From assembly GCA_000004695.1 (NCBI GenBank), contig CM000152.2, forward strand, positions 6,016,001-6,080,000: DNA of 64,000 nt, in the 5' to 3' direction. Shown here piece after piece: positions 1 to 64,000 of this stretch; within the stretch, counting starts at the first letter, position 1; each line of letters begins with the position of its first letter. Made by a program: the position numbers and the translations under genes. The notes under the pieces were generated by a model. That model was given only the letters and a program-made list of their open reading frames with translations. It was not told where the DNA came from and did no database searches. This DNA comes from Dictyostelium discoideum (Eukaryota).

Positions 1-31384: not shown

Positions 31385-34300
31385 ATGGAAGAAAATAAAT
31401 CGATAATTACCACAACCGTTAAATCTGATAAACCAATTGGTTCATATGAAAATGGTGAATATTTATTTTGGAAAGTGTTTAATAATAAATATTTATTAAA
31501 TTTTATAATTTATAAGATTCAAACATCAGAATGGGAATACTATCAAGACCATTATCAAATTCATGCAGAGAATAGATGGAAATTTAAAGATGTTTTTTCA
31601 TTTGATTGGCTGATAATAAATCAACAATTCCCATTGTTAAAGAATAAAATTGAAAATAATGATTTCATTTTATTCGATAAAAAATCAATTCATATTCTAT
31701 TTAAAGAATTTTCAATTTTAAGTGGTACTAAAAAAGTTTTACCAAAATTAGCAAATAGTTACGATGAAAATGGTGATTATGGTAATGCTGAAGATGGCCA
31801 AGATGATGATGAAGATGATGATGATGACGAAGATGCTAAAAATGAAAATAATGAATATAAAAGAAAAGATGAAAAAAAAGCATTAATTTTAAAAGAAATT
31901 TTAATTTCATTATTAGAAAAAAAAAGAAACCAATTTGAAATTTGTGATCTTACAAAACTAGCAGTTATTAATAATAGTATTGAAGGTATTAAAATATTAA
32001 TTAATGAGCCATATTGTATCAATGTTTATCCATCAACCATAGAATTGGCATTTGAAAAATGTGATTGTGAAATGATTAAAACTTTACTATTAAATGAAAA
32101 TAAAAATAATAACATTTTAATAAACAATGAAATTAAAAAGAAATCATTGAAATTAGCCTCAAAAAATACTTTTCATTCAACTTATATAATTCAATTCTTA
32201 TTAGATAATCCAAATTTATATATACCACCACCACCAATATCATTACCACAATTACAAAATCCAAGTCCAGTTGAACCAGGTTTGCCAGAATTAAATGATA
32301 ATGATGATGATGATGATGATGATGATGACGAAGATGATAAAAATAAAAATAAAACTAAAACAAGGGAATGTTATATTTTATATGACTATTTAATATTAAT
32401 ATCAAGTTTACAAACTAAAAAGAAATTATTAGATTTAGATATTGTTTTAAAAAATCCACAAGGTTTAAAAGAAAATTTTAATATTACAGATTCAATCGAT
32501 GACTTGTTAATTAAATTAGAGATTAATTTAAAATATTTCCATGATTATTATGATGGCATTCCAAAGTCAATTTTAAAAAAGATTAATCAAATTTTAAATA
32601 ATCAATCAATCAGCAAAGAGAAACAATTAAAAAAGATTCAAAGATTAGTCATTTTAGTTTCAGGAGATTATACATTTTATAGTGGCTATATTTTAAAATA
32701 TGAAGAATCAATAAATGAATTTCATAATGATTCGTATTATTCAAATGATGACGATGGTGATGATAATGATGATGATGATGATGATGATGGTGAATCAAAA
32801 TTAATAACATTTTCAAGATTAATTTTATTGAATGTATTTTCATATCAATCACATACAACAATGGATAAATTAATGAAAAACTTTAAAGAAAAGAAAATTA
32901 AATGGCATAAACCACTATTTAAATTAATTGGTTCAGAGAAAAAAACAATTACAATTGATAAATCAACTTATGATTGGATTATAGGTACTGATTGTGATGA
33001 AGTTTTTGATTATTTTAATAGTAAACAATTTGATTTTCAATCATTTGAAACTGCAATCTATTGTTTTGAAAATTATAATAATTCAAGAAAATATTTAAAA
33101 CCATTTTCAATAAAAACTTTATACTTTAATTCAATTAAAGAATGTAATTTAGATCAATTGAAAACTATTGAATCATTATATATCGATCCATTTGATTTAT
33201 TTAGTGATCAACGTTCATATAAATGCATACCCCTACCAACTTCAAAAGATGATTTAATTAAATTAATCAATTATTTCAGTGATAGTAATTTCAAAGCATT
33301 TAGTAAAGATTCATTAGTTTCATTCTTTTCTCAAGTATTTAAAACTGGTTTAGTATCACCATCAGAGATTAAAATTAAAATTCCAACTACTATTACATTA
33401 CCAAATGATATTTTATTAGATGCATTATTTGATTTAGATTTAAAGTTTTTAGAATTATTATTGGTCAGTTTAGATGGATTTGAATTTGAACAAGAAGAGT
33501 ATGAAAGACTTGATTCAGTTGAAAAGAATTTATTTAGTAAAGAATTAAATCTTTTCCATAATGATATAGAATTAATTGATTTCGATGAATTATATAGATT
33601 AATTGAATTTATTATAAATAAATTTTTAAAAACTGGTAGTAAACGTGGTAGACGTAGTGAATCAGCTTGCGAAATTATGAATTATCTTTATCAAATGTTA
33701 CTTCAAAGAGAACTAGTTACACCAAAACAAGTTATAAAAGTTAATCAATTACTTCAATCACATTCAGTACCAATTAAACATTCATTATTCAATGCTTTCT
33801 ATTATCTTCAAATTAGATCAGCAAAATTCACAAAGTATATTTTATCAAGACCTGGTTTCGATAGTTTTTTCGAAATTAATTATGAAGAGTCATATAGTTG
33901 TTCAATTGATTATTCTGAAGGTGTGAATCATTTAGGCCAACATGGATTTGATTTGGCAATTTATTTAGATTTCGATTGTTTTACATTTGATTATGTATTA
34001 GGTACCAATGAAAATGGTGATTATAATACACCATTCGATCAAGTACTCTATCAATTGGTTTATCAACTTTCTCATAGTATAATTAATGAAATTGATATCA
34101 TCGATGATTTCACTTCATTATCAATGAATGCAGATTTAGAATATTGTTTAGATATTAGAAGAGTGGATTTATTTTTCAAACAATTGGAATTTATTAATAA
34201 ACAAATTCAACAAACCAATCTTGATGGTTATGAATATCAAGACGAGAATCCAACATTTCCAATTCAAGAAAGTATTTTAAATTCACCTTCAGATAATTTA

Positions 34301-35329
34301 TTGCCAACTAGTGAATTATTTTTAAATAGAGAACAACCACCAATACCACCAATACCACAATCTAAAACTTTTAATTCAGAAATACCATTTCCATTGGCTA
34401 GACACTATAATACACTTAAAATTTCAAATTCAGTATTGGATTTAGCATTGATTATAATGGATGTCGATGAAATTCAAAAATTAATCGAATGGAATTGGTA
34501 TAGAACTGATTTCCTTTTCTCAATCTTTTCAAAATCAATGTTTTGGAGTAAATTCGATGTCTCCCAACATTTGTTTACCAACTATAAAATTCAAATCCTT
34601 TCATTACCACAACATTCAATGACATCTCATTATAGTTATCTATTGGAATTCAATTATTTAATTAATAATCATTTTGAAAGAGTTAAAAATCCAAATCTAT
34701 TTAAAATTGATACATTAAAATCCGATAGTTTAAATTTTCCAACTGTTCTTAGCGCATATTTAGTCGACTATCTATCAAGATGTGATATTGGCGAATATGA
34801 AAAATTCATGGATATTAAAACTAGAGAAGAGCTTTTAAATATTTTAATTTTTATAATTTATGCAGAGTATTGCATAAATATGGAATTAGATACCGATACC
34901 AATTTATCATTGGACAGAAAAAAATTACTTTTTCCACTCATTGAATCTAAAGAATGTCAAGAAATTATTCAAAGAGCTTATGATAAATTTAAAATTAAAA
35001 ATGATGAAACTATAATCAGTCAAACTGAACAACAAATTAAAGATTACTCAACTCAAGTTGATAACATGTTTACTCTTGGTTTCATCAATGGTGATATCAT
35101 CATTTGTCAACTTATACTCAAACATTATCCAAATCTTTTCAAAATCACCCAATATGCTTTGGCAATGGCAATAAAAGCTGATAGAATTCATATTATCAAG
35201 TTTTATTATCATAACAACAATGATAATTTAATTATGAATTTAAAAGATGATCAATCATTAGTAGATTATTTAAAATCTGAACTTTTAAATCATCAAGATT
35301 ATAAATTTGATATTAATTGGTTAAATTAA
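31385..35329 (+). CDS. Hypothetical 1314-aa protein with acidic D/E runs (N-terminal LFWKVFNNKYL motif family); apparently single exon
   Basis: Continuous ORF from ATG 31385. Its last ~130 codons are the source of the fragment at 30501-30888. It shares the N-terminal F-K-V-F-x-N-K-Y-L motif with the 51799 gene. Confidence 0.55.
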   Translation: MEENKSIITTTVKSDKPIGSYENGEYLFWKVFNNKYLLNFIIYKIQTSEWEYYQDHYQIHAENRWKFKDVFSFDWLIINQQFPLLKNKIENNDFILFDKKSIHILFKEFSILSGTKKVLPKLANSYDENGDYGNAEDGQDDDEDDDDDEDAKNENNEYKRKDEKKALILKEILISLLEKKRNQFEICDLTKLAVINNSIEGIKILINEPYCINVYPSTIELAFEKCDCEMIKTLLLNENKNNNILINNEIKKKSLKLASKNTFHSTYIIQFLLDNPNLYIPPPPISLPQLQNPSPVEPGLPELNDNDDDDDDDDDEDDKNKNKTKTRECYILYDYLILISSLQTKKKLLDLDIVLKNPQGLKENFNITDSIDDLLIKLEINLKYFHDYYDGIPKSILKKINQILNNQSISKEKQLKKIQRLVILVSGDYTFYSGYILKYEESINEFHNDSYYSNDDDGDDNDDDDDDDGESKLITFSRLILLNVFSYQSHTTMDKLMKNFKEKKIKWHKPLFKLIGSEKKTITIDKSTYDWIIGTDCDEVFDYFNSKQFDFQSFETAIYCFENYNNSRKYLKPFSIKTLYFNSIKECNLDQLKTIESLYIDPFDLFSDQRSYKCIPLPTSKDDLIKLINYFSDSNFKAFSKDSLVSFFSQVFKTGLVSPSEIKIKIPTTITLPNDILLDALFDLDLKFLELLLVSLDGFEFEQEEYERLDSVEKNLFSKELNLFHNDIELIDFDELYRLIEFIINKFLKTGSKRGRRSESACEIMNYLYQMLLQRELVTPKQVIKVNQLLQSHSVPIKHSLFNAFYYLQIRSAKFTKYILSRPGFDSFFEINYEESYSCSIDYSEGVNHLGQHGFDLAIYLDFDCFTFDYVLGTNENGDYNTPFDQVLYQLVYQLSHSIINEIDIIDDFTSLSMNADLEYCLDIRRVDLFFKQLEFINKQIQQTNLDGYEYQDENPTFPIQESILNSPSDNLLPTSELFLNREQPPIPPIPQSKTFNSEIPFPLARHYNTLKISNSVLDLALIIMDVDEIQKLIEWNWYRTDFLFSIFSKSMFWSKFDVSQHLFTNYKIQILSLPQHSMTSHYSYLLEFNYLINNHFERVKNPNLFKIDTLKSDSLNFPTVLSAYLVDYLSRCDIGEYEKFMDIKTREELLNILIFIIYAEYCINMELDTDTNLSLDRKKLLFPLIESKECQEIIQRAYDKFKIKNDETIISQTEQQIKDYSTQVDNMFTLGFINGDIIICQLILKHYPNLFKITQYALAMAIKADRIHIIKFYYHNNNDNLIMNLKDDQSLVDYLKSELLNHQDYKFDINWLN

Positions 35330-35739
35330 AAAAAAAAAAAAAAAATAGAAATAAATTAGAAATTTATTCTGAAAAAAAAAAAATAAAAAAAAAAAAAATA
35401 ATAAAAAAAATAATAATAAAAAACTGTGATTCAAAATAAATTAATAAAATAAATAAAAATAAATAAAAAAATAATTAATTAAATAAAAAAAAAAAATCAT
35501 GCAATATCACCAGTTCAGTAAAAAAAAAAAAAATTGTTTTTGGGTACCAAAAAAAAGATATTTTAAAATGATTTTTTTTTTTTTGAAATCATCAAATCCA
35601 ATTTTTTTTTCGATTTTTTTGAAAAGTCAAAAGCAAATGACATCAGACCGAAAATTCGAAACAGTATTCACCATTGTTTTCCAAAAATTATTAGAAATAA
35701 TAATCTGTACAAAAAGAAAAAAAAAATAATATAATATAT

Positions 35740-35805
<66 letters not shown>

Positions 35806-35874
35806 GTATAAAAAGGTTTAGGATTTAATTTTTATTTTATTATCGTTTAATGTGCCAATAAAAAATAATAAAAA

Positions 35875-36458
35875 ATGTTATTACAATTAAGTAAAATATT
35901 AATATTATGTTTAATGTTCTTTTTCGTTAGAGGACAAGATTCATCATCAACTATCTCCTCCTCCTCGGTCTCTTCCTCTTCAGTGCCTTCCTCTTCATCC
36001 GAATCTTTCAATGGTCAATATATATTCTCTTTTACAGAAGCCTATACTTTAATGGCAATTGATATTAGTAATGGTAACTTGGTTGTTAACCATTCCTTAA
36101 GTGAATTGATTCTTCCTTCCTCTATTTTATCATATGATCCAACTACATACTCCTTCAGATTTTTTGGATATTATGAACAATATCCAGGTTATCATTTCCT
36201 ATTGTCAAACTATAGTTTAACAACTAATACATTCACTGCTATTACTAGTTCAATTCTAGATTCATTGTACTACTCTTATGCTATTCAACCATATGTCCAA
36301 ATCGGAACTACTTTCTACATGCCAATTTTTGATGATGCAAAGCCTTCAACCGATTTAAACATTAGAAATTGGGATTTTAATAACTTTATTGTGTAAGTTT
36401 TATTTATTTTTAATATTAATTTTTATATATATAAAAAAAAAATATATATTAATTATTT

Positions 36459-36529
<71 letters not shown>

Positions 36530-37154
36530 TTTCAGAGGTACTTTAGAAATTGAATTACCAGATTTTAATGCATCAATCAGCCCACTTGACGCATATGATG
36601 AAGATAAGGATTTATACTATGTTTTCTATTATGGAAATGGTGGTGAAGTTGAAAGAATTCCATATGTTTCAACATTTACTGGCAATAGTCTTTCATTCTA
36701 TCAAAATATCAATGGAAGTAGTGGTAGTAATAGTGGAAGTAATAGTAATGGTGGTGAATCATCATTCACTACAACTAAATTCCCAAATAGTGGTAAATCA
36801 AGTTTAGTATATAACAATAATGTTGGTACTATTTTTGTAAAATCATCAAATCTTTATGCAATTGAACAACTTCAAACAAGCATTAATATTGTTAAAATCG
36901 ATTTAGATGGTGCCTCAGTTGAATTAGCCTACTCTGCTGAAATGGATAGTTATACCGCTGATTTCATCTCTTATTTCTTAACAAATGATAATAATTATTT
37001 GGTTACCTTAAATTTAAATCAAGATAATTTAGTTGTTTACAATTTCATTGATTTAACAACTTTCTCTTTAGCTCACTCATTCACATCTAAAAATTATTTC
37101 GATAATATTTCCGATGATTTCGATACATCCTTTTATTTTAATGGTTTTGTTTAA
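35875..37154 (+). CDS. Secreted protein with a signal peptide and a Ser-rich N-terminus, function unknown (~378 aa); join(35875..36392,36536..37154)
   Basis: Hydrophobic signal MLLQLSKILILCLMFFFVRGQD. GTAAGT donor at 36393 (phase 2). The intron carries an (ATTT)n microsatellite, with a TTTCAG acceptor at 36535. The frame continues (GTLEIELPDFNASISPLDAYDEDKDLYYVFYYGNGGEVERIPYVSTF...) to TAA at 37154. Confidence 0.6.
36443..36531. repeat. (ATTT)n microsatellite of ~22 units inside the intron of the 35875 gene
   Basis: Direct reading. Confidence 0.9.
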
Positions 37155-37286
37155 TAAAATAAAAAATTATTATTATTTTTTTTTTTTTAAAACAAAACAC
37201 CTTTAAAAAAACAATTCAATTATCAATTCTATAAAAAATAAAAATAAAAAATAAATAAAAGATATTTATTTATTATTTATTTATTA

Positions 37287-37319
<33 letters not shown>

Positions 37320-37392
37320 GATTATTTATATCAATTTGATATATTCTTTGCAAATTTAATAGATTCAAATACTATATCAGAATGTCGCAATC

Positions 37393-37651
37393 TTAGTTGT
37401 GTTTATGATTTATATTTAAAGATAATGACAAAGAAGAAAATGGTGGGGTCAAAGTAAATGAACTACTACTGCTTGTTTGATAATCTTTACCATCACCTTT
37501 TATTGTTTGAAAATCATTGTTTTCTTTATTATTATTATCTTTTTTAAATCTTTTACTAAAACGATTTTCAATATTATTTTCAAAAATTTTATTGTTTCTA
37601 TAATTTTGAAAACCATATTTATTTTTTTTACTATTATTATTATTATTATAA

Positions 37652-37685
<34 letters not shown>

Positions 37686-37908
37686 CATTTTCAGTACAAT
37701 ATATATCATGTGTTTTATTGTTATCGATTTGATCATAGTCAATTCTATGATAGTTGTTTGGTTCTAAACCATCTAAATTTAAGAAAATTTCCCCATTCGA
37801 GTTAAAACAATATTCTTCTTCCTCTTCTTCTTCTTCTTTATAAAAACTTGATTTAGTTTTATTTTGGTATATTGAAATTTCTTTATTTCTAATTACGTCT
37901 CTTAACAT
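37393..37908 (-). CDS. Hypothetical 171-aa N-rich protein (weak call)
   Basis: ATG-initiated ORF on the minus strand (MLRDVIRNKEISIYQNKTKSSFYKEEEEEEEEYCFNSNGEIFLNLDGLEPNNYHRIDYDQ...). It is low in complexity, so it could be spurious. Confidence 0.3.
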
Positions 37909-37941
37909 TTTTTTTTTTTTTTTTTTTTATCTAAATGTTTG

Positions 37942-37978
<37 letters not shown>

Positions 37979-38471
37979 AAAAAAAAAAAATATATAAATT
38001 AATAAAAAAAAATAAAAATAAAAATAATTTAAATTTAAATTTAAAAATAAATTTAAAAATAAATTTAAAATTAAAAGTAAATACAAAAACGAATAATGTT
38101 TAAGTTGTATTTAAATTTAAAAAAAAAGAAATAGACTTTCTTGTTTTTTTATTAAATCTAAAACATTAAGTGGATTACAATTTACAAATTTCATATTTTA
38201 TAAAAAAAAAAAAAAAATTAAAAAATAAAAAAAAAAAATTAAAAAAAAAAAAAATATTTTTTGTAGGCTACAACACAATCCTACCCTTTAGGAAACTTCG
38301 CACATTTTTGGACCGAGATATTTATTTTAAAAAAAAAAAATTAAAAAAAATAAAATTTAATTAACATTCAATTATACCTCATAAAAAAAAAAAATAAAAA
38401 AAAGTAAAAACAAATCACACCATTCATTTGTCAATAAAAACTATCCGCAATAGAAAAAAATAAAAAAAAAT

Positions 38472-38896
38472 ATGATAAAAGATACACACTATGAGTATGT
38501 GTTTTATTAATAATATAATTAATTTTAATTTTAATTTTAATTCTAACCAAAAATAAACTAAAAAAAAAAAATAAAAAATAAAAAAAATAAAAATAAAGTC
38601 ATTTTTTTAAAATTATAATTTTAGGAAATAAAGATATAAATAAAAAAGATTTCATAGATAATTCATTTTCTGTATGTTTTTATTTTTTTTATTTTTTTTT
38701 TTAGTTTATTTTTTTTTTTTTTCTTTTTATTAATTTTATTACAAAAATTTAGGAATTTAATTTAGAAAAAAATAAACTTCAACAACAACAAATAAATATT
38801 CAACAAACTCTAAATAGTGAATCAAAAATTAGATTGTTTCAATATGGCAATAAAAGAATAAAACTACAATTGGTATTTTTTTTTTTTTTTTTTTCC

Positions 38897-38934
<38 letters not shown>

Positions 38935-39522
38935 AAATATTAACCAAAATAAAAATATAAATAGTTGAGATATGACCCAGGAGTAGGAGATTCAACTATT
39001 TCTAAAGTATTTAGAGGAACTCATTGTTTAATTGTAATGTTTGATAGTAATAACAAAGACTCTATTAGTAATTTATCTTGTTGGGTTCAAGAATCAAGGA
39101 GGTATTCAAAGATTGATACACCAATAATAATATTAGGAATCAATAATACTGATGATGAACAAAAATTATATGAACAAGATTTAATAGAACAATTGGATGA
39201 AATTAAAAGATCATTCAATAATAATAATAATACTGAAATTCCAATTTTTCAAATAACTTTGAATAATCCAAACCCCAATATATCTAAGCAACTATTTGAT
39301 AGTATTTTAAAAGTTTCAATTGAATTTCAAAATAAAAATGACCCCAATAATTTAATAAATAGCTCAAATAATAATAATATCATAAAAACAACTGCAACAA
39401 CTACCACATCAAATGACATGCCAACAACAATAACTATATCACAATCCCAACATGTATCAACCTCAAATAACCCAAAAAGAAAAACTAATATATTATCATT
39501 TTTATTGTTTTGGAGAAAGTAA
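38472..39522 (+). CDS. Ras-like GTPase-like paralogue A (degenerate: no P-loop exon found, no DxxGQ). Probable exons 38472..38494, 38753..38872, 38965..39522.
   Basis: Micro-exon ATGATAAAAGATACACACTATGA|GTATGT is shared with the other copies. Exon EFNLEKNKLQQQQ...SKIRLFQYGNKRIKLQL is followed by a GTATTT donor. The terminal exon LRYDPGVGDSTISKVFRGTHCLIVMFDSNNKDSISNL... is Ras switch II/G4-like but has no NKxD. The exon phases are not fully reconcilable, so it is likely a pseudogene. Confidence 0.3.
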
Positions 39523-39591
39523 TTTATGGTTTTTTTTTTTTTTTTTTTTTTTGGGGGGAATATTAATCAAATTGAGGATAATCTATATAAA

Positions 39592-39622
<31 letters not shown>

Positions 39623-39938
39623 ATAAAAATATCTAATTTTTTTTTTTCATTTTTTATTTCACTAAAAATACCTTTGTAAAAAATATCATTTAAGATATTT
39701 GCAAATTATTTTTTTTTTTTTAGCTTCTTCTGAAAAACACCTAAATCAAAATTATTTTTCGAATTCAAAACTGCACTAAATTTTTCATCTTGTGTTTTTT
39801 AACCAGTTTCGGTAGTCCAAAGGTTTTTTTTTTTTTTTTTTTTCACTAAATATCTTTTGATTTTTTGATGTCATTTATTAAAAAAAGTAAAAAAAAAAAA
39901 AAAAATGGGAAATAAAATATCTAATTATTTTTGTTTAA

Positions 39939-39972
<34 letters not shown>

Positions 39973-40101
39973 TTAAATAAAGAAAATTTAAATTCTTCTT
40001 AAAAATTTCTATTTTATTAAATAAATATTTTACTTGTAATAAATAAATTATAAATATAAATAATAAAAAAAACAAAAAATTAAAAAAAAAAAAAAAAAAC
40101 A

Positions 40102-40391
40102 TTGAATACCTATGACCACGAGTATGAATTTCAAAAAAAAAAAAAAAAAAAAATTAAAACTTAACATCAATTATACTATTTTATTAAATTTCTTAATTTT
40201 ATTCTAAAAAAATATACAACAAAAATAATAATAGTAAATTCTTTACAACTTTAGTAATTGGTGATACTGGAGTTGGTAAAATGAAATTTATTCAAGGGTA
40301 TAGTGACGATAATTATAAATACTTTTTGAGTGATGGCTCGAGGTTTAAATTATTTTCATACGATGGATTTAAAATAAAATTATTATTGGTG

Positions 40392-40470
<79 letters not shown>

Positions 40471-40476
40471 TTAATT

Positions 40477-40513
<37 letters not shown>

Positions 40514-41036
40514 ATAATTTTTATAGGAAAGATATTTTGATAGACCATATGGCGGTGGATCAAATACCACTGTATATAGAAAAACTCAATGCTTTTTATT
40601 AATGATTGATGTTTGCGATACTGATTCATTGCAAAGTATTAAAATTTGGATAAGAGAAATTGTATCACTATCAAAACATGGAACTCCAATAATAATTATT
40701 GGAAATAAAATTGATTTAAAGGAACATAGAAAATTTACAAGTGAGCAAGCTTTAGAATTAATTGAACAAATTAAAGATAATTTAAATATAAAAATGCAAA
40801 TTCCATATTTTGAAATCTCTTCTATACAACCCGACCAATCACAATATGATAGAATTTTTAAACAAGTTTATTCGTTATCAAACCAAAGATTTTACAAACC
40901 TTTAATTAATATTAATGAAGGTAAAAATATTGTTGTTGAAGATTTTTCAAAAAATGATTCAATCCCCAATGATGATGGAATTAAAAAAAATAGAAAAAGT
41001 AAAATTTTTAAAGATATTTTATCAATTTTTAAATAA
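40102..41036 (+). CDS. Ras-like GTPase-like paralogue B; join(40102..40121,40235..40388,40527..41036). The start codon is TTG where the paralogues have ATG, so it is possibly a pseudogene.
   Basis: Micro-exon TTGAATACCTATGACCACGA|GTATGA (C has ATGAATAAA...). The exon ending in ATAG gives (D)KFFTTLVIGDTGVGKMKFIQGYSDDNYKYFLSDGSRFKLFSYDGFKIKLLL, then GTGGGT. After a T-run intron, a TATAG acceptor gives ERYFDRPYGGGSNTTVYRKTQCFLLMIDVCDTDSLQSIKIWIREIV...IIGNKIDL...YFEISS...stop. The P-loop reads GKM (no Ser/Thr) and there is no WDTAGQ. Confidence 0.4.
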
Positions 41037-41105
41037 AGATATAATTTTTTAAAAAAAAAAAAAAAAAAAAAAGAAATTAAAATATATATTAAAAATGTGT
41101 ATTAA

Positions 41106-41139
<34 letters not shown>

Positions 41140-41373
41140 GTAAAAAAAAAAAAAGGAAAAAAAAGTGGAAATTGAAAACCATTGATATTTTTTTTTTAAA
41201 ATTAAATTAATATTTTAAATGAAAAAAAAAAAAAGCCAATTTTTTGGGTTGGAAGATTTAAATAATATAATATTATTTATCCACAAAAAAAAAAAAAAAA
41301 AACAAAAAAAAAAAAAAATCAATTACATTTTTTAAATTATATATCCAATTGAAATATTAGATATTTTTTTAAA

Positions 41374-41453
41374 ATGAATAAAAAAGAATACGAGTAGGTA
41401 TTGAATATATAAATATGGCCAAATGAATATCATTTTTAATATTTTTTTATTTT

Positions 41454-41501
<48 letters not shown>

Positions 41502-41661
41502 TTTTTAAAACGTTAGTGATTGGAGATACTTGTGTTGGTAAAATAAAATTTATTCAAGGTTATATTGATGAAAATAATAGAGATGTATTTAATAACGATT
41601 CAAGATTTAAATTATTTTCCTGTGACGGATTAAAAATAAAATTTCTATTGGTTTGTTTTAT

Positions 41662-41700
<39 letters not shown>

Positions 41701-42267
41701 TATAAAAAAAAAATAATAATAACATATTTTTTAAATTTAATTTAAACAAAATATGTTTATAGGCCAACTGGAGGTGGATCAAATACAACAGTTTATAAAA
41801 ATACTCAATGCTTTTTAATAATATTTGATGTTTGTAATTTAGATTCCATGCATAGTGTTAAACTTTGGATAAGAGAAATTGTAAAATTTTCACAAGAAGA
41901 TACACCAATTATTGTTATTGGAAATAAGATTGATTTAAATGAAAAAAGACAAGTTAAAAATGAAGAAGTGATAGAATTTATTGGACAAATTAAAGCTGAT
42001 TTACAATTAACATTGAATATTCCATATTTTGAAATCTCTTCATTACAACCCGACCAATCACAATATGAAATAATTTTTAAACAAGTTTATTCATTATCAA
42101 ATCTAAGATTTTTCAACCCATCAATCAGCTTTGACGAGGATAAAGAAATTATTGATGATTGTTACTCTGATATTGATATTAAAGAAGATTCAAATGAAAA
42201 AAAAATTAAAAAACAAAAGAGAAAAAGTAAATCACTTAAAAAAATTGTTTCAATTTTTAAAAAATAA
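41374..42267 (+). CDS. Ras-like GTPase-like paralogue C; join(41374..41393,41497..41650,41763..42267). There is a 1-nt phase conflict at the exon 2/3 junction, so it is possibly a pseudogene.
   Basis: ATGAATAAAAAAGAATACGA|GTAGGT, then an AG acceptor giving (D)KFFKTLVIGDTCVGKIKFIQGYIDENNRDVFNNDSRFKLFSCDGLKIKFLL|GTTTGT. The TTTATAG acceptor at 41762 leaves the PTGGGSNTTVYKNTQCFLIIFDVCNLDSMHSVKLWIREIVKF...IGNKIDL...YFEISSLQ... frame one base out of phase. Confidence 0.4.
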
Positions 42268-42290
42268 TTATTTAAAAAACAATAAAGCTA

Positions 42291-42324
<34 letters not shown>

Positions 42325-42469
42325 TTTTTTTTTTTTTTTCTCTTTTTTTTTTATATTTTAAAAAAAAAATTACAAAATTGATCAATTTTTATTTTTATAA
42401 CCAACTTTTTTTTATTAACCTTTGTATTATATTTCAATAAAAAAAAAAAATTTTTAACAAACCTAAAAA

Positions 42470-43318
42470 ATGCTTTCAAAACAGGATTATGAGTAAATAT
42501 CATGATAATTGCAATAAAAAAAAAAAAAAAATAAAAAAAAATAAAAAAATAAAAAAATCTAATAATAATAAAAATAGACACTCTATAAAGATTTTATTAT
42601 CAGGAGATTCTGGTAAAAGTAGTTTTTTAAATAGAGCTATTGATGATATATATTTTGAAAATAATGTTTATCAGTGTGCACCCTCTTTAAAATTTTTTAA
42701 TGATCCAAATAGTTCTAGAGAGAATAAATATTATTATAAAAATTTAATATACAAACTTTGTTTTGTAAGTTTGACTAAACATTAAATTTTAAAAAAAATA
42801 TTTATTTAAATAGATTTATAGAGTTATTATTAATTTTTTTTAATTAATTTATATTAAAAAAAAAAAAAAAAAAAAAGTATGAATATTTTCAAGATAGATT
42901 TCGTTCAATAGGTAATAACCCCTATAGAGGTGCAAGATTTAATTTTATTTTATTTAATGTATGTGATCAAGAATCATTTGATAATGTCCCTAAATATTAT
43001 TTTGAGGCAGAAAGGTATGGAAAAGAAGATATTCATATTATTTTAATTGGTGTTGGAATTGATGATATTGAAAATAGAATTATTGATTATGAAGTTGCTT
43101 TAGATTTAGCAAATTCTAATAATACTCCATATTTTGAAGTAAATAATAAATCGCCATCACCACTTGAAAAAGAAATTTATCAAAGAATAATTGAAACTGC
43201 AATCGGAAAAGTTCATGATGAATTAAATATTCAACCTCCACCATCATCAAAACCATCAACTCCAATAACAACAACAACCAAAACTAAAGGTATTTCAGGT
43301 TTTTTAAAAAAGAAATAA
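42470..43318 (+). CDS. Ras-like GTPase-like paralogue D (216 aa); join(42470..42492,42578..42764,42878..43318)
   Basis: ATGCTTTCAAAACAGGATTATGA|GTAAAT, then an AAAATAG acceptor giving (E)HSIKILLSGDSGKSSFLNRAIDDIYFENNVYQCAPSLKFFNDPNSSRENKYYYKNLIYKLCF|GTAAGT. An A-run AG acceptor gives YEYFQDRFRSIGNNPYRGARFNFILFNVCDQESFDNVPKYYFEAE...ILIGVGIDD...YFEVNNKS...stop. All junctions are phase-consistent. The DxxGQ and NKxD motifs are absent. Confidence 0.55.
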
Positions 43319-44010
43319 ATAAAAAAACCAATAATAATTAAATAAAATCAACCTTTTTTTTATTTTTTTATTTTTTTATTTTTTTTTTTTTGTAAAACAA
43401 AAACTGTTTTTTGAAATCTCAAAAAATTTCACTTAATTTAATAAGAATCAATTTCAACTGTGAGGTATGAAACAATCTACAAAAAAAAAAAATAAAAAAT
43501 AAAAAATAAAAAAATAAAAAAAATAATAATAAAAATAATAATTAAATATCAGGTATGGATTATTTGGTCTAAATTTGAATTTTGTTTTTTTTTTTTTTTC
43601 TATTTTTACAAAAATTAAAATATCTTTATTTTTTTTTTATTTTTTTTATTTTTTATTTTTTTTTTTTTTTTTAAACAGTTTGATAGCGTTGCACAAAAAA
43701 TTATTGGAGATTGAAAGTTTTTTAATGGGAAAAAAATCTAAAATGATTAATTAACTTGTACAATATTAAAAACCCGAAAAAAGTTGAAAAAAAAAAATCT
43801 TTTCTTTTTTTCAGTGTGATGACGTGCAACAGTAAAAAATCATATTTTATTTTATTTTTTTTGGTTTTTTTTTTTATTTTAAAATAATCAAATTGATACA
43901 CAAAAAAAGACTTCACTAAATTTGATGTGCAATAAAAAAAAATCATTTTGTCTTTGTCTATTTTTTTTACAATTTTTTTATTTTTAATTTGAATAATTTA
44001 TTGTAATAAA

Positions 44011-44047
<37 letters not shown>

Positions 44048-44134
44048 AGATACAAAAAAAAATAATATAAATATAAAAAAGATAATTATAAAAAAAAAAA
44101 AAAATATAAACATAAAAAAGACAAAAAAATAAAT

Positions 44135-44504
44135 ATGTGTGATTACGAGTAAGAAATTTTTATTTTTACAATTATTTGTTTGTTTATTTTTTTTTTTATA
44201 ATTATTTGTTTTTTTTTTTTTTATAATTTTATTTTATATTAATATTAATTAAAAAAAAAAAAAAAAATAGTTTCATATTTGAATTTTTAGTAATTGGTGA
44301 TTGTAATGTTGGAAAATCATCATTTGTATATCAATATTGCGAAAACTTTAAAACCAAAATAAGAAGTAGAGAACGTGGTGATGGTAATACATTTATACCT
44401 AAATTAATAAGAGTTGATGATAAAAATTGTTTTTTAAAATTTGTATGTATTAAAAAAAAAAAAAAAAAAAAAAAATAATTAAATAAATAAAAATTATTAA
44501 TTGT

Positions 44505-44543
<39 letters not shown>

Positions 44544-44989
44544 TTAAATATTATAAAAGAGTAAATTGTTTACCAAATTATAGATTTATAAATATAGCGG
44601 ATTGTATATTTATACTATTTGATGTTTGTAATAGAGAATCATTTGATAATGTTGGACATTATTATAATGAAATTTTAAAATATTCAAGTGAAAATTTATT
44701 AATTACATTAATTGGTTGTAAAGCTGATTTATTAAATAGAGAAGTTGACCAAAATGAAGCATTAGAATTTTCCAAAAAACATAATATACCCTATTTTGAA
44801 GTTAATAATTTTTCACCTTCAGAAATTGAAAAGAATGTTTATCAACAAATCTCACAAACTATTCTACCAGAACTTGTAAATATTAATTCAACTACTCAAC
44901 CTATAACTGAAAATCAACATCCCCCAACTAAACCCCACTCTCCTCCAATTAAAAATAGTTTTTTCAAATTTTGGATAAAAAACAAATAA
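44135..44989 (+). CDS. Ras-like GTPase-like paralogue E (210 aa); join(44135..44148,44271..44442,44543..44989)
   Basis: ATGTGTGATTACGA|GTAAGA, then an AAAATAG acceptor giving (D)FIFEFLVIGDCNVGKSSFVYQYCENFKTKIRSRERGDGNTFIPKLIRVDDKNCFLKF|GTATGT. A poly-A AG acceptor gives VKYYKRVNCLPNYRFINIADCIFILFDVCNRESFDNVGHYYNEI...LIGCKADL...YFEVNNFS...stop. This is the best-preserved P-loop (GxxxVGKSS), but there is still no WDTAGQ. Confidence 0.55.
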
Positions 44990-45183
44990 TAATAATAAAA
45001 TAAATAAAAAAAAAAAAAAAAAAAAGGATAATAATTATTATTCATTTTTTAAAAATTTGTATATATAACTAAAAAAATTCTCTCTATTTAATTTAATGTA
45101 AAAAAAATAAAAATAAAAATAAATTAGGAACACAATTATTTCTTTTTTTTTTATAATATTTTAAAAAAGCTTTGGAAATTTAT

Positions 45184-45582
45184 TTAGTTTTTCTTGGCTT
45201 TACGGGCAGCAGCTTTTTTGGCAGAACGGAGAGCAGATTGGACTCTGTGTAAACGACCTAAGGCAGCAGCTCTTAATTCTGGAGCATATTGGGTGGCTAA
45301 AGTTTTGACGAATCTAGCAGTCTTTCTGGTGTTGACAGTTGAGAAAGTGGTGGTTTTTTTTGATTGAGCTGGGAAGGCAGCTTTTTTAACAATCTTTGAT
45401 GAGACAACAACTTTACCGTTAACGGCAGCAACGTCGATGGTGGTTCTTCTGGCAAGACCGGAGTATTTTAAGGAGTTTTTGTTTCTTAAATTACCTGGTT
45501 CAGCAGATAAGGTTAAACCGTGTGAGGATTTTAAGAAAGCGTTGTTCTTTTTGATAATGCTCCAAACGAGATCTTGAGACAT
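45184..45582 (-). CDS. rpl28: 60S ribosomal protein L28 (eL28), single exon
   Basis: MSQDLVWSIIKKNNAFLKSSHGLTLSAEPGNLRNKNSLKYSGLARRTTIDVAA...AALGRLHRVQSALRSAKKAAARKAKKN fits the eL28 family. The ATG is at 45582. Codon usage is GC-richer, as expected for a highly expressed gene. Confidence 0.85.
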   Translation of the reverse strand: MSQDLVWSIIKKNNAFLKSSHGLTLSAEPGNLRNKNSLKYSGLARRTTIDVAAVNGKVVVSSKIVKKAAFPAQSKKTTTFSTVNTRKTARFVKTLATQYAPELRAAALGRLHRVQSALRSAKKAAARKAKKN

Positions 45583-45893
45583 GATTTATTGTATATCTAA
45601 TTTTTAGTAATAAAAAAAATGAATAATTAATATTGACTTTGTTTTTCCTTTTTAAAAATAAAAAAATAACAATATAAAATGGTGATTTTAAGTAACAATT
45701 TGTTTTTTTGAGGTGTTATTATTTATTTATTTTTTTATTGTAAAAAATAGATAGTGTGGGTGCTATACGTTTGATGTTGATTTTTTTTATATTGAAATTG
45801 GGGTAATAATTTGTATTACTTTTTTAAAAGTTTTTTTTTGACTGTAATTTAATGGAGAAATGATTCGTTTTTTTTTTTTTTTTGTGTGTGATC

Positions 45894-45924
<31 letters not shown>

Positions 45925-46326
45925 AGTTTTTTTTGATTTTTTTTTTTTTTTTTTACGAAAAAAAAAAAAAAATACGATAGTCTCTAGTTGATTTTCTCTA
46001 TAAATAATCCAAAAACTAATTTATAAAAAAAAAAAAAACCTAAACTGTGCATCCTCTATTTTCTTGAATCAATTAAAAATTATTATCACTAAAAAAAAAA
46101 AACCCTACTCCACTACCCCATTTCTTTTTGATTTTTATTATTATTATTATTATTATTATTTTTTTAGTTATTTTTTTTCTTTTGACTTTAACTGTTTGTT
46201 GTACTTATTATTTATTTATTTTTTATTTAATTTTTATTTTATTTTTATTTTTTTTTTTTTTTGACCACCATAATAAATTATATGTATAGAAAGTTATATG
46301 TGCATACCTTTTGTGCTACGGATAGG

Positions 46327-46360
<34 letters not shown>

Positions 46361-46679
46361 TTTTCGAGATTAGCAATCATGCGTATCCTTCTCACAAAAC
46401 TCAAACAATTTTTACATTAAAATTACGTAATTTTTACATTGGAGTGTAAAAAAATTTTTTTATGCACAAAATTTTTGAAATTTTCACATATTATTAATTT
46501 TTTTTTTTTTTTTTTAATTATCTAAACACAATGATATTTTATTTTTAAATCTGCAGAAATAAAACAAAATAAAAAATTAAGATTTTAAAAATGAATAAAA
46601 TAAATACAAAAAAAAAAAAAAAAAATAGAAAAAAAAAAACAATTAAAAAAAATAATAATTTCCATTCATTTACAATTTG

Positions 46680-46716
<37 letters not shown>

Positions 46717-47028
46717 AATAAAAGAATAATAAAAAATAAATATGTAAATAAAAAAAAAAAAAAAAAAAAACAAATATTAATATTCAAAAAAAAGACCATT
46801 ATCATTTTTGTTTTATTATATTTTAATATTTTTTTCCCTTTTCGATTTCTTGGCAAAAAAAAAAAATAAAAAAAAAAATAAAAAAAAATAAAAATAAAAA
46901 AGATATTTTATTAAAAAGTTGGCATCCAAAAGAAATCAGGTTTTTTATTATTATACATAAGATTTAAACTATTTAATTACAATATATTTTGTTTTATTTA
47001 TTTTATTTTTTTTTATTTTTTTTATTAT

Positions 47029-47729
47029 TTATTTTGAATCAGTTTCCATTTCATTTTTTGGTTGTTCAATGTATTTAAATTTTTTCAATGGTAATGATTG
47101 TTGAGTAATATATTTCATATCACCATCCCAATTTAATAAAAATCTAACATAATTTGCATTTGTTAAATCTGGTACAGCTTTAGTTATTAAAAAAAAAAAA
47201 AAAAATTAAATATTAATATTATTATTTTTATTTTTCTTCTTAAATTTATTAGAAATAGAAAAAAAAGAAACTTACAATAACCATTATTTTTAAATTCTTT
47301 AATTTCATCATTATGTTGTGATTTTGTGAATTCTAATTTATTAGTTCTACTGGTAACTTGTTTAATCTCTTCTTCTGGTGTTTTAGTTTTTAAAAATTGA
47401 TCAATAATATCAGAAACTTCAGATTCTGTAAAGATTTTTTTATTTTCTTTTTTAACAATTTCTTGAAAATGATCTAATAATTGTTCTATATAATTAAATA
47501 GTGTGTATTAATAATTTAATATATGAAATGGTATGGTATATATATACAAAAAATTATACAACAACAATAACATACTGATTGGTTTTTGTTCTTTTTTTCT
47601 AATATTTGCATTTTTCTCTTTTTTAATATCTCTAATACCCTCTAATGTTAATTTTTTTGCTTTTCTTGATAATGGATGTAAAACTTTAGCAACCTTTTGT
47701 GGTGCCTTCTTTTTATCTTTTTTATTCAT
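47029..47729 (-). CDS. TMA16-like (translation machinery-associated protein 16 family) basic protein, 170 aa; complement(join(47029..47177,47276..47485,47576..47729))
   Basis: The N-terminus MNKKDKKKAPQKVAKVLHPLSRKAKKLTLEGIRDIKKEKNANIRKKEQKPI is TMA16-like (HP-SRKA-QL). Donors GTATGT (47575) and GTAAGT (47275); acceptors TATATAG and ACTAAAG. The C-terminal exon is ...FLLNWDGDMKYITQQSLPLKKFKYIE...stop. Phases are consistent (1/1). The family assignment is moderate. Confidence 0.5.
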
Positions 47730-47747
47730 TTTTTAAATTTGGGTGTG

Positions 47748-47778
<31 letters not shown>

Positions 47779-48155
47779 CGTTCGTTTTTCTTAATTTTTT
47801 TAAAAGTTTTTTTTTTTATTTTTTTTTTTTTTTATTTTAAATTTAATTTTTTTTTTTTTTTTTTTTTATTGGTATCATTTATTTATTTATTTTTTTTTTT
47901 TTTTTAAAAAAACAAATTTAATTTTTAAAATAAAAAATGAAATAATTTTGAATAGATTTTATATTTTTTATTCCCTAATCTAAACTGATCATAAATGTAA
48001 AAATAAATGTGATCATCTTTGATAGAATTTTTTTTCTTTTTCAATTTTTTTTTTTTAATTTCATTTTTTTTTTTTTTTTTTTTTTAATTTAATTTTATTT
48101 TCATTGGATTACCTTTTTTTTTTTTCATCATAAAATAAAAATAGAATTATAAATA

Positions 48156-49672
<1,517 letters not shown>

Positions 49673-49768
49673 ATAAATGGAAAAACAAAAAAAAAAAAAC
49701 AAAAAAAACAGAAAAATTAAAATGATTTTGGATTATTTTTAAGAATAGGAAAAAATTAATGGTTGTGG

Positions 49769-50017
49769 TTATTTATCTTTTTTATTTGTAATTTCTAATA
49801 CAATACAGAAAATTGAAATGGTTATGGACACTCTGCGAATCCACAAAGAAAAGTTAGACAATGATTGTTGTTGTTCTTGTTGTTCTTGTTGTTGCTGTTC
49901 AACAATCTGAGTATTCTCTGTTGTGGTTGAATTACAATTAACATCTTGAATTGGTTGTTGTGGTTGTTGTTGTTGTTTTTGTTTTTGTTTTTGTTTTTGT
50001 TTTTGTTTTTGCTGTGG

Positions 50018-50058
<41 letters not shown>

Positions 50059-50293
50059 CAATTAGAGTATATTCTCCAGTGGTTGGAAGAAAATCAACAT
50101 CATCATATATTATTTGTTCACCATCGATCATTGTTTCTAAGTAACCATATTCAATTTTAAAATAATTTAATACTGATTGGATTGAACAGACATCGCTAAA
50201 AAAGGTAGTCTTACCATTAAAGGAAATAGTAAAGCAATTAACTGGAGATTGATAATTTCTATCAATCAAATCGATTTCTGATGTTTGAATCAT
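49769..50293 (-). CDS. Hypothetical 174-aa protein with an internal polyQ/(QK)n tract. The C-terminal part may include unrecognised intron sequence.
   Basis: ATG at 50293 (MIQTSEIDLIDRNYQSPVNCFTISFNGKTTFFSDVCSIQSVLNYFKIEYGYLETMIDGEQIIYDDVDFLPTTGEYTLIE...). The N-terminal 80 aa are non-repetitive. Confidence 0.4.
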
Positions 50294-51798
50294 TATATCT
50301 CTCTCTCTCTTTTTGCTTGTTTGTTTTTTTTATTTTATTTTATTTTTATAACTATATTTATTTTTTCTTTTTAACAGTTTTTTTAATTTTATTTTATTTT
50401 TTTTATTTTTAATTTCTTTTTTTTTTTTCTTTTAACTTGAAATATTTCAAAATCTTAAAATTTTGAAGAGTGTATATTTAATTTCATGTTGCATAATTTT
50501 TATTTGTCATTGCAAAAAATATTTCCTAGAAATAAAAATGAAATTAAAAAACCAAATTTATATTTTTTATAATATAAAGATATACCATCAAATAGGAAAA
50601 AATAATAATAATTATAATTAATACATTAACCTTAATTTATTTTTTTAAAAACTAAAATATTTTCTAAATTAATAATTTAAAAAAAAAAAAAAAAAAAATT
50701 ATTTTTTAGGAAAAAAAAAAAAAAAAAAGAATTAATTAATCAACACAACAACTATCAACTATTCCAATAAAAAAATCCTTTATCACTTTCTTAACTAGTT
50801 TCAAATTCTCTGTTGGTGGTAGTGAACTAATTTCCAAGATTTTGATTAAATATTCTTTACCAATTGAACCAATGATTTAATGATTTTGAAATACCATGGA
50901 TTAATAGAAGGAACAATTTTAAAATTTTTTTGGTGTATGTATAAATTTAAATTTAAAAAAAAAAAAAATTAAATTTATTTATATTAAAAACTTTAATTTT
51001 ATTATTTTACTTTGTAATTTCCTAAAACAATTTTTTATTTTAATAATATTTTTTTAATAATTTTTAACCATGTATTAATTTTCAATTATAAATAAAAAAA
51101 CTAAAGAAAAAAAAAAAAAACAAAAAAAATAATAATAACATTAATAAAAATAAAATTAAAACATTTTGGTTATAAATAGACCAGGTGTTGTTTAAATATA
51201 ACATTCTTTTTTTATTTTTTTATTTTTGGTTGAATTTATGATTATCAAAAAAAAAATATGTTTTCATATGAAAATTAAAACAACACTAAAATAAGTCTAA
51301 AAAAAAATCTAAATGTTTTGGTTCTAATTAAAATTTTAAAAAAAACTTTTGATTCTTTTTATTCCCCAACAATAATTAAAAAATAAAAAAAATATCTTTT
51401 TTTTTAAAATTTTTTTTAAAAATTTTTTTTTTTTATTTTTTTAAAATTTTTTTTTTTTTTAGTTGCAACGAAATTTATTGTTTAAGAAAAAAAAAAAAAA
51501 AAAAAAAAAACCCTATATATAAAAATAAAAATAAAAATAAATAAAAATAAAAAAAAATAAATAAAAAATAAACAAAAAACCATATATAACCTTGGAAAAT
51601 AAAAATAATAAAAAAAAGTGTAAAATTTAAAAGAGTCGAGAAAAAAAAATAAAAAAAAATAAAATTAAAATAAAAACAGAAAAAAATCACAAAAAAAAAA
51701 AAAAAAAAATAATATAAAAAGTCATAAAATAAAAAAAAAAAAAATAAAATAAAAAAATAAAATAAAATAAAATAAAATAAAAACAACATATAAATAAA

Positions 51799-55194
<3,396 letters not shown>

Positions 55195-55545
55195 TATAAA
55201 TAAAAAAAAAATAAAATAATTAATTCAATTCATTTAAAATAATGAATAAAATTACATTAATTTAAAACAAATTTCCAATAAAAATTTAATCTTGTTTTGT
55301 TGTTTAATTGGATAAAATGGATAAAAAAAAAAACCATATAAAAAAAACAGCCTTTATTTGAGCCCTGGTATTTCTGATTTAAATCCCATTATATAAAATG
55401 AGAACATGTAAGACTCATATTATTTTATTAATTTATTTAATTATATTTATTTTATTATATTTATTTAATTAATTTAATTTTATTTTATAACTTTAATTTA
55501 ATATATTTTATTTGAGATAATGAAATTCAAATCCAAAAAAATCTT

Positions 55546-55660
55546 GGATAATGCAATTGTTAGTTACTTCTCCTTGAGATTCTTGTTCTCATTTTATTAT
55601 ATAGTTTTAAATTACACGGCCTTTATAAGTGTAACAGAAGTGGTATAGTTTAAAATGATT
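55546..55660 (-). mobile_element. TRE5-family C-module-like relic (a diverged homologue of 56686-56790), part of a degraded element upstream of tRNA-Ile
   Basis: GGATAATGCAATTGTTAGTTACTTCTCCTTGAGATTCTTGTTCTCATTTTATT aligns with GGATAACGCAATTATTATTTGCTTCTCCTTGAGATGCTAGATCTCATTTTATTTT of the TRE5-A 3' end. Confidence 0.3.
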
Positions 55661-56151
55661 TGTATTATATTATTTAAAGAATTTCTTATGTTTAATTTAT
55701 TTTATTAATTAATTTAAATGAATTTTATATTTAGAATTTATATTTATTTATTTAATATTATTTATTTTATATTATTTGTATCTATTATATTAAGTGAGTT
55801 CTAACTACTGAAAATAATAATATTTAATTTTCATTTTATACTATCTAAAATGTGTTTGACAGATAATATTAAAAGATTTTAATATAATATGATATTATTG
55901 AATGTATATAGAAAACTAATTAGGAATTAAATGACACAATTTTAGAAATGAATAATGAAAAAAGAAGTTTTATTATTGTAACGAAGAAACACTGCTTTCG
56001 TTAAATAAGGGGTAAGTGGGTTTTTTTATATTTTTTTTAATTCAATATAATCTTTTTTTTTTTTTAATAACATCAATCAATTTTATTTTATTTTATTTTT
56101 TTTAATTCAATATAATCTTTATTATCAATTTTTGAATAAAAAAATATAAAA

Positions 56152-56224
56152 GCTCGATTAGCTCAGTCGGCAGAGCGTGGTGCTAATAACGCCACGGTCG
56201 CAGGTTCGATCCCTGCATCGAGCA
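56152..56224 (+). tRNA. tRNA-Ile (anticodon AAU)
   Basis: GCTCGAT/ATCGAGC acceptor stem, GCTC/GAGC D stem, TGGTG/CGCCA anticodon stem, CTAATAA loop (AAT), GCAGG-TTCGATC-CCTGC T arm, discriminator A; 73 nt. Confidence 0.8.
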
Positions 56225-56244
56225 TAATTTTATTAGAGAATATA

Positions 56245-56262
56245 AATGGTCAAGGGTTCGAA
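56245..56262 (+). promoter_or_regulatory. External B box (ex-B, GGTCAAGGGTTCGAACCCTTAG) about 24 bp downstream of tRNA-Ile
   Basis: Matches the pol III B-box consensus GGTTCGAANCC. Dictyostelium tRNA genes typically carry an extra B box shortly downstream. Confidence 0.45.
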
Positions 56263-56681
56263 CCCTTAGTTTATAATTCCACTATTTTAGTCATAATATA
56301 TAAAGCACAATGAATATTATATGAATATTCTTTTTATTACAATTATGAATATTATGATTATAAAAAACTTATTTAACAATGATATTCATTACAATTGTAG
56401 ATAAAAAACAATCAAAAAACCGACATGGATCAAGCATTTTTGGAGGTGCACTAAAACATTAAAAACATCACAGACTTTGGTTCGAGTTTTGGTCTATGAC
56501 AACAATTAATGTTGACCAAAATGGCTCACCTCCAAAAATTCAAGCAATAGGATAGAAATTCTAACCAAAAAATTAAAAAAAAACCAAATCAAATCAAATT
56601 AAAGAGTTTCTTGTGGAATCTAAGGTTTACATTTTTTTAATATTTTGAAAAAAAGTTTTTTTTTTTTTTTTTTTTTTTTTT

Positions 56682-57102
56682 GAATTGGATAACGCAATTA
56701 TTATTTGCTTCTCCTTGAGATGCTAGATCTCATTTTATTTTATTTTTTTTTTTTTTTTACAGGGTCTCTAAAAGAGGGGTTAGTTTACTTTTTTTTTTTT
56801 TTTTTTTTTGTTTCGAATTTTGAATTGTATTATTACTTTTGATTAAAACATCTTTTTTGTCCAAACTTTTTTCTAAATCTTTTTTTATTTTATCGTCTGG
56901 TTCGTGATTGATGTTTATGACGTATTTGAATTGTTTTTTTTTTAATTGAGTTTTATCCACAATTTCGCTTATTTTTTGTAGGCATTTGTGTTGCTTAATA
57001 TTTGTGGTGTTGTTTGTGATTTTCATTTTATTTTCTTTCTATTTTTTATATTTTTCTTTAAAAAGTTAAAAATCTGGAAATTTTCTGATTATCTTGGGTT
57101 CA

Positions 57103-57105
<3 letters not shown>
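56682..57105 (-). repeat. Internal duplicate of the TRE5-A B-module plus ORF1 codons 1-70 (57105-56817) fused to the C-module (56816-56682)
   Basis: 57027-57105 matches 61933-62040, and 56817-57026 matches 61723-61932 (identical MKITNNTTNIKQHKCLQKISEIVDKTQLKKKQFKYVININHEPDDKIKKDLEKSLDKKDVLIKSNNT). The sequence then diverges into the A-rich C-module. Confidence 0.7.
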
Positions 57106-57163
<58 letters not shown>

Positions 57164-60100
57164 TTATTTATAGAAAGTACTGAGTGAATTATTGTATTTT
57201 TTGAGATGTTTAGGAAGTTCTATTGCGTGAAGAGGTGAGTTCCATTGTCTGCTAAATTGTAATAGCTTTAGCGAGATTAGTGAGTCTAATTTATTTTGTT
57301 CTTCTGGCCGTTGCTTTGATTTGATTCTTAATGTTTTGTTTATAACCGCTTGTGTCCTGTCCCATGCAGCTCTTTGTGTTTTAATTAGTTCACGTATGAC
57401 TTGTTGTCTGTGAATTATTATTTCTTTTTCATCGTGAATGAGTTTATTTCTTTTGTGCCAGATTTTATCGAATATAATAGCTATTAAATTGGCTACTAGT
57501 GCAATTTGTAGATGGTTTAAAATCTTCACATTCCAGGTGTGAGTGGTGTGTCCACACTTAGTTAGGGTGTAGTTGAAGATTTCTTGTGTGTTTTTGATGT
57601 GGGCTTTGCAGTTGAAGAATATATGTTCTGAGGTCTCATCTTCCCCACACTGTTGGCATGGCATGTTGTATATTTTTGGTAGTGCTTTCAGTGTGTATCT
57701 CCATAATAGATCTCTACCTTTCATGTTTATTATTTTTTTGATTTCTTTAAATGGAAGGTGTTTGCTATTAATTTTGGTCATTATTTCTTTTTGGCCAGGA
57801 GTTGGTATGAATTTGTTGTGTTCAGGAGATTGAGTTGTCATCATATCTTCGTATATTTTTTTTAATTTTGGGAGGTGTTCGTAGTGTGTTTGTTTATTTT
57901 GTGGAGTTTTTAATTGGGTCCATGCTTGCTTGCATTGCCAGTGTAGTTGTAGTTGATTTTGTTTTGTTGTTGTTTTGTTGTTGTTGTTGTTTTTGAGTTC
58001 CTCTTCCCACAGTTTTATATATGAACTAGGAGTGTTACTTACTCTTTGGTGGAGGTATCTTTCGAATAACCATGCTTTCTGTGCTAGTTCTCTTGTCTTC
58101 AGGTTCCATAAGTTTAGGCCACCATTGATATAGTTGTTTTGTCTTCTTTGTAGTGAAAGAGAGTTTTTAGATTTTGTGTTGAAAACGAATTTTACGATGT
58201 TATTTTCAATACTATTGTGTTGTGGTGTGGTGTTGATGTAAGTGTGGAACGTTAACTGAGATAGTGCATATGTTTTTGCCATTATGAGTCTGCCCATATA
58301 GGTTGATGAAGTTGAGTTCCATGTTACTAGTTTAGCTCTGATGTTGTCTGAGATTGTATTGATTTTGGATTTGATACCCTTATTGTTGAAGTCAAAGCCG
58401 AGGTACCTTTCGTTTGATTTTATGACGGTGTATAGCGTTCTGGTGTTCCATTTGAAAGTGATACACGAGCATTTGGTTTGGTTTATTTTTGCGCTGGTTG
58501 CTTGGCAAAACTTCTTGATCCATTCATTCATGAGGAAATGGTCCATAAAGTTGTATGCTATTGTTGCTGTATCATCGGCGAACTGTAGTATTTTAATGGT
58601 TTCTTTGGTTACACCATTGATGCAGCGGTCATTTATTATAGTAGTTGCCATGCATTCACCCACTAATGCGAAGATAGTGGGAGAGATAGGATCACCTTGT
58701 TTGGTTCCTCTTTTTGATGTAAAGCTTTTAGATAATGAGTTATTGATGTACACTGATGTTTCTGATTCATTGAGTAAGTTCATTATTGTGAGGACCATTT
58801 TGAGTGGTAGTTTTAGATGTGCAAGAGTACGTAGAATGGCGTTATGTGAGAATAAATCGAATGCTTTTTCAAAATCATAAAATGTTATGATTGGTTCCAT
58901 ATCCTCTTTTGTGTTAATCTCTCGTTTTATTATTTCTATTGTTGAGTTTAAGGTGATGATGTTATCGTGCAGTAGTCTTCTTGGTACGAATCCAGTTTGG
59001 AATGGTGAGATTATTTTGTTTAAGAACTTCAGGATCCTATTGTTGATTATTTTCGAATAGATTTTGTAATCGACATTTAGAAGTGTTATTGGTCTATAAT
59101 TATCCAGGTTGTTTGGGTCTCCTTTGTTTTTATATATAGTAATCAATATCCCTTGTTTGAAGTCCTTTGGGATTGTTGTGTTCCAGAAGTGATTGTATAG
59201 TTTTGATATTATTGGTAGAATTTCATTAATGTGGTTTTTGTAAAATGTTGGAAGGAGTCCATCTTTACCAGGTGCTTTTCCTTCTTGTATTTTTTCAATG
59301 CCTAGTCTGATTTCATATCCTTCTATTGGTTGATTAATTTCGTCCAATATCTTTTGATCAATCCTTTTATTGAATGTTTTTAGGAGTTCGTGGTGAGTGT
59401 CTTCGTTGCATTCTCTCTTCTGGTACAGGTTCTCGTAATATCTTCTTGCTACTTCGAGGATATCCTCGTGTTTTGTTACCAAACAATTGTTGCTTGGATC
59501 TAGAATTTGAGGGATTTCATTTGTCTTTCTTTGGACTTTTAACCTTCTGGTTAAGTATTTTGATGGTGTTTCTTTGTTGTTGATGTGGGTGTTGGTTTGG
59601 TTTGCTTGTTTTATTCTTACTTGTTCCTTTAGAATATTGTTGATCTCTTCTTTAAGGAAGATTGCTCTTGAATCTTTGGCTGTTTCGAGTTTTTCTGCGA
59701 GTTCTTTTAGTTTGTTTTTGGTTTTATTGCTTTCTCTAATTTCTATATTAATTGACAGTTTCTTTATTTCATCTTTTAGTTTCAACCATTGTTCGCAAAT
59801 GTTTAATTTGTACCATTTGCTGGTGTTCTCTTCGAATTTTTTATTGTAGTATTTAATTGTTTTATTAATTTTGAGGCTGGTTGAATTCATTTTGAGAGTT
59901 TCTAGGTTTTGTCTCCATAGTCTTTCTCCTTTCTTTTGTTGCTCGTATTCTGGTATTTTTAATTCAATGATTACCATGTTGTGATCAGATTTTAATTTGA
60001 TTTCCTTAGTAGTAACTATTGGGTTTAGATGGAGTATCTTCTTTGAGACAAAGACCCTATCGATGGTTGATTTGTTTCTTGGAAATGTGATTCCATTCTT

Positions 60101-60385
60101 AATTTCTGTAAATTCGAATTCGTCGAAGATTGTTTTAATATATTTGTTAAGGTTATTATCCACTGAACAGTCTACATTGAAGTCTCCAGTTATAATATCG
60201 CTGTGTAGTATTTCTTCTGTGAGATTTTCCTTATACCATTCATGTCTTTCGTTTGACTTTGCTGGGGCATAAATGGTTGTGCATTTGATCTGTGTTTTTG
60301 CAATCATCCATTCGGAAGATATAATTCTTTCGTTTATTGTTTTTGTTGTTGTTTTTATTTGGGTGTTGATGATGATTTGTGACAC
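57164..60385 (-). CDS. TRE5-A ORF2 (apurinic-type endonuclease, reverse transcriptase and Cys-rich domain; 1073 codons; true start codon uncertain)
   Basis: Uninterrupted frame. Endonuclease and RT motifs as above. A CCHC-like tail, ...CQQCGEDETSEHIFFNCKAH. Confidence 0.8.
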   Translation of the reverse strand: MSQIIINTQIKTTTKTINERIISSEWMIAKTQIKCTTIYAPAKSNERHEWYKENLTEEILHSDIITGDFNVDCSVDNNLNKYIKTIFDEFEFTEIKNGITFPRNKSTIDRVFVSKKILHLNPIVTTKEIKLKSDHNMVIIELKIPEYEQQKKGERLWRQNLETLKMNSTSLKINKTIKYYNKKFEENTSKWYKLNICEQWLKLKDEIKKLSINIEIRESNKTKNKLKELAEKLETAKDSRAIFLKEEINNILKEQVRIKQANQTNTHINNKETPSKYLTRRLKVQRKTNEIPQILDPSNNCLVTKHEDILEVARRYYENLYQKRECNEDTHHELLKTFNKRIDQKILDEINQPIEGYEIRLGIEKIQEGKAPGKDGLLPTFYKNHINEILPIISKLYNHFWNTTIPKDFKQGILITIYKNKGDPNNLDNYRPITLLNVDYKIYSKIINNRILKFLNKIISPFQTGFVPRRLLHDNIITLNSTIEIIKREINTKEDMEPIITFYDFEKAFDLFSHNAILRTLAHLKLPLKMVLTIMNLLNESETSVYINNSLSKSFTSKRGTKQGDPISPTIFALVGECMATTIINDRCINGVTKETIKILQFADDTATIAYNFMDHFLMNEWIKKFCQATSAKINQTKCSCITFKWNTRTLYTVIKSNERYLGFDFNNKGIKSKINTISDNIRAKLVTWNSTSSTYMGRLIMAKTYALSQLTFHTYINTTPQHNSIENNIVKFVFNTKSKNSLSLQRRQNNYINGGLNLWNLKTRELAQKAWLFERYLHQRVSNTPSSYIKLWEEELKNNNNNKTTTKQNQLQLHWQCKQAWTQLKTPQNKQTHYEHLPKLKKIYEDMMTTQSPEHNKFIPTPGQKEIMTKINSKHLPFKEIKKIINMKGRDLLWRYTLKALPKIYNMPCQQCGEDETSEHIFFNCKAHIKNTQEIFNYTLTKCGHTTHTWNVKILNHLQIALVANLIAIIFDKIWHKRNKLIHDEKEIIIHRQQVIRELIKTQRAAWDRTQAVINKTLRIKSKQRPEEQNKLDSLISLKLLQFSRQWNSPLHAIELPKHLKKYNNSLSTFYK

Positions 60386-60597
60386 CCCTTGTCCTGTTTT
60401 ATCAATTGGTGCGTGGTGTGTTATTTTGTTTTTATATTGTTGATTTATTGAGTAAATTTTATTTGTTTTTATATTTGTTTCAGTTAGAAGTGCTGCGTCC
60501 AGCTTGTTGTTGTCTAATACGGTGTTTATTATGCTGGCAGATTGGATGGTGTTGGATCCTTGGACGTTCCAAACACCTATTCTTATTGTGTTTTTCT

Positions 60598-61932
60598 TTA
60601 TAGTTTTATTTGGGGTAGATTTTTATCTACCTTTTGAAGTTTCTGGTTTATTTTGTCTTCTAACTGATCTTTACTTTGTTCGTTGTGTTGTTGGTCTTGT
60701 GTGTTTGTGGGGTTTTTTGATTTACTGATTTGTTTTAGAATTTCCTTGTTGAAGTTGTCTATATCTTCATCCATTTTTGTTTTTATGCTTTTTTGTCCAT
60801 ATTCACCCAATTTTGGTTTGACTGGTGTTTTGTTGGTCCTGTTTGTTTTGTCTTGTTGTTTGTTTTTTGGTGTGTTTAACAATTTACTTGGTGAATCGAT
60901 AATTTTCGATGGTGTACCATAGGTTGGGCTGAAACTCATGATATGTTTTATTGGAGAGGAGAAGAACCATTGATTTGAAGGGATTGAAAGTGGGAATTCT
61001 ATTTTTCTTATTGCATCAGTGTTTGGGCTGGTGAAGTCGAAGATATCATTTACCTCTCTAAGTTTTTCTTCCGTTGTTAGTCTCTTTGTTTCGCCGTGTT
61101 GTTTTATTGGTGTATTGTATGGAGATGGTGGTTCAATAGGTTTTTCTGATTTTGTTTTAATTTCTTGATTTTTTATCGATTGGGTATTGATCTCATTCTC
61201 TATTCTTGTTAGTTCATCTACGTTTTCTAGTGATGCATCTATTACCTTTTGAGCTGTATCATCTAGGGCCATAAATGTTTTATCATTAAATGAGGAGGTG
61301 ATTGGTGGGATAATGATTGTTCTTTTTCCTTGTTTTGGTATTTGTTCTGATGTAGATTTTGGTTGTTGTTCATCTGATTGGTTTTTATTTTTGTTTTCTT
61401 CTTGATTTTCTGGTAATGAGGTTTGATCTCTCCATCCTTTGTTGGAGTGACCAATTAATGTTAGATTGTCTAGTTCAATGATAGTATCATATTCTTCTAC
61501 GACTCTTTTCACTGTTTTGATAATTAGAGTTTCGCCTTTAATTTCAGATTTAATTAGTTTACATCCTTCATTTTCTATTACCCATTCTATTTCTGTGAGT
61601 GATTTATACCAATCGAAATCCGTATACATATTTTTTGGTCTTAGAGTGGTTATAAATTGTCCTTTTAATTCTGCATCGAACATATTTACAAAATAGATTA
61701 CTGTACTAATACTGTCTGTGAGAATTTTGAATGTATTATTACTTTTGATTAAAACATCTTTTTTGTCCAAACTTTTTTCTAAATCTTTTTTTATTTTATC
61801 GTCTGGTTCGTGATTGATGTTTATGACGTATTTGAATTGTTTTTTTTTTAATTGAGTTTTATCCACAATTTCGCTTATTTTTTGTAGGCATTTGTGTTGC
61901 TTAATATTTGTGGTGTTGTTTGTGATTTTCAT
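60598..61932 (-). CDS. TRE5-A ORF1 (444 aa, basic nucleic-acid-binding protein)
   Basis: ATG at 61932. The first 70 codons are duplicated at 57026-56817. A 212-bp spacer lies before ORF2. Confidence 0.7.
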   Translation of the reverse strand: MKITNNTTNIKQHKCLQKISEIVDKTQLKKKQFKYVININHEPDDKIKKDLEKSLDKKDVLIKSNNTFKILTDSISTVIYFVNMFDAELKGQFITTLRPKNMYTDFDWYKSLTEIEWVIENEGCKLIKSEIKGETLIIKTVKRVVEEYDTIIELDNLTLIGHSNKGWRDQTSLPENQEENKNKNQSDEQQPKSTSEQIPKQGKRTIIIPPITSSFNDKTFMALDDTAQKVIDASLENVDELTRIENEINTQSIKNQEIKTKSEKPIEPPSPYNTPIKQHGETKRLTTEEKLREVNDIFDFTSPNTDAIRKIEFPLSIPSNQWFFSSPIKHIMSFSPTYGTPSKIIDSPSKLLNTPKNKQQDKTNRTNKTPVKPKLGEYGQKSIKTKMDEDIDNFNKEILKQISKSKNPTNTQDQQHNEQSKDQLEDKINQKLQKVDKNLPQIKL

Positions 61933-62007
61933 TTTATTTTCTTTCTATTTTTTATATTTTTCTTTAAAAAGTTAAAAATCTGGAAATTTTCTGATTAACT
62001 TGGTTCC

Positions 62008-62058
<51 letters not shown>

Positions 62059-62062
<4 letters not shown>

Positions 62063-62735
62063 TCTTTTTTATATGAAAAATGAAATAATCAAAAAAAGAG
62101 ATTGTTGTTGTTGTTTGTTTTTTTTCGATCTGATTATTTTTTGCTTTTTTTTGAAAATTTTGCTACGCAAAATTCTCAAAACGAAACAAATAATAAATTC
62201 CAATAAAGTAAAAGATGGGCTTTTTAGATTAGTTTATTTTATTAATTTATTTGTTTTTTAAAGTCTTTTTTTATATGAAAAATTGAAATAATCAAAAAAA
62301 AGAGATTGTTGTTGTTGTTTGTTTTTTTCGATCTGATTATTTTTGCTTTTTTTTGAAAATTTTGCTACGCAAAATTCTCAAAACGAAACAAATAATAAAT
62401 TACAATAAAGTAAAAAGATGGCTTTTTAAGATAGTTTATTTATTTATTTATTTGTTTTTTAAGTCTTTTTTATATGAAAAATGAAATAATCAAAAAAAGA
62501 GATTGTTGTTGTTGTTTGTTTTTTTTCGATCTGATTATTTTTTGCTTTTTTTTGAAAATTTTGCTACGCAAAATTCTCAAAACGAAACAAATAATAAATT
62601 ACAATAAAGTAAAAAGATGGCTTTTTAAGATAGTTTATTTATTTATTTATTTGTTTTTTAAGTCTTTTTTATATGAAAAATGAAATAATCAAAAAAAGAG
62701 ATTGTTGTTGTTGTTTGTTTTTTTTCGATCTGTTT
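62059..62735 (-). repeat. Tandem array of TRE5-A A-modules (~200-bp unit, about 3.4 copies; units begin at ~62060, 62262, 62461 and 62660, the last truncated)
   Basis: The near-identical unit AAGTCTTTTTTATATGAAAAATGAAATAATCAAAAAAAGAGATTGTTGTTGTTGTTTGTTTTTTTTCGATCTGATTATTTTTTGC...TTTGCTACGCAAAATTCTCAAAACGAAACAAATAATAAATT... repeats with a period of 199-202 bp. Confidence 0.75.
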
Positions 62736-62779
62736 TGAAAAAAAGGGTTGCAGCTAATTTTTTTTAAGAATATCGATTA

Positions 62780-62853
62780 GTTCGGATGGTGTAGTCGGTT
62801 ATCACGAATCCTTAACACGGATTAGGTCGTGGGTTCGATTCCCGCTCTGAATA
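62780..62853 (+). tRNA. tRNA-Val (anticodon AAC)
   Basis: GTTCGGA/TCTGAAT acceptor stem (two G-U pairs), GTGT...TCAC D arm, AATCC-TTAACAC-GGATT anticodon arm, variable AGGTC, GTGGG-TTCGATT-CCCGC T arm, discriminator A; 74 nt. Confidence 0.75.
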
Positions 62854-62949
62854 CAAACTAACATTTTTAAGTAACAAATTAAAAAACAAAGAAATAAACG
62901 AGAATTTATACATATAATAAATATCACAGGTAAAAAAAAAAAAATACAT

Positions 62950-64000
62950 ATAATAAATAAATCACTGTTATATCTTCACCGCCACATTCATTCCTCTTAA
63001 TTTTACCCTTTTTTTGCTCAATAAAGCAAGGGCTATCGTCCTATATACTAAACAATCACCAATGCAAATCAAAAGACTATATTGGCAAGAAATATTCAGA
63101 TCTACTTCTTACTTCGCACCAACAATCAATACAACTATTATGGAAATACACATACGACCAACTTTTTGTCAAAATTCAAAAATTAAAAGATCCAAAAGGC
63201 CGAGATACAATGCAAAGATTCCATGCTAGATGTCTTCCGATTAATCATCTACACAACAAAGTTTGCCCCATTTGCAACAATGAAATGAATAATGATCCCT
63301 ATGGTCATTTGTTTTTCAATTGTCAGCACACAATCAACTTCATTAACCACGACAAATTAAAATATTTTATATATAAAAATTGCAATGGAAACAAAAACTG
63401 GTCACTAACAAAAAACCATACAACAAAATTTTACACACTCATCTATAAACCACAAACAAACAACAAAGCATTTAAACCAGATCCAACTATCAATATTAAT
63501 TTTCATTTTGCAGAAAACGCACAATATAAAAAATACAGGTTCAACTGGAATTATATAAACACAAATCTTGATCTAGTCAGAACACATGCATATTGGAACA
63601 TAATCTCATTAGTTATTCACCAAATATGGATATGGTTATGCAAATCATTATTTGACATCAATATAACTCAATCAATTGATAATTGGAACAACCAAATAAA
63701 CAAAACAACACTAGATTATGATATATTAAAATCAAAATGGCACAAGCTAATAAGATTGGAATATTCAAGAACTTTATCAAACTTTAACCAATACTCAATT
63801 AAAAACAACCTCACAAAAACTCAAAAAGAAACCCAATGGTCCGAAACCATCAAAAAATTTAAAAAAGAATGGAGCATAAACACTAATGAACCAATTCCAA
63901 CAATTACACCACCAATTAATTATTAATTACCTAATCTAAAATAACATACCATTTTAAATTCACAAAAACTAAAAAACCTAAAATAAATAAATAAAAATAA
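62950..64000 (+). mobile_element. 5'-truncated TRE3-like non-LTR retrotransposon 3' portion (the ORF2 C-terminal Cys-rich domain is in frame 63210..63926; there is a frameshifted upstream piece at 63014..63229). It begins ~100 bp downstream of tRNA-Val and continues past the window end.
   Basis: RCLPINHLHNKVCPICNNEMNNDPYGHLFFNCQHT parallels the TRE5-A ORF2 tail PCQQCGEDETSEHIFFNCKAH. GC-richer, A-rich coding strand. Its position matches the known TRE3 preference (~100 bp 3' of tRNA genes). Confidence 0.5.

Follow-up and report, generated by a model that had tools for sequence, protein, structure and literature searches.

On chromosome 3 of Dictyostelium discoideum AX4, five genes (A–E) lie head to tail on the same strand at positions 38472–44989 of the window, the 64,000-nucleotide stretch of DNA that was analysed. 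We interpret them as a lineage-restricted tandem family, maintained by selection, of five Rab-derived atypical or pseudo-GTPases, and assign this interpretation a probability of about 0.65. The tandem set described in an earlier note on this DNA is real: the protein matches to AX4 are exact for A and E, on which the chromosomal placement rests, and B and D correspond to close models. Existing annotation labels them 'Rab GTPase' or 'small GTPase', but we found no description of them.

Gene structure

The modelled exons and neighbouring features are as follows.

38472..38494 (+), gene A exon 1: 23-nt phase-2 micro-exon; 23 nt in eight of eight genomes
38599..38671 (+), gene A exon 2: degenerate P-loop exon (HFFKIIILGNKDINKKDFIDNSFS); kept in orthologues
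38753..38872 (+), gene A exon 3: switch I region to β3, ...KRIKLQL
38965..39522 (+), gene A exon 4: LRYDPGVGD... through the C-terminus ...LSFLLFWRK
39905..39932 (+), upstream 28-nt exon (MGNKISNYF) that rescues B in the AX4 RefSeq model XP_001134551
40102..40121 (+), gene B exon 1: 20-nt micro-exon; start TTG in the window
40235..40388 (+), gene B exon 2: P-loop GDTGVGKM ... KIKLLL
40527..41036 (+), gene B exon 3: ERYFDRPYGGGSNTT..., NKID, ...ILSIFK
41374..41393 (+), gene C exon 1: 20-nt micro-exon
41497..41650 (+), gene C exon 2: P-loop GDTCVGKI ... KIKFLL
41746..42267 (+), gene C exon 3: TKYVYRPTGGGSNTT..., NKID, ...IVSIFKK; as spliced in five other C-carrying genomes
42470..42492 (+), gene D exon 1: 23-nt micro-exon
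42578..42764 (+), gene D exon 2: shortened P-loop SGDSGKS ... YKLCF
42878..43318 (+), gene D exon 3: YEYFQDRFRSIGNNPYRGA..., GVGIDD, ...GISGFLKKK
44135..44148 (+), gene E exon 1: 14-nt micro-exon
44271..44442 (+), gene E exon 2: intact P-loop GDCNVGKS ... CFLKF
44543..44989 (+), gene E exon 3: VKYYKRVNCLPNYRF..., GCKADL, ...SFFKFWIKNK
45184..45582 (-), ribosomal protein L28e gene: conserved downstream synteny anchor in every species examined

The first exons of A–E (23, 20, 20, 23 and 14 nt, respectively) all end in phase 2 at ...(TAY or CAC)GA/GTA, where the slash marks the exon end. The size range of 14–23 nt and the phase reported earlier are correct, but the ending TA(T/C)GA does not extend to B, which ends in CACGA. 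Across the window the ATG-led form of this signature has four occurrences, all at array genes, where 0.15 would be expected; B is a fifth, TTG-led case. Introns in the array span 81–138 nt with 3–11% GC, and the junction phases of all five models close exactly. Independent annotations of five other assemblies give identical proteins; in AX4, the annotated models of B, C and D deviate from those of other strains. The proteins of D (216 aa) and E are identical to KAM9950711.1 and XP_640177.1, respectively, and that of B, given its M1, to KAM9950709.1. No additional paralogue was found within the window outside the array.

A three-exon layout had been ascribed to every copy. This applies to B, C, D and E, but A has four exons. 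Its second exon (38599–38671), which encodes HFFKIIILGNKDINKK and reads GNKDINKK at the P-loop position, was overlooked when A was described as lacking a P-loop exon; the four-exon model is identical to the RefSeq protein XP_640174 (XP_640174.1; DDB_G0282647). Nor is the layout unusual, as had been suggested. It is a conserved gene structure: in the D. purpureum member, too, the first intron is in phase 2 and the intron ahead of switch II is in phase 0.

Start codon of B and acceptor of C in AX4

The comparison genomes were those of ACTFIT, ACTFIR, two D. cf. discoideum, D. citrinum, D. dimigraforme and D. firmibasis. Gene B begins with ATG in seven other genomes and with TTG in AX4 only (base 40102 is T), so that the lesion formerly held to disable B is present but private to AX4. 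The 28-nt exon used instead in the AX4 RefSeq model occurs in strains of D. discoideum alone, and B probably did not start there ancestrally. The acceptor of the last intron of C is conserved as tttAG/ACAAAATA (41745/41746) in the five other C-carrying genomes, and the dinucleotide at 41744–41745 is AA (tttAA) in AX4 only. The 1-nt phase clash previously assigned to C arose because tatag/G at 41763 was taken instead of this acceptor, which lies 17 nt upstream; the intact C protein has 231 aa.

These two lesions, ATG to TTG in B and AG to AA in C, either arose recently in the laboratory lineage or are mistakes in the reference. In AX4 the function of B and C may have been lost. Between 38.0 and 45.2 kb the window differs from strain ACTFIT by nine substitutions, all of them inside 2.2 kb (40102–42319); outside this cluster the exon bases are identical. 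Such clustering fits locally poor reads, and it is possible, at less than even odds, that the 2005 reference sequence is wrong in reading T at 40102 and A at 41745 and that the AX4 lineage carries neither mutation. However, a haplotype block would fit the clustering equally well, and natural diversity of about 0.1% would yield as many differences. The curators' work-around model of B (XP_001134551) and an older fused B–C model indicate that the reference has long read this way, but they are not independent evidence. Gene C is absent from D. citrinum, in which A, B, D and E are present; taken together with the possible loss of function of B and C in AX4, this indicates that at least some copies are dispensable.

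G motifs and predicted fold

All five proteins match the Pfam Ras profile (PF00071, cutoff 21.6 bits), with scores of 28.8 (A), 64.2 (B), 68.7 (C), 56.8 (D) and 73.9 bits (E). The nearest sequences of solved structure in the PDB are Rab1A/B, Rab27, Ypt1 and Rab11, with an E value of 1.6e-17 for gene E. AlphaFold models of B and E have the G-domain fold, a six-stranded β-sheet with five helices (β1-α1-β2-β3-α2-β4-α3-β5-α4-β6-α5), with pLDDT values of 76.8 for B (core above 90) and 63.9 for E. When these two models were compared with the PDB using Foldseek, the best 50 matches were all Rabs, with target-normalised TM scores of 0.7–0.85.

The G3 motif DxxGQ (WDTAGQE) of switch II is absent from A–E, as had been noted, and from every orthologue including that of D. 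purpureum. No frame of any array intron encodes DxxG, including those between exons 2 and 3 (92–138 nt, 3–8% GC), so that no exon for it lies hidden there. Among A–E the G1 motif GxxxxGK[S/T] is intact in E alone (GDCNVGKS). The P-loops of B and C are degenerate, as originally described: GK is followed by M, I or L, and the Mg-coordinating Ser/Thr is missing. That of D (SGDSGKS) is two residues short, and that of A is present, contrary to the first description, in the form given above. At G4, NKID is found in B and C, again in agreement with the earlier reading that NKxD survives in these two copies only; the corresponding residues are CKAD in E, VGID in D and INNT in A. At G5, SAK is replaced by SSI/SSL, NNK/NNF or TLN. 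None of the five copies has a complete G1–G5 set. The replacement motifs are near-invariant within each orthologue group, for example LRYDPG[VI]GDSTISKVFRGTH, RP.GGGSNTTVY and KYYKR[VL]NCLPNYRFINIAD.

Residues for nucleotide binding and/or hydrolysis, the loss of which is the sequence criterion for a pseudoGTPase, are missing from all five. Since G3 is gone everywhere and the other G motifs are degenerate in a copy-specific manner, the proteins are pseudo-GTPase candidates by sequence. The RabF1–F5 family motifs, reportedly defined by Pereira-Leal & Seabra, were assessed by eye on the alignments: there is no RabF1 (IGVDF), RabF2 and RabF5 are partly preserved (KLQLL in A and FDVC, respectively), and RabF3 (RFRSIG) and RabF4 (PYRGA) are near-intact in D only. 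This pattern would fit descent from a Rab but not full Rab membership.

The intact GxxxxGKS of E and of the D. purpureum protein, and GxxxxGK together with NKID in B and C, raise the question of whether these are true GTPase switches with a non-canonical G3, in which RPxGGGS (B, C) or DPGVG (A) could contact the γ-phosphate. The confidently predicted G-domain core would allow this, and the strong conservation of the replacement loops is compatible with catalysis or binding. We nevertheless consider it unlikely, because intact G1, G3, G4 and G5 never occur together in one copy, the Mg-coordinating residue is missing from B and C, A and D lack a proper P-loop and the NK of G4, and the catalytic Gln position is absent everywhere. 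We infer that A–E are no longer GTP-hydrolysing switches. Motif loss alone does not prove loss of nucleotide binding. With their P-loops intact, E and the D. purpureum protein may bind nucleotide without normal hydrolysis or switching, as may B and C, which keep NKxD and GxxxxGK; A (no GK[ST], no NKxD) and D (short P-loop, no NK) are probably nucleotide-free.

C-terminal tails

None of the prenylation motifs CC, CXC, CCXX or CAAX is present, there being no cysteine in the last ten residues of A–E. The tails end in ...FWRK, ...SIFK(K), ...FLKKK or ...WIKNK and carry a net charge of +4 to +6; those of B and C have a high helical hydrophobic moment. AlphaFold confidence in this region is below 50. 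The basic-hydrophobic character is conserved within each orthologue group. Column identity in the last 12 residues exceeds that in the linker for A (0.95 versus 0.77), D (0.92 versus 0.65) and E (1.00 versus 0.89), and is similar or slightly higher for C (0.98 versus 0.94) and B (0.76 versus 0.71). Judging by composition only, the polybasic/hydrophobic tail may hold the proteins at membranes.

Conservation, selection and origin

Each gene has intact open reading frames, canonical splice sites and identical exon lengths in about six to seven other genomes. The dN/dS ratio (ω), calculated by the NG86 method with bootstrapping, is 0.15–0.29 for A, 0.06–0.26 for B, 0.12–0.23 for C and 0.07–0.16 for E; values of 0.12–0.26 for these four genes had bootstrap upper bounds of at most 0.38. 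In nine of ten comparisons no bootstrap replicate reached 1. Gene D shows relaxed constraint, with ω of 0.46–0.90; the value of 0.90 comes from one close pair, and ω is below 1 in interspecies pairs. An RNA-seq study of AX4 development (PMC4403905, supplementary file 7) lists gene A as differentially up-regulated at 3 h and 18 h. Among A–E, expression evidence was found for A only, and junction reads were found across none of the micro-exons.

These data bear on the earlier suggestion that some copies are decaying, and on its extension to the whole array as non-functional relics of a Rab duplication. The G motifs are all degenerate, the AX4 copies of B and C have lost their start and acceptor, C is missing from D. 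citrinum and ω is raised in D. However, the degenerate motifs are themselves near-invariant, frames and splice sites are intact elsewhere, ω for A, B, C and E is 0.06–0.29 and all their bootstrap replicates stay below 1, A is developmentally regulated and the family has persisted since the D. purpureum split. No lesion is common to several lineages: the disabling states occur in AX4 B and C alone, and the defect reported in A was a missed exon. The pseudogene interpretation is largely refuted at the family level and we regard it as very improbable. Since selection preserves the genes in related species, they would be working atypical pseudo-GTPases, not dying genes. That faulty gene models, through an overlooked micro-exon or misplaced splice sites, account for the lack of DxxGQ is scarcely credible, for although the genes do have micro-exons and the AX4 models of B, C and D differ from those of other strains, the introns hold no DxxG in any frame, the junction phases close exactly, five independently annotated assemblies give the same proteins and in D. 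purpureum SKYEEKSLGG directly follows an intron at the same position.

In D. purpureum the family is represented by one syntenic gene (XP_003293042), which shares intron positions and phases with the array genes and retains GDRNVGKS and NKID without DxxGQ. The evidence supports the lineage-specific tandem expansion first proposed, of proteins that belong to the Ras superfamily, are more exactly Rab-like and count as pseudo-GTPase candidates by sequence; the search for distant relatives was limited in that a word-seeded search with the D. purpureum protein missed even the D. discoideum members. The family began as a single gene just upstream of rpl28 that lost the switch II DxxGQ before D. purpureum and D. 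discoideum diverged. Expansion to five copies (A; B/C; D/E) followed in the D. discoideum clade, each copy fixing its own non-canonical G1, G3, G4 and G5 sequences, with the prenyl-cysteines gone, the basic-hydrophobic tail conserved and purifying selection acting on all copies. The proteins would act constitutively, by binding partners or as scaffolds, or would compete in Rab pathways.

Comparison with known systems

Canonical Rabs (Rab1/Ypt1, Rab3, Rab8/Sec4, Rab11 and Rab27) provide the best sequence and structural matches in the PDB. A–E share with them an N-terminal (D/E)YD-hydrophobic lead-in to β1, remnants of RabF2–F5 (KLQL; RFRSIG and PYRGA in D; xxFDVC) and a variable linker followed by a conserved membrane-type C-terminal motif, but have no DxxGQ, full G1–G5 set, RabF1 or CC/CXC/CAAX, and are only 20–28% identical. 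Rit/Rin and RABL2/3/5 also lack prenylation signals, but their G motifs are functional. In Rit/Rin a polybasic and aromatic C-terminal cluster binds the membrane; the array tails ...KRKxxILSFLLFWRK and ...SFFKFWIKNK resemble it, a likeness that need not mean homology.

RGK proteins and RhoH are atypical small GTPases with an altered G3 or no hydrolysis. Rnd1/3 belong to the same category (PMC10211241). Like A–E, all of these small G proteins stand alone and depart from the norm at switch II or catalytic positions, and they are governed by expression and localisation instead of a GTPase cycle. They bind GTP and have intact G1 and G4, whereas only some array copies keep G1 or G4 and none shows a recognisable G3.

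PseudoGTPases include CENP-M, the pG1, pG2 and N-terminal domains of p190RhoGAP and the AAGAB psGD; those of class i neither bind nor hydrolyse nucleotide and others only bind it (PMC12490416; PMC5593906; PMC10211241). As in A–E, the G-domain fold is kept and G-motif residues are lost, and a role in protein–protein interaction instead of a nucleotide cycle is expected. However, they are biochemically validated single conserved genes or domains of larger proteins, whereas A–E are a stand-alone, recently expanded, tandem Rab-derived family with graded motif loss, known from sequence and models. Some Entamoeba histolytica Rabs reportedly lack conserved motifs or cysteines (Saito-Nakano, 2005). 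That species has 102 Rab genes, a large lineage-specific amoebozoan expansion (PMC5071775). Its Rabs resemble A–E as species-group-restricted amoebozoan paralogues with non-conventional features, but the expansion is unrelated, and the present family is restricted to a single syntenic locus in the D. discoideum/D. purpureum lineage.

Gene models

Across the AT-rich window (GC about 17-34%), the five head-to-tail Rab-like genes of the array, A to E, were rebuilt from sequence as follows.

Rebuilt gene models of the array
38472-38494, 38599-38671, 38753-38872, 38965-39522, forward strand: gene A, 257 aa
40102-40121, 40235-40388, 40527-41036, forward strand: gene B, 227 aa
41374-41393, 41497-41650, 41746-42267, forward strand: gene C, 231 aa
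42470-42492, 42578-42764, 42878-43318, forward strand: gene D, 216 aa
44135-44148, 44271-44442, 44543-44989, forward strand: gene E, 210 aa

All models close in frame with GT..AG junctions, the exception being the acceptor of C, which reads AA in the window. Intron 1 is in phase 2 throughout, within the D/E codon of a (D/E)YD lead-in, and the intron preceding the switch II region is in phase 0 in all five genes. Four ATG-led copies of the micro-exon signature are present in the window (0.15 expected), all of them at array genes; gene B provides a fifth, with TTG. The earlier note had described A as lacking a P-loop exon, which was an error: a 73-nt exon 2 had been overlooked and the gene has four exons. 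Searching the 64 kb by tblastn with all five proteins yielded no further array copies or pseudogene fragments.

These genes are already annotated in databases. The translations of A and E match exactly the AX4 entries XP_640174.1 (DDB_G0282647, 'Rab GTPase domain-containing protein') and XP_640177.1 ('Rab GTPase'), respectively, while those of D and B are identical to ACTFIT strain proteins and close to the AX4 models. Where exons 2 and 3 join, the AX4 RefSeq model of D (XP_640176, 219 aa) has an extra IYR relative to our 216-aa model, which agrees with the ACTFIT annotation and with the cross-species models. XP_640176 therefore probably uses a mis-placed acceptor, and the acceptor of D should be placed so that exon 3 begins at 42878, as in the 216-aa protein. 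The AX4 models are thus corrected for B (start), C (acceptor lost) and D (acceptor).

Motif content

The Ras-profile check proposed in the earlier note was run, and 5/5 proteins scored above the Pfam Ras threshold. When the proteins were aligned to Rab1A, the switch II DxxGQ motif (G3) was absent from 5/5. An intronic micro-exon encoding DTAGQ, one of the findings that the earlier note named as telling against such a family, was looked for and rejected: the introns of A-E (81-138 nt, 3-11% GC) encode no DxxG in three frames. The reported five-gene array without DxxGQ is borne out, and most of the earlier description is accurate. The sequences at the P-loop (G1) and G3 positions are listed below.

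G1 and G3 positions of the five copies
A: G1 GNKDINKK; G3 position LRYDPGVGD
B: G1 GDTGVGKM; G3 position ERYFDRPYGGG
C: G1 GDTCVGKI; G3 position TKYVYRPTGGG
D: G1 SGDS--GKS; G3 position YEYFQDRFRS
E: G1 GDCNVGKS; G3 position VKYYKRVNC

NKxD (G4) is kept in B and C only. SAK (G5) is retained in none of A-E. The main rival explanation, which we consider less likely, is that A-E are still GTPases and have an unconventional G3; the NKxD of B and C and the G1 of E are compatible with it. C-terminal cysteines are likewise found in none of the five. By the tests applied for the Ras superfamily the family belongs to it, but it fails three defining features of Rabs (G3, the combined G4/G5 motifs, and prenylation), and by the sequence criterion it falls among the pseudoGTPases. 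Inside each orthologue group, the sequences now standing in place of the G motifs hardly vary. We also note that in the A orthologue of D. citrinum (8791-9534 of its locus) a poly-Asn stretch of about 55 residues is inserted precisely where the G4 loop once was, which argues that this loop no longer contacts a guanine base.

In A, D and E, conservation is higher over the final 12 residues than over the low-complexity linker before them; in C and B it is about equal to that of the linker or slightly higher. These tails have a net charge of +4 to +6 and contain 3-7 hydrophobic or aromatic residues and no cysteine; those of B and C have a strong helical hydrophobic moment.

AlphaFold2 modelling of B with the family alignment gave a confident G-domain core (mean pLDDT 76.8, most core blocks >90), with lower confidence in the loops that replace switch I and switch II. 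The model of E is weaker (pLDDT 63.9) and has the same topology. In Foldseek searches of the PDB with each of the two models, 50 of the top 50 matches were Rabs. The closest solved proteins by sequence are Rab1A/B, Rab27, Ypt1 and Rab11.

Differences in B and C in the AX4 reference

The TTG reported at the start of B is indeed present in the window, but this state is private to this sequence, as the homologous base gives ATG in ACTFIT and six other genomes. The 1-nt phase clash described for C was a product of choosing tatag^G (^ marks the junction) as the acceptor. In the five other C-bearing genomes the acceptor is tttAG^ACAAAATATG..., 17 nt upstream, which gives KIKFLL^TKYVYRPTGGG, parallel to B; that AG is AA in the window. 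Comparison of the window with ACTFIT over 38.0-45.2 kb (7.2 kb) revealed nine substitutions, all within 40102-42319 (2.2 kb). Two of these are the B start codon and the C acceptor, and no other exon base is changed. The lesions may be real mutations of the AX4 lineage or reference errors; in either case two single-base differences make AX4, or its sequence, unrepresentative of the species.

Other models for the two genes were considered. For AX4, RefSeq places the start of B (XP_001134551) in an upstream exon of 28 nt (39905-39932, forward strand) encoding MGNKISNYF, which resembles an N-myristoylation motif (MGxxxS). This exon is found in D. discoideum strains only and is absent in five other genomes; it was set aside as the ATG start of B and is probably not the ancestral start. 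A start at 40112, an in-frame ATG that would be paired with a cryptic acceptor, was likewise set aside; it would cost β1 its first half. For C, a GTTTTA/GGAG^GT splice (223 aa) matches no database sequence and was replaced by the conserved acceptor.

Orthologues and origin

Homologous loci were taken from eight further assemblies (D. discoideum ACTFIT and ACTFIR, two D. cf. discoideum, D. citrinum, D. dimigraforme, D. firmibasis and D. purpureum), and orthologue models were obtained by an exhaustive splice-model search with scoring against the D. discoideum proteins. The genomes of the D. discoideum clade have intact open reading frames with identical exon lengths (micro-exons of 23, 20, 20, 23 and 14 nt), with the exception of D. 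citrinum, in which gene C is missing. In D. firmibasis the array is in two parts, with A-B-C about 190 kb from D-E-rpl28 on one chromosome (CM069765.1), and all five genes are intact. All species, D. purpureum among them, share the downstream neighbourhood, made up of the ribosomal protein L28e gene (45184-45582, reverse strand), tma16 and a WD40 gene.

The one member seen in D. purpureum lies immediately upstream of rpl28-tma16-WD40, in the same synteny as E, on a contig that extends only 4.8 kb further upstream. This gene has four exons: intron 1 is in phase 2, intron 2 lies roughly where the extra intron of A sits, and intron 3 is in phase 0 ahead of SKYEEKSLGG. Its protein keeps GDRNVGKS and NKID and lacks DxxGQ, which indicates that the loss of G3 is older than the expansion. 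An exhaustive profile search (1.84 billion representatives) returned as family members only a B/C representative, E, the D. purpureum protein and D. firmibasis D, with canonical and fused Rabs beneath them in the list. Word-seeded searches that took E or the D. purpureum protein as query were too insensitive, giving little beyond near-identical orthologues. On these comparisons the family appears to be confined to the D. discoideum/D. purpureum lineage.

Selection

Pairwise dN/dS was calculated against ACTFIT by NG86 with a codon bootstrap; NG86 was chosen over YN00, which failed or saturated for several pairs owing to the extreme AT bias.

Pairwise dN/dS ranges (NG86)
A: 0.15-0.29
B: 0.06-0.26
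C: 0.12-0.23
D: 0.46-0.90
E: 0.07-0.16

The bootstrap upper 95% bound is <=0.38 for A, B, C and E and <=0.76 for D in interspecies pairs, and the interval overlaps 1 only for D in the close comparison with D. cf. discoideum. The suggestion that some copies are decaying to pseudogenes does not hold in view of the intact orthologues, the low dN/dS and the conserved replacement motifs; by these measures A-E are functional proteins.

Expression

Gene A is listed 11 times as differentially expressed in the RNA-seq time course of AX4 development by Rosengarten et al. 2015 (PMC4403905, additional file 7), including UP_Hr03_rapid and UP_Hr18_gradual on filters, which indicates that it is transcribed and regulated; the expression evidence covers gene A alone. 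A main-text search by identifier (DDB_G0282647, guessed neighbouring IDs and Q54S62) found no papers naming the array genes, and the supplements of PMC8535579 contained no match to them.

Interpretation

At the level of sequence, A-E make up a Rab-derived, syntenic and tandemly expanded family under purifying selection, which has dispensed with G3 and the prenyl cysteines and in which G1, G4 and G5 have degenerated copy by copy. The motif losses and the comparative loci uphold the earlier view of a lineage-specific expansion of pseudo-GTPase character. We infer that A-E are pseudoGTPases in the sense applied to CENP-M, the p190RhoGAP domains and AAGAB (PMC12490416, PMC5593906, PMC10211241). 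Nucleotide is probably absent from A and D, whereas E may bind it without switching, as perhaps do B and C.

In Rit and Rin, a polybasic and aromatic C-terminal cluster mediates membrane binding. By analogy, the basic-hydrophobic tails of A-E could act as membrane anchors, and the proteins would then serve as constitutive interaction modules. A bolder reading, which we consider less likely than not (probability about 0.3), is that A-E could be the first case of a stand-alone pseudoGTPase family of Rab origin in which maintenance by selection has been shown. On this reading its members would grade from E and B/C, which possibly bind nucleotide, to A and D, which do not; they would be constitutive membrane adaptors with a new cysteine-free basic-hydrophobic tail as anchor, would stem from a recent expansion within the D. 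discoideum clade and would have a use in development. More speculatively still, A-E could serve as decoys for Rab-binding proteins of host or bacterial origin, or compete for them, a role that might account for why D evolves faster and why B and C vary in copy number.

Atypical lineage-specific Rabs are already known in Amoebozoa, and Entamoeba has 102 Rabs (PMC5071775). As the array genes are also annotated already, the wider impact is modest. If biochemistry confirms what the sequence suggests, the array would offer, in a genetically tractable organism, a natural series of closely related Rab-fold proteins with nucleotide-binding motifs ranging from intact to obliterated, of use in asking what function is left to a Rab fold that has lost its switch and in what way another anchor can stand in for the prenyl group.

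Other features

Outside the array, the D. cf. discoideum protein ACTFIZ_011862 is Rab-like and lacks DxxGQ (…RIWDIPNKMNYP…) while keeping GDSGVGKS, NKID, SAK and the C-terminal cysteines, which indicates that the D. discoideum group has more atypical Rabs beyond the array. The following were also seen in the window.

26766-28628, forward strand: 620-aa ORF with 13 FNIP repeats (Pfam PF05725, E = 1.4e-82)
29140-29733, reverse strand: last exon of a canonical Rho/Rac-type GTPase, CAAX box CNIL
30495-30794 and 34934-35233: direct repeat, 300-418 nt, 92% identity
31385-35329: 1314-aa ORF
56152-56224, forward strand: tRNA-Ile(AAT)
57164-60385 and 60598-61932, reverse strand: long ORFs
62780-62854, forward strand: tRNA-Val(AAC)

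The Rac-type gene at 29.1-29.7 kb is a normal small GTPase 9 kb from the array with DxxGQ intact; it was rejected as an array relative, being canonical and unrelated, and the 5' part of its ORF is poly-Lys read-through of an intron. The direct repeat is also present in ACTFIT, and the 3' end of the 1314-aa ORF is duplicated upstream of that ORF. The 56-62 kb region around the tRNAs has a strong negative AT skew and a higher GC content.

Follow-up and report, generated by a model that had tools for sequence, protein, structure and literature searches.

A complete copy of the non-LTR (LINE-type) retrotransposon TRE5-A.1 of Dictyostelium discoideum lies on the minus strand at positions 56656-62732 (6077 bp) of the window, the whole 64-kb stretch of DNA that was analysed, and we put the probability that it is such a copy, produced by a single insertion, at about 0.96. 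TRE5-A.1, formerly named DRE, is an autonomous non-LTR retrotransposon targeted to tRNA genes, and the copy described here is a textbook example of this already known element. The identification follows from the architecture and module sizes, the flanking duplication, the spacing and orientation relative to the tRNA gene, the genomic copies at other loci, the domains of ORF2, and the presence of published nucleotides and residues. Read along the minus strand, the order is approximately 3.4 A-modules, A48, a 290-bp B-module, ORF1, ORF2, AT plus A55, a second B-module, a 133-bp C-module and an A26 tail. The features of the locus are as follows.

62780-62854, plus strand: target tRNA-Val(AAC) gene (ARAGORN; Rfam tRNA, 57.9 bits)
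62733-62745, minus strand: target-site duplication, tRNA-proximal copy (CTTTTTTTCAAAA on the minus strand; 13-mer search of the window)
62060-62732, minus strand: A-module array, with units at 62534-62732, 62336-62533 and 62133-62335 and a 73-bp partial unit ending ...GACTT (TRF, blast of one unit)
62012-62059, minus strand: A48 run joining the partial A-module to the 5' B-module
61722-62011, minus strand: 5' B-module, 290 bp, made up of a 79-nt leader and ORF1 codons 1-70
60598-61932, minus strand: ORF1, 444 codons plus stop (ORF list)
57164-60622, minus strand: ORF2, 1152 open codons plus stop, with APE-type endonuclease, reverse transcriptase and Cys/His motif (ORF list, profile searches)
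57107-57163, minus strand: linker of 'AT' plus A55 between the ORF2 stop and the 3' B-module
56815-57106, minus strand: 3' B-module, 292 bp, repeating the leader and ORF1 codons 1-70, with one inserted nucleotide close to its end
56682-56814, minus strand: C-module, 133 bp, containing A21 and A16 runs, with stem-loops predicted at its 3' end (RNA fold)
56656-56681, minus strand: 3' oligo(A) tail, 26 nt
56643-56655, minus strand: target-site duplication, distal copy (13-mer search of the window)

Limits and integration site

The 13-bp duplication, which the first-pass annotation had proposed looking for at the outer ends, brackets the entire unit and occurs nowhere else in the window, where the 13-mer was counted only twice, once at each end. 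This duplication and the A26 tail are what target-primed reverse transcription typically leaves behind; in other copies the duplication measures 12-17 bp and the tail 10-27 nt. Nucleotide 62732 of the element is separated from nucleotide 62780 of tRNA-Val by 47 bp, and the A-modules of the minus-strand element adjoin the plus-strand tRNA gene, such that the two 5' ends face each other. [quoted passage not shown]

The first-pass annotation had recognized a minus-strand TRE5-A in the canonical position upstream of tRNA-Val, and this holds. The copy it described as near full-length is full-length, its spacing of 44 bp becomes 47 bp, and its ends at 56655 and 62735 are off by 1-3 nt, each taking in bases of the duplication; it had also found the second A tail, placing the start at 56655 rather than 56656. 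An Rfam scan of positions 54500-64000 returned two tRNAs and nothing else. When the element was compared with the window by unfiltered blast, the output was dominated by homopolymer matches and contained one lead, a C-module-like fragment at 55544-55602.

Modules

In the published scheme, AnB-ORF1/ORF2-BC, the A-module is approximately 200 bp, the B-module 290 bp and the C-module 134 bp (PMC3159450). The window copy keeps this order, with modules of 199 bp (A), 290 bp (B; 292 bp in the 3' copy) and 133 bp (C) whose nucleotide identity to those of 9 D. discoideum loci is 99-100%. Three full units of 199-203 bp and the 73-bp partial unit make up the A-array, in keeping with the earlier estimate of about 3.4 tandem A-modules; TRF gave a period of 199 with 94% matches and 3.5 units, a slightly higher figure because its counting continues past the array into the adjacent A run. 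Small indels occur in the third unit, which shows 93.7% identity. At other loci, blast of one unit revealed A-module copy numbers from 1.5 to 16.5.

The 3' and 5' B-modules are 98.6% identical, which supports the initial description of a duplicated B-module with ORF1 codons 1-70 fused to a C-module, and a spurious 89-codon ORF at 56757-57026 arises from the 3' copy. Folding of the C-module RNA gave -13.5 kcal/mol (z=-2.9), with stem-loops predicted within the last ~50 nt. Retrotransposition of TRE5-A needs the 3' stem-loop of the C-module, and the mutated positions named in that work, T15, C26, A35 and C38 counted from the 3' end, are all present in the window copy (PMC3159450).

Open reading frames

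Both ORFs are intact, as had been annotated, with 444 and 1152 open codons. ORF2 starts without an ATG in the -1 frame relative to ORF1, which it overlaps by 25 nt, and ends with a TAA stop codon at 57164-66. No Pfam domain was detected in ORF1; at position 10 it has Ile, in agreement with the published I10* mutant (PMC3159450). Relative to the consensus of the other copies, ORF1 has the private substitutions K184N and S215F, and an exact-protein look-up of ORF1 matched no record because of such private substitutions. ORF2 is 99.4-99.7% identical to D. discoideum AX4 TRE5-A proteins such as DDB_G0269056.

The reverse transcriptase of ORF2 was matched by RVT_1 (E=2.4e-30), and human LINE-1 ORF2p was the top solved-structure match (E=4e-45). 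A PDB search with the ORF2 N-terminus as a single sequence gave only noise and a family profile was needed; this profile matched L1 endonuclease structures with E=2.4e-18, the catalytic columns being invariant. Pfam Exo_endo_phos and zf-RVT both fell below threshold. The APE endonuclease, reverse transcriptase and Cys-rich tail originally assigned to ORF2 are borne out by the RVT_1 and L1 endonuclease profile matches, with zf-RVT weak (E=0.016). The copy may or may not be retrotransposition-competent, as the first-pass annotation suggested it could be: both ORFs are open, but the copy has 7 private amino-acid changes relative to the consensus of the other copies, two of which, S590L and I591F, adjoin RT motif A.

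Internal A runs and proposed life history

Two internal A runs are present, only one of which had been reported initially, the A48 having been missed. The reported run was correctly placed right after ORF2, and instead of 54 nt at 57107-57160 it is a pure run of 55 nt (57107-57161) preceded by 'AT'. Since the window (22% GC) contains six A/T homopolymers of at least 40 nt, the length of A55 is in itself unremarkable, and it is the constant position in every copy that matters. The A runs were compared at 8 further genomic places and at the same locus in a second, independent D. discoideum assembly. An ATA+A(35-45)+CCTG.GAACC junction was found at 12 junctions across 9 loci. In every other full-length copy fetched, an A run of 35-45 nt separates the ORF2 stop from the 3' B-module, and each other copy with a captured 5' end has a run of 33-42 A between the A-array and the 5' B-module.

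Both runs are also kept in the TRE5-A lineages L001 and L014, which are diverged by 10-14%. The run after ORF2 measures about A37 in L001, A39 in L014, A58 in a TRE5-C-like element and A31 in an element of D. citrinum, and the run before the 5' B-module is likewise found in TRE5-C-like, TRE5-B-like and D. citrinum elements. L014, from D. cf. discoideum, lies at a syntenic tRNA-Val; that it is the same ancient insertion was ruled out, as its duplication and target sequence differ. Duplications of 12-17 bp surround complete units, internal A runs included, at L001, L004, L007 and L014. Judged from these sequence comparisons, the A run after ORF2 belongs to TRE5-A as a regular, inherited component and is not a seam between two insertions, 'canonical' being assessed here from the genomic copies and from summaries in later papers. 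Of the two alternatives that the first-pass annotation had left standing, the one of a canonical architecture with an A-rich linker is the right one, given the same junction in all other full-length copies and one duplication around the whole unit.

The copy is best explained by one insertion event 47 bp upstream of tRNA-Val(AAC), with the 5' end toward the tRNA gene, which created the 13-bp duplication. Following published work on TRE5-A, the A-module promoter would drive the plus-strand RNA, and ORF1p, which binds TFIIIB subunits in vitro, is thought to aid the choice of a tRNA-gene target. The target would be nicked by the ORF2p endonuclease, and the reverse transcriptase would prime on the nick and copy the RNA from its C-module/oligo(A) end. 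A55 and A48 are inherited parts of the RNA template, recopied in each retrotransposition cycle and drifting in length only, and not the poly(A) tails of separate insertions at the tRNA-Val locus.

Comparison with related elements

No structural difference from TRE5-A.1 was seen, the modules, oligo(A), duplication and tRNA placement being the same. Compared with other TRE5-A.1 copies, the window copy has 7 private substitutions, a degraded third A unit and longer A runs (48 and 55 nt versus 33-45 nt). The non-autonomous TRE5-A.2 and solo 'ABC' forms, for example at L002 (193-2774) and L006 (8642-9383), share with it the A-, B- and C-modules, the A run before B and the targeting, but lack most of ORF2 or both ORFs, which the window copy retains in full.

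The D. discoideum sister families TRE5-C and TRE5-B share the A-array, the half unit, an A run of ~31 nt, a B-like leader, ORF1, ORF2 and the tRNA-upstream site, whereas their ORF2 is only 52-63% identical in amino acids to that of the window copy. The TRE5-C-like element resembles TRE5-A in having a long A run after ORF2 and a C-module. Both families lack the 3' B-module, and the TRE5-B-like element also lacks the C-module and the post-ORF2 run (PMC3159450). With human LINE-1, TRE5-A shares an APE endonuclease followed by a reverse transcriptase in ORF2p, a poly(A) end and a variable target-site duplication. Unlike human LINE-1, it has an ORF1 without detectable homology, integrates at tRNA genes, and contains A runs in its interior as well as a second copy of the 5' leader within the 3' UTR; its 3' end also needs the C-module stem-loop (PMC3159450).

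Origin of the A runs

The A runs may have begun as tails at the level of the family. TRE5-A would then be an ancient composite, [A-array-(A)n] + [B-ORF1-ORF2-(A)n] + [B-C-(A)n], whose units were joined once in a master copy, through end-to-end template jumping by the reverse transcriptase or read-through of stacked elements, and have been inherited whole since. This origin is compatible with a single insertion at tRNA-Val and competes only over the original nature of the A run. Oligo(A) terminates all three sub-units, both B-modules start directly after a run, and a run before a B-like leader is common to TRE5-A, the TRE5-B-like and TRE5-C-like elements and a D. citrinum element; head-to-tail dimers of the form ORF1-ORF2-(A)n-B-ORF1-ORF2 are present at L008 and L009/L010. 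However, the TRE5-C-like element has the order ORF2-A58-C without B, and the TRE5-A C-module opens with GAAAC+A21, so the 3' B-module looks as if it had been inserted into a pre-existing run and not brought in as a separate tailed unit. Homologous recombination between A runs or B copies, followed by deletion, would moreover yield the same structure without template jumping. On balance we consider a composite origin unlikely, though it deserves to be taken seriously.

Among three TRE5-A lineages, 28-49 substitutions separate the 290-bp B-module of one lineage from that of another, whereas within a single element the 5' and 3' copies are only 0-5 substitutions apart, and 49 variable B columns change in concert across these lineages. 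This pattern of substitutions indicates concerted evolution of the two B-modules across lineages. Solo A-B-C derivatives and ORF2-(A)n-B-ORF1-ORF2 dimers both exist among the fetched loci, and these are the reciprocal products expected of exchange between two B-modules or two A runs. It can be proposed tentatively, at somewhat less than even odds, that the A runs serve as joints for TRE5 recombination or template switching and that the B-modules are continually homogenised terminal repeats in the style of LTRs. A search of a limited set of papers, without the original structure papers of 1992 and 2001, for template switching, concerted evolution or tandem TRE5-A found nothing relevant.

Stacked insertions and assembly artefact

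The other alternative of the first-pass annotation, two stacked insertions, would place a TRE5-A with its own poly(A) tail after ORF2 beside an older, internally deleted, tailed B-C fragment. A55 directly after the stop codon does resemble a LINE poly(A) tail, and stacked TRE5-A insertions do occur at other tRNA genes, as at L002 and, in a BC.ABC arrangement, at L006. These genuine stacks, however, have three copies of the duplication, the third at the seam; the window copy has no seam copy and no duplication flanking 57107-57161, its 13-mer being confined to the outer ends. As the same A-run junction sequence moreover recurs in diverged lineages and, at 12 junctions, in 9 loci, this alternative was rejected as highly improbable.

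The same locus in the other assembly (L003) has identical flanks, the same duplication and the same architecture. The two assemblies differ by 14 substitutions inside the element and by none across 5.7 kb of flanks, and the A runs of the window copy are 7-11 nt longer than in the other assembly, so that their exact lengths are uncertain. An assembly artefact, in which reads from several TRE5-A copies were merged into a chimera and the internal A run or duplicated B-module is a mis-join, could draw on the fact that all 14 substitutions, the indel cluster in the third A unit and the homopolymer differences fall within the repeat while the flanks are free of substitutions, but it is very improbable, since the independent assembly shows no difference in architecture, module order, duplication or tail length (A26), and the structure matches all other loci. 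The doubt is limited to fine sequence detail and does not extend to structure; one of the two assemblies may misrepresent the fine detail of the window copy.

Implications

Sequence detail inside the repeat disagrees between assemblies, and calling a given TRE5-A copy 'active' should not depend on a single assembly. Annotators of TRE5-A should allow for two internal A runs, each ~33-56 nt long, and for an A-module number that varies (from 1.5 to 16.5 among the copies compared here). An internal A run in windows of the D. discoideum genome should not be flagged as a nested insertion, and truly stacked insertions can be recognised reliably by a third copy of the target-site duplication. Transposon specialists may find a modest lead in the concerted evolution of the B-modules.

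Structure of the element

The TRE5-A.1 copy lies in DNA of 22% G+C whose proteins match those of Dictyostelium discoideum. Its parts and the flanking tRNA genes (both called with ARAGORN and Rfam) are as follows, in window coordinates.

62780-62854, plus strand: tRNA-Val(AAC)
62060-62732, minus strand: A-module array, three full units of 199-203 bp and a 73-bp partial unit
62012-62059, minus strand: pure A48 run between the A-array and the 5' B-module
61722-62011, minus strand: 5' B-module, 290 bp (79-nt leader plus ORF1 codons 1-70)
60598-61932, minus strand: ORF1, 444 codons
57164-60622, minus strand: ORF2, 1152 open codons, without an initial ATG
57107-57161, minus strand: pure A55 run, following the ORF2 TAA stop and 'AT'
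56815-57106, minus strand: 3' B-module, carrying one inserted nucleotide close to its end
56682-56814, minus strand: C-module, 133 bp
56656-56681, minus strand: 3' A26 tail
56152-56224: tRNA-Ile(AAT)

ORF2 is in the -1 frame relative to ORF1, which it overlaps by 25 nt, and the 3' B-module is 98.6% identical to the 5' B-module. The ORF2 frame opens (window 60598-60625) with AAA TCT ACC CCA AAT AAA ACT ATA AAG..., 25 nt ahead of the ORF1 stop, and no start codon is nearby. All features listed in the first-pass annotation were present in the sequence, and the corrections are small: its limits were almost right but overran the true ends, 56656 and 62732, by 1-3 bases into the target-site duplication; the element does lie upstream of the tRNA-Val gene, at 47 bp and not 44; and the A run after ORF2 measured 55 nt rather than 54. 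The run ahead of the 5' B-module, which is about as long, had been overlooked.

In later summaries by the Winckler laboratory, TRE5-A.1 has the structure AB-ORF1/ORF2-BC with A-, B- and C-modules of 200, 290 and 134 bp, and its B-module, which sets the ORF1 start, is duplicated into the 3' UTR (PMC3159450). Its ORFs overlap (PMC5633606), and it integrates with strict orientation specificity, primarily 47 bp upstream of tRNA genes (PMC5391098). The window copy shows every one of these traits: structure, module sizes, ORF overlap, orientation and 47-bp site. It also carries the C-module positions T15, C26, A35 and C38 (from the 3' end) that were mutated in PMC3159450, and isoleucine at ORF1 residue 10 fits the same study. 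The window element is an already known one, a TRE5-A in its canonical place.

A single insertion

The A run after ORF2 had been read either as part of the canonical architecture or as the seam of two stacked insertions. Its length alone is uninformative because long A/T homopolymers are common in the window, six of them reaching at least 40 nt. The target-site duplication, the 13-mer CTTTTTTTCAAAA, adjoins both element ends (62733-62745 and 56643-56655); no further copy was found elsewhere in the 64-kb window on either strand, and no duplication-like sequence was seen flanking the internal run at 57107-57161.

Comparison copies were found by using the ORF2 translation to reach a D. discoideum protein cluster, whose members of 1047 aa were 99.4-99.7% identical to the window ORF2. 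One member was encoded at nine fetched loci (L002-L010) of an independent D. discoideum assembly, representing eight distinct genomic places, as L009 and L010 overlap. Module mapping and junction extraction in these loci gave ORF2-stop/ATA/A(35-45)/CCTG.GAACC in every copy (12 junctions), and GACTT/A(33-42)/CCTG.GAACC in every copy with its 5' end captured (9 junctions). Duplications of 12-17 bp enclosed the whole unit, internal A runs included, at L001, L004, L007 and L014, and the element-tRNA spacing at the comparison loci was 44-49 bp.

Two genuine stacks provided positive controls, a TRE5-A.2-like element beside a full-length one at L002 (183-8640) and a full-length element beside a solo A-B-C element at L006 (1187-9395). 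Each contained three copies of one duplication (GATTAATCACCAAT and GTTGTATAAGAA, respectively), one of them at the seam. In both, the second element inserted at precisely the target, measured from the tRNA gene, that the first had used; a third copy is expected in such a case, and the window has none. Stacking is thus refuted for the window copy. Since the internal run is conserved at the junctions and there is a single outer duplication, the run is part of the element; the window copy is one insertion and its internal oligo(A) is canonical. Extra G residues were observed at the 5' junctions of the stacked insertions in L002 and L006.

The window locus itself was recovered in the other assembly (L003), with the same tRNA-Val, tRNA-Ile, duplication, 3.4 A-units and A26 tail, and with internal A runs of A41 and A44. 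Flanks of 5.7 kb were without substitution, while all 14 substitutions fell within the element, scattered across 57092-62004. The third A-unit of the window (62133-62345) showed a cluster of small indels relative to L003 and 93.7% identity to the other units, and differences in homopolymer length were likewise confined to the repeat. This restriction to the repeat suggests a sequence-quality or copy-mixing problem in one of the assemblies.

Coding capacity and insertion

Both reading frames are open, as first annotated. ORF2 matched RVT_1 (E=2.4e-30), and its best solved-structure match was human LINE-1 ORF2p (E=4e-45). The N-terminal endonuclease was too diverged for single-sequence searches; a profile from six TRE5-type N-termini matched L1 endonuclease structures (E=2.4e-18), with the catalytic columns N, E, Y, D/N, D and S-D-H invariant. 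The Cys/His motif of ORF2 gave a sub-threshold zf-RVT match. Relative to a consensus identical in five other copies, including L003 from the window's own locus, the window copy has private changes at two ORF1 residues (K184N, S215F) and at five ORF2 residues (N385H, E435G, S590L, I591F, V655G), of which S590L/I591F lie directly C-terminal to the reverse transcriptase motif D-x-E-K-A-F-D. Stem-loops predicted for the 3'-terminal ~50 nt of the C-module agree with the TRE5-A 3' structure reported to be essential for retrotransposition.

The window copy thus records one insertion event, with its duplication, tRNA distance and orientation, intact coding capacity, and A runs inherited as part of the template. 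Following published work on TRE5-A and LINE elements, the A-module would drive transcription, ORF1p, a binder of TFIIIB subunits in vitro, would help select the target at the TFIIIC/TFIIIB complex, the APE domain would nick it, and target-primed reverse transcription would begin at the C-module/oligo(A) end.

Neighbouring and related loci

Some 550 bp upstream of tRNA-Ile, a 59-nt fragment without an A tail (55544-55602, minus strand) matches the 3' half of the C-module at 86% identity; it is nearer to the D. citrinum-type GAGAACAAG.ATCTC version and is probably what remains of an earlier TRE5 insertion. Locus L001 has a comparable C-fragment (554-612), 54 bp upstream of its tRNA-Ser gene. The palindrome GGGTTCGAACCC (56254-56265), found 30 bp past the downstream end of tRNA-Ile, looks similar to a tRNA B box; in this it is like the external B boxes reported from the 3'-flanking regions of tRNA genes in Dictyostelium. 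On the tRNA-Ile side, the closest protein-coding neighbour is an ORF of 1131 codons (51799-55194, plus strand) that contains very long tracts of poly-Q and poly-N; a gene of equal length is called at the matching place in L003.

The NAGidase, tRNA-Val(AAC) and tRNA-Ile genes also neighbour one another in Dictyostelium cf. discoideum (L014:1320-8993), in a segment order unlike that of the window, and a TRE5-A lies there 47 bp upstream of tRNA-Val. Its duplication, GTCCTTCGTTACAAT, and target sequence differ from those of the window, so the two elements inserted independently at equivalent tRNA genes.

A runs and B-modules in the TRE5 family

Runs before the 5' B-module and after ORF2 were ~A40 and ~A37 in L001, a TRE5-A lineage ~10% diverged, and A30 and A39 in L014 (~14% diverged). 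A TRE5-C-like element with its own 13-bp duplication (L011; ORF2 57% identical) reads A-array/A32/B-like leader ... ORF2-TAA/A58/C-module/A9. The TRE5-B-like element (L012) has A31 ahead of its leader and no A run after ORF2; the D. citrinum element (L013) has A33 ahead of the leader and, 3' of ORF2, A31, then 33 nt that repeat the end of ORF2, then A30 and a C-like module. A runs at module junctions are therefore a family trait. As the TRE5-A C-module begins with GAAAC+A21, the 3' B-module looks as if it were seated within an ancestral ORF2-(A)n-C run.

Tandem A-module number varied from 1.5 to at least 16.5 among otherwise near-identical copies (L004:1192-3279; L005:1-3282; L006:1199-3281), the upper figure being a lower bound as the L005 array extends past the locus edge.

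Within an element, the 5' and 3' B copies were separated by 0-5 substitutions in all three TRE5-A lineages compared (window 61722-62011 and 56815-57106; L001:3307-3595 and 8304-8596; L014:2194-2483 and 7118-7408), whereas those of different lineages were 28-49 substitutions apart, with 49 variable columns changing in concert. Such a pattern implies homogenisation of the two copies, i.e. concerted evolution. Head-to-tail dimers of the form A-B-ORF1-ORF2-(A)n-B-ORF1-ORF2-(A)n-B(-C), in which the middle B runs on into full ORF1, were found at L008:3297-13144 and in one array formed by L009:3296-13144 and L010:1-8621. They may have arisen through exchange between B-modules or between A runs, or else as artefacts of assembly. 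Solo A-B-C elements were also found among the fetched copies. Together, concerted B evolution, dimers and solo A-B-C elements suggest that recombination or template switching is bringing about ongoing exchange between the two B copies or the two A runs. The same process could account for the origin of the 3' B, if a dimer then lost the stretch between ORF1 codon 70 and the run ahead of C.
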